Assembly (NCBI GenBank): GCA_053919585.1
Contig: CM132791.1
Strand: one strand, 5' to 3'
DNA length: 64,000 nt
From: Euprymna scolopes
Lineage: Eukaryota
Part shown: positions 1 through 64,000 of the stretch, piece after piece
Layout of the letters: each line of letters starts with the position of its first letter
How positions within the stretch are numbered: the stretch's first letter is position 1
The notes under the pieces: model-generated
The model's input: only the letters and a program-made list of their open reading frames with translations
Database searches by the model: none
What the model was told of the DNA's origin: nothing
Position numbers and translations under genes: made by a program

Positions 1-1534
1 TGCGTCATTCAATATTTTTGTCATATAAACAAAAATAATCATACACTTCAATCAAAGTAAACGGATATCATAACTGATATTTCCCCTCGAATTCTTATTC
101 ATTTATATTTTCTAATCATCATCAGCATCATCGTTTGTGCAAAATTTTAGGCAAACTATTACCATATAAAACAACATATGCGACAGAAATTAACAGTGTT
201 GTTATGGAAAAGGCGGTGATCGGTGACTTCAATTCATTTTATTTTCGTAACATTTCCAAGTTCAAACATTACAACATAAAACATCTCATTTAAGTCACTT
301 AAATTATTTGATAAATTGTACACATAACGGATTTTTCTTAATATATCTGCTACATCCATACACTTATCAGTTAACAAATGAGTAAGTATGCAGCATATGA
401 ACTGTGATGAATTATTTATAAACTTATTCTTAAAATAGACGTGAGTTTTTTATTGTAACTATTCTATACTTTAAGTTTACGTTTTCATAAAGAAAAACAC
501 CGTATGAAGTAAAATTTATCTTGAGTATCATATCTAAAAAATAGTACCGTTCGTATCATGCATAAGTACACTAACACTTATGCACCAATACTATCAGGAT
601 AAAGGGGCTGACATAATTATTTACTATAATAATTATTAAATACCTATATACACTAGTGTTTCATCCTTTCAGGANNNNNNNNNNNNNNNNNNNNNNNNNN
701 NNNNNNNNNNNNNNNNNNNNNNNNNNNNNNNNNNNNNNNNNNNNNNNNNNNNNNNNNNNNNNNNNNNNNNNNNNNNNNNNNNNNNNNNNNNNNNNNNNNN
801 NNNNNNNNCAAAATGATCCAAGATGGTAAAACAAAAGTATATTATAAATATTAAAGAATTAATATTTATAAAGTAATATCAACCAGATGTTAAAGCTCGA
901 TAAAACCAAATAGGAGATAGAGCAAATAGTTAATAAAACATGCTAAAAACACTTTGAAAAAGAGATGAAAACATATTTAATCTGAGAAGGAAACATACTC
1001 CACTTATTAAGTGCTTCCATTTAAGATTAAATGTTTTATCTCTTTTACAAAGTGTTTTTTTAACATATNNNNNNNNNNNNNNNNNNNNNNNNNNNNNNNN
1101 NNNNNNNNNNNNNNNNNNNNNNNNNNNNNNNNNNNNNNNNNNNNNNNNNNNNNNNNNNNNNNNNNNNNNNNNNNNNNNNNNNNNNNNNNNNNNNNNAAAT
1201 AATTTATTTGCTTCCAAGAATTTACGATAGCCTTGATATTATAGACGGATAATCAGTTGGGTCCAATGAAAAACTGTTTCGGAAACTGAAGCACACATAC
1301 GTAATTGAAATAAATACTTCCCTTCAAATTTCCGTATAGATTTTTTTAGTTCTTCGGGACACACGTGAAGAAGGTTTAAGTTTACATCGGCAAGAATTCT
1401 GCGAGAATAAAAAACTCCGATAGAAACAGTGATCGGAATAATCCAAATAATATCTTTGTAATTTAATACATCTACAAGAGATATAGCCTTGAAACAAAAT
1501 ACATTTTTATGAATGTATTTATACATCATCTATT

Positions 1535-1886
1535 AGTTTGGTTTGGATTGGTTTGGTTGGTTGTTTTACGGCATATTAACCCTTTTCTGGTTATTTAATG
1601 CCGAATCAAAAGATTTAAGAAAAATATTTTTAATAGAATATATTTGTTGTTTTCACGTCGGTTTCTATTTAACCCATAGTTGGGACCCTAACAGGTACTA
1701 CCACTCCGGGTCAGAGTGGACCTGGGAGCAATGATAATTAAAGAGTGGCTCCACACTCCCAAAAGTCCACTGGCTCGGACCTCACCACTGGATATAGTTT
1801 AAGGTCATATCCAGGACCCCATTGAGGGACTTTTACCCTCTGCAAGGGGGCAGTTGGCGTATTCTAATGCCCCACCGACACGGCCG
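1535..1886 (-). mobile_element. SINE-like interspersed retroposon with (CAAC/CAAAC)n 3' tail; 5' side abuts a gap
   Basis: Shares near-identical blocks with 10097-10320 (ctatttaacccatagttgggaccctaacaggtactaccactccgggtcagagtggacctgggagcaatga). It has a simple-repeat tail (ttggtttgg on +). Degenerate tail-only copies lie near 2755 and 3340. Confidence 0.7.
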
Positions 1887-3016
1887 NNNNNNNNNNNNNN
1901 NNNNNNNNNNNNNNNNNNNNNNNNNNNNNNNNNNNNNNNNNNNNNNNNNNNNNNNNNNNNNNNNNNNNNNNNNNNNNNNNNNNNNNNNNNNNNNNNNNNN
2001 NNNNNNNNNNNNNNNNNNNNNNNNNNNNNNNAGGAAAGAGAAGGAAAAGCTTTGATCTGTATTAGGTGTACATATACTAGATGACCATCGGCTCATAATT
2101 ACCTTTAAGTATAATTTCAAAAACATATATAAATTGTTATTTTGAAATCAATTTGTATGCAGATATTTGTATTGAACTTCTAAACTATTTTCGTGCCATT
2201 TATAATTAAAGCTATCCTCATGTGTATACGCACGAGCGTCCATAAGAGATGATACGACATTGTTATGGAGTTTTATTCTCTATTTTATTTTTCATAACCA
2301 TTTATGAAATGAAAATCAGATAATGTTAATTACCTCCCTTTGTGCCACTAACTTCCTGTCTTGTTTAACCAAATGGAAAATCAATGACGGTAAATCACAA
2401 GACTGTTTTGTGGCAGGCACAATATGACTTTCCAACCATAAATCTTTTTGTGAAAAGTCGTTTCACCAAAGAATTTGTGTTCAATAATTCAGAAGAGTAT
2501 GATTAATTTTGACTCGACAATAGTGGAACAAATTTGAACATAAACAAAATTTACATCTTCGAAAAAACAAAATTAAGTAAACTATAAGACAGCGCTAGGG
2601 ATATTTCATTCATTTGAGACTTATTAAGACAGAGATTTAATCATATCGTAATGTACGCGCTTTTCAGTGTGATTTCAGGATCTTTATTTTTGACATATTG
2701 TTTTATCAATGCTCAGTATTGGCTGTGCGCCATGTGATGCTCTGGGGTTACTCACTTGCTTGTTTTGTTTTACGGTATATCAAGCTTTTTCAGATTATTT
2801 CATAACCAATCTGATTATTTTTGTAAACTTTTTTATATTAAAGTTGTGTATACCTTTAAATATGTATTCATAATGTTTTGTTTAGTTGTTTTGTTTCAAA
2901 GCATATCAATAATTTTGGATAAAGTGTTTATGTATCAAGTTGCTAAACTCTTAATATATTTACTCATGGCATAAAGATAATTTTTCTGGACAAACAAAAA
3001 GACGCTGGTTCTATGA

Positions 3017-3250
3017 GCCTGGCCTGGCCTGGTCTGGTGGCTTGAAGTCCTGTAGGTGGGCCTGTGTTCACTGCCCGGCACCACTGAGATCGATTGTTAT
3101 CATGAAAAATTTGGACCAACTGCCAGAATTTACGCTGGTGCAGATGGACATTCCCCCAATTGCCGAATTCATGTGGGTTGATTATGCAGGGATGTCCTTG
3201 CGTAAACCCAATAAAACACCACCGGGAAATATTTTTAGGTTCATTCTATA
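3017..3250 (-). mobile_element. Degraded 3' end of an RTE-like LINE
   Basis: Minus-strand translation DNNRSQWCRAV resembles the RTE C-terminal xxRxxWRxxV motif and is followed by a (CCAGG)n tail. Confidence 0.45.
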
Positions 3251-3906
3251 GCGTCAATTTGCGTCTTATACTGTCAATAAGCTCAGTGATGTCCTTGTCT
3301 AGATCTGTTTTTTTTTTTTTGTTTGATGTGCTTATCTAGTTTGGTTGTTTTGTTTCTCGGCATATTAATCATTTTCGAGTTATTTTCCTGAATTTGATAA
3401 CCAAAATACGTTTCACGTTCTTAATACCTTCATGTATTTATTCCTAGCGCTTAGTTTGGTTGATTTGTATAGGAAATTATTGTTTATAATTTTGGTTTTG
3501 AGAACATGATAAATTGTCCTAAATAATAACAGAAAAAAAGCAACATCGGCGTTTGTTGTATCTAAACCAGTGCACTGACATCTACAAACAGTTTGATATT
3601 GTAGTAGAGCAAGTGATACTCAGAGAAAAGGTCTTGGATCGTATTCTTCCTAAACTTTAGTAACATTCATAGTGCTAGGTTATATAACGAAAAATTTAAA
3701 TATGGTTGATGTACCCCTATTTTGCAGGCTTATAGTCACCGCCTCGTCGCATTCCCCTCTGTATATCAATCCAAATGGTACACTATTATTTACACTATAA
3801 GTGGATCAAGGCTACATGGCTTTGTACCTTTTACAAATAGTATTTTAGAAGAGTGTTATATATGCAAGACCTTGGAAAAATGAAATCTTTCTCATTTTTA
3901 TTAAAT

Positions 3907-3950
3907 GTGCGTTATACTCGTTGAACTATAGTTCAACGGGTATAACGCAC
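3907..3950. repeat. 44-bp near-perfect palindrome
   Basis: GTGCGTTATACTCGTTGAAC-TATA-GTTCAACGGGTATAACGCAC, 19/20 arm match. Confidence 0.95.
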
Positions 3951-4967
3951 CATTACGCAAAATTCCGTAAATTTCTAAATTTTCTCATAGTCAATGAAGG
4001 TTAAAATTAAGAGTTTTATGAAATTAAAATGACTGCATGGATTTTTATCAACATTGAATAAAGGATCTCCCGGTAAGACTTAGTAGCATATATATTGTCT
4101 ACCAGAAGTTGCACAGCATATACTTTTTGTGCTTCGTATTTAATTGGTTGTGAGTAGGAAAATTAACAATACATGAAAGAGTTAAATTGTTTTTTCTTAT
4201 GTTTTGAAGAGATGGTGCAGCTCTGCAGCTGAATAATTCAACTGCATTCATCCTGAACGAGAAACAAAACAAAAAAATATTGTGCCACACCATTGTCTTT
4301 CATTGAATAAACAGTTCGAAGAATTTTATGAACGGAAGAGGGCAACTAATAACAAAGCATCAACTATGGTTTCGGATAATGTTGTGAGAAGCCCCATTAA
4401 ATCAGTAAGAAAAATAACTATGCCATTAAAAATCATTAGTACATCGTATTCATAAAATAAAATGAATTTTAACAGGTAAACACTGAAACTTTCAACAGAT
4501 TTAAAGGGATTTGACGCATGTATCAATGGGGGGAATTTGGAAAATCTGTTATGATTATTATGAATAAAAATGACATTCATATGCATTTTCATAAAAAAAT
4601 CCTTATGATACACGACTACTGGGACACCCTGTATATCTTAGAATTTTTTGCGATTGGAAATAAATGTAATGCAATTGTCATTTTTAAATCACTCCTCAAT
4701 ACCATTAGCTAAACACTTTACTGTGTACTCCTTCCAACGATACATTTCTATAAAATGAAAAAAAAGTTATACACAATCTTTGAAAAAGACTATTCATTTC
4801 CAAATTTCAACTATTGCAATAGAATTACTTTATTTATATAAAAAATACATATTAATAGTGTGTGTCTATTTTTAATTCCTAAACAATATACTTTACAACT
4901 TGTTTTGTTCAGTTATTTAACATGCAGAATACCTATATTTGGAGGAGTATTATGTTGGCAAATCTTA

Positions 4968-5459
4968 CAAGAGCTGTTCAAGAAGTAATGCATCCTATTA
5001 TTTTAACTCAAATAAAAGTTGAAGAGTTGCTAAGACGAGAATGGTACTATTAAAACAAGCGACTTTCTGAGCTCTATAATTAAGTATTTTACATAGTCAC
5101 AACATTTCTCAATACAGATCTCACACCGATAGTGTGATTGCTGTGCATAGGCGTCCGGAACGCTCTTTGTTCTACTTCTGTTGCTACTCTGAAATCATCG
5201 AACACATATTCTAACTGTGCTGGCATCAACTGCATTGGCTTCGTAAACGTTAAATAAACGCCGATGAATGGGGAGCAGTTCAATGTTCCATGCGTGGAGA
5301 AATGCAATGATGTGTATTTGCTTCTGATGTTCGTCCATTACGGGGAGGGTGTGCTTTCCTAGAGTCTAATACCGTAAATATCTTCAGCAGTTCGCAATCC
5401 CTTTGATCCATTTTTGTGGTACTTAAAAAAGGAGCGAGTTACATTTGGAACGTCTTTCG
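4968..5459 (-). mobile_element. Internally deleted mariner transposon with transposase N-terminal remnant
   Basis: TA-flanked degenerate TIRs (caagagctgttcaagaagtaa / rc cgaaagacgttccaaatgtaa). Minus-strand translation from 5338 gives MDEHQKQIHIIAFLH...IHRRLFNVYEANAVDASTVRICVR*F...RSGR, a mariner HTH region. Confidence 0.8.
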
Positions 5460-6899
5460 TAATTATGCAACAAATTAACACAGTATATAACATTTTGTAT
5501 CATTGCAATCTGCCCCTCAATTTTCAAATACGTATTTATTTGCATATTCTAGTACGTAATACAATCTTTATATTTGAAAATAACTTAGTGATTTACTGTT
5601 ATTTAATTACTTTAAATTAAATATACTTTAATGACCTTATCATCAGTAAATTAATTATCATTATCCAAGTATATATTCATAAATGTTTCTTAGAAAAAAT
5701 GGTGGAAAGGAAAGAAAATTAAAATTGGCTACAACCTACGCTTATACATAACAGGCATGGCATTATTATACTTAATTTCATGCGCACATTTGCATATGAA
5801 TTGCATTAAAGACAAATAAAAACTAAACAGTTTATGTATTCCATGTTCTGCTTGCTAGGTTTGATCAGAATGTATACTGACATGAGCAAGAACTTTCCAT
5901 TAATTTTTGGTTTTGTTACATAATTAAGTTGATTTAAACTTAAATATGATCATATGTTAAGGTTGTCACATCAGCGTTTGGGCGGTTTCCCATGCTTTTA
6001 CTGTTCTCATATAATCTATACTTGGCCAATCTTAGATAAACCAATTTCAAACCTTTTGAAATGCCTAAATAGTTCTAAAACCTTGCTTTTGATTGCTGGA
6101 GGGACTGATATCATCGTTTTTTATGTGTATCTTCAATAGTGGGTGTATGATTTTCGACTTTCGTTATGTGTGTTTGAAATGGTTCTATTTTCAGTAGCAA
6201 TGCGAATGTCCAACGTATGCATTCCAGACCATAAAATACAACTGAGTTTATGTAAATATTATGAATTCGAGTTTTGATGTAATATGATACTCTACTTACA
6301 ATCGATCCACACAGCAACCTTGTTTCCACTATCAACAGTACAAAATTGTAAAGTATTGTTCAATAAGTACATTTTGCATACTTTGATAACAAACTCTCCT
6401 CCCTTATTGATGAAAAAGTACCTGGTAAACACTGAATAGATAAATGACGTGAAGCCTTAGATACAAAAAAAAATCAATGATTTATCGGTCGTAGAATACG
6501 CTTAAATATGATATTTTAATTCATAAAAATCACATATTAAAAGCCATGACTTAGTCAGTCTACGCAATACATAGTAGTGATATCAAAAGGTAAAAAATAT
6601 GACTTGTGTACCATCAGCTAGAATCAAAACTAAATCATGTCTTAGCATCTCTGCAACACCCATACGCATACAAACAGTTGTAAATAATGCTTTTGAATTT
6701 ATGAACGTGAACTTATGCATGTAAACATGCTTTGTCGACTACTCCTGCCATATTACACTTTTCTTTACTTTAACCCCTTTACATCAGTGTTTGCTATCTT
6801 AAACCAGATAAAACGTTTGCTGATTGTCCAAATACCCTGCATATCAAATTTTAACTCTTTTGCTCAAATATACAGAGAGCAATTTTGTAGAAACGTTCA

Positions 6900-6904
<5 letters not shown>

Positions 6905-6981
<77 letters not shown>
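6905..6981. repeat. (TA)n microsatellite
   Basis: Pure AT dinucleotide run. Confidence 0.98.
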
Positions 6982-6985
<4 letters not shown>

Positions 6986-7047
6986 TTTCTAACACAGTAA
7001 AACAACGCCGGAGTCCACAAGACCCATGAAAGCCGAAAAATTCGAAA

Positions 7048-7092
7048 ATCCTAGACTCGAGTTTCACCCTCATTTGCGCTCATCAAAATCTC
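7048..7092 (-). ncRNA. Degenerate type I hammerhead ribozyme relic in a short repeat beside (TA)n
   Basis: Minus strand reads UUGAUGA-GCGCAAAUGAGGGU-GAA-ACUCGAGU-C: near-consensus core, palindromic stem III and a GUC triplet. C3 and stems I and II are damaged. Confidence 0.55.
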
Positions 7093-8679
7093 TACTTGTG
7101 AGACATCGAGTCGGGTTATTATTGGTTGGATGAGATGACCCCAACACGTTTTTTAGCAACACAAAGTATATCCCTTAATTCATTGTTTATTATTCCTTTA
7201 ACTTAAGTTATTTCTAACTAAAACGGCTAATTCTACATTCCTTAAATCGTATTTAAATAGCAACATGTATTCTTTTTTAACTTTTGATCATTACGTCCGA
7301 TCTCAGCATTCTCCTTTACTAAATATTATTTTCAATCCTAATTACGCCATTTTTCTAAATACCGCATGCTGCCCCATTCAATATATAACATACCAATACT
7401 TATGCTATAGTGATACTGTTTAAACTTTGATTTAATTCTACATTCATTACGAAAGGGAATTACATATTAACAAATATTTTGCAAACCTGATTATTAAAGT
7501 GTTCGGACATTTAGTAATATTTAGAAAACAATAGGCCATGTTATGCTGTCATTGAAGAAATGCTGCAACAATAGTGATGCAATATTTTGACGAATCTTCT
7601 TATAGCAATATGCCATAAGAACGAACAAACAAGATGCCTAAGGTACTTTATAAATTCTAGTGAATACTTTGAATTCTTCCAGGGATAAATTTTCATCTCG
7701 ACACGAGAAATCAACTGCCTTCTGCTGGAAAGTCCTCTCTAACTCTATTGATACTGCCACTTCGGTTTTACTACGGACTACTACATTTTTCTATTTCAAG
7801 AATAGCTTTAAACATAAGATTTGTTTCACAAATCTTAATAATCAGAAAACGGTTCTTGCGTTCTTGCTTGCTTGAATCTTTCTTCGACAACCAAGCGATT
7901 CCATATTTTATAAAACGTGTGCCAAGTGCATNNNNNNNNNNNNNNNNNNNNNNNNNNNNNNNNNNNNNNNNNNNNNNNNNNNNNNNNNNNNNNNNNNNNN
8001 NNNNNNNNNNNNNNNNNNNNNNNNNNNNNNNNNNNNNNNNNNNNNNNNNNNNNNNNNNNNNNNNNNNNNNNNNNNNNNNNNNNNNNNNNNNNNNNNNNNN
8101 NNNNNNNNNNNNNNNNNNNNNNNNNNNNNNCGATGAGTTAAACACAGAATTGACATAATGATTACATGGGTATTTTTACGCAAAGAAACACGATCTCTTA
8201 ACTGTTTATGTCAACGTATTAAAAAAAATAAACGGTAAGATAGTCAACATCTTGAAATTTCGAATATAAAATTTTGCCATCATGTGTATATGCTCTGTAG
8301 TTACATTGAGTGTCAAAGATTAAAGGACTGTTATAAATAAAGGGCTAAATATAATTCAATAATTATATATATATATATATATGCATATATATATGCATAT
8401 ATATATATATATACATTGGTTTTTATTATTCATAAAACAAAATTATATTATATGTACACGTGTAGGGTTTTATAAAAGTAAAAGCAGAATAAATAATAAT
8501 AATGAAAATATTTTTTTACTTTTCAATTATATCATTTTGTTTAATTTCATTTCAAGAGTTATTTCAGTAATATGTTTGCGGTTATTGTTCACATTGTGTC
8601 AAGATTTTCCGAATTTGACAAAATGTCTCATGTCGAATGGTAACAATTTCTTGATGAATAGCAGCTTTTCATTGTAAAA

Positions 8680-9022
8680 TTTTTAGACCCTGGCATCTTA
8701 CGCATATGAACAAATGAGGAAGTAACCAACTGCAATGATAACTCTTTTGGACCCTATGAAAATCTATCAGTCGCTGTAAAACGGCGCTAATTTCCGTGGT
8801 GTGGTCATGAAACTAGATCAACAGGACTTGCTAAAACAATAAGTAAAAGGTAGAAGAAGGTGTGGAAGGGAAAAGAGGAGATCGGTGAATAATATCAAGA
8901 ATTGGGCGGGCCTAAAAATAAGCAGCACCATAATAATAGGACAAAACAGACGGGGGTTGAGGAGCTGTTGAGACGTTCTGCAGAGCCTGCGGCCATACAG
9001 ACTACAGGGTTCGATAGATAGA
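8680..9022 (+). mobile_element. 5'-truncated RTE-clade LINE, decayed
   Basis: Frameshifted translation TNEEV...GPYENL...VKRR...GH.TRSTGLAKTI...KGRRRCGREKRRSVNNIKNWAGL matches the RTE C-terminus. It ends in a short GATA repeat. Confidence 0.8.
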
Positions 9023-10096
9023 ACGCATATGGTTTGTCTAAAACAAAATAAAGATACAATCACACCATATGTATATTTAAACAGCAAAATTAGTTTGTTC
9101 ATTATAAATTATAATTATCTATTAATAAACACGAAAAATGTATCGGATAATTTTTCTCGACCCTGCAAGAAATAAAATAAAAATACACCAACATTCTGAT
9201 TTGTTTAACTGTTGTAAACATCAGGAATGCTCCCCTGGTATAAAACTTTCTGATGCAATGTGTGGGCATGCAATTTTCTTCTGTGTGGGTTTATTTTTCA
9301 CAATCGTGCAATGGAGAAAATCTTGGCAGATTTAGATATTCTAAGAGTTTTGATTGATCTCTTTTGTTCTCGTGTTATTAGAGTTGTCATCTTCTAAGCA
9401 ACATTTGGCAGTTGAGTTGGTTTTGATGAATTTCTTCTTTCTCACAGAATTCCAGTTGAATTGATTACAGCTTCGCATAACGGAAATAAGAACGTCAGTG
9501 ATGCAAATGATTGTGCAGAAGTTAGAGGATGCAATACTGATGATCACTTTGAAAGTATGTTTTTGAACGGCGAAGTTTGACAAGTGTAGGTGGTTTCAAA
9601 ATGAACTATACCTCAGCCCACATCATAATCGACACTTGATTATTTTCTATTGCTCTTCGTTTTGTATATTTTTGTAAAAATGTGGCATCATTTACCAATG
9701 CCAAAAAGCCAAAAAAAATGAAGATTAAGGAGGCTATCAACTGATTAACAAGAGTATATTTTTTAGATAGCTTGTTAACTGCTGGCTGAGATATGGATCA
9801 TTTAAGTTCTAGGATGTCTAAGTTGCAAGCCGTTCTTTGTTGATCTAACCAAGGCCACTCCTCGGTGACCGATCGTAAAATACGCATAAATATTGTTTTG
9901 ATTAATTCAGATTTGTCATTTATTTTTCTAGAGCCAATTCTTAATTAATTATTATCCAATGTATAGTAATAATTTAAACAGCTATATAAATGTGAACTTT
10001 GGTACCATTCCCTAGTATCGAAACCAAAACGTTTAGTATTCCGATCTTAGTTGTTATTTATGTCTCCAGCGGACTTAGTGTCTTTAATTAGCGACA

Positions 10097-10320
10097 GTTG
10101 GTTGGTTGGTTGGTTGTTTTTGTTTTACGGAATATCAACCCTTTTGGGGCCATTTAATGCCGAATCCAGTGATTTTGAAAAAAAATGTTTTTATTAGAAT
10201 ATGTTTGGTTTTTTTTCTTCAAGTCAGTTTCTATTTACCCCATAGTTGGAACCCTAACAGGTACTACCACTCCGGTCAGAGTGGACCTGGGAGCAATGAC
10301 AATTAAGGGGTAGCTCCACA
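10097..10320 (-). mobile_element. Truncated copy of the SINE-like family at 1535-1886
   Basis: (GTTG)n tail plus the same conserved body blocks. Confidence 0.75.
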
Positions 10321-10971
10321 TTTTGTGCATGCGTAAAAGTAACAGCAGGAATAATGTTTTATTCAACTTACTAATCCAAGGTCAACTGTCCCCCCCTTAG
10401 CAGCATATTTTTTCGGTTTAAAACCAAATCAAAAATGTGCTACAGATTCACATACACTATATATCCAGTTTTAACTCTACAGACAAAATACAAATATTAC
10501 ACAGCCGCTGCACTGAACATTGTCCTTCTTCCGTTTCTATACGTTCTGTTTCCTTTTTTCTATATTTTAATTTTCATTTTCTTTTCATTTTATCCATCCT
10601 CCATATCTTGTAAAGTCCTGACCTTCTCTTTTCGCTTATTGCTTTCCGTAGTTTTGAGTCTAAGGTGTAATTTAACCACACCTTCTCCCGTTTTAATTCA
10701 GCGTCTTATTTTTATAAATAAAAAGAATGAATTTCATTTCTTCTCTTTGATGACCAGATGCCTTCATTGACACATAAGCTATATTACGTCGCCTGACGAA
10801 TACATTTGATTCTTGCCAACCAATTGTCCTAACCATCAATGTGTTCAGTGAAGCGATTATGTAATATATGTGTGTATATATAAATATTAAAGTTTGCCCT
10901 TTTTCTTGAGCACTATTAATAACCTCGTTTTAAATCCTGAGTTTTCCCTCTTTCATACCCTTAACTTAGAT

Positions 10972-10974
<3 letters not shown>

Positions 10975-11044
<70 letters not shown>
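10975..11044. repeat. (TA)n(TG)n compound microsatellite
   Basis: Direct inspection. Confidence 0.97.
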
Positions 11045-11046
<2 letters not shown>

Positions 11047-11659
11047 TTATCTGCTAGAAAGTTTTCATGTTAGATCCTTTGCGATTATGCAGAATGTAGA
11101 AACAATGTATAAATAGAATTCAGCGACATAGTTTAATTAAACAATTATCTAATAAGAAGCAGTATAACATGAATGAGTCATTTATTATCGCTGTTTTTTT
11201 TTCTAAAAAGATTATGAAATGGGTTTGTTTCGATAATTAATGGGCTTGAATTTATACAAATAAAGATTAACGAAAAAAGAGAAGCTATCTAAACAGATTA
11301 AAAAGGTTAAAGTTACACTATAAAATAGCGTGGAGTTTAGTCAGAATTAAATAGTCATATAAATGATTAGAAAAAGGTGTGTTTGATTATAATACAATAT
11401 GAATAATTAGATATAATGCGATGGACGATTAATTAGATATAGTGCGATAAAAGATGAGGAAGGTAGGGGCAATTTATGATGTGTAGGTTGATAGTTGTTA
11501 TTTCTTTTCGTAGAAATAAGATTAAATGGTTAGGGTGATAATGTTAAACTGTACAATTTATAGACTGAGATCGAAAAGAGTTTCTACCCCTCTGTATCAA
11601 AAGAACTTTGTGATGAAGATTTAGAATTTTCATCGTTTCTCCTAGATATTTAGCATAAT

Positions 11660-12050
11660 CCCAGTCAGCAATAGAGTATCGATATACTGTATGATGGAGA
11701 GGTACATCTGAGGAGTTATTACATTTTATTTTAACTTATACAACAGAGTGGTGGGAAGCTTCAAGTTTGTGACAGAACGGAAGCTGAATACAGTTCAGAG
11801 AAAGTTGTGAGAAAAAAGGTCTAGGAGACTTGCATACTGGCCGTCAGTATCGGGCACACGGGTTGGTTCGTGAACAATCTTAATGAGGTCATAAGCAATG
11901 CAGAAATCATAACAGAACCTCCCGTCATCATCGGTCTTTTTTGAGTGAGTTATACATTTCACATTGTGAACATTAAATTCTCAACAGATATGAATATTAG
12001 CTGAAGGATAAGCAGATAGGACGTGGTCAATTTTCAACATAAATTCTTTA
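11660..12050 (+). repeat. Unclassified dispersed repeat, second copy at 52265-52615
   Basis: Shared blocks include tctaggagacttgcatactgg.cgtcagtatcgggca and cacattgtgaacattaaa. Confidence 0.8.
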
Positions 12051-12770
12051 ATAAAATACCATAACAATCAGTTAAATTCTTTAATAAAAATACCATAAAA
12101 TTCAGTTTGAGCTGCAGTGAAAGAATAATTAAAAACATAATAATAGAATACTTAAAAAAATAATAATGATCAGAAAAATAACAATAATACAAGAAATTGT
12201 AAGTACATGACTAAATAAGGATCCGCAATTAAATAACTATGTCGACAGACAGAATACTTTACAAAGATTTAATCGTCTCTTTATAAAACCCGATAAAAGA
12301 TACTACATCGGTCTTGCTGGACTTCATTTAAATACCTTTTTATAGTTCATAAATTCTCTTTTAATAACCACACCCACCCTACCGAAACCTTATTTACAAG
12401 ACATTAATTAAGCTACATCCAAAATAATCCTACACTTACAATTAACTGGCCAATTCTTTAAAATCTAGTACTGGTAAATCCTTAAACTCTCCCTGTTTCC
12501 TTTGCCTATGCAGAAAATTTGCATTATTAATTTTAAATTTAAACGTCAATTATTTGTAAACACTATAAATCCACCTTCCTCAGCAACTTCACACTCTACA
12601 AAAGGTAATCTACTATAATCCCCTAAATCTAGTAATTGTACAATTTAACATCATCACCCAACCTAATTTTACTTATTACTACACACAAATAATTACAACC
12701 ATCAATTTATCCCCATGAATTGCTCCTACCTCCCTCCTCTTTTATATCGCCGTATATCTAATTATTCATA

Positions 12771-13348
12771 ATGATTGCAACGTTTTTTTCAGACGACTGC
12801 CACTCCCTCAGACACTTAAAGTCCATGAACCCAAAAATGACTTCTATTGCCACAGGACCATTTCAATAGATAAATGCCTGAGGGTCTAGCTATACACAGA
12901 TGATTAGCTTTGTACGACAGCGAAGTCTTCATCTCTCTCTGGGTTTTAAATGTTTAGATCCAGCAAGAAGCAAGAGCAAGATGGCCAGCAACAAGTTAAA
13001 CTGTAGACCAGCTTAATGCGGGTAGTGGCCTCCCGCTTTATGTTTTTTTGTTAATTAGAAATTTGCTTCTCCTAGAAAAGTTGCCTTCACCACGGCTTAC
13101 GGGAGCCCTCTCCACCCCAACACACATACAAATACACACAGACGCACACAGTGCTAGTTGGCCGTTTACCCCGAAAATGAGCTCATTCGCCCTTTGGAAG
13201 GTTTTGTTTTTAATCCTTCAGGGAGACTAGCCACCCTCCTCATGAAACAAGTCTGGTGGGGGAACCAGTTTAGTCGCCGGTGACCCGACCATGAGGCAAG
13301 TAGTACTGTGTTACATGGTACCAGCAGCATATGACATGACCTGACATA
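12771..13348 (-). mobile_element. 578-bp retroposon insertion with a 13-bp target-site duplication, probably RTE-related and non-autonomous
   Basis: CTAATTATTCATA occurs at 12758-12770 and 13349-13361. Removing the insert restores collinearity with the left inverted arm. ggcaacttttctaggagaag on - resembles RTE 5'UTR motifs. Confidence 0.75.
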
Positions 13349-14626
13349 CTAATTATTCATAGTGTGTTATAAACAAACACCTCGATTTCTAATTATATGT
13401 ATATTGCTATTTGATCCTGAATAAATTCCACACTATTTTATAGTGTAAATTTAGACCTTTGTAATATCTTTATGCAGTCACTTCTTTTTCGTAAATCCTT
13501 ATTTGTATAAATTTAAACTTATTAATTATTTATACCCCCCTATTTTACATCAAATATTCACCCTATTAATTTTGTTTAAATGTATTTATTTTTATTTTAA
13601 AAATTTAAACCCCAATATTTTCCTTTTTTTTTCTTTCCTAACTATTAACCCTCAATTGTTTAAGTATTTCTAACTTTTACCCAAATTACGCAATTGCAGC
13701 AATATGATACTATCGCTTCCCCGGGGAAAGTTAGTTGGTAGAGAAAGGTTCTCGGAACGCAACCAGTTCCCCGAGAGGAATACACGATATCTACAGATAA
13801 GAACGTGGGAGCATCAACAAAAACAAGTCGAGATGTCGGTGGCTATTATTTTTGTTTCCGCCGTGTACTATTTTTAACATATACTTTAACAATCTTTCGT
13901 CTAAAGGAAACATTTATAACACCATCATCCGGTCACTGCCGTGAGACTGGCGCCACGTGTTACAGTAAATGTCTTAGAAACGGTCCCATGAAGATGTGAA
14001 GATGGGCCAGTCATTAGGATATGTGTATCGGGAAGAAAATCATATCTGAGATGTTGGATGTGGCTCCCCTATTCTCTCAAGATGAACCCTTTACCATGGT
14101 GGCATTCTGGTTGGAATCTTCTTTCTTCGTTCTTCGGACCGCTTCATAGTTTAATGGAGACATTAATGACAGACACAAGAATACACAAAACGACACAATC
14201 GTAATATTTAAGAAATACAATTAAGTATTGATTCTACAAAAAATGCATACAATATGCACACAAAGACAATTGACACTTAATAATCTTCAAAATTAAACTA
14301 ACAAACCTAACTAATGATGAGTAGAAGGGGGGGGGCTCCCTTTCGTTTACGGAAAGACAGAAAGATGCGTGCTTACCCCGAGCCGTCCGGACGAAACAGA
14401 TAAGTAGTACAAGAAAGGGAATTCTGGGGTTGCATTTCTATGTATCTCTACGCTTATGGCCAAATCACCACCCGGCCATGCTGAAGAGTGTGTTAACTAC
14501 CGTGGCACTAAGATAAAGTGCCACAGCAAATCCAAAATAAATAATAAGAGGTATATTAAATTTAACTAACTGGACGTATGTAAACTATTTGTCATATAAA
14601 GCTTTTCCACTTAACATACCTAGTAC

Positions 14627-14676
<50 letters not shown>

Positions 14677-16799
14677 ATATAGGATGTATAAAATATATAT
14701 TATAATGCATTCAGTAGACATCTGCTAACATTGCGACTGGAAAAAAATACCTCCCACAACACTGCATTACGTGTAACTTAACTCACTCCAACCATGGCAA
14801 GATCTGCATTCTAAAGCGCTCAATAGATTTTAGATATGGAACGCCCACACTTGTCACTCTTTAATTCAAGTTAATTTCATCACGGCATTTTTACTTCTTT
14901 TCTATATTTCCTTTTTCTTCTTGTTTCTCTCTATATTTCTTATTTTTTCAATATCCACGCGTAACTGTTACAATCATATTTTATTTTTTTCTCATTTGAC
15001 TTTTGCCGTCTGACACATCAGACAGTAAATTTTCTGTCCGCAGAAATAAATGTGATGCATTAAGTAAATACCTGAAGTTGTAAAAGAAAACCATATTTAA
15101 CTCTACAAACGTATTGACCACTTTTATCCTGTTTTTTTANNNNNNNNNNNNNNNNNNNNNNNNNNNNNNNNNNNNNNNNNNNNNNNNNNNNNNNNNNNNN
15201 NNNNNNNNNNNNNNNNNNNNNNNNNNNNNNNNNNNNNNNNNNNNNNNNNNNNNNNNNNNNNNNNNNNNNNNNNNNNNNNNNNNNNNNNNNNNNTAAGACG
15301 AAATAGATTATAAGAATTTAACACTAAACAGTTGAAAGACCAGACTAGTGCTATATTGATTTTAATAAACATTTCTATTTATCAAAAAAAAAAATTTTTT
15401 TTAATTTTCGCATAATAAAATATTCTTCTTCAGAAAATATAGAAAGTTTTTTTTCTTGACCTTCTTACGCGTCATGACGAAGCTAATACTCGTCCCGTCC
15501 TCCCAAGTTGTTAGTTTAGGTAGAATGATAGCTAAATGTCTGGTAACCGTGTTAANNNNNNNNNNNNNNNNNNNNNNNNNNNNNNNNNNNNNNNNNNNNN
15601 NNNNNNNNNNNNNNNNNNNNNNNNNNNNNNNNNNNNNNNNNNNNNNNNNNNNNNNNNNNNNNNNNNNNNNNNNNNNNNNNNNNNNNNNNNNNNNNNNNNN
15701 NNNNNNNNNNNNNNNNNNNNNNNNNNNNNNNNNNNNNNNNNNNNNNNNNNNNNNNNNNNNNNNNNNATATAGTTCATCTATTTTTTCACAATCTAGAGTT
15801 ATATTTAAGTTTTTTTAGTATGACATTTTTAAATCATAATAAACATTTAAACGTTTGTGTTACGTCATATGTAAACAAAAGCAACTTCAGGATAACGTGT
15901 TCATAGTGATTTTTATTGTATTTTTTGCGTTAGTAGAATTCAAAATATTTGTACAGAAATACACACACGAAGGAAAGCACATTTTAGAAGATTGAATTTA
16001 TTGGTACATATAATACATGCTTCTCTCGCTCGTGTATTTAAATCATCGCATATTTTTATGTTGAATTTGTTTGTATTCTGGAATACCCAGTGGTTCGCTA
16101 TTGCTTCGCCGATTCTTTTTTATGTGTTAAATAAAACATTGTTCTATGAAGGTGGATGTCAGTTATGTATTTGAAAAAAAAAACAAGCGGGGTTTATCAG
16201 TAAACGTGCTATTATGTTTTATATAACATGTTAATTCCTCTTTAATTCGTAGCACATAAAACAACAACGACTGCTATATGTAATTGGAAATGTAGTATTC
16301 GACGTGTCGGCGTATTCTTGTTATATGTAGTATATGTTCATTTGTCAAGTGATTCTACTTCCAATATTTAAAAACTGGATCACTCAAGGTCGAAATCTGT
16401 TCTTAATCAGATAATCGCGTTCCATGGAGAATGCTATGAACAGGCTTAATGAAGTGAAATGCTTTGACAACGCGTTTTTTTTCTATTTAAATTGTCAAGG
16501 CAGAAAATTTGACGAGACCTGGAATTTAATCATATAGAAAAACTAACGAACATCATGCCTTACGTGACACTCAGATTATTTATCGATGTTCAGTGCTGTT
16601 ATCAATGTTGGAATTCTTGTTCAATTTCATCCTGCCATGTTATTTGATCACGCATGATATTTTTTTCTTTGGCGTTGCATTTTTTGTGAATCGTTATATA
16701 AAATGAACTATGACCTATGTTTTCTGTTCTGTCGAAAGCTAATGACAATTACCATGATCAAAGTTTATTTCCATAGAGTTTTTAAGTCAACCATAAATA

Positions 16800-16960
16800 T
16801 AATTCTTACTATGTCGTCTTCTTAAATGATAAATTTCTCCCTAATTTCTCACACTATCGACGATTATAGCCATTGTATCACTGAACTCCCGACACTACTA
16901 CACCCTTATCGTCAAGTGACATTCAGGGCTTGGTAAGTGGTAACTCCCACGTACAAAAAG
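16800..16960 (+). mobile_element. Old 3'-terminal fragment of the LINE family at 53743-54795
   Basis: cccttatcgtcaagtgacattcagggcttggtaagtggtaactcccacgtacaaaaa aligns with cctttatccctgagtggcttccggcccttgataagtggtgaccaccgtgtaaaaaa. Confidence 0.6.
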
Positions 16961-17066
16961 TACACATTTTGTTATTCTTTAAAGTTCATTTATTCCGAGT
17001 GGGGACTGCAATGATTAATTTGAAATTTTTAATCTATACACACTACCTGATAGTCGGTGATGTGAG

Positions 17067-20000
17067 TGTAGAGATAATGTGATGTAAGGAAGGATAGTGT
17101 GGTGTAGGGTAGGATAGTGCGGTGTGCGGAAGGATAGTGTGAGTAGGGTGGGATAGTGCGGTGTAGGTTTGGATAGTGCGGTGTAGGGTAGGATAGTGCG
17201 GTGTGCGGAAGCATAGTCTGGTGTAGGGTATGATAGTGCGGTGTGAGGAAGGATAGTGTTGTGTGCGGAAGAATACTGCCATGGGCGGTAGCATAGTGGA
17301 AGGATAGTGTGGTGTAGAGAAGAAAAATGTAGTGTGGAGGGTAGGATATTTTGAGGAAGGGTAGGATAGTGCGGTGTACGGTAACATAGTTTTGTGTAGG
17401 GCAGGGTGGTGTGGTGTACGGTAGGATAGTGTCATGCACGTAAGGATAGTTTGGTGTGTGGAAGGATAGTGCGGTATAGGGTGGATAGTACGGTGTAGGG
17501 TAGGAGAGTGTAGTGTAGGTAGAATAATGTGGTCTAGGGTAGGATATTGTGTTGTAGCATATGATAATGCCGTGGAGGGTAGGATAGTTTGGTGAGGGTA
17601 GGATAGTATTGTGTAGGTTAGAATAATGTGGTGTAGGTAACGATATTATCGTGTAAAATAGGATTGTGCGGTGAAGGGTAGGATAGTGTTGTGTAGCAAA
17701 GGATAGTGTAGTGTAGGGCAGGATTGTTTGATGTGCGGAAGGATAGTGCAGTGTTAGGTAGGATAGTCCGATGTAGGGCAGATTGTGTGGTGAAGGGTAG
17801 AATAATGTGGTGTAAGGTAGGATAGTGTCGTGTTTTATAGATAGGGCGGTGAAGGGTAGGATAGTGCGGTGAAGGGTAGGATAGTGTTGTGTACAGTAGA
17901 ATAGTGTGATGTAAGGTAGGATATTGTGGTGTAGTGCAAGAAGATGTGTTGTGCGGAGGATAGTGCACTGTAGGGTAGGATAGTGCGGCGTGGGAAGAAT
18001 AGTGCATTGTAGGGTTTGAAAGTGCGGTGTCCGGAAGGATAGTACACTGCAGGGAAGGATAGTGTGGTGTAGGGTAGAATAATGTGGTGTAGGGTAGGAC
18101 AGTATCGTGTAGTGTAGGATAGTGCTGTGAAGGGTTAGGTAATGTATTGCAGTGTCGGATAGTGGGGGCACGGTAGGTTATTGTTGTGTAGGGCAGGATA
18201 GTGTAGTGTGCAGAAGGATAGTGCGGTGTAGGGAAAGGTAGTGCTGTGTTGAGTAGGATACTTCGGTGTAGAGTAGAATAATGTGGTGTAGGGTAGCATA
18301 GTCTCATGTAAGGCAGGATAGTTTAATTAAGGGTAAGACAATGTGGTGTAGGGTAGGCGATTGTGGTGTGCGGTAGGATAGTGTTTTGTATGTCAGGATA
18401 GTGTAGTGTACGGTAGTATGTTGTGGTGTAGGGCACGATAGTGTGGTGTGCGATGAATAGTATGGGGAAGGATAGGATAGATCTGTGCAGAAATATAGTG
18501 CTGTGTGCGGAAGGATAATGCGATGTAAGATAGGATATTGTTGTGTTGGGTAGAATAATGTGGTGAAATATGGTAGTATAATGTAGGATAGGATAGTGCG
18601 ATGAAGGGGAACAGCGTTTTGTAGGGTAGGAGAGTTTGGTGTACGGTTGGATAGTCGTGTGTAGGGCAGGATATTTTTGTGTGCGAAAGGCTATTTGAGT
18701 GTAGAGTAGGATAGTACTGTGTAGAATAGGATAGTGTGGTGTAGGGTAGTAAAATGTGGTGTAGATACGATAGTTTCCTGTTTGGTAGGACAGTGCAGTA
18801 AAGGGGTGTATAGTGTGGTGTTCGGTAGGATTGTCTCGTGTACGGTAAGATAGTGTGGTATATGGCAACATATTGTTGTGTGCGGAAGGATAACGTGGTG
18901 TAGGGGAGAATAGTGCATTTTAGGTAAGGATAGAGTAATGTAGGGTAGAACAATGTGGTGTAGAGTAGGACGGTGTTGTGTAGGGTAGGATAGGGTGGTG
19001 AAGGCTAGGATAGTGCGGGATAGGGTAGGATAGAGTGGGATACGGTATGATATTATGGGGTAGAGCAGGAGAGTGTTGTGTGCGGAAGGATAATGCCCGT
19101 TAGGCGAGGATTGTGTTGTGTGCCGGGGGATAGTGCGGTGAATGGTAGGATAATGTGTTGCAAGGTAGAATAGTGTTGTGTACGGTAGTATAGTTTGGTG
19201 TAAGGTAGGACAATGTCCTATAAGGTAGGGTAGATCGGTGAAGGGATGGATAGTGCAGTGGAGTTTACGGTAGGATAGTGTTGTGAAGTGTTGGATAGTG
19301 CGGTGTAAGGTAAGATAGTCTGGTGTTCAGAAGAATAGTGCAGTGGAGTGTAGGATAGTGCGGTGTCTGGAACGATAGTGTGTTGTAGGGTAGGAGAGTG
19401 TTGTGTGCGGAAGGATAGTATGGTTTAGTGCAGTATGTTATGGTGGGCCAAAGGATAGTGCAGTGTATAGTAGGATAGTGAGGTGCTCGGAAAGATAGTG
19501 TGGTGTAGGAAGGATAAGGAAGGATAGCGCAGTTTTTGGATTGATAGTGTGGTGTACGGTAGGATAGGTCCGTGTAGGGTAGGATAGTACGGTAAAGAGT
19601 AGGATAGTGCTGTGTAGGGTAGATAGTGCCGTGTATGGTATGATAGTGTAGTGTATGGCAGTATATTTTTATGTGCGGAAGGATAGTGCGGTGTAGGGTA
19701 GCATAGTGTGATGTAGGATAGGGTAGAGTTGTGTGGGGTAGAACAATTTTGTGTAGGGTAGGATAGTTACTTGTTGAGTATGATAGGGTGGTGAAGGGTA
19801 GGAGAGTGCGGAGTAAGGTAGGATAGTGTGGTGTAGGGCAGGATAGTGTGGTGTGCGGAAGAACATTGCGGTGTAGAGGAGGGTTGTGTGGTGTAGGGAA
19901 GGATAATGTGGTGTAAGGTAGTATAGATTAGTGTAGGGATGGATAGTGTCGTGTAGGGTGGGATAGTGCGCTGTGAGTTAGGAGAGTATTGTTTACGAGA

Positions 20001-20922
20001 GGATAGTGTTTTGAAGTTTTGAATAGTGTAGTGTAGAGTAGGATAGTCTTGTGTACGGAAAGATAGTGCAGTGTGGTGTAGGATAGTGCGGTGTGCAAAA
20101 ATATAGTGTGTTGTAGGGAAGGACAGTGTTGGATAGTTAGGAGTAGGGCAGGATAGTGTAGTCTATGGAAGGATAGTGCAGTGTAGGGAAGGATGGTACG
20201 GTGTTAGGAAGGATAGTGCGGTGTAGGGTAGCATAGTGCACCTTGTTGAAGGATACTGTGGTGTACGGTAGGATAGTGTGGTGTGCGGAAGGGTAGTGTG
20301 GTGTAGCGCAAGATAGTGTGGTGTGTAGTAGGATACTCTTGTATAGGGTAGAGTATTTTGCTGTGGTGTGCGGAAGGATAATGTGGTATAGGGTAGGATA
20401 GTTCCGTCTGCTGAAGGATACTGTGGTGTGCAGAAGGATAGTGCCGTGTAGGGTAGGATATTGTCGTGTAGAGTAGGATATTGTCGTGTAGGGTAGGATA
20501 GTGCGTTGGAGATTAAGATAGTGCGGTGTAGGGTATGATATTATTGTGTAGGGAGGATAGTGTTGTGTATGGTAGAATAGCGTGGTGTCGGGTAGGGTGT
20601 AGTGGTGTAGGGTAGCATAGTATGTTGTAGGGTAGGGTAGTATAGTGTAGCGACGATAGTGCAGTAAAGGTTAGGATTGTGCGGTGTACGGTAGGATAGC
20701 GTGGTGTACGGTAGGATAGCAGTGTGTGGGGTAGGATAGTATGGGGTAGGGTAGAATAGGGTTGTGTAGGGATGATAGTATGGTGTACGGGGGATATTGT
20801 GGTGTAGTATAGGATATTGTTGTGTAGAGTAACATAGTTTGGTGTACAGTAGGATAGTGTGGAGTTCGGAAGGATAGCGTGGTGTCCGGTAGGATAATGT
20901 GGTATTGAATAGTATAGTGTGT
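17067..20922. repeat. ~3.9-kb degenerate minisatellite, 20-bp unit (AGGATAGTGCGGTGTAGGGT) built on a 5-bp sub-period
   Basis: GGATAGTG recurs about every 20 bp, with a variant unit ending TGCGGA. The + strand is strongly G/T-rich. Confidence 0.95.
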
Positions 20923-22169
20923 CATAGCAATATTCTGTCTATCGTGGTCGAGTTATCAAACGTTTTAAATTGATTTACCGTTTGAAATTATTGGTGCTTG
21001 AAATAATTGTATCTACAATGTAAAAAAAATATCCATTATCCAACTGGGACTTCAAACTTCTATAGACGAGATATAAAGATATGAACTTTAAACAGTAAAA
21101 AGTACTTGTCTTTATTAAATACCTTGATAAAACGGCATAACCTAATGAAGCAATATAACTTAGAAAGGTGTATAATTTAAAAATATCTGTTCAAAGTGAC
21201 AAAACTTGTATATATCCCTTGTATATGTTTTTCTAATGCTATATATATGTTCAACGTCTAGCAATGATTTTTATAAAAATAATGTTATATTACATCATTT
21301 TATTTACAGATTATTGCTATTGTGAGCAAAGTTCATCTATACAAAAATAAATTAAGTTTGATTATCGACTAACGAAGAATGAAAAACAATGGGCTAAAGA
21401 ACGAATAAGTCAGGTTCTCGTGTAAACTCTGAAAACAAGAATAGCGGATGTGTATCAACACGACCTTGTGTGCGTCTGTGCGAAGAGAGAGTTTTGCTTC
21501 CTTTTTACTAGAGTATCACCACTTATCAAGGTATAAACCCACGCGCAGGGCTTAAATGGTACATTATAAGCAACAAAAAAATTACTTATAATTCGTGCTT
21601 AATAGTTATATTTGTCAACTAAAAAACACCAATATTATACAAAGTAGTTTTGAGCGGAAAACAAAGTCAATGAATTCCCGACAAAAAAGTAAACCAATAT
21701 AAAATCTCCGTCACAAGTCAACAAATATATTGTTAAATATTGCGTTAATATTGCAAAAAAAAGTATTTTGCAACACGATTTCCTCTTTTTCATTAAAACA
21801 TCAAATAAGGAATTATATAAAATTTACTTACACTCTATTTTCTTATTTTTTCTACGATTCTGAATTAAACTATTACTTGTGATTTGTGTTTAATAGTTTT
21901 GTTTACAATCGAGTTCTATTACTCTGACATTGTGTGAGTCTAGGTATATGACTCGGATGATGGTCTTGAAGAAAATAATTTAAAATATTATCATGCTTGC
22001 AGTAATTTAAAAACATAACATGCTTTTTAACTTGTTTTACTCTTCCTTAATTTTGTCTATTTTAATAAATTTTCGATTTTATATTTAGTCTTAAATTTTA
22101 GATTCATATTTACTCCCTAATAGTTAATATGGCACGAGTATATCACACGAGAAAGTGTATGTAATTAGT

Positions 22170-22600
22170 CGTGGTGAGGCGATTAATCGTAACGGAAATC
22201 GGGAATCAAAAATATAAAACCGGAACCAGAGATAATTGTACCTAGTTTCCGATTCCAAAAAAAAAAAAAACGATTCCTTTAATTGTCGTTTTTTATTTGC
22301 ATTTTGTTTTTAAAAAATTCTCTCACTGATTGTACGATGATAAAACAAATATTTATATTATAAAAAAACAGTAAAATTAAAATTTATAGATCATCCCCCA
22401 TGCGTGCATTTTTGGGTTTAAGAAACTACATTTTGTGTTTTTAAATAATCAGGAAAAACTAACATTTCTGTATAATAACATAGAGATTTATCAAAATCGG
22501 GATTGATAATTGAATCAGAATCATGGATTTATTACGGAATCGGTGATTATGACGGAATCAAGAAATATATTTGAATCGTCCGATTAATAGCATTTACGTA
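22170..22600. mobile_element. MITE-like element with degenerate TIRs and (GG)AATC subterminal repeats, possibly hAT-type
   Basis: gcgattaatcg on the left and cgattaatagc on the right, with many gaatc/gattc motifs near both ends. Confidence 0.5.
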
Positions 22601-24507
22601 GCATATTTTTATTTAAAAAAAAACTATTAAGAAATAACACGGAGTGTTTCTTCTAAATCATTAGTCATATAAGCGAAACTGTGAAATAGATACTTGTAAA
22701 ACCACGAAGGTTAACCACGCCTGATAATGGTTTGATGGATCGAATCGAAAAACGACGCAAACAAATAAAAAAATTTAAAAACAAAAAAACACATAAAACC
22801 AGAAACCCAAGAAGCGTAAATATACGAGTTCTGTTGAAATACTCAACAGAACAATTGAGAAAATTTAATACAATATCAATAGATAACAAAAAGGCTCATC
22901 AAATCAAATAACTTTGGTTTATTTAATAACAGCTTACTTAATAGAAACGATCAAATAATAACACTTTCTTTAATTGGTTGCTGAATTCCCAATGGCAATT
23001 TGTAATAAACTTTTAATGTAATAACCCATTGTAATTTAAATTGACTGGCCATTCAGTTTCAATGCAACACGGTTCAAAGATTCCAATCGGATTCATAGTA
23101 TCAAATGAGCTTTGATACGTAGAGTAGATTATCATTGAACGATTTACCCTTTGGAACGGGACTCATTTGAGAGAAATCGGACCAAACAGCCGAAGTACTA
23201 GCGTGATTCCCTGTTGTCTTGCCGTTCAATGACGACACGGACAGCTGAAAATCGAATTCAAATTTCCAGATTTCTAATCATGTTCATCTCTGCCAATAAT
23301 GTCGGTGGCAAATGATAATTAACCTCATTTTAATTAATCATTTGTCGAAATGAGCTGCGCGTTGCGTGCACGTTTAATTCTCCAGCGTCAATAGAGTAAT
23401 ATCGCGTACTAACATGCAGATTAATTGCGTTGCAATACTCATTAAACTGCAATGCTTCTGATTTTGGATTATTGCTGGGCAAATAGCAATAGTGTTATAC
23501 AGAAAAAAGAGCAAACAAAAACACGTATTTACTTCAGATTAACAACAGACTTTTGACATCCATCTATCTCTGGAAAGAATGGTGTTGTGAGCTTCAGATC
23601 TGTTCGTTGTCAAATTGAGGCGTTTGCTATGAATAGGCAGGTGTATCCTGATGGGCAAGTTTTATTGTAGTTATTACTGATTGAAATGACGCTTTAGTCT
23701 TGGAGCTCCTGTGTAGCTCTCTGCTGTCTTTGCTCTTTCATCTTCTTTAACTGATGATATCTCTCTATACACTTATTTCGGAGTATGTTATCGCAACAAT
23801 TCTCTAGCTGTCATGGAATCCCAGCCCAGTATGATGCGGCACAAAGCCAGAAAGATGAGTGAAAAGACAAGCACTTCCGTTAAATATAGATATATTCCTT
23901 TAATATATTTTGCAAAGTAAAAGAAAATGTATAACATACGAATAAATAAAATAACATATTTTGTCTTTTATGTATATTTTTATAAATAATTAAAAGGCCA
24001 TTTTTATTGGTTAAATAAAACCCCGTCTTTTGCGCTTGTATTAATTAAGCAGACGTGTTTTAGTTTATCTAAAAAAAAATCTTTAAACAAGAAAAGTAAA
24101 AAAAAATATTTCGAAAGGAAATACAGAATAAAAAGTCATCGATATTTCCAACATTTTTGAAAATGAAGAAATTACTGCTAAAAATATATATTTCGATGGA
24201 AAGATGAGAGAAGACCTACACTAAGTATTCCATTTAATTGTACTTTCATTGACTATCTGTATATCTTTATGTGACAGGAAAGTCCTTGTGGTTTTAAACT
24301 TTTTATTTCAGATAGATATGTCTTGGCTTAAACAAAAAAAGTATTGATCGAACTAAGCACCAGAATCAACACTTTTGCCAACGAAAAAAAATGTATTTAT
24401 ACCAGTATGCCAATATGCAAAGTGACACGTCATAGTGGCGTTTCTTTTGGTGGTTATTAAATTTGTGAGGAACCTATTTATGAATCTAAAAAAAAAACTC
24501 TATTCTT

Positions 24508-24704
24508 CCCGATAGCCGACCATTACACTCATCATCTTCAAGACTCTCGTCGCCGCCACGAAATTTCTTTACAAACTTTTATACTGTGCATTCAGTATTG
24601 GTTCCTAGGCCAACCGCTTTGTTGATATCCCGAGCTGTTTCACTATTTTACCGCCTAATAAGAAAATTGTGCGTAGTTGGTTTTTTCAATCTAGTATTCA
24701 ACAT
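24508..24704 (-). pseudogene. Mariner (Hsmar1/cecropia-like) transposase N-terminal remnant
   Basis: QLRTIFL...ETARDINKAVGLGTNTECTV*KFVKKFRGGDESLEDDECNGR resembles Hsmar1-type ETTRNINNAFGPGTANERTVQWWFKKFCKGDESLEDEERSGRP. Confidence 0.85.
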
Positions 24705-24866
24705 TTTGAAAAGAACGCATAATTGTTTATAAACAATTGTAATTTAAACGATTAGATAGATCGAGCAAGACTTTTTAAAATGATATACAAATTAAAGGAA
24801 GTAGATTAAAACCTATGTGAGCATACATCTTGAAATCAAAATTAAAAATTCTGCAATGCCTTTTTC

Positions 24867-24867
<1 letters not shown>

Positions 24868-24927
<60 letters not shown>

Positions 24928-25085
24928 GCATTAAGGATTATCGAAGGATCGGTCAAAAATGATGTGCTTTTGAAAGAAACATTCTTGTTCATTTTCCAAA
25001 GACTTTTGTATTCCTACACGTCAACAGATAAGAAATAAATACATATTAGATATACACATTTATATATTTTTCGTATTGATTTTTA

Positions 25086-25134
<49 letters not shown>
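24868..25134. repeat. Two (TA)n microsatellites (24868-24924, 25089-25134)
   Basis: Direct inspection. Confidence 0.97.
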
Positions 25135-25138
<4 letters not shown>

Positions 25139-25394
25139 GCTTCAAATATCATCTGCATTAATTTGACTTGACTAAAACACCCCCTTTTTTACGAAGATGT
25201 TCAAAACAGTAAGTGCAAAGGTTTAAGCTATTCGTATTTTAACTAATTCTCCTAACATTCTTGACGGAGGGAGCCAAGCTGGTGTTTAAAAAGTAGACCC
25301 ATTAACATTCTCCAATGAAATAATTTTCTGTCCATACATTTTATTTGTACCCATATCGATGACCAATTTTATGTTTATTATAACTAACATTTAA

Positions 25395-25490
25395 GTTGTT
25401 AGTTACTTTTAATATGTTCAAAACAAAGCTTCTTTCTTTTCATCATGCGCGCTATGATCCTTATTTAGCCTCAATAAAAATGAATGAACC
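25395..25490 (+). mobile_element. Internal fragment of the CR1/Jockey-like LINE family at 53743
   Basis: LVTFNMFKTKLLSFHHARYDPYLASIKMN aligns with LVTFNASKTKRLSLHHQSSDPHLTSIEMD. Confidence 0.75.
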
Positions 25491-25739
25491 CATCTCATCA
25501 AATCTGTGGGTAAGGTTGATTGATAACTTTTGGATCATTCTGCCGCTCCAGAAGGTATATTACTTCTCAGGCAAGAATGTATCTGTATAAAGTTCAAATA
25601 CTTCTTTAAAGGAAGTCCTATTGCAACACCTTGTGAAATGTTTATATGGAAGCCTTTTTTTGTTGTGACCTAGTTAATTGAGAATAAACGGGAGAGTGAG
25701 TCTTATAGGATTATCAAGGTTAAATATTTCAGTCTGACA

Positions 25740-26100
25740 GATAAAGACACCAAAATTACTAGTCTCTCTTAACAGTTATACGGAAGAAGAATAATTTGAA
25801 GATATTTGCCCTTATAATCATTTTCTGCACTCAGAGGAGCAGAATACTTGCTTATTGCCGACAAGAAGTACTTTAACCATATAAAAAACATTCGATTTAG
25901 ATCCGTAGAAGCATTTAAAGGTTTATGAACAACTGCCTTATTTTTAAATGAACTCAACACATTTGTAGTTTGCGTATCGTTCTTTTTTCTTTTTAAAGAG
26001 TTTGAGTAATTTCAAAATGAAAACAGTATTACACTCATCTATATTGTAATCTCCGCTAAGGAGGTTATATTTTCGGTCGAGTGTCTGTCTTTGTGAACAG
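25740..26100 (-). pseudogene. Degraded pogo/Tigger-like DDE transposase
   Basis: YNIDECNTV (cf. YNxDETGxTTV), FFIWLKYF (cf. FxxWLxHF) and IILLPYNC (cf. LxLPxHC) appear in the expected order. Confidence 0.5.
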
Positions 26101-29100
26101 CCTAGACTCCAGATACCCTGAACAATCGTCATCATAATTTGTCGAGCTATTGTCCCTGGTCTAACGTAAAACCGATTTAATTAAGGGATACATAGATCAA
26201 AGGCCAAGTTCAAATAAAAGATCACATTTTTTCGGTATCTCCATTAGCTTTGACTTTTGTAAACAGCGAGACGTTACAAATTTCGATTAAAGAAAAGTCT
26301 ATCAAACATGAATACGAAATATGATTATGTCTGCCAGTAAAGCATGACGAGTGGAATCTAACGACACCAGTTGCATTAAGTGAAATGAAATAATATATAT
26401 TATGGATGTTAATATGAGTCTTAAAGGCTAAGTTCAAAGGAAGATAGCAGCTGGGCAATATAGAAAAATATGTGAAGAACTAGACGACCTATCTGATATT
26501 AGCGGAGAGTAGTAGGTGTAGGGTAGTTAAATTAGGAAGTCCAGTTCACAAGGAAATGCCATAGTAACCAAGGAAATAGGAAATTAAAATGGCATTGAAA
26601 ACAAAGAGGTATTCATAAACACCTTACTAGAGGTAAGTTTGTTTAAAAGTCAATTTCTGAAAGCCACCCAACACATGTCAACATAAAAATGACGTTAGAT
26701 CGATTATACTGCCGATGAAATTAAATGGTGATGATGACGGCGATGATGATGAAGGTAGTTTACCCCATGGCACATTTTTCATTTTTTTTTTTTTGTTTCT
26801 GACGTGTCTTCGGAATTTAACAACACCAAGTCTTTTTTTTTTTTTTTTTAGATTTTTGTTCATATTTTACATATATTTGTTTTTCTTTCTTTTATTTTTT
26901 TGTTCACGTCGAGGAGGATAGTTGTTTTGTGGTTTTGTTTTTCAATATGTGAAGCGTCGATAATTCATTTACTACTAAAATAGATATGCTTTGTGTACGA
27001 ATGTTTTATAAATCAATTTCTATATGCATACGTTTTGTAAAGATAACCCTAATACGATAGTATCTATGTAGCTTAGAGATCATCATAGCCTCCGTTCACT
27101 CTTGGAAGACTACAATATGAGGCGTAAACGTAGATACGCGTGTAATTGTAAAGTAGGAGTTGTGCAATCCTTAATCGCACTTCTGTATCGACACTAGTTA
27201 AATACTGTGGAAAGAAGAATATAGGGCTACTTAACCAATGCTGATATACGCAAATAACGCATGCAACACCTGTTGTCCCAAAATGGTAACCCTTTTAATA
27301 TTGAATAGACTCAATTATTATCGTTTCGCGTCAGAGACGACTCATGCGTAGTCGTAACTAACTGCCAAACCTCACAAATTGGATCTTCACCACTGGATTA
27401 ATTTTTCTCTCACATCTAATGTGGTACGTAATACAGCTTTAGTACGTACCGTCCGTATCAGTCGAGCATGTGTTTGTTTGTTTGTTTGTTTGTTTGTTTT
27501 TTTTTTGTTTTTTTTTTGCTTGAACATGTTTTGGCTAGTCTCTCGACATCCAGTTATTTGACTGTTGAATGTAGGTACATTTTCTAGGCCTAGACTTTAC
27601 TTCCGCCTTTAGAAGGAAGTTAGTTTATTACTAATCGCATGAAATACATATACCGCATAATGTAAGCATGGCTTTCCAATCATTTTATGTAGGTTAGAAT
27701 CATCTTCACTTGCGTTGCTGGATTTTTGGAACTTTATATGTCATTGTTATTAACGTTTTACAAAGGAAGTTACTAAACATACCTACAGTGATTGAAGGGA
27801 AAGACTGCTGTAGTTGATAAGATTAGAAATAGAGTAAGCATAGACAAAAACATAACAACAGCAAGAAAATAGATTTTAGGATTGAAGAGTAGAAGGGAGA
27901 CATCATATTTTACTAGTATAGTTGAGATACATATGTTTACTCGGGTTTTAAAATAGTAACATTGCAGAACAATTAATCTGAAATGTTACAAAGTAAACCG
28001 AAGGGAATTTGTGAAGGTAATTTACAATGAAGAGTTAAGCTGACGTTATTTTATATAAATTGGAGGCAATGCTTTTGATCAAGTTTTTACATGTTTGTGC
28101 GCAGTCTAACACAAACATTACAAAACTGATCAAAATATCAATCTTGCTATTTCTTAGACTGATTTTATTTTGGCGTACCTGGGCCAACCGTAAAAGTCCC
28201 ACTTTTGGCGACATCTTCAGTTGTGTTAATCTTTGTGACCCGATATTACCAAAGTCGATGTGGATAGTTGATGTGTTTTGATAGTACTAATCACTATGCT
28301 TAATATCAACCTTATCAGACCCTTCCCCTTATGGCATGGGAATTTTCCCTTCTGAGGCTACACCTCCTGGCTCCAAAACACAATGGCTCCAGTAGAACAT
28401 ACTCAACCGTCTGAAACAAAAATAGGGCGAACAGAATTTGCTATATCCCAGTGGGTATACAACACTGAGCCGACCATAGCAGATATGAAGAGAAGAATCA
28501 CCCACAGCAAGACTGTCGTGTTATTCCTCTACTGACCAATCGGTGAAGCTTGTATTCAATAATAATTCAAAGACTATGTAAAAATGTAGGAAATGTTTTA
28601 TGATCACCTGCCTCAATACATGCAAAGCGGACGAAGCCTCATTAGATGAGTTTAATTCCATGACATACTACTTCATAAATTATGGAATAATATATAGATA
28701 AGATGGTTATATATGTCTATAGAATCAGGCGGATGTATGTAGTATCACCACTTAAGTTATTGTATTTTGACGATTTCTTGTTGTATAAAACATAATTTTT
28801 TAAATATTTTTTAGTGATAGTGTATACAGTCATTAAGGTTTGTTTCCTGAAAATCCCTAAATGGCAGATGAGTATTTCAACCAGGGAACATGTGTTCAGG
28901 TTGTCAACGTATTTAAGTGTCACCTAATATAAAATTGCCATCATGAGGGAACTGGCGATTATCTATTCCAATTGATTAGGAGAAGCCAACTTGTCGATGA
29001 AGTGAGAACCATCAAAGGAAGTACGCTTATGCCTAATTTAGGGGTTGTCATTAAACGGACATTCTTTTTTAATGATATACATTGCATTTCTAATCCTCTA

Positions 29101-29630
29101 AATAGGCGTGTGCATTGGATTCTTTCACAATAGTACAGGATGATTAGTTGTAAATAGGGATTAAATGTCCCATATGGTACGAACTTATTAAGAGCTTTTC
29201 CTTGACGCAATTATGGCCGATACGCACATACGGACATTAACACGATACCTCATGTATTGCACACCTAATTCAAGAAGCATGGGCTGTTTTTACTTACACA
29301 TAGATCTTTTAATATAACATCTCTCATCTACACACACACAATTTTATGTTATTTTTTCTTACAATTCATTTAATATATATGGACTTTCGCTCAAGTCTAT
29401 TAAACACAGGAAAGGCGACTGCTATCTCCTCCATATTGGATTTATTCCTGTATAACTGTTGAACGAATAAACAAATTTAGTAATAAACTGAGTAAATTTC
29501 TACTATGTTATTAATAGAGTTTAGCTACACAAACATAACAGAAACGAATGGACACACACGGAAACAGTTCATCCGAATAAACGTAATATTTATAGACAAA
29601 ATCAAACATAAATTATAATAAATTTAATAA

Positions 29631-30330
29631 CTAATACTTGGTGGACATTCCCCTTGTTGCTTTCGATAAGAAACATATTCTTATGATGGCACTGATCAGT
29701 TGACGAATATCATCTTGAGGAATTTATTGGGATATCTGACGCAATAATGCAAAAAAATTTTAGGCTTAGAAGATTGCTTCCTTTCCTCTTTGCAGGGGTT
29801 CTGGTCTAATATGCACCAAATTTCCAATTAGGTTTATATCCGTGGATTGATTTAGCGTGGAAGATTATTAATCATATTTTGACTCAACCAATGTTATTTT
29901 GCCATAGCAGAGTGACAAGTAGCTCTGTTTTTCATAAACAAACAGTTTACTTTGGTTATTTTACCACTTGCGAATATTTGTAAGAGTCCTCATGTAATAT
30001 TGAAACACATTTAGCAGAATTGAAGTAATCCTACGCACTCCACCAGGTCGGACCGACTATCACTACAAATTGCCCCCCCATACCATAACCGAGAAACTCA
30101 CATATTTCAGCGTGCGCTGCAGTTTTTTTTTTTTTTTAGTCAAGCTGTTGCTGAGGGAGCCTCCATACCAATACCCTTCTACTGTCGGGAAATAATGTAT
30201 ATCATGACTCATCAGAGAAAATGACATCAGTCCAAAAGGTCATAAGTCTCTCCACCATCTCAGGAGCCCAATCTTTTCTGTGGTTGATATTGGTAAGATG
30301 AAGAAGAGGTTTCTTTCTCGCAGCTCTACT
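29631..30330 (-). pseudogene. Tc1-like transposase remnant
   Basis: Ordered motifs SRAARKKPLL, FWTDVIFSDES, SVMVWGAI, FMKNRATCHSA (cf. FMQDGAPCH), QSTDINLIGNL (cf. SPDLNPIENL) and terminal STKY*. Confidence 0.9.
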
Positions 30331-30355
30331 ATAATAACCCATATATATATAAAAG

Positions 30356-30393
<38 letters not shown>

Positions 30394-30407
30394 ATAAAGC
30401 TGAATGG

Positions 30408-30439
<32 letters not shown>

Positions 30440-30549
30440 TCACGAATAGGTTCCTATATGGTTGTCTATTTTAAAAAGCTGATTATACATAATGATAGAA
30501 GATGTATCGAGGCACAGGAATGGGTATGTTTGATCTTGCAGAACAGTGG

Positions 30550-30970
30550 TTCATTAAAATTGTGTGGTCTGCGTTCGCGCCTGGTCCATAAGTATGGAAA
30601 TAAAAAAATAAAAAAAACATTTACAAGTGTTTTTGATATAGATGTACATAAGAATACTTTGATAAGTATGTTTAACTAAAGTACGGGTGGTATAATAAAA
30701 TTGTGGGGTCTGCGTTCGCGTCTGGCCTCCATAGAATCGAAATAGGCACAAACATTAATAAAGACTTTTCATATCTATCTGCGTAAGTATACTTTCATAA
30801 TTATGTTTCAGTTTGAAGAAATATGGTATAATAAAATTGTTGAGTGTTCGCTCGTACCTGACCTCCATAGAATGGAAATGTATCACAAAGTTTAACAAGT
30901 TTTTTTTTAAATATAGATCCACAGAATATTGTGATAAGTGTTTCAGTGTAAACAGGTATGGTATAATACA
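30550..30970. repeat. About 3 diverged tandem copies of a ~137-bp unit
   Basis: taaaattgt...gttcgc...cca(ta)...gaaat recurs near 30555, 30692 and 30828. Confidence 0.8.
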
Positions 30971-32339
30971 TAATGAGGTTTATCTATTTTATTTTTATTT
31001 TCATCATATTTTGCTTTGGTTTTGATACCCCCAAATTCAACCCAAATTTCCAACCCTTCCTTTTCATAACCTATCATACTTTAATAAGTCAGATTCCATT
31101 TTCTGTGGGCTGTTTTTGAACCCAGTNNNNNNNNNNNNNNNNNNNNNNNNNNNNNNNNNNNNNNNNNNNNNNNNNNNNNNNNNNNNNNNNNNNNNNNNNN
31201 NNNNNNNNNNNNNNNNNNNNNNNNNNNNNNNNNNNNNNNNNNNNNNNNNNNNNNNNNNNNNNNNNNNNNNNNNNNNNNNNNNNNNNNNNNNNNNNNNNNN
31301 NNNNNNNNCCTCATCGATGTCCTGGAATAATGCTATGGCTAGTTCAGATTCATGAAAGCAAATTAACTTATTTTTTCAAATATTAATTGACCTTCATGCA
31401 AAATAATTTTCAAACGAAAGACTTAAGAATTTTTTTTAAATATATGAAGGAGTTGTGTTTCGCGACTATTTCAACGCAATTTGTGACAAACACTGCGGAC
31501 AGAAGTTAGTGTATAAAAAAGAATAATGGCAATATGAGAAGAAATGCCATGTTTTGGTAGGATATTACATTTATTCACTAACCTAATGTGTCGTACAGGA
31601 TTTTAGGTGTCACTACCCCTATTTTTCGAGAGTTTAATCTGTTCATCATGATAGTAAATAAACGTTCAGGGAGAAGCTTTTTTTATTTTTATATATTTAT
31701 TTATTAAAATATAGTACATTAGTTTTAGCTAGTGCCTTAAACTGAATTGAATATCTATCTATCTGTTCTATATTAGAAGTTTGTGTGTGAGTTCGTTTTC
31801 TATGGACTTTGAAACAGCTAGGCCGATTTTTAAAAGAAATCACTCGGATGTAATTGATGTGTTAGGGATGTTTTTTTTACGTTGTTTTTTTTATTGAAAT
31901 GCATCTGATATGTATCCCAAATCGATAAGCGAAAACACACGATTAAAAAAGGAAGTTCGATTTTGGCGAAAGTTTACATTTTTATACAACCTAAGAAATG
32001 GTTAAATGCGATCACCTAAAAAAGTGTCTTTAAATAATACCGGTTCCACCACTGGATTATTGTCAGGAAGGGCAGCCGCCCTGTAAACATCGTGCTTTAA
32101 CATACGGAATGACTTAAAATCGAACCCAACAGATATTTGTTAACACGACAAACACATTTTACTTTCTTATTCGTAGAATGTAATTGCCTGTTTCCAATTT
32201 GTATTATATGCATTATTAAACTTACTTTTCTCATTTTGAGTGTTATTCTCACAGTGTTTTGCCTGACGAAATTTTCACTCATCTAAAGATCTTTATTTTC
32301 AAACGTAACCATGGTTTAGTCGTGAATAAAAATATAATT

Positions 32340-32460
32340 ACGTGTATATTCTAGAGTTTGACATTAAGATTTCAAAGATACAGCTGAAGAAAACCAGTGG
32401 ATACATTGGCCGAAACATTTTGAAAAAAAGTTCAAGATAACAACAGTAGTTCGAACAAGG
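32340..32460 (+). mobile_element. Decayed copy of the hammerhead-bearing repeat family seen at 36.1 and 62.1-62.7 kb
   Basis: ctagagtttgaca...CTGAAGA-aaaccagtggatacattggcc-GAAACATT...tcaagataacaacag parallels 62608-62690. Confidence 0.6.
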
Positions 32461-33461
32461 AAAAAAATATTTATCAAACTTAATCTAAACACAATCAGAA
32501 ACGTAAGCTTGACATACTATTGTTGTAAAAAATGATGATACAGAGCATCCTTTTTCTGTTAAGTTTATAGACACTTGGGATGTATTTACAAGTGACTTTT
32601 TCTATCTTGCCAGTCTTGGAGACTAAAGCATATGTTAAGGGACATCTGACTCGATTTATTACTACGGTTTCCGGAGAAATCCTATTCCCAATTCACGCCT
32701 AAGAATCTGCAATCCCATTACTATTATTATGTTAGTTCATTTACTTTTCATTTAAAGCTATTTCAACATGTTTTTCGATTTACACGACTCACACATAGCA
32801 ACGTGCCATGCACATATGTTTCATCTGTAATTGCTTACCGGTCTACGGCCGTACACTGATTACAATAGAGGTTATAAATAAACGGGGATATTGCCTTGCG
32901 CAAATGAGAATTGAAATCGAAAAATAAGAATATATGATTTTAAATTAATCAAGTGTCCTATAACGGGAGAGAAAATTTATACACGTGTCAATCAATCAAT
33001 CTATCTATCTATCTATCCATCTATCTATCTATCGATACCCTTATAAAGTGTAGTTATTGATCGCTCTGATATTAAAAGTTTAAGTTTTGTAGTAAAACAA
33101 TCTTTAAACAAAATTAATATAATTAGTTATGAATTCTTGTTATGCATATTTTCTATATTCTGCATTATTGCGTATAAATAAGGAATAAAACGTTCTAGCA
33201 GNNNNNNNNNNNNNNNNNNNNNNNNNNNNNNNNNNNNNNNNNNNNNNNNNNNNNNNNNNNNNNNNNNNNNNNNNNNNNNNNNNNNNNNNNNNNNNNNNNN
33301 NNNNNNNNNNNNNNNNNNNNNNNNNNNNNNNNNNNNNNNNNNNNNNNNNNNNNNNNNNNNNNNNNNNNNNNNNNNNNNNNNNNNNNNNNNNNNNNNNNNN
33401 NNNNNNNNNTTTGCTTGAAGCATTGTGTGGGATATGTATGTAAAAGAGATTTAGAAGGCTG

Positions 33462-33835
33462 TCACAATGCGAGGAATGAATTATAGTCGCTGTTGGTAAG
33501 AGGAGACGAAAACAAGTGGCGATTTACAAATCAATAAGTACACACATATATATATTTATTATTATTATTTATATATATATATTTATTCAGTTGTATGGTA
33601 AAATTTCTTACTTGTAATTCCATGCGACGTATTCCATTATTAATTTCGGAAAAAAATTCCCTTTTCAAATTGTGTGCGTAATAGGCCGTTCAAAGCATTT
33701 TACCATACAACTGAATAAATATATATATATACATATATAAAAATAATATATATATATGTATGTACTTATTGATTTGTAAATCGCTACTTGTTCTCGTCTC
33801 CTCTCACCGACTATAATCCATTTCTCGCATTGTGA
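33462..33835. repeat. Long inverted repeat with ~140-bp arms (33462-33603, 33698-33835) and a ~95-bp spacer
   Basis: tcacaatgcgag...gatttacaaatcaataagtaca...tatttattcagttgtatggtaaaa and its reverse complement. Confidence 0.9.
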
Positions 33836-35574
33836 NNNNNNNNNNNNNNNNNNNNNNNNNNNNNNNNNNNNNNNNNNNNNNNNNNNNNNNNNNNNNNNNN
33901 NNNNNNNNNNNNNNNNNNNNNNNNNNNNNNNNNNNNNNNNNNNNNNNNNNNNNNNNNNNNNNNNNNNNNNNNNNNNNNNNNNNNNNNNNNNNNNNNNNNN
34001 NNNNNNNNNNNNNNNNNNNNNNNNNNNNNNNNNNNNNNNNNNNNNNNNNNNNNNNNNNNNNNNNNNNNNNNNNNNNNNNNNNNNNNNNNNNNNNNNNNNT
34101 GTGCGCGCGAAACCTTTACTAAACACCTTCCTGTCTATGAACTTGAAACTTGGACGTCAGCAACGCTTTCGATATAGTTTTTAGCCAATAAAGTGTCAGC
34201 TGTTGATCTTGACAGGAGTTAACAGACTAACTTCTAAATATGCATACATACATTTTTAGCTTTTTTTATACGTCTGAAGATGAGCCAGACAGCGGAGACA
34301 AAGCTATACATAACGACTATGGCTGGGGTGCTGGATGTTTTGGTTTCAATTTCAGCTATGTACACCGAAGTCATTTATTTTTACTTTTGAAATTTATACC
34401 ATATATTTTGGGTAAAATATAAAATCAATAGAGCATTCGCTCTACAATCGAGGATATGAAATGAGCATGTATTAAAATATCATTTTAAGCGTATTTTACG
34501 ACCAGACAACACTGCGCGTTCAGCTAGTATTCTATATCTCTAAAAATCAAAAATGTGTTCGTGCAGTAAATATTGTTGCCAGATATAGGCTGGTGTACCA
34601 ACCACTAGTCTTTTCATCTTGCAAAATTTTATTTCTAATCAAATATATCCTGCGCAGTCTACCAGACTCGAGACTCAATCCTATAGCAACAACGTACATC
34701 CATGGAATGGGCTCACAAAAGAACCGCATTTGTACCCTCTCTCCAAGAAACTACCCATGAACAACCTAATACGCAACAGGATCATAAACTTTACTGCAAA
34801 AGATCCAAGATGTGGTAAAACGTTTTACCTTAATAAACTCTTTACTAAGACAGTTTGTTTTTCTGTTCATCCACGTATCTCTGTTTATTGACATTATTAA
34901 CGTGTCTAAATTTACATGTAATGCGAACTAACATATTGCAATACAGCTTATCACTTAAGATGCTCGCTATAAATATGCCACATGACAAAAGAGTCACTTA
35001 AGTCTTTATAATAATATAACTTTTTGGCGTAAACAAAGAATAACCAACGTATTAGTAGAGAATTTAAATGGCTTCTTTCAGCATGGATTCTGTTATTATG
35101 ATGATTTCATATGAGCGCATATATTGCTTTACGCAAATGGTATTTGGGATTAAAGTATGCGAATATTTGTGGTTTATTTCATCACGTTAAGCAACGCGCG
35201 AGTAGAGAATTAAATTTTATGCAATTTTGTTAGAATCGCCATGTATTATAGTATAGGAGAATGCAGTATACGTCGTATTTCTATTCTTGTCGTCTTCGTC
35301 ATCACACCGAGTAATTGCGTCACTTCCAGTTTGTTCAAAGAAGCAACTTCGCTAAAATCCGATCAGCGAAGTGAGAACCATCAAATTAGAAAAAAGAAAA
35401 TAATGGTAACAGCATTAACTCTATGCGAGCTTCATTAGATTCCAAAAAGCAGGAAGTTCCATTCGAGTATGAAATTCATAAGCGGTTTTCAGTCACATGT
35501 ATATTCCCGTTAGGGGAGATGACTACGTTAGGTGTTTGCAACTCTTGCAGTGAAGTTACGACGTGCTCTTATAT

Positions 35575-35687
35575 TAAAACGCCCGCAAATCCCAAACTGG
35601 TCACCCATCTTATACTGACCAGGCTCACTGCTGCCTAACTTTGGTGATCTAATGGAAAACAGTGTCTTAGCGTGATTATGCTGTACA
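35575..35687 (-). pseudogene. 5S rRNA-derived sequence (pseudogene or SINE3 head)
   Basis: Minus strand gtacagcataatcacgctaagacactgttttccattagatcaccaaagttaggcagcagtgagcctggtcagtataagatgggtgaccagtttggga is collinear with metazoan 5S rRNA. It has a box A-like aagttaggcag and a box C-like gatgggtgac but many substitutions. Confidence 0.8.
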
Positions 35688-36079
35688 ATCTATATCTTCA
35701 TCCGTCGATTAGTGGTGTCGATAAAACCAAATTCGAAATCTAGTTTGAAATAAACTACGCTTTTTACTGGAGTATGCCTAGAGTTAAATGTGACCGTCAT
35801 CGCCAATGAATATAACGGTGAAGTAGAGACAGGCTCGCAACATCTATTCTGTGTGAAAAAGATTTCAGGAAAGAGAAAATGTCTTCCCCCACTAGACTAC
35901 TAAATCTATTTTGAACTCTGTCAAGGCAGGATAAGTATTCTGGCAGATCCTAACCAGATTTGGCAACACTACTTCATTCTTAGGCGTACTTAGCTCTTAT
36001 ACAGGTAGAAATATACGAAAATAATACTACACGAAAATAAACAAACATCTCCCAAAAACCATTCAAAAAAAGCAAAATG

Positions 36080-36355
36080 TGTATTATTTGGATTATTTGG
36101 ATAACTGTTTTCATCTTGATTGTAATTTTCACAACGTTTAGACCGATATAACATCCGACCTTCTTAAGATGCATTTTATCGAAATCAAAAATTATTTTCT
36201 TAAACTCGTATATCTTTCTGTCGAACTCAACATACTTTCGAACAGTATTTTTATTTGATCCAAGAATGTAATATTCTCTCGTTCTGTCAGTCATGAACAG
36301 GTAGAAGTTTACGCAATGTTTATTTCTATCCTTAGTATCGCCCTAAAACTAAAGA
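36080..36355 (-). mobile_element. Decayed copy of the hammerhead-bearing repeat family (hammerhead relic 36130-36172)
   Basis: Collinear with 62082-62340. The minus strand catcttaagaaggtcggatgttatatcggtctaaacgttgtg is a mutated minimal hammerhead. Confidence 0.7.
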
Positions 36356-36873
36356 AGTCCTTATTAGTTTTGTCGTCACAAGAGCAGAGTTGACAAAAGG
36401 TCGGTCTTTTATGTGAAACATTTTTACTCCACGAAAGTGGGCACTAAGGATTAATACAGAAATAAAATGTGTCTCAGTATCGTCGGATTTATCCGTCATC
36501 GACCGAATACAAAACGATGAACTATGTTATCAGAACTGATACTACACTTTACTCTTAGCAACAAATGGAAGTTTGACACAGAGAAAGCCTTTAGAAAATT
36601 TTTATATTCAACTACATCGTTTCCTTCCAAAGTAAGAAGCAAGTCACCTTAACACAAATAAATTCTTCAAAATAAGTTAGAAAACCATAATTCGGAATTT
36701 GATCGAATACAACATAAGTTATTACATATGTACCTCACTTTATTTGACTTATCTAATACAACCACGAAAAAACGTTTAGTATTAATCTAATTCACGTCAA
36801 TTACTTTTCTCAGCCATGTCCGTTTATTTGGTTTGACTTTTTTGTATTTGCTCTTATCTCATAAGTCTGGCTG

Positions 36874-37249
36874 AAACGAACTGTTATAGATTCTTGGCTC
36901 TGAACCTCCTTCCATTTCTCTTTTCCCTTTTTTCTCTTCCTTCTTTTAACCCGTCCTCTCCTTCTATGCTCTCTCTCACTCTGTGGGTGTGTCTCTNNNN
37001 NNNNNNNNNNNNNNNNNNNNNNNNNNNNNNNNNNNNNNNNNNNNNNNNNNNNNNNNNNNNNNNNNNNNNNNNNNNNNNNNNNNNNNNNNNNNNNNNNNNN
37101 NNNNNNNNNNNNNNNNNNNNNNNNNNNNNNNNNNNNNNNNNNNNNNNNCTACAGAAGCAGAGAGAGAGAGGGGGTAAAAAGAAGGAAGAGAAAAAAGGGA
37201 AAGAGAAATGGGAGGAGGTTCAGAGCCAAGAATCTATAACAGTTCGTTT
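36874..37249. repeat. Near-identical ~85-bp inverted repeat flanking an assembly gap
   Basis: aaacgaactgttatagattcttggctctgaacctcct... and ...aggaggttcagagccaagaatctataacagttcgttt. Confidence 0.9.
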
Positions 37250-37258
37250 ATATATATA

Positions 37259-39023
37259 CTAGCATTTCAGCCCCGCGTTGACAGAGTTATTGTGTAGGAA
37301 AATGTACACGTACACACACACAGACAGGTCCACTAGCATTTAAGCCCGGCGTTGCCCGGGTGTTTGGAAGTCTATGTTTAGCCAAAAAAAAGCGGTCAAT
37401 TTTTTTTAAATTTTGACCCTTATTATGCCCCTTAATTTTTATTGTTTTTGGGCTCTAATCAAGTTATTAAGTTAAACCCATGTCCAAGGAATCTATATCT
37501 AAAATTTCAAGTGTTTACACTCAAAATTGTCGGAGGAGTTTGGTAGAGTTCTCAAATGTCTAATCGTTGAACTCTGACTCCTTAACAGGCAAATTTCTGG
37601 CCGAAAACGGATTACAAAGATTTTTCCAAATCTCAGTACACTGTATGTCAAGTTTCGAGTCTGTAGACTGAAAATTGACAGTGTTATTGTGTATGAAAAT
37701 GTACAGTGATCCACACACAGACACGTTCACTTTTATATATAAGTAGCATTTAAGCCTGGCGTTGCCCGGGTGTTTGGAAAGCTACGTTGAGCCAAAAAAA
37801 AGCGGTTAATTTTTTTTTAATTTTGACACCTATTATGACCCCTTAATTTTTATTGTTTTGGGCGCTTATCAAGTTATAAAGTAAGACCTGTGTCCAAGGA
37901 ACCTATATCTAAAATTTCAAGTTAGCGTAGGAGTTTTGTAGAGTTCTCAAATGTCCAATCGTTGAAATCTGCCAACTTAAAAGCCAGATTTGTGGTCGAA
38001 AACGAATTAAAATGATTGTCCCAAATCTCAGTACCCTGTATATCAAATTTCGAGTCTATAGACTTAAAATTGACAAAGTTATTGCGTAGGGAAATGTACA
38101 CACACAGACACACAAACACACAGACACGTTAACTTTTATAGACATACTTGCATTTAAACCCGGCGTCGCCCGGGTGTATGGATGTGTATGTTGAGCAAAA
38201 AATAAAGTGGTAGTAGGACGGCAGGCTCGAATCCGTGCCGCAAAGGAGGAAAAGAACGGGGAAAACTGACGTCCATTCTGTTACGCCTACCGCCAAACCG
38301 GAAGTGACATTTTTTTTTTAAATTAAGGCTAGACAATCGAAAGGAGAGGATGACTTTAAAAAATATCCACGAAAAAAGCGTCCCTCCCCTGTTAAAAACT
38401 GCCCAGTTTTAGGTGAAGATATTTATGTTTTTGCCAATTTTTCTATATTTGTCGTCCGAAAGGTCGAACTTAAAAACGATACTGATCTTGAGAAAATCCG
38501 TCGCCTCTGACGAAAGTGTTAGGCAGACATGCAAACATGCATACATACATACATTTATATATTAGTAACTAAATTTTTCGACCCAAACCGATTAAAAATC
38601 TTGCCCTATCTCTGAATACCCATTATGTAAAATGTCGAATGATTAGATCAGAAATTTTCTTAGTAATTTGGTAGAGACCGCAGAGGTCAATTTTTAAAAA
38701 CTTTGACCCCTATTATAACCCCTTAACACTTATTTTTTGGGCTCAAATCTAGTTATTAAGTTAGATCCATGTCCAAGGAACCTATATCTAAAATTTAAAG
38801 TGTTTACACCCCAAATTGTCGGAGGAGTTTGGTAGAGATCTCAAATGTCAAATCGTTTAACTTTGACCCCTAAACAGCATAATTTCTGGCCGACCACATA
38901 GATTTACCCATACTTTAGTACTCTGCATATCAAATTTCTAGTCTGTAGGCTTAAAATTTACAGAGTTATTGCGTAGGGAAATGTACACACAGAGACAGAC
39001 ACACAGATACACAGACACGTTCA

Positions 39024-39030
<7 letters not shown>
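37259..39030 (-). mobile_element. Head-to-tail array of non-autonomous Helitron-like elements (~400-bp units starting on + at 37259 [deleted], 37333, 37743, 38147)
   Basis: On -, the full units end in the hairpin CCCGG-gcaacg-CCGGG about 8 nt before CTAG or a variant, the canonical Helitron 3' end. The other end has (CA/GA)n and tatataaaagtgaacgtg. Internal blocks are shared. Confidence 0.8.
38212..38683 (-). mobile_element. Unrelated insertion nested in the fourth Helitron-like unit
   Basis: The host unit breaks after aaataaagtggt and resumes at ggtcaattttt. The insert has its own terminal hairpin (cggca...tgccg) and a (CATA)n tract. Confidence 0.6.
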
Positions 39031-39076
<46 letters not shown>

Positions 39077-39524
39077 CATGTAGGCATACAACATTTATAT
39101 ACGTATCTATATAACCTTTTTGCCTGGAAGCTTTGCACATTGTATCGTCTAGACACTCCACTTTTTCTCTTTCTCTTTTACTATTATTTGTTGTACTTTT
39201 TATATTCGTTCATCTCATATTTCCTTTTTCCAGCTTTCTGTTGACAGAAGATAATTCCCATCAATTTTAGTATTGGGCAATAGTGACATATCGCAACGTA
39301 TCTTTAGGTGGCAAGAGCCATCGGTCTCAAGAGTTTAGGCGCGGATGTACGTCAGCGATAAACGGGTAACTCAGCTACGGCATCGGTCAGTCGGCTAAGA
39401 CAAACACAGCTGTTGTCCGTGCCAATATGTAAAAACAGGTGAAAAACAAAAGGGATAGGTAATACATCATATTTGCATTTTAAATATGTCAATATGTATG
39501 TATATATATGCTATATATGCGACA

Positions 39525-39600
<76 letters not shown>

Positions 39601-40055
39601 CATACATATATATGTGTATTTTTAGCTGTTTAATCCCCCATTCTATGATTCTGATTCTTCTTGATGACACAATTACAAATAAATTACTATGAAAAATTAA
39701 ATTGAACAATATTTATTTTTAATTGTTCAAAATTATAGAAAAATAGTTAAAACAATGCTTTTCTTTAAGGTTTTAGGATCAATTCCATGTGTACCAAGGC
39801 AAAAACAATGTCCAACCAAAAGTATATGCAAACAAAAACGAAACAATAGCATAGCAAAGATTTAATGTAAAATATGGAAGAATGATAGGAAGTAATACAC
39901 ACATTTATAAAAAATCCGAATAAATTGTATTATTACTTAGCAAATCGTGGAATGTCTTACAGCATTCTGATAATTGAATGGAATTATGAAACTGTTATAA
40001 AATATCTAATAACGTAAATTATATAACTATATATATATACTTATATATATATATA

Positions 40056-40111
<56 letters not shown>

Positions 40112-40383
40112 ATTACTTTTGCGGAAATTTTATTCCGACGTAATGGAAAGATTTTAAAGAACACACCAAATTATATGTTCATAAACGTTTCATCTTGAAG
40201 TCTTGAAATAAAAACGAACTCTAAATGAACATATACATATAATGAACATATATATAAATATATAACTTGGTACGTACGTTTGAATCTTTCTATCATTGCG
40301 GAATATTATATGGCCCCCAAAATACACACACACACACACATATATATGTATGTGTCTATATATATTTATATATAAAATATATT

Positions 40384-40444
40384 TTAGTCATCGACATACA
40401 GAACTGTTTCGTTGTATCACAACTCATCAGTGCCGCTAGACTAA
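40384..40444 (-). ncRNA. Type I hammerhead ribozyme (predicted cleavage between 40397 and 40396)
   Basis: UUAGUC-UAG-CGGCA-CUGAUGA-GUUG-UGAUA-CAAC-GAA-ACAG-UU-CUGU-A/UGUCG-AU-GACUAA: complete core, stems I (with internal loop), II and III, and a GUA triplet. Confidence 0.92.
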
Positions 40445-40449
40445 CACCT

Positions 40450-40522
40450 CTCCCAAGCCAAGGATCGAACCTAGAACCGTCGTGATGACAGTCGGCAGTC
40501 CTACCCCCTTGACTACGGAATC
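40450..40522 (-). promoter_or_regulatory. tRNA-derived (Asp-like) Pol III internal promoter; not a functional tRNA
   Basis: A-box-like TAGTCAAGGGG with D-stem GTC/GAC, loop CTGTCAT, and B box GGTTCGATCC within a T-arm. The acceptor and anticodon stems do not pair. Confidence 0.7.
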
Positions 40523-40705
40523 GGTGGCCGAAATTAACCTGTCCGAACGATTATTTAAATAAACATTCGTCCGCTACTCGTAGAGGGCTCAAACGTTTGT
40601 GTGTAAACAAATCGCGAGCTTCGCATTATTTCAGCTAAATTAAGTAGCGAGTAAGATAATTTACGAGAGTGCTCTACCAAAGAGGGGAGCTTTATAAAAT
40701 ATATT

Positions 40706-40766
40706 TTAGTCATCGACATACAGACCTGTTTCGTTGTATCACAACTCATCAGTGCCGCTAGACTAA
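40706..40766 (-). ncRNA. Type I hammerhead ribozyme, second copy (predicted cleavage between 40719 and 40718)
   Basis: Same fold as 40384-40444; the only difference is stem III loop GU instead of UU. Confidence 0.92.
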
Positions 40767-40771
40767 CACCT

Positions 40772-40844
40772 CTCCCAAGCCGAGGATCGAACCTAGAACC
40801 GTCGTGATGACAGTCGGCAGTCCTACCCCCTTGACTACGGAATC
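40772..40844 (-). promoter_or_regulatory. tRNA-derived Pol III internal promoter, second copy
   Basis: As for 40450-40522. Confidence 0.7.
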
Positions 40845-42027
40845 GGTGGCCGAAATTAACCTGTCCGAACGATTATTATATATATATATATGTGTGTGTA
40901 TATGTGTATATATAACTGTAATCGTATGAAATTATTTTTACATAATAACCTGGATTAAAGTTAAACGTACAAAAGCTAATTAACATAGTTTAATTCCACT
41001 GTAATAAAAACAACATGCATTTTGAACTCGTTCCTATCTTATAAAACAATCTACAATTGATTTTCTAGACTGGGCTTCTATGCTTGCACAATAGTAAGTC
41101 TTCTTTAATCCACTTTTGATGTTAAGTTGTATAAAAGAGTGAACTTGATAAAAAACGGATTTCGTTCTTACATAGGAGTTTTTCGATTATCGATTTGGGA
41201 TACTCGTCAGAGGCATTCCGATACAAAACCTACGTAAGAACATTAGCACACACGTTCGTGTGAAATTGAAAAAATAGGCTCAGACGTGTTCGAGTCCATA
41301 AGGAAGGAAGTCACACGTAACGCTCATTTTATGTATTAATAGAGATACATGTAGATGATTAGTGCTAAAGTACTTTGTATAAATACCTTAAGAGGTTTAT
41401 AAAAGTATTTTTGGCTTATTAAATTACTATTATGTGTTGCTCCCAAGTATTCACAATTTTCGACCTCCTCAGAATAAACTTTAATAAGCAAAACGATTGT
41501 GCCTGGACGATAGCATGATAGAAGACATTTAAAGGAAGAATCATAAAAATATCCTTATATCATATCATATGTTTGACGCACTATACACCAGATCCCGAAA
41601 TCCTTGTGGCTACTAATGCATTAGAACCTACATATTAAACAAAGGGGGATATTTATCACTAAACATTGGTTAACACGTGACGTACTTTACTAAATGTAGA
41701 ATAATATTCCTCATAAATCAAGTAAACAGCAATTAGTTTAATATTTGCGGTTATCAATTTCATCGAATTCCTCATGAAAGACATGTTGCGTTGAAAACCA
41801 ACCATAAGCAACTGCTAAAAGCATTAACAATGCAAACTGCAAACAGTCTACGTAGTGGGGGACTGTTTTCCTCAATTACAATTATAAAATCGCGTTTCTT
41901 CCTTCAGGAAATGTTAGTCATACTGATGAATCATTTACACTTTTCTATAACTATGCAACTTGAAGACATATTGTTTGCTTCCCTACAAACTAAGTTTGAA
42001 GGAAAAAATATTGTGTAACGCAACTAG

Positions 42028-42100
42028 GGGGAATGGTTGATCAATGGTTAACCGTACGGACTGACTTACAGGGTATACTAAGTTCGAATCAAGTACGTCC
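42028..42100 (+). other. Degenerate tRNA-like (SINE head) sequence
   Basis: A-box-like tggttgatcaatgg and B-box-like agttcgaatc at tRNA-like spacing. Confidence 0.35.
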
Positions 42101-42369
42101 AAAAGAAGCACTTTATCTTAGTATGTTGGCAACTTCACGTGCTCCCTTTTTTGTAAGTACATGATATCTTTGTAGAAATAATCGTAAATAGAAGGATAGC
42201 AGGGAAAATAATGCAAAGGAAAAGAATTATCTTATTCATGATTAATGAATGTCACCGGGATGTTCCTGTGCGAAATAAAAGTTTTAATCGACGACTATTT
42301 TAAACATAAAAATAAAGAAATAAAAATACTCACATCTCCTAAGTTTATAATAATCCGTGATATAGTAGT

Positions 42370-42900
42370 TATGTACATCGATCGAGTGTTGTCTATGGTG
42401 TATTCTAAACATCGATTATAGAAAAGTTCTTTTTCAGTCATACGGCAATTTGTAGAGTGAATAATATCACGAGAATCTATGCGTATTAGACAAGTATGAA
42501 CAGAACATTGAAAATGCGATTAAACTATGTAAAGCCTTGGTATTGGCAAAAAAGACACCTTCTATAATGTTCTGGCTTTGGCTATAACTGAAATCCATTA
42601 GTCTAAGCACCATGAAAATATTGTAAATCTAGTGGAAGGATTATAGTGCTGAATACTTTCTCAATATTTTATAATATAAAAATCTATTATGGACGTAGAT
42701 TTTTACGTATTGTTTTTTCGTTCGGTAAGAGGTCTTAAACTGTATTGTATCAGACAACGGAAGACAATTAGCGTCGAGTGAATTTAAACTACTCTGTCAC
42801 ACATTTGTAATGGACATACCATTCAAGTGACAGAACAAGTTTAAAGGAGTGTTTAAACACGAGGTATAGACTTATCCATGAGAATATACAAGAATTATTT
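42370..42900 (+). pseudogene. Ty3/Gypsy integrase remnant
   Basis: IENAIKLCKALVLAKKTP (decayed zinc-binding region) followed by CIVSDNGRQLASSEFKLLC (cf. IVSDNGxQFxSxEFxxFC). Confidence 0.7.
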
Positions 42901-43728
42901 TATGTTTTATGTATGACCACACATGATAAGGTTCCAGGTTTCATGACGTAAGCTACGTTTGGGAAGAAATTTTTGTATTGATAGGTTTTTGCCTTATTAT
43001 CTGAAATTAAAACATGTAAAATTGCAGGCTTCGAAGAAAAGTGTTCTTTAAGATTTTAAGGAAAATACAAAAACATGGATAGAAATAATCGGATTGGAAA
43101 GACACATAAACATGGTGCGATTAGGATATACAGATTTTTGTAGAAAATAATACACCAGACAATAACTAAGTAATGTCTTCTCTGACACATTTGAGATACG
43201 AATCGCGCAAACAGTTTCTGAAGAGCCTATATTAAAAACGTAAGATCATATACTTGTTATTAATAACACATAAATGCCAAATAGTAACCCCCTGTGGAGC
43301 AAGGCGAAAATTGTAAAGAGATGTTAGATGTTAGATAGTTATCTACTCTACTTGTAACTATTTAGGCTTGTCTAGCTATTATACATAAATGAACCCACGA
43401 GAAATAACGACCATTTTTTTGTAACATATACCACCGTGTTGTCTTATTTATTATCAAACCTCAAAGGTCACAAAACATATATAAATGAATAAAACTTATA
43501 TAAATTCTAAATTATTTATGAACTGATCAATTCTCATTGGAAAAAGAAATGTTCATTTTCTTATGCATCGATTCAAATTTTGGGTGGGATTGAACATCCG
43601 CTTACGTATTAGGACTTTCTTCGATATCTGGTATACTATCATTTTTCATATCATTAAAACAACAGTTACAAATATGACTTTTTAATAGTATATAAAAAAA
43701 TTCTTAATATGGATCAGAAAAATATTAT

Positions 43729-43815
<87 letters not shown>

Positions 43816-44309
43816 GCACCCCCCCAAAATGGCCGAAAAATCAAGTTGTTGTTGTTATTTAAAACGAAATTACATTTATTAAAATCCATTATTTCTGAGT
43901 AACTTTTTTTTTCCAGAAAGATAAAACCCTGAATTTTATCGCATAGAAAGCAGAATAATGTAACACTTTTTCTACTATTTTTGATTAAATGTCAAATTTT
44001 CCCCCAAAGTTAACAATTGGCATTTTTTGTTTTGCACAAAAAACGTATATAAATAGTTAAAAAAAAAGGTTTTTTAAAGAATTAATTTGTTTATTTCTTG
44101 TCTAACTAAGCTTTAGGGTTATTTTCTATGAGAATATGCAAAAATTTTATAATATACACCTGGATTTAAAATAATTCCACTTATTCATATAGGCAACCAG
44201 TTACTTCGAGTCGATTTGATTACTGTTTACATTTGTACTTGATAAAAAGCAAACTACGGAACATCAAAAAGCCAAAAAAACTTATTGTTCGGTGACGAAA
44301 CTTTCAATG

Positions 44310-44352
44310 TATTATCAACGCTGAGGCTGGCCAGTACCAGATGGGTGACCAT
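44310..44352 (+). other. Short 5S rRNA-like fragment within a repeat
   Basis: tcaacgctgaggctggccagtaccagatgggtgacc resembles the 5S internal control region. Confidence 0.5.
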
Positions 44353-46331
44353 TTGTATGAGTTTGGTTTTTAATGTGTATGTGTGTGGGGCCCAGGTATC
44401 CAAAATGGGAAGGGGGGCAATTTAAATCAGAATAAAAAAAATGATTTCAGCGCGTTTGGTCCACCGTAGTCGAAAGGCGGCAAACGTTTCCAAGCTTGAT
44501 CGAAAAAATAATGATATTTTTAACACAAAGGACACAATATTTATCGAATATTTTTTGCATGATTCTTCAAAGCATGCCCTGTTTAATAATAGTCATGCAT
44601 TATTCGGCTCCCTAAAAAGAAATTGTTAATTTATTCATCAAATGTTTTAAAATGGCTTTTTTCGTACAAATATTAAAAAAACATGTTTGTTTTTCTTAAC
44701 TTTAATTAATTATTTTACTTAACATATTCACCAAATATCACACTTCAAAACTCAAAATCGGGATAATTAAACACAATCGAGGTTCTGATATTCAGACATC
44801 AGAATAAGGTATGCAAACAAGTTTTGTTTTTAATCTATAATCCTGTCCCTTACAACAGCATAATATGTTTTGTTTAGTTTCAGATGATTATTTTAAGCAT
44901 ATTTTGTAAGCAAAAAAAAATATATAGATAGTGTTTATGAAAAATAAGTACACTGTTATAAAGTTCATTCTTCTTTAATAATCGCTGAAAATTTCGTATT
45001 GCTTGGATAATTACCAGATTTTTGGTAGATTTTTAAAAAGACGGTCTGTCAAAAAGTACTTATCTGCCCCCACCNNNNNNNNNNNNNNNNNNNNNNNNNN
45101 NNNNNNNNNNNNNNNNNNNNNNNNNNNNNNNNNNNNNNNNNNNNNNNNNNNNNNNNNNNNNNNNNNNNNNNNNNNNNNNNNNNNNNNNNNNNNNNNNNNN
45201 NNNNNNNNNNNNNNNNNNNNNNNNNNNNNNNNNNNNNNNNNNNNNNNNNNNNNNNNNNNNNNNNNNNNNNNNNNNNNNNNNNNNNNNNNNNNNNNNNNNN
45301 NNNNNNNNNNAAAAAATAAAATACATTTATGAAATACATTAAACATTGAAACAGCTGAGCCCTAGATTCTGTATATCTTGCTGAAATAGAAAGCATGGGG
45401 AAACTATTTTAAACCCCGTAATAGACGAACGAACAACGTATGAAAGTAACGAAGACACGACACAAAATGGTAACTTTCAAAGTTAAATTTTATTAGAAAA
45501 CAATAAAATATGGTAAGGAGGGGATGAGATTAATAAAATAGAAATAAAACACATTACGAGTGTGTTGACAGGGCATTCTTACTTACTATCTGGAAATGCC
45601 GACGAAAAATATATCAATACCAAATTATACATCAGTCCAAATAAAAACAATAGCAAAATGAACTCATTAGCTTAATATATGAGAAAGAGATTTAGAAAGA
45701 TGACTTACAGTCTGTATTTTCTCTTTTTTTTTCTTTTTTACGTGAAGTATAACTTCCATTTTATACGCTTCGGACAACACTTCGTAACATGCGGTATTCC
45801 TATGTAGCATTAATCCAATGTTTCGGTTATTTTGGAGTGTCGTGTCCCCCGTGTACGTAGATGCTTTCATTTCATTTCGTTTCGTACGAATTAAAAACAT
45901 ATTCGTAAAATTCGCTGACGTTTATCGCTGTCGACGTCACCTCCTTTCGCTGCTGATATGGAGTTTCTCCTAGGCATTATCTATTTTGACAGTGTCAAGA
46001 CGTTTCTCCGTCGTTGTCGGGTGGAAATTTTTCCACGTCCGTCCGCTATCAAAAATCTTTCTTTTCCTCTCTTTCTCTCTCTTCACTATACGTTTCTCGC
46101 CCCTTTCATTTCTTTCTTTGTTGCTTAGTAACTAGCAGGTCTCATAAAGCGTGTCGTTGATCGGGTCACCTGCCAACTTGCTAGCTTGTCTTCTAAGCGT
46201 CTTTTTCACCTCTCCCTCTTCATTTTTACAGTAGCTTCTATAAAACAACAACAAAAGATACATTTTCGTTGGCATGTAAATGTATTTTTTAAAACTCTCA
46301 TTTGCATAAATAATCAAATTTAAGGATTATG

Positions 46332-46337
<6 letters not shown>

Positions 46338-46410
<73 letters not shown>

Positions 46411-46577
46411 GGGTCCCAACTATCATTAGACGCTGTTTCTTAGTGTTTCAAACTTTGGCCATAACTAGTTTATTATATTCCAAACATCACATCAAAACAC
46501 TTTGGCCTTTTTTTCTTTGTTGATTGTAAAATGCTCAGAAAAAACAATTGAATGTCCTCTGTTTCTTTGGGGTCACC

Positions 46578-46647
<70 letters not shown>
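46338..46647. repeat. (TA)n microsatellite split by a ~170-bp insert with a Tc1-like end
   Basis: TA runs on both sides. The right end ggggtcaccctg-ta resembles CAGGGTG-type TIRs; the left end is degenerate. Confidence 0.55.
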
Positions 46648-46650
<3 letters not shown>

Positions 46651-47589
46651 AAGAAATGCCAAAGTAAAGTGATTTTTATTGGTCTAAGGTATTTCACCTG
46701 AAAATATTTTCATTATACAACACATATACCTATTCAAAACACTGTCATCATTCTATTTCGATCTTGGAGAAAAGCAAACATTTTTAGCTTTGAGAGTTAT
46801 ATCAGAAATCTAAGCCAAGCTAAAATAAATAAAATTTATTTTAACAAAATATAACAGATATTGCGTAAGGTCTTCAGTTTCCTAGGTTCCCATTGTATTT
46901 CCATGAGCACGTGACCCAAATTCACAAATTTAGTTTCACAGTTACCTACACACAAATGTGTGTTTTTACACTTGTCATTTTTTATAGAGAATATGACCTC
47001 CAGCCAACTTCCAGCGCAGACCGAAGTAAAGTATAAAATCTGCTTTTATTCAACATAAAGAACACTGATACGCGATTTTAGATTAAATTAACATCCATCG
47101 AAAATCTCTTTATCAAATAAACAGGACTTACCTTATACGTTCGACCATTTGCAAGGGATCGCGCGAAGGCTGAAACAGCCGCAGGCAGTTTGCGCTTATA
47201 GAAAAGGAAAGGTTAAAATGTAACGGGGGTCGTAACCCACCTTGAAGCACCTGCAGGTATTTCTTGTTTCTTTTATCGACCAAAAAATATGTAATAAGAC
47301 AGATACTACATAATATAGAACTGATGTGGCAAGAGAGAATAAAACTTATAGTACTCTAGGGAAAGAAAAAATGACACTTAGCCTACGTGGTCTTCTTCTT
47401 CCTCTTTTTCTTCCTCTTTTTTTCCCAAGAAAAACAATTAAAATTCCTAAAAAGAATACTTAAACAATAAGAAGTAGAAAACTAAGGGTTCCGCAAACTT
47501 TAACTGCACGACTCTTTAATCATTATCGCTTAAGTCCAGTGATGATGGCTTTTAAAGATCAACAAATTTAGATAAAACCAAATGTATTC

Positions 47590-47833
47590 GTATCTGCTTC
47601 GGAGAGTTCTACTGAAGATTTCAGATGATTCAATCACTGCTATCCGCGGTGTAGTTTCTATCATCCTCCTGATTTTATGTTTTTTCGGAACTATTCATAG
47701 TGCTACTACAATTACTGGTATTATATTGATGCCCTTAATATTCTCTATTAATTTCAATCCTGATGGATAAATTTGCATAATTGCATTGTTTTACCGTTTC
47801 TTTGATTTTCATCCTGTGGGCTGCTGTGAAAAA

Positions 47834-47894
<61 letters not shown>

Positions 47895-48250
47895 ATTATC
47901 ATTATTGGCTCACAAGAGGCTTTCACATGTCATAAAGGATTTCTCTTTGAGAACAACTTGTGGTGTTCCCAGGAAGCAGAATGACAGCAAATCTCCTCAG
48001 GTTTCCAGTACTCTCTACCTCTTTTGATACCATTTGCAAATGAAATTGCATTATAGCAACAGCCGCTTACCATTTATTTCTCCCCAGCAGCGGTCATTGG
48101 TCTCCACTGAAGTTCGAGTGGCAATAAGCATCTCCAAGGGACCAGTTATCTTGAAAATCCAGCGGAGGTCTGGTTATCGCTCTCTCCTCGATCTTTCCAC
48201 CGTCTATAAGCCTTCTCGGCTATTTGGCATCGTTCTTTTTTTGAGGGGAC
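47590..48250 (-). mobile_element. Decayed 3' fragments of an R4/Dong-like LINE around an (ATT)n tract (47833-47905)
   Basis: AHRMKIKE and INIIPVIVVAL on - parallel the 48.4-48.95 kb copy. Confidence 0.55.
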
Positions 48251-48399
48251 AGTGATTGTGTAATGGAAATTCTGATGGAGAACTTATAGATATGCAGCTT
48301 CAATATTCTTGGTTCAATGTTTCGTGTTTTGTCACTGCAGCAACTCGTCTGATCCGTACATTAGCTAATGTATTAATCTCTGCATTCAAGTTTTTTTTT

Positions 48400-48955
48400 T
48401 ACATATTTTAGCTGTTTTCATTATTGTTATTCGTTGTATTTTCCCAGCCATTCCTCCGATTCAAATTTCTCCTATTTATTTCTAATTCTTTTTTTTTGAA
48501 TTGTTTCTAGTGTTCCTACTATCACAGGTACTAATATTTTATTATCAATATCCCTTTCAACTCTCTGGCTAGCCCTGCGTATTTGTTCTGGTTCTCTTTT
48601 TCTTTGATATTCATTCTGTGGTCAGCTAGGACAGCAAAGTCTACGATTTGGCACGAGGTTTCTTTCTTGTTAATTATTACGACATCCGGTGTTCTTGCTT
48701 GAATGGGTTCATTCGTTTGTATGTCCATGTCCTATAGGAGTTTGTGATCCTCGTTTTCAATTACTGTTGCTAGCTTATGCTTGTACCATTTGTCTGTGTA
48801 TTCGAGATGAAGTTGTTTGCAGAATTCCCAGTGGACTGCCCTTCCCACTTGGGTGTTGTCTGTTCTTGCGTTACTTCTGCGCTAGTTTTCAACCTTCACC
48901 TACGATATGGTTTATCGTTTCGTTTCTTTATCCACAGAATCTGCATATGCTATTT
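48400..48955 (-). mobile_element. R4/Dong-like non-LTR retrotransposon C-terminus (CCHC knuckle plus restriction-like endonuclease), decayed
   Basis: NSICRFCG*RNETINHIVGE...VHWEFCK...KWYKH...DIQTNEPIQARTPDVVIINKKETSCQIVDFAVLADHR...KYAGLARELK...VPVIVGTL, containing the PD..D endonuclease motif. Confidence 0.88.
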
Positions 48956-51900
48956 ATTTAAACAAAAATCTATTTATATATTAATTCTATGTTTATGCTT
49001 ACCCCTAACCTAATAAATCGATCATTATGAATTTCTAAAACGTCTTACCGGCTTCTGGATAGTTAATGTGGTTTATAATAAATTTTGTTTCGTGCAAAGA
49101 GAGAATACCTTCACTAAATTTCAAGTATCTGGGTTTTTTTTAATATGGGTTATATGTGTATAACATGAGCAGATTCATACATTTCAAAAACCAGATGAAT
49201 CAGGTTGGCATTATTCGTTACTAGTGGGGGTCAAACACGCTTCTCGTAATTTCTGTTTTAAGACCTCCTCCGTTTGCTATTTTTAAAAATTTTTCTTCAG
49301 TCAAAGTTCACAGAAATCAAGAGGCCAACTACCTGAGGCTAACACTTGAAGTCTATATGAGATACATAGCTATTTGAATGTTCCGTTAAAATTCTTTATT
49401 GAGTTCGTGAAGAAATTGAGAACATAATTTTCTTCTCCCCAAGTAACCATTTTCATACGTTGTAGTATACCTTTCATTTTGGTCTCTTGTTCTAACTGAA
49501 TTCCAGGACAAAAATTTATCTAGGCTGGTGTATTATCGAGCCTTGTGCTATTACTTGAGGTTACATCACTTGGAGAAGGTGCACCATTCCTCGTAAAAGC
49601 TAATGTAGGTTAGCCATAATGAGGGAATCTTATTTGGGCAGCGAATACGTTGTGATTTTGAATATTTGGTCAGCGTTTACTTCTATTGATAAATTATCCT
49701 CATGACAGGTTGTTCTGACAAACCCATGTACAGAGAGACTTCAGACACTTGAGGATAGTGTCTAGTCTGCATTCAAGTTCTCTCCAGTAGGCATTATGAA
49801 ACTTTAAATATTTTACAAAGTCAAAATTATGTAATCGATTAATAAGAATACAAAAATTAGGATATACGTTTTAGAATCATTATATCTCTTGATTTTAATG
49901 ACCCTAAGTTAGTATAAAAGTGGTGCAAACCTAGTCGGTTTGGGAATGAAATTTTACTCGTCCTTGTGTAATATATAGTCGTGTATGTTATGTATATACG
50001 TGTAGTCATATATCTGCGTTGTCGTTAGATCTACCTACAGTTCGTTGTAGGTGTATACTAGTGTACATAATTGATGTTTATTTAAAATGTTAAACGTGTT
50101 TGTTTAATGTGGTCGTCTAGTGCCCGTGTGTGTTTTCCGAGTTGATGTGTGTATATTATATGTATATATGTAACTTTTTGATATGAATGCGTGTCAAGTA
50201 ATAACATAATAAACAAATGCAGTTAAACAACGCGGATATAACTATTTACAGCAGACAATCTACGACAAAAAGGACGGATAAGCCCTTTCTAAGGTGTTTA
50301 CATCTTGGCAATAAGAGAAACATATTGTTTCTATATTGTGGTCGTGTTTGATGGATCCGCAACCGCTACAATGACGATTCATCACAAAAAACGATTAACA
50401 AGTCTCGGTTGTATTATCTGCAAGTTTTATTTCCAAAATATTCCCCCAATCCTAAAAGTTACACGCTTGTCCTAAGTTCTACAGTCTTACTATATCATAT
50501 GTACCGCAGCTTTCTCGACATAATGGCCCATAGACTTCAGTCGCTAGATGACTTTCCTCGTCTGTTCAGCTCCACTCTATATCTCTAACTGACTCTCCCA
50601 AACTGATTAACTCTACGTGTATATGAAAAACTTTTCTTTTCTAATTACATCATCTCGGTAACACCATCGCCTGATTCCTGCCATGTATTACATTTGTTAT
50701 TTTTGTCATTAAAACTACTGTTTTTTTTTTAATTTGCTTTTTAAGTTATTATTTATCCAAACTAAAAGTATTTAATTGTTTCTAAAATAAAATTTCATTA
50801 GGTTAATAATCCTAACCCTTTTTTGTCCAGAATTCCATTTAGACTAAGAAACAACAATCATCTTGTTTAACTTCCGGCGTTTTCCCGGATCCAAAATACA
50901 ATACTAGACCGAACATTCCCTAACTCATAGAAGTGTTATCTTTTTAATTATAAAAGGGGTAGGACTTACTATTCTGTCAGCCCAATTGCATTTCATTTCT
51001 CTTATACACAAGAATAGCTCGGAAATGATAAATAATATTATGTTGAATTTGTAGGCAAAACAAAAGCAATGCTCTAAATTCTGAAATAACTGAGTTTTAT
51101 CTTTCCAATAAGTGTTTCAGTAATCGTCTACCAAAATACGATATTATTTTGTGTGTAAATTAGTGTAGAGGAATAATATAAAATAATACCGCGATCTCTG
51201 AAGTGGACAATGGCGTGCAAAGGTATGCTGATGGTCTGTTAATTCCCCAGTATAATTCGTTGATTGTATGCCAATTATAAGTTATATTATAAGGATATGA
51301 AAAAAGGAAGATAATTTGTATATTAGCCAATGCCCCTGTCACTGCTAGTTGGTCGGGTAATTTATCTTTCTATGCCCAACTGATTTTCATAACAAATATT
51401 ACTTTAAATTAAAAAAATCGATAATATGTCGCCGGTTTCTTTCTACATTTGCATTTGAAATATGCGACTTGACTTGGTCCCCGATTTTGATTTAAGTAGA
51501 TTGTCTAGTAATTTCATTATCAGCAGAGATTTTATTTTCGTTACCGAAAGTGGAGGAAAGTTCTTCCACACTGCCACAGCATCTTCATCCTCAGTAATCA
51601 TCAATAAATGTAGCTAGATATATATATACCTCTGTTATTATTATAATAAACACTTTTATAACGAAAAGAGGGACCCTGTTTTATTTACAAAACATATCAA
51701 GGCTAAGAGGCTTAAATATATGTGTGTTGTAGTCATTAGGATAGAAGCGTAGTAATCGTTCGTAGTGGAAATTTGGTATGATTGAATTATTTACGAGAAC
51801 GGTTCAAAAAGAATTGTTTACGTTGGAATTGAAGACGACAATATTGTAGTCAGCTGTACACCAAACTAGCAAAAAAGAGTCCGGAAGAAGGACAGTTAAA

Positions 51901-52264
51901 AAAGTAGCTTGATTCATGGAATCCACTTTTAGGTTAAGGCACAGGTAGTGTGCCGGCTCTGACTGTATAGGAAAACGTGACTGCAAAGTTCTTGGCAAAA
52001 GGTTTTGCGTTTTCTGATGCTTGTATAATTACTTTAAGTTTATTGATGATGTTTGGGATAGAGTAGACACTTCTATTCAGGACTGTATGTTATTTGCAAA
52101 CATTTGTGGGAACCAAGCCGCTGCTCAGCTACTTTGAACTTGACAAACTGAGCATACAACTCCCTTGCGTTTTTATGACTGTTGAATTGGTCGCTTGCAG
52201 TTATAAAGGCAGTTATTTAAACATAGAACGCAAAGGAATATATGTACTTAATATACGTAAGCTC

Positions 52265-52615
52265 TCCCAGTCTGACATAGAGGATCGATATACTGTACGA
52301 TGAAAGAGCATATCTGAGGACTTATTACATTTTATTTTTATTTTAGCTGAGACAACTGAGGGGTCGGATTATCCCTGCAGTTACGCAAGGGGTGAGCATA
52401 GCCCATGCAAGTTGTAAGAAAATTGTCTAGGAGACTTGCATACTGGACGTCAGTATCGGGCAATGGAAAAATCATAAAATAAACTCGCATGACGATCCAT
52501 TTTGTTTGAGTACGCTAGCTCTTACACATTGTGAACATTAAAGTAACTACAGACGTGAATAATTACTAACGAATGAACAGACAGGGTGTGTTGATTTTTC
52601 TCAGATAACTCTTAA
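52265..52615 (+). repeat. Second copy of the dispersed repeat at 11660-12050
   Basis: Collinear shared blocks. Confidence 0.8.
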
Positions 52616-53742
52616 AAGTTACTATGCTGTTGCGGCTTCTCTGGAGATATTACTACCATATAGAAACCTACCTCTAATGTAGGCACATATTTTATACTCA
52701 TGGCGATCATAGGCTCAGATTTTCATGTAATATTAAACTATCCTTTAATCGCGAACTCATCCAGAGAAACAAACGGTCCAATACCGGTTTTATAAAAGAA
52801 CAAAAAAGCCTGGTATGGTCTCCTATGATTGGATTTCAACCTCTGGATAGTTGGAATATAGCCCCTTATGTTGGAGAAGGAGACTTGTTGAGCGGACCTA
52901 CGCTGCTGGATACCGTAGCCTGACCATAGTGGATTAGTGATAAAGAAATATGACGGAATAGGGGGGAAAGTAGAAACCACACACGGACCGATTCTACACA
53001 GCGTGGAGTTAAGCAATCATTCCCATAACATGCTCAACCGCCTACACTTCCTTGCAATCTATAGAATAGATATTGAATAGCTCTTTCCATTTATTCTTTG
53101 TTCTCTTTAAAAGTAAAATGTACCGAGTTACCGAGCAGCAACGAAAGGCTAAAGCCAGAGCAAGGACAGGGATACTGTGGATTGGCCGATTTAAAAAGCC
53201 GGAAAAGAAACGTTTTAGCGAAGAAATACCACGACTCGGGGCGCAGCTTCCTGTAACTCATTTCCCCACGCGGAAAAATTCCAAGCCAAACGCTTGACAC
53301 ACCGCAATTAATTTAATCAGGCGGTAGGTCTAATTCATGGCATATCAACCAGAATCTGGTGTATCCGAGTCATTCATGCAAAGGTAACCGAAATGGGGCG
53401 ATCCATATTCCCGAATTTCTCTGTTGTGATGGGGGAAGACGAGTGCTATTAAACAATTTTATGTTCCAGTCGATACTGTAGCAGAAAACTACGAAATCGC
53501 CATAGTGTAACTTTACTCTCCTGATGGGCTAATGAGGAACTAGATTAAAAACCAATCAAGAAAACAACCGATTTACGAAAAAATAATAGTGGATTATTAA
53601 CCCGCCACATATAGTCGAGGAGAATTCGTAACCAAGAAAAGACTACGCGTGATACTTAAATGAAAGAGATAAAATACATAGATATAAAAAGAGAGAAAGC
53701 GAGATAGACAAATATAAGGGCGGCTAACCAGAAAATATTTGA

Positions 53743-54795
53743 AGTATTAATGCTGGAGTCCCTCAAGAGTCAATCCTGGGCCCAACGCTCTTCCTGATCT
53801 ACATCAATGACCTCCCTAAACACATAGTTAAATCATTCGTTGACATCTATGCTCATGACCGTCTACAGCAACACATCAAAGACTGTAAATGACAAAGTTC
53901 TCTCCGATTCTCTCTCCTCTGATCTCCAGCGCGTGGTTCAGTGGAGGAAGTCGTGGCTGGTTACCTTTAATGCATCTAAAACCAAACGCCTATCTTTACA
54001 TCATCAAAGCTCTGATCCCCATTTGACATCAATTGAAATGGATGGCTCTCGTCTAGGAGAAGCCCCGTGTTTTGACAAGCTTCTGGGTTTGTCCTGTACT
54101 CCTGATCTGAAATGGAACACGTACATCAAGTCTGTTGCCAAGGTCGCTGGAAAGATGGTGGGATCCTTCTTCCGCTCCAGACGATATCTCACTACTGATG
54201 CAATTCTCTATTTATATAAAAGCCAAGTACGTCCAAGGATGGAATACTGCTGCTATATCTGGGCTGGAGCTGCTAAAAACAGCCTATCCTGCCTTGACAA
54301 AGTACAAAATAGACTTCGTGGCTTAGTGGGGGATGCCCTTTTCTCTACCCTGCAACCTCTCTTCCACAGAAGAGACGTTGCGAGCCTATCCTTGTTTTAT
54401 CGTTATTTCCATGGCAGGTGCTCGTCTGAACTCCAATCTCTGGTCCCCCCTCGCCAATCTTTCACGAAAAACACCCGTTTAGCTGAATCCACTGTGAAAA
54501 ATTTCCCCCACTCTTTATCTGTGCCTAAATGAAAACGTAGATTCCATGAACAAAGCTTCTTTCTTAGAACTGCACGCCTGTGGAACTCTGTTCTGTCTGC
54601 CTGCGTCCCACCTGACTACAATTTGGATGTCTTCAAGTCCAACGTTAACAAATTCCTAATGAACCGCCCCCTTAAGTAAACCCTTCATCAAATCTCCACA
54701 TTACCGTACTGTACTTGTAATAACCTTTATCCCTGAGTGGCTTCCGGCCCTTGATAAGTGGTGACCACCGTGTAAAAAAAAACAAAAAAAACAAA
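53743..54795 (+). mobile_element. 5'-truncated CR1/Jockey-group LINE (RT C-terminal part, 3'UTR, A-rich tail), inactivated
   Basis: [24 protein letters not shown]...IYAHD (YADD mutated, then frameshift) leads into ORF 53840-54532. After a premature TGA the frame continues SFFLRTARLWNS...FKSNVNK to a stop at 54679. The A-rich tail is at 54775-54795. Confidence 0.92.
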
Positions 54796-55878
54796 CAGAA
54801 TGCATTGAATCGATTTTTCGATGAATCCAATAGGCACTTTAACCCAATATTTTCTTTTATTTTTCTTTCTTCACGTAGCTAGAACGCGTTCCTTTTATCA
54901 TAGATTTGCACCACCTAACCTATTAGATGTTCACAATTTATTTATATTATCCATGCCTGGTTTTTCTTCCTGTTTTTTTTTTGTTATAATATCGACGTTT
55001 GCGTGATTGCATTTTGTCCAACATCAAGATTTGACACGTTTAGTTTGTCTTGTGGAAATTCCGTAGAATTAAATCTCTTAATAATACCCGGTTTACATGT
55101 TTTAACTATGCTTTCTATCATTCTTACTGTGCGTTTTCATTGATAAACGGTTGGGTAATAAATGAGGATCTATGAACATACGTATTATAACATGATGTCC
55201 GGCCTTTTTATCACCCGACATTTCATCAGACGTCTATTAATCACAAACTGTAATTCACTAGACATTTAATCACATTTATTTTCACTGTGGGATCAAGTTG
55301 GATCTATATTTTTTCACGGGTTGTGTGTAACACGGAGTTTAAAGCAAACAACTGACAGAGTCGAAGAATTTGTCCAGGGTGATAATCCAGGCTGGTCTTA
55401 GCTGCTTCGAATTTGTAACCATATATTCATGCGTTCCTGCTCCTATTAAAAAGAAACAACAAAAAAGCTTGTACATAGGTATTTANNNNNNNNNNNNNNN
55501 NNNNNNNNNNNNNNNNNNNNNNNNNNNNNNNNNNNNNNNNNNNNNNNNNNNNNNNNNNNNNNNNNNNNNNNNNNNNNNNNNNNNNNNNNNNNNNNNNNNN
55601 NNNNNNNNNNNNNNNNNNNNNNNNNNNNNNNNNNNNNNNNNNNNNNNNNNNNNNNNNNNNNNNNNNNNNNNNNNNNNNNNNNNNNNNNNNNNNNNNNNNN
55701 NNNNNNNNNNNNNNNNNNNNNNNNNNNNNNNNNNNNNNNNNNNNNNNNNNNNNNNNNNNNNNNNNNNNNNNNNNCACATTTATAGTTTCTTTCCCGATAT
55801 GGGAAGGATTTTTACACTGTTTCCTTTTCACTTAAGTATGGTCTATGATCATTTTCTTCTGTATTTTTTCCTTGTAAT

Positions 55879-55918
55879 ATCTTGATGATGTCCCCTGCAA
55901 TAGGGACGAAACGTTGAT
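55879..55918 (+). ncRNA. Minimal Penelope-type hammerhead ribozyme (C3U variant)
   Basis: AUC-UUGAUGA-U-GUCCC-CUGCAAUA-GGGAC-GAAACGUU/GAU: 5-bp stem II, palindromic AACGUU stem III and 3-bp stem I, about 45 nt before a (TA)n tract. Confidence 0.7.
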
Positions 55919-55957
55919 CACCATATCATAAATTCATTTTGGTTTTTCTCTTTTCAA

Positions 55958-56032
<75 letters not shown>

Positions 56033-56854
56033 CATATATTATCTCATATTTATAATTAACGGTTCCTATGTCAAGCCAGACATAGAAAGGCCGCAGAACG
56101 GTATGTATTCTCTTCTAATGACCCGGTATTATTTATAAGATGCTATAAAATACACCCCCAAAACCTGATTGTATACAAGTTTACGGGTGAATAAACTATG
56201 AAAGGCAATGAAAGAAAAACAATAAATGACAATCTATACAAGTAAAAACGATTAAAAATAAATAAGATGAGGAAGGTCCAAGAAGTCGCGTTTTCTCTCT
56301 TCACGACCGGCATTAACAGTATCCGAATTGGATTAATTCACAAGTGAAAACAACAGAACAAATCATTATAAACAAGCCTATAACGTAAACTGTTTCTTTC
56401 AAAACACATCTTCTCTTGTTCGCATGCTTCATGGCGAGTTTCCTGTTATGTTTATGAAGTAATTTATATCCATCGTATTAAATTCTATACTACGTCTGTT
56501 TAGATTATCAACCAGCATATGTGCTGCTTCTTGGAGACATCTCCACAGCTTTTCTCTATCTATAATTTTACGTGGTCTGATAAGGGTAGATCTGCCCACT
56601 TTTCCCTCCACAGATGATCAGGCATACCCTACATTTCGGTTCCCCACCTATTTCGAAAGTTTTCCTAATCTTACATTTAGTGAACGTCATGTTCCAACTT
56701 TGCATGGTTTTCCACATCAGCATAGAATGTCATAAAGACATTTCTTAATCATTGTCTTTCTGAAGAGAGCTTGAGTCGCAAAAAATTTGCTTCTGAATCC
56801 TGTCCTGATATCATATAGATTACACATTCGTGAATCTCTTACTCTACAAGACCT

Positions 56855-57205
56855 TCATGTTTGGCATAGAAACAGTAGTTGTTTGTTCTCTGTTTGAGTG
56901 GAGGGTTTCTTATAAATTGTCGATCTTTTCTTGATGTTTATTGCTCTTAGTGCATATTGTTTTGCTCGGTGTTTTAGGTAACTGAAGATTCCTTTCTTTA
57001 CATTATATTGATGGTGTGAGTGGAAGTTAAGATACTTGCCCACTCAGAAAATGTTCAAATTTGACTGAATAATGTGAACCGGATCCATCTATCAATACAG
57101 TCTACGGTGGAAACATAACATGATCACACATTTCCGTATTAAGATGTGTTAATAATTCGAATTGATCAGAAGTTTATGCCATTGGTATACCGAAAGGCAA
57201 CTTAA
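56855..57205. mobile_element. Penelope-like element RT C-terminal fragment with an internal inversion
   Basis: + strand 57045-57205 reads NVNRIHLSIQSTVET*HDHTFPY*DVLIIR...LVYRKAT. - strand 57043-56855 reads GKYLNFHSHHQYNVKKGIFSYLKHRAK. In Penelope-like RTs these are consecutive motifs. Confidence 0.8.
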
Positions 57206-58038
57206 TTATGAAACCAATAGCCTCAATATAAAAATATAAAAATAATACCATATAAAATAATCATTTTACTAGAAGACTATTCTGACGTATACTTATATGT
57301 CACTTCCTTTCCTAGTGAAAATATGATTATAAATATGGTTTTCCATTGGCTGGAAATGAGAAGTTTAAAATGGTGGAACATTTAGATCTAATCTTACTTT
57401 TTACGCAGTTTTAATATTCAGTAAAGAGGTTTTTAAAGCATCGAGAACTTCGTCGGATGAGCCCATGCAAACAACTTTACTCAGTATTTAAAGCTTTCTT
57501 ACTTAGAAGTATTTTCTATTTAAAATATAAATTTTATTTTCATTGTTTTCTCGGGAAAATATATTAAAAACAAAATAAAGTACATTTTACAGTTATAATG
57601 AAACTACCGGTATTTAAATTTTGTACATGTTTTAAAAATAATTAGTGTTTAATAGTTTTAAACTATTAATTTATATTGAACTAAATCAGTCACTATATGC
57701 TTTGGATGATTCGATATGCAATTTTACTGGAAATATTACTACTAAATGTATCACTTGCGTGATGCATATACATAGCTTCAGATATAGTAATTATATCACA
57801 GATTTGTTTTCGTTTCCGGACAGTCGTAAATTGTAGTATATCAAAGTATTTATTTGCTAGTTTAAAGTATTTTCTTTTTATTTACTGAACAATCAAAATG
57901 TCTGTTTATTTTTACTCGTCTCGGCACTTCCTAATATGAGCATACATTTACTCTAAGACATTATGTAACTTATTACTACTAGACGCACACAAATAGAGAC
58001 ACACAAAAACAGAAAACACAGATACACAGACGCCCCAC

Positions 58039-58108
<70 letters not shown>

Positions 58109-59294
58109 ATGTAGTCACAAGTAATAACGAATTGAAAGAAAAGTTTACAATAAAACTTGCTTATGTAACACTTCATAATTGTTAATAAGTCAATTTCATT
58201 TTCTGACACGGTTTCCCCAACAATAGGAGGATCCATACTGAAGTATCCATCTTAGGATTATTTTTGCTATCTATCACATTATTTGTCGATCCGCTTTGAA
58301 TGTTTAACCACGAGAAGAATTCGATTATTCAGGTATTACGTTATGTTACATAAAAAAAATCGAAATAAAAATAATTAATTTTATGGTTAAACATTTTTGA
58401 ATAGATTATTTACAAATACATCCCTTGGTTAATATTGTTTTTGTTTCATGAAACGTATAAAATCTATTCAAAACTGAATTGCAATATTATAATATAGTTT
58501 TCACTTATTTTATGATCCAGGCCGATTATTGACTCTAATACTCCAGGATTTTAATTAAATAAAATATTAAATACATGTAGTAAATTTTTAATTTCGAAAA
58601 AAATGACAAATATTGAGCCTTATTTAAATAAAGTATATCTATCTATTCTATAACTCATACACACATAGATTTTCAGGATGTGAATTTAAAGAATATGGCG
58701 GATGTATACAAATGCCGAGTCAGGGTAGAGAAAAGAAACATTACTATAAAAGACAGACACATATGTTCAAGATAACAGAGGTCAAAAAGAAGGAACATGA
58801 TCAAGTTTTATTTGGGAAAGTACCTGGAAATAAATGTCGTTAAAAAAATAGTAGATTAATTACTTGTCCTGTGTTCCTTGCGACGTGTATAAACGTGTAT
58901 AACGTTACATCAATGAATCCATTACTTATGAACATAGAGTAAAATGTAATAGCTTTACATGCAGAGTGCAAAGGTAATCGAGGAACCTGTCTACAACTGT
59001 TTAAATAAATGATCATAATCGTCCAGTCAATGCTGATAACAATTTACGTTTTGATACAATTTTCCTGTCATCTTACAAAGAAGACTTCAAGAAGACTACA
59101 AGAAGATTTCACTAAAGATGAGTGAAGGGTTTTCTGTCATATATTTCTGCCATATAAAATATATATTAATATATTTCCTGATATTTAGCTTGCGTGCTGG
59201 TTGAAACATGTTCTTTTTAACATTTTTATCATCCGCAATTTACAATTAACTTATCAAGTGACTTATCCCGAAAAACACCGACCGTCTTTCAGTA

Positions 59295-59496
59295 CAATAG
59301 AACACAGGGGTACGCTGGTCCTAGGATAATATTTTATCAGGTCACGCTGTAGAATACAATGTGCTTCCGACCCTGGTTACAGCCTTTGAACGCTTTACTG
59401 TGTTATTAATAATAGTATTTTATTATATACAAGTGTATTATATACTACATTGTATTTTGTTACTAATTGGTGATGTCGTATCCCGGGGTTCTATTT
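59295..59496. mobile_element. ~200-bp TA-flanked MITE (pogo/Tigger-like TIRs)
   Basis: ta-caatagaacacaggggtacg vs rc ta-aaatagaaccccgggatacg (16/20). Confidence 0.65.
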
Positions 59497-60972
59497 TAAG
59501 GGAATCTGTTGCGAGGTAATTCAACCCAAACGTACGGGGCAGCAAAGAAAATTTCATGTTACTTGAAAAGTAAGCACCTGTCGGAAATTAGACATGGCCA
59601 TATGTTATCGTTTAAAGAATATACACTTTTTAATAGTTTCGTTTAACAAGCTATGAAAAACCATAAAAGGAACATATCAAGTAGATTGTATATATCATAA
59701 GTATAATTTCCAAACATAATTGAATGCACATTATTAGAAGACTAATACTGCCACTAATAATATAGGTAATGATAATAATTAAATAATGTAGCAATTTAAT
59801 GTCGTACATACCACCCTCGTAACTTTTTATATGTAATATACACAAAGTAATTAAAAAAAGTTTCTCCTTATTTCCTGTTGTATTTAAATGGAATTACTAT
59901 TTTTTGCTAGGATCAAATGTAATATCTATTTCCTCTAAAATAATATCGTAACTTCTACATAAAAGCTGGGCATTCATAGAATGGATATATTACAAGCCTG
60001 TATAAAAGTTTTGAAGATAGACCTTGATAAGTTTATGTATTCTTACAGTATATTAACTAGAGTACGTAGATACATATTTTCACTTTGAACAAAGACAGTA
60101 AAATGTTACCGTGGGGTTTGTATTTGTGCTAGGCGTCTATTGAATGGAAATATTTTTAAGCACGCAGCAATATATAATAAATGGATAATACAAAAGTAGG
60201 TCTTGTAATAATAATAAAAATATCGCTCGAAGCATTGAAACAAAAATTATAGTAGCCCCATAAGGTTCTTTTTTGTCTGCAAGTCAGTTCAGAAAATTGC
60301 AAGCAAATAGATGACAGGTAAAGGTCTCAGTCTTTCTTATTTGTGATCTCACGGGAGTAGCGACACGGTATTGTATTGACACGAGGGTAACTCTGGCTTA
60401 AAAACTCTCTTCTCCCAAAGGGAGATAAGTTTGAAGATAGATAACTTTCTCGTCCTCAGAGTTTACTTCGGAAAGGAGGCAATCAACTCCTCATTAAGCG
60501 TCGGTTTTCAAAGTATACGATTAATGACAGGTGTTAAATATCAGCAATAGCTACAAAATGACCACATATAATTATTATATGCACGGATATCCGTCCCTAG
60601 AAACGTTTGAATCACTTCTACGTCCCTTTACGTCAATTTAAATCAAGGTAGGAGGATAGTAAACACGTTGAGAATTATTCTTTTTCAATCCTAATAGTAA
60701 TCCATTATATTTTTTCGTTCTAAAAATTTCTACAAGTAAATGCCTTATCTTAAAGGCTGTTGCGAAGAAACTGAAATCAATGGAAATTTACTTAATTCAT
60801 ATTTTATTTCCATGGATCTGTCATCTCAGTTGGATTACACCATTTTTAATAGATAAGTACTTAGTGATTATTAATCCCCGCTTTTTATCCCGATTCTGTC
60901 CACCCCATGAATATCCGAAATCAGATCTTCAGACATTTATTTCCGTTTGACGAAATATTATCTTATATAATA

Positions 60973-61756
60973 CTAGCATGGGTGCCCGACACTGCACGGA
61001 CGTTTGTAGGTGTATGCTAAGCAAAAGAGAAAAACAGGTAAATTTGTTTAAACTTTGACCCCTATCATGACCCTTTAACATTAATTGTTTTGGGCTTAAA
61101 TCAAATTATTAAGAGTTCTCAAAGAAGGGCAAATCGTTGAACTTTGACCCCATTAACAGCCAAATTTCTGGCCGCAAATCAATCAGATAGATTTGGCCAA
61201 ATCTCAGTATCCTGTATATCAAGTTTCTTATCTATAGAACGAAATTTAACAGAGTTATTGCGAAAGAAAATGTACACAGACAGACAGACACGCACACACA
61301 CGCACACTCACGCACGTTCACTTTTATAGATATACTATCATGGGTGTCCAGCGTTGCCTGGTTGTTTGGAGGTGTATGCTGAGCAAAAAAAGAAAGAAAA
61401 GAAAACGATCAATTATTTTTAACTTTGACTCCTATTATGCCCCCTTAAAATTTATTGTTTTGGGATCAAATCAAGTTATTAAGTTAGATCCATGCCCAAG
61501 GAACCTATATCTAAAATTTCAAGTGTTTAGACCCCAAATTCTCGGAGGAGTTCGGTAGAGTTCTCAAAGGTGAAATCGTTGAACTTTCACCCCTTAATAG
61601 CCAAATTTTCTGGCCGCAAACCGATCACATAGATTTTTCCAAATCTCCGTACTCCGTATATCAAATTTGAGTCTGCAGACTGAAAATTAACACAGTTATT
61701 GCGAAGGAAAATGTACACAGGCAGAAAGACAGACAGGCAAACACACAGGCACGTTC

Positions 61757-61765
<9 letters not shown>
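60973..61765 (-). mobile_element. Two tandem copies of the same non-autonomous Helitron-like family as 37259-39030
   Basis: Units start on + at ctag (60973) and ctat (61335) with a decayed hairpin. They share caaggaacctatatctaaaatttcaagtgttta (second unit) and acgttcacttttata ends. Confidence 0.8.
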
Positions 61766-61818
<53 letters not shown>

Positions 61819-62081
61819 TATAGAGATAGAAAAGAAAAGGAGAGAAAAGAAAGACATTCGTGAACTTGCGATCTTTTTTCCTTTGCCCCGCTTTAATTTA
61901 ACACATTGGGGCATTGCATTCTGTATTTTATTTTGTGGTTATTAAGTTTTATTTCACATAAAAATAGTTTATGCATATATAAATACATATGTATAATCTT
62001 GTTATGCTCGGTCATATTTTGTATGTATAATATGAAATTATGATGTTTCTGAAATTTTGGAGATTAGGATTACTTATTCAT

Positions 62082-62704
62082 ATTATTATTCATCGGATTA
62101 CTGTTCTCATCTTGAGTGAGATTTTCACACCCTTTCGGTTGATATAACCTCCGATCTTCTTCAGATGTTTTTTGTCGAACTCAGGGACGTTTCTGTCGAC
62201 TTCGGGAATTTGGACGGAATTTCGAACGGACCCTTTATTTACTTCACGGGGGTAGTGTGCTCTTGGTCCGTAAGCCATGACTGGATAGAGATCCTAAGCA
62301 ATTTGCAAATTTATATTTCGGTCGCCCATACTGAGGATTGAACCTTCAACCTTCAGGAGATTATCAAGGCTCCTAAAATTCGTACTAGAATTGTCCGCAA
62401 GGATCCGTGGCGCATTTGTTAGTGTACTGGGAAAATAAATTTTAAAAGTGATATCCTCCTGTAGATTGAAGGTTCAATTCTATGTGTGGGCGACCGAAAT
62501 ATACATTTGCTAAAGACTCAAGACCTCTATCCAGTCATGGCTGACGGAACAAGAGCACGCTGTCTCAGTGAAATTCCGTCCAAATTTCCGAGTTCGACAG
62601 AAACATTCTAGAGTTCGACACCTGACGAAGATCGGAGATTATATCGATCTAAACGTTGTGAAAATCACACTCAAGATGAGAACAGAAGTCCGATGAATAA
62701 TAAT
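62082..62704. mobile_element. Head-to-head inverted pair (62082-62366 / 62449-62704) of a tRNA-headed, hammerhead-bearing short retroelement
   Basis: The arms are diverged reverse complements. Each has a B-box-like ggttcaa(t)tc near the centre and a decayed minimal hammerhead (62126-62167 on -, 62618-62660 on +). An A-box-like gtggcgcatttg lies at ~62407. Confidence 0.8.
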
Positions 62705-62932
62705 GCATATGCAATTATGTTACAGACTTCATAATGATCGCTTAATTAGAATAGGCGTATAACCATATGCATATACGATATATACATAGGCAAAGATTAA
62801 AAAAAGAACTAATCTTAACTTGTAAAATACATCAACAGAAATAATAAAACCTTAAAATTGGTTTCGAGAATTATCACTTCTTTATAATAACTTTTTTTAA
62901 TTCACACAACATATCAACAGAATCATGAAAAT

Positions 62933-63223
62933 TGTAACGTTGTCCAGAAATCAACACGTTATCCTAAGTCGCAATAGAAATAATGGATAGAACAGAACTT
63001 CAAATCGCTTTTATTGTTTGTTGTCCATCGGCATTTATTTTCATAATCTTATATTACAGCTGTGACGTTCCTCGTGATCGTCTTCTGGAACATCATCCAC
63101 CCCTCTACGTTATCTGGAACATTCTGCCCGTGTCTAACGTGATCTTTTTTTTTAAATCCTAATTTTACCTAAGCGATGATGTCATTTCGCATGCATTTAC
63201 ATGCGGGCATACTCGCTGTTACA
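62933..63223 (-). mobile_element. Solo LTR (291 bp)
   Basis: TGTAAC...GTTACA termini, flanks AAAAT/AAGAT (4/5 TSD), and AATAAA on - near 63010. Confidence 0.65.
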
Positions 63224-63940
63224 AAGATTAGGTTTTATATTAGTATGTATATTAGTATGTTCATGTAAGATTGGAATACAAATCACAATTAAGACAATTC
63301 AAGCTTTTCAAACTGATCAATTACCGTAATTGTTGAGTTGTTTCGAAGTTCCCTGATAATTTTTTATGCAGCTTCTATAACGTGCGCTAGTTTGCGCATG
63401 TCTGGAACAAGAAAGAATAAAGATATGCGAAAATGAAGAGAAGCAAAAAGTGTTTGCTAATGAAGATTTATTGCCAGAGTATCTCATTCGCTAACACGGT
63501 GTAACAATGGTGTCTAATTGTTAGTTGGGCTATAATGGAAGCTATTAGTCAAGTAAAATATAGGACTGCATATCTCCCTGTTGCTTTTCCCGAAACACGC
63601 TCGCCCGATGATGTATAGAGTAGAATATCCATAGGGCGATTTTACGGCTGATGGATAATTGAAAACGCAGACAAGTTCCCTTTAATCAACTAACTTTTGA
63701 AAAATGTTTTTAACATGGAGATCAGACAGTATTCANNNNNNNNNNNNNNNNNNNNNNNNNNNNNNNNNNNNNNNNNNNNNNNNNNNNNNNNNNNNNNNNN
63801 NNNNNNNNNNNNNNNNNNNNNNNNNNNNNNNNNNNNNNNNNNNNNNNNNNNNNNNNNNNNNNNNNNCAAAATAGAGAGAGAAATAGAAAGAGCGATTGAT
63901 ACTCGTTCTCTCCATATCTGTACGTCTATGATCTTAATAA

Positions 63941-63942
<2 letters not shown>

Positions 63943-64000
<58 letters not shown>
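63943..64000. repeat. (TA)n microsatellite
   Basis: Direct inspection. Similar tracts lie near 14628, 39026, 39527, 40030, 43770, 55964, 58042 and 61761. Confidence 0.98.

What the first reader, a model, noticed from the sequence alone, without database searches (positions are those of the whole stretch)
40371..40877. Tandem hammerhead ribozymes 322 nt apart: a retrozyme predicted to yield a small circular RNA
Seen: two copies of a complete type I hammerhead on the - strand (CUGAUGA and GAAA core, GUA triplet). Stem I is CGGCA/UGUCG plus UUAGUC/GACUAA across an internal loop, stem II is GUUG/CAAC and stem III is ACAG/CUGU. The cleavage sites are exactly 322 nt apart in a partial tandem repeat set in TA-rich microsatellite, and the copies are almost identical. 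Established: metazoan non-LTR retrozymes are short tandem units with type I hammerheads that give linear and circular monomers; Penelope-like elements are their proposed mobilisers. Inference: this is a young, possibly active family producing a 322-nt monomer or circRNA. I cannot tell whether this family has been described.
Basis: partly seen in the sequence, partly recalled or inferred. Interest (0 to 1): 0.9.

Follow-up and report, generated by a model that had tools for sequence, protein, structure and literature searches.

The report
Hammerhead retrozyme inserted in TA microsatellite
This is one recent insertion of an abundant, non-coding mobile repeat of a mollusc genome that carries a self-cutting hammerhead RNA motif in every 322-base unit; the kind is already known from mussels, corals and flukes, but its thousands of copies show unusually clearly how such elements are pasted into the genome.

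Summary
On the - strand, 40877->40371 is 1.57 copies of a 322-nt unit. Each copy carries a complete type I hammerhead, with cleavage sites at 40719|40718 and 40397|40396. A strict descriptor finds only these two sites and none in 300 shuffled windows, although Rfam's cut-off is not reached.

The unit belongs to a very young family (about 0.08% from consensus) in a 5.9-Gb mollusc genome. The genome holds at least 2,600 insertions and at least 5,400 internal unit junctions.

The new result is the insertion footprint. All 21 independent loci examined end at the same base, 26 nt past the cleavage site and 3 nt after the unit's only T4 run, and all abut (TA)n. Their 5' ends fall at 18 different unit positions and favour TA/AT. 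Lengths run from under one unit to more than 15 units. This is target-primed reverse transcription of RNA longer than one unit into TA microsatellites.

The unit also has tRNA-type A and B boxes 44 nt apart, as in schistosome Sm-alpha, but no tRNA is called.

RNA libraries hold the sequence, but cleavage and circles are not shown, and no partner reverse transcriptase was found. The scan has noted this element type elsewhere in this genome. Verdict: a real retrozyme, a new member of a known kind.

The parts
40371..40877 (-). Whole insertion: 1.57 units of the 322-nt retrozyme. The 5'-truncated end is at 40877 and the family-wide fixed 3' end is at 40371.
   Evidence: same 3' end as 20 other loci; TA-rich microsatellite on both sides.
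40706..40767 (-). Hammerhead copy 1 (type I): stem I distal and proximal, core, stem II and stem III. Cleavage is predicted between 40719 and 40718.
   Evidence: sequence; descriptor hit, 0 in 300 shuffles; identical to the family consensus.
40384..40445 (-). Hammerhead copy 2. Cleavage is predicted between 40397 and 40396. It has one private change, G>U in the stem III loop (- strand, at 40403); core and helices are intact.
40746..40752 (-). CUGAUGA core box of copy 1 (copy 2: 40424-40430).
40729..40732 (-). GAAA core box of copy 1 (copy 2: 40407-40410).
40784..40837 (-). tRNA-like segment of copy 1: A-box-like TAGTCAAGGGG (40827-40837) and B-box-like GGTTCGATCC (40784-40793), starts 44 nt apart. 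Copy 2 is at 40462-40515.
   Evidence: composite motif only here, 0 in 300 shuffles; the pattern was chosen after seeing the sequence. ARAGORN and Rfam call no tRNA.
40693..40699 (-). Tail TTTTATA. 40696-40699 is the only T run of 4 or more in the unit (possible Pol III terminator). 40693 corresponds to the base at which all insertions of the family end. In copy 2 (40371-40377) it is the actual end of the insertion.
   Evidence: (T runs).
40556..40692 (-). Non-repeated part of the unit body at this locus; origin unknown. It is conserved at about 80-90% in sister subfamilies.

Best explanation
The stretch is one insertion of a young, non-autonomous retroelement of the non-LTR retrozyme type, with a SINE-like tRNA-derived segment. 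Each 322-nt unit holds a body of about 165 nt, a tRNA-like segment with A and B boxes, a canonical type I hammerhead, and an AU-rich tail with a T4 run. Shown from sequence: the element spreads by target-primed reverse transcription into (TA)n microsatellites. cDNA synthesis always starts at the same place in the RNA, the AU-rich tail 23-26 nt past the ribozyme cleavage site, where it can pair with TA-repeat DNA. Synthesis then runs for anything from a fraction of a unit to many units and stops at variable points, and the 5' junction is sealed at TA/AT microhomologies. Because the start point lies inside the repeating unit and copies exceed one unit, the template must be longer than a unit or endless. 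[quoted passage not shown] The window copy would release one 322-nt monomer from any transcript that crosses both ribozymes.
For: The hammerhead is complete and non-random. Family size: at least 238 full-unit matches at 99% identity on more than 25 chromosomes; 5,462 internal junctions; 2,639 junctions of tail to (TA)n (1,773 exact). In 21 independent loci the 3' end is identical and is followed by (TA)n in 21 of 21. The 5' flank is a TA run in 17 of 21. The 5' ends lie at 18 different unit positions, and 13 of 21 start with TA or AT against 15% expected. Lengths are 1.4-6.8 units. A second, rarer start register lies in the neighbouring AUAUAU tract (136 exact copies), which fits priming by pairing with TA-repeat DNA. 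The family is young: 83 units show 21 variant instances, about 0.08%. Sister subfamilies with the same architecture, ends and target number 6,315 copies. RNA libraries from four studies hold the unit. The unit has 44% GC, and stem I forms in the circular minimum-energy fold. From the literature: metazoan retrozymes are tandem units of 150-450 bp with type I hammerheads that give circular RNAs (PMC7229834); more-than-unit cDNA from a circular template has been proposed (PMC4209133, PMC7761336); Naiad elements insert preferentially in (TA)n, and the CX2-5CxxC linker was proposed to cause a microsatellite bias in Neptune (PMC8557442).
Against: No cleavage, monomer or circle was observed. Reads and contigs show no pile-up of ends at 40719/40718 or 40397/40396 and no joints. 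81% of the single-cell reads run on into unrelated sequence, so many come from copies embedded in other transcripts. Because the flanks were masked, DNA carry-over in the RNA libraries is not excluded. Rfam's thresholds are not reached. The T4 run sits between successive ribozymes, so Pol III starting at the A/B boxes should mostly stop before making a multimeric precursor. No reverse transcriptase is nearby and no partner element was identified. Long arrays could have grown after insertion by unequal exchange. On chromosome C1 about three quarters of insertions are shorter than about one unit, and continuation beyond one unit is more likely than reaching one unit, which a single processive mechanism does not predict (hand tally). 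The circular fold is only modestly more stable than shuffles (z = -1.7).
Confidence: 0.8

Rival explanations
1. The retroelement and the TPRT footprint are the same, but no circular RNA is involved. The templates are linear: Pol III or Pol II read-through transcripts of existing arrays, or several monomer RNAs joined by template switching of the reverse transcriptase. The hammerhead plus tail then serves mainly as the 3' recognition module for a Penelope-like enzyme, as a SINE tail does for its LINE.
For: The A/B boxes and the T4 run form a Pol III cassette like the schistosome Sm-alpha SINE-like elements (PMC2770079). About 74% of insertions on C1 have no internal junction. Hammerhead and tail are nearly invariant between subfamilies whose other parts differ by 10-25%, with the caveat that L051-L058 were selected by that very stretch. 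Penelope-like elements themselves insert as partial tandems (PMC8557442).
Against: The body of the unit lies downstream of the only T4 run and upstream of the promoter, yet it is always retained, so templates must cross the terminator. Insertions of up to 17 units or more with only singleton differences between units are most simply made from one endless template. Related retrozymes do accumulate circles in mussel, coral and axolotl (PMC7229834).
Confidence: 0.17
2. This is ordinary satellite DNA spread at the DNA level, by unequal exchange, re-integration of extrachromosomal circles, or Helitron-type carriers that also target AT. The hammerhead is a passenger.
For: The organisation is tandem and array lengths have a heavy tail. 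AT/TA targets are also typical of Helitrons (from my own knowledge of the field).
Against: Thousands of dispersed sites share one exact 3' end while 5' ends vary within the unit. DNA circles would re-integrate at random phases. Helitrons have a fixed 5' end and their own termini, and none is present between the unit and the (TA)n flanks.
Confidence: 0.02
3. The hammerhead is a chance or dead motif in a repeat with no ribozyme activity.
For: Rfam does not reach threshold. Helix III is weak. Single old copies carry core mutations, for example GAAG in L042.
Against: All 15 core positions and all three helices are intact in the consensus and in both window copies. The descriptor gives 0 hits in 300 shuffles. 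The motif is retained in several subfamilies.
Confidence: 0.01

Closest known systems
Metazoan non-LTR retrozymes (Cervera and de la Pena 2020, PMC7229834; review PMC7761336), e.g. the Mytilus galloprovincialis, Acropora millepora and Ambystoma mexicanum families
   Same: Tandem units of about 170-400 bp, one type I hammerhead per unit, GC below 45-50%, no coding capacity, from dimers to large multimers, thousands of dispersed copies, and co-occurrence with Penelope-like elements proposed as mobilisers.
   Different: This family has a tRNA-like A/B-box segment directly upstream of the ribozyme and a T4 run after it. Its insertions show one fixed 3' end inside the unit, strict (TA)n targets and variable 5' truncation. 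The review states that metazoan retrozyme repeats show no conserved motif pointing to the mobilising element. RNA circles have not been shown for this family.
Schistosome Sm-alpha / Sj-alpha SINE-like retroposons with hammerheads (Ferbeyre 1998 and Laha 2000, as cited in PMC2770079)
   Same: A tRNA-related segment and a type I hammerhead in one short, very abundant non-coding element that is also found in tandem.
   Different: There is no sequence relation. tRNAscan-SE calls most Sm-alpha copies as tRNA-Gln-like (PMC2770079), whereas here ARAGORN and Rfam call no tRNA. The (TA)n target and fixed 3' end were not compared, because I could not read the original papers.
[quoted passage not shown]
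   Same: Hammerheads sit near the 3' part of an element that inserts by TPRT, often as partial tandems and often into microsatellites including (TA)n.
   Different: Here the hammerhead is canonical, with helix III and a long helix I, not minimal. The element encodes no RT or endonuclease. Naiads, the best-documented (TA)n users, lack canonical hammerheads.
Plant LTR retrozymes (PMC4918200)
   Same: Non-autonomous, hammerhead-flanked, and giving circular RNA intermediates.
   Different: The plant elements use type III hammerheads in LTRs, have PBS and PPT, 4-bp TSDs, high GC, units of 600-1000 nt, and Ty3/Gypsy mobilisers. None of these is present here.

Membership tests
Hammerhead ribozyme, type I | Conserved core C3 U4 G5 A6 N7 G8 A9, G12 A13 A14, the A15.1-U16.1 pair, and H17 at the cleavage site | tested here: met
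   CUGAUGA, GAAA and GUA are all present in both copies and in the family consensus.
Hammerhead ribozyme, type I | Three helices around the core, with helix I open (5' and 3' ends in helix I) | tested here: met
   stem I is 5 bp plus 6 bp across an internal loop, stem II is 4 bp with a 5-nt loop, and stem III is 3-4 bp. Helix III is weak and could extend to 10 bp in a dimer.
Hammerhead ribozyme, type I | Score at or above the Rfam gathering threshold (RF00163, 34 bits) | tested here: not met
   One search gave no hit. One search gave only Hammerhead_3 at 22.1 and 19.2 bits. Other hammerhead families of the same genome do pass, at 43-57 bits.
Hammerhead ribozyme, type I | Mg2+-dependent self-cleavage at the predicted site | not testable with these tools
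   This needs in vitro transcription. Read data showed no ends at the sites, but the libraries are unsuited to show them.
Metazoan non-LTR retrozyme | Short (about 150-450 bp) tandem units, each with a type I hammerhead, low GC, non-coding, and no LTR, PBS or PPT | tested here: met
   periods of 321-334 nt; GC 44%; only a 64-codon ATG-started frame, across a family with indel variants.
Metazoan non-LTR retrozyme | Dispersed copies made by retrotransposition | tested here: met
   fixed 3' end, variable 5' truncation, (TA)n target, and 5' microhomology.
Metazoan non-LTR retrozyme | Accumulation of linear and circular monomer RNA | tested here: inconclusive
   the sequence is present in four RNA libraries, but there are no ends or joints, no silent-DNA control, and contigs cannot show circles in a tandem repeat.
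tRNA-derived SINE / Pol III unit (Sm-alpha-like) | tRNA-related head with A and B boxes at tRNA spacing | tested here: inconclusive
   The A box matches 7 of 9 specified positions (8 of 9 in sister subfamilies), the B box matches 8 of 9, the starts are 44 nt apart, and the T arm is intact. ARAGORN and Rfam find no tRNA.
tRNA-derived SINE / Pol III unit (Sm-alpha-like) | Head at the 5' end of the element, with insertions beginning at the Pol III start site | tested here: not met
   The tRNA-like part lies in the middle of the unit, at unit positions 178-231 of 322. The 5' ends are scattered with no pile-up near the expected start.
tRNA-derived SINE / Pol III unit (Sm-alpha-like) | Pol III terminator downstream | tested here: met
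   The only T run of 4 or more in the unit is at unit positions 316-319, 3 nt before the shared 3' end. Whether it acts as a terminator was not tested.

The most novel reading that the evidence does not exclude
A currently active, tRNA-promoter-bearing retrozyme whose 322-nt circular RNA is copied by rolling-circle target-primed reverse transcription. Priming would be by the 3' end of nicked (TA)n microsatellite DNA at one fixed AU-rich site beside the ribozyme, so that each event lays down a ready-made satellite array of up to dozens of units. That would be a direct RNA-circle route to the birth of satellite DNA, with a target preference that names the mobilising Penelope-like clade.
Probability: 0.35. 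Interest if true: 0.7.

Novelty: new member of a known kind. Interest (0 to 1): 0.45.

Why it matters
Retrozymes are known, and so are tRNA-related hammerhead elements. What is still open is how metazoan retrozymes are mobilised and by which enzyme. The 2020 review states that their repeats show no motif that points to the partner. This family is young and abundant enough that the insertion footprints are still clean: one start point for cDNA synthesis inside the unit, a strict (TA)n target, TA microhomology at variable 5' ends, and copies from a fraction of a unit to many units. That makes the rolling-circle reverse-transcription model, and the identity of the partner (a (TA)n-preferring Penelope-like clade), directly testable in one genome. 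It also offers a concrete case of tandem arrays being seeded by retrotransposition. If the host is a decapodiform cephalopod, as genome size and chromosome count suggest, these elements may be part of the large 'unclassified' repeat fraction reported for such genomes.

Tried and rejected
1. Rfam gave no call for hammerhead or tRNA at the gathering or E-value level. The many miRNA 'hits' are TA/CA microsatellite artefacts.

2. ARAGORN found no tRNA in the window or in eight loci.

3. The RF00163 search of the whole genome scored only 74 of about 900,000 candidates. It returned other hammerhead families, not this one, so it says nothing about this family.

4. I tried to build a coverage profile along the unit from four 36-mer probe counts, to look for a step at a Pol III start site. 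The counts (6,026; 3,204; 1,490; 8,833) are not monotonic, because subfamilies differ in those segments. The attempt was uninformative.

5. An unbiased sample of terminal junctions could not be fetched.

6. Covariation could not be tested. The family is too uniform, and loci L051-L058 were selected by the hammerhead itself. One old, decayed copy (L033) shows compensatory changes in stems I and II, but this is a single case.

7. Read laying gave no ends, joints or strand proof.

8. ORFs of 130 aa or more in the window have no Pfam match, so there is no RT nearby.

9. Minimum-energy folding of the 76-nt ribozyme alone does not reproduce the hammerhead and is no better than shuffles. This is expected for hammerheads and was not used as evidence.

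10. The Helitron and DNA-circle readings were rejected on end geometry.

Full report
OBSERVATION.

On the - strand the stretch 40877->40371 consists of a 185-nt segment (40693-40877), 137 nt of unique sequence, and the same 185-nt segment again (40371-40555). The two segments are 99% identical with a period of 322 nt (sequence).

Each 185-nt segment contains a textbook type I hammerhead:
- helix I in two parts: UUAGUC/GACUAA and CGGCA/UGUCG, separated by a UAG/AU internal loop
- CUGAUGA
- helix II, GUUG/CAAC, closed by UGAUA
- GAAA
- helix III, ACAG/CUGU
- the GUA cleavage triplet

I wrote a descriptor that demands all of these elements. It hits only at these two places in the 64-kb window, on either strand, and never in 300 dinucleotide-preserving shuffles. 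A much looser pattern gives 2 hits against 0.21 expected.

There are two caveats. Helix III would have a 2-nt loop if all four pairs formed, so in a monomer it is 3 bp plus a tetraloop. The 10 nt ACAGGUCUGU can also pair with a second copy to give the extended helix III of a double hammerhead. Rfam does not call the motif: there is nothing at gathering level, and only sub-threshold matches to the permuted Hammerhead_3 model, at 22.1 and 19.2 bits against a cut-off of 48.5.

THE FAMILY.

The window comes from contig C9 of a 5.9-Gb assembly of 925 contigs. Run labels place it in a mollusc. More than 45 chromosome-sized contigs and the genome size suggest a decapodiform cephalopod, but that is my inference only.

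The 322-nt monomer has at least 238 matches at 99% identity, out of 1,075 candidates. Many lie in head-to-tail arrays of period 322 on more than 25 chromosomes.

Exact-pattern counts for the whole genome:

| Junction | Copies |
|---|---|
| Internal unit junction (ribozyme tail followed by the start of the next unit) | 5,462 |
| Ribozyme tail running into (TA)n, up to 1 mismatch | 2,639 |
| Ribozyme tail running into (TA)n, exact | 1,773 |

Arrays with periods of 321, 323, 324, 328 and 334 nt also occur, each uniform within an array. These are subfamilies.

A sister lineage has a tail that reads GACUACAAAUAUA. It has 6,315 copies within 2 mismatches over 54 nt. It shows the same unit organisation, the same kind of ends and the same target.

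Among 83 full units from 22 places I found 14 variable sites and 21 variant instances, about 0.08%. The sample is biased to the best matches, and the C800 array duplicates the C15 array. The window's full unit carries three private changes, one of them a CpG transition. Its partial unit matches the consensus.

THE INSERTION FOOTPRINT (the main new result).

I fetched 20 further loci on 17 chromosome-scale contigs and mapped the element boundaries.

- 3' end: all 21 insertions, the window's included, end at the same base...GACUAAAAUAUAUUUUAUA. This is 26 nt past the cleavage site and 3 nt after the only T run of 4 or more in the unit.
- 3' flank: the next bases are a (TA)n run in 21 of 21. (TA)n runs cover 1.9% of the window.
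- 5' flank: it is a (TA)n run in 17 of 21.
- 5' ends: they lie at 18 different positions of the unit. 13 of 21 begin with TA or AT, against 15% expected from the unit's composition. Three positions recur in two loci each.
- Lengths: 1.38 to 6.75 units. The C15 array has 17 full units.

This is the signature of target-primed reverse transcription: a fixed start of first-strand synthesis, variable 5' truncation, and microhomology at the 5' junction, with (TA)n as the target.

A rarer class ends 10 nt earlier, in the AUAUAU tract, with 136 exact copies. Both start registers are places where the RNA can pair with TA-repeat DNA. This suggests that the nicked microsatellite itself primes synthesis by annealing.

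The start point lies inside the repeating unit. In arrays the same sequence simply continues into the next unit. The template must therefore cross the T4 run and exceed unit length, so it is either a multimer or a circle.

I made a hand tally on the first 140 Mb of C1. 31 of 42 tail-to-(TA)n junctions have no internal junction beside them, meaning an insertion shorter than about one unit. 11 have between 1 and 14. Eleven further arrays of 1 to more than 30 junctions have less regular 3' flanks. The tail of that distribution is heavier than one constant stopping probability predicts. Templates are therefore heterogeneous, or long arrays also grow after insertion.

THE tRNA-LIKE SEGMENT.

Directly upstream of each hammerhead lie TAGTCAAGGGG and GGTTCGATCC. 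These match the Pol III A box in 7 of 9 specified positions and the B box in 8 of 9. Their starts are 44 nt apart, the spacing found in tRNA genes, and the T arm is intact. Sister subfamilies have a better A box, TGGTCGAGTGG.

A relaxed composite pattern occurs only at the two copies in the window and never in 300 shuffles, but I chose that pattern after seeing the sequence. ARAGORN and Rfam call no tRNA in the window or in eight related loci.

Together with the single T4 run, this looks like a Pol III cassette, as another first-reader note on the same place suggests. [quoted passage not shown]

Two things do not fit a plain SINE. The tRNA-like part lies in the middle of the unit, not at its 5' end. 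The 5' ends of insertions show no pile-up at an expected start site. A Pol III transcript that stopped at the T4 run would also lack the body of the unit, which is always retained. Pol III use is therefore possible only with read-through, and it is untested.

RNA.

Twenty runs from nine studies hold the sequence, six of them recorded as RNA. I laid four runs on 40250-41000: single-cell raw reads, two poly(A)/oligo-dT libraries, and one rRNA-depleted library of a differently labelled organism.

All four cover 40380-40873 and nothing outside it. However, the flanks were skipped as repeats, so there is no silent-DNA control. There were no joints and no places where molecules begin or end.

81% of the raw reads run on into unrelated sequence. 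Many reads carry the sister subfamily's letters, for example A in the helix III loop and the ...GACUACAAAUAUA tail. Depth is highest over the hammerhead, the part shared by most subfamilies. Contigs cross the cleavage site.

This shows that the sequence is present in RNA preparations. It does not show discrete monomers, cleavage or circles. In a tandem repeat, contigs could not show a circle in any case.

OTHER PROPERTIES.

The unit has 44% GC. As a circle its minimum free energy is -86.6 kcal/mol, with z = -1.7 against shuffles (13 of 200 shuffles fold as well), and helix I forms in that fold. The longest ATG-started frame in a tandem of units is 64 codons. The one-base and larger length variants among subfamilies argue against coding. 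No ORF of 130 aa or more in the window has a Pfam match.

INTERPRETATION.

The element meets every sequence-testable criterion of a metazoan non-LTR retrozyme as defined by Cervera and de la Pena (PMC7229834). The kind is documented in a mussel, a coral and an axolotl, with circular RNAs shown there. The model that a reverse transcriptase runs round a circular template to give more-than-unit cDNA was proposed for Penelope-like elements and for retrozymes (PMC4209133, PMC7761336).

The same review states that metazoan retrozyme repeats show no conserved motif that would reveal the mobilising element. Here the (TA)n target and the fixed priming site supply such a clue. (TA)n preference is described for Naiad Penelope-like elements, and the CX2-5CxxC linker that Naiads share with Neptune was proposed to cause a microsatellite bias in Neptune (PMC8557442). 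A 2026 preprint argues from vertebrates that retrozymes derive from Penelope pseudo-LTRs (10.64898/2026.07.22.740005).

I therefore read the stretch as a real and recent retrozyme insertion. The retrotransposition mechanism (TPRT into TA microsatellites from a longer-than-unit template) is shown by sequence. Self-cleavage, circularisation, rolling-circle copying and the Penelope-like partner are inferred.

The main rival keeps the same retroelement but uses linear read-through or template-switched RNAs instead of circles. DNA-level satellite spread and a chance motif are effectively excluded by the end geometry and the shuffle tests.

NOVELTY AND SCORE.

This is a new member of a known kind. 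Other notes of this scan describe tRNA-headed hammerhead elements elsewhere in the same genome, and two follow-ups filed them as further examples of the schistosome/mussel type. I did not use those notes as evidence.

The part worth a specialist's attention is the clean, genome-wide insertion footprint. It makes the mobilisation mechanism testable.

Noticed in passing
window 62082-62704: A head-to-head inverted pair of another repeat with a B-box-like GGTTCAATTC and CUGAAGA/CUGACGA...GAAA-like strings. Another first-reader note reads it as a second tRNA-headed hammerhead family. My strict hammerhead descriptor does not hit it, so it is at best a minimal or decayed Penelope-type motif.
   Followed up: partly
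G000:C8:10432194-10435515 and G000:C3:89840417-89842627: Other hammerhead families of the same genome pass the Rfam Hammerhead_1 cut-off (48-57 bits) and sit in arrays of about 410-nt period. The C3 array switches strand in the middle, giving head-to-head arrays.
   Followed up: no
L044 (G000:C12:132577600-132585200), around 2740-2760 and 4970-4990: A 6.75-unit insertion plus its (TA)n tract is bracketed by a 17-nt inverted repeat (16 of 17 complementary). The target (TA)n seems to have been the centre of a longer palindrome.
   Followed up: no
L039 (G000:C17:36852200-36858500), 5' junction: About 32 nt of unrelated, non-TA sequence lies between the upstream (TA)n and the 5' end of the element. 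It may be filler or a template switch at the 5' junction.
   Followed up: no
G000:C800:4997-13471 versus G000:C15:119964967-119973441: The unplaced contig C800 carries the same 17-unit array, with the same boundaries, as C15 in reverse orientation. It is probably a haplotig or an assembly duplicate.
   Followed up: partly
window 40656-40692 (- strand), start of the unit body: The body begins AAGCUC...GGUAGAGCAC, which resembles the D-arm/A-box part of many tRNAs. This may be a second, more decayed tRNA-derived piece. It rests on recall of tRNA consensus only and was not tested.
   Followed up: no
window 40320-40376 and 40863-40932: Sub-threshold Rfam matches to mir-3149, mir-297, mir-1277 and others are TA/CA microsatellite hairpins, not miRNA genes.
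   Followed up: yes
runs X7, X19 and X20 (organisms B and C): Runs labelled as other organisms hold 37-70% of the element's 31-mers, and contigs of X20 match stretches of 69-133 nt with 0-1 differences. The family is therefore near-identical under other species labels. With coded names I cannot tell whether these are close relatives or mislabelled or mixed samples, or whether the sequence is conserved.
   Followed up: no
unit consensus, from the ATG inside CUGAUGAG: A tandem of units has a stop-free stretch of 105 codons and a 64-codon ATG-started frame that begins inside the ribozyme core and crosses the cleavage site. It is probably chance, since subfamilies differ by 1-nt indels.
   Followed up: partly
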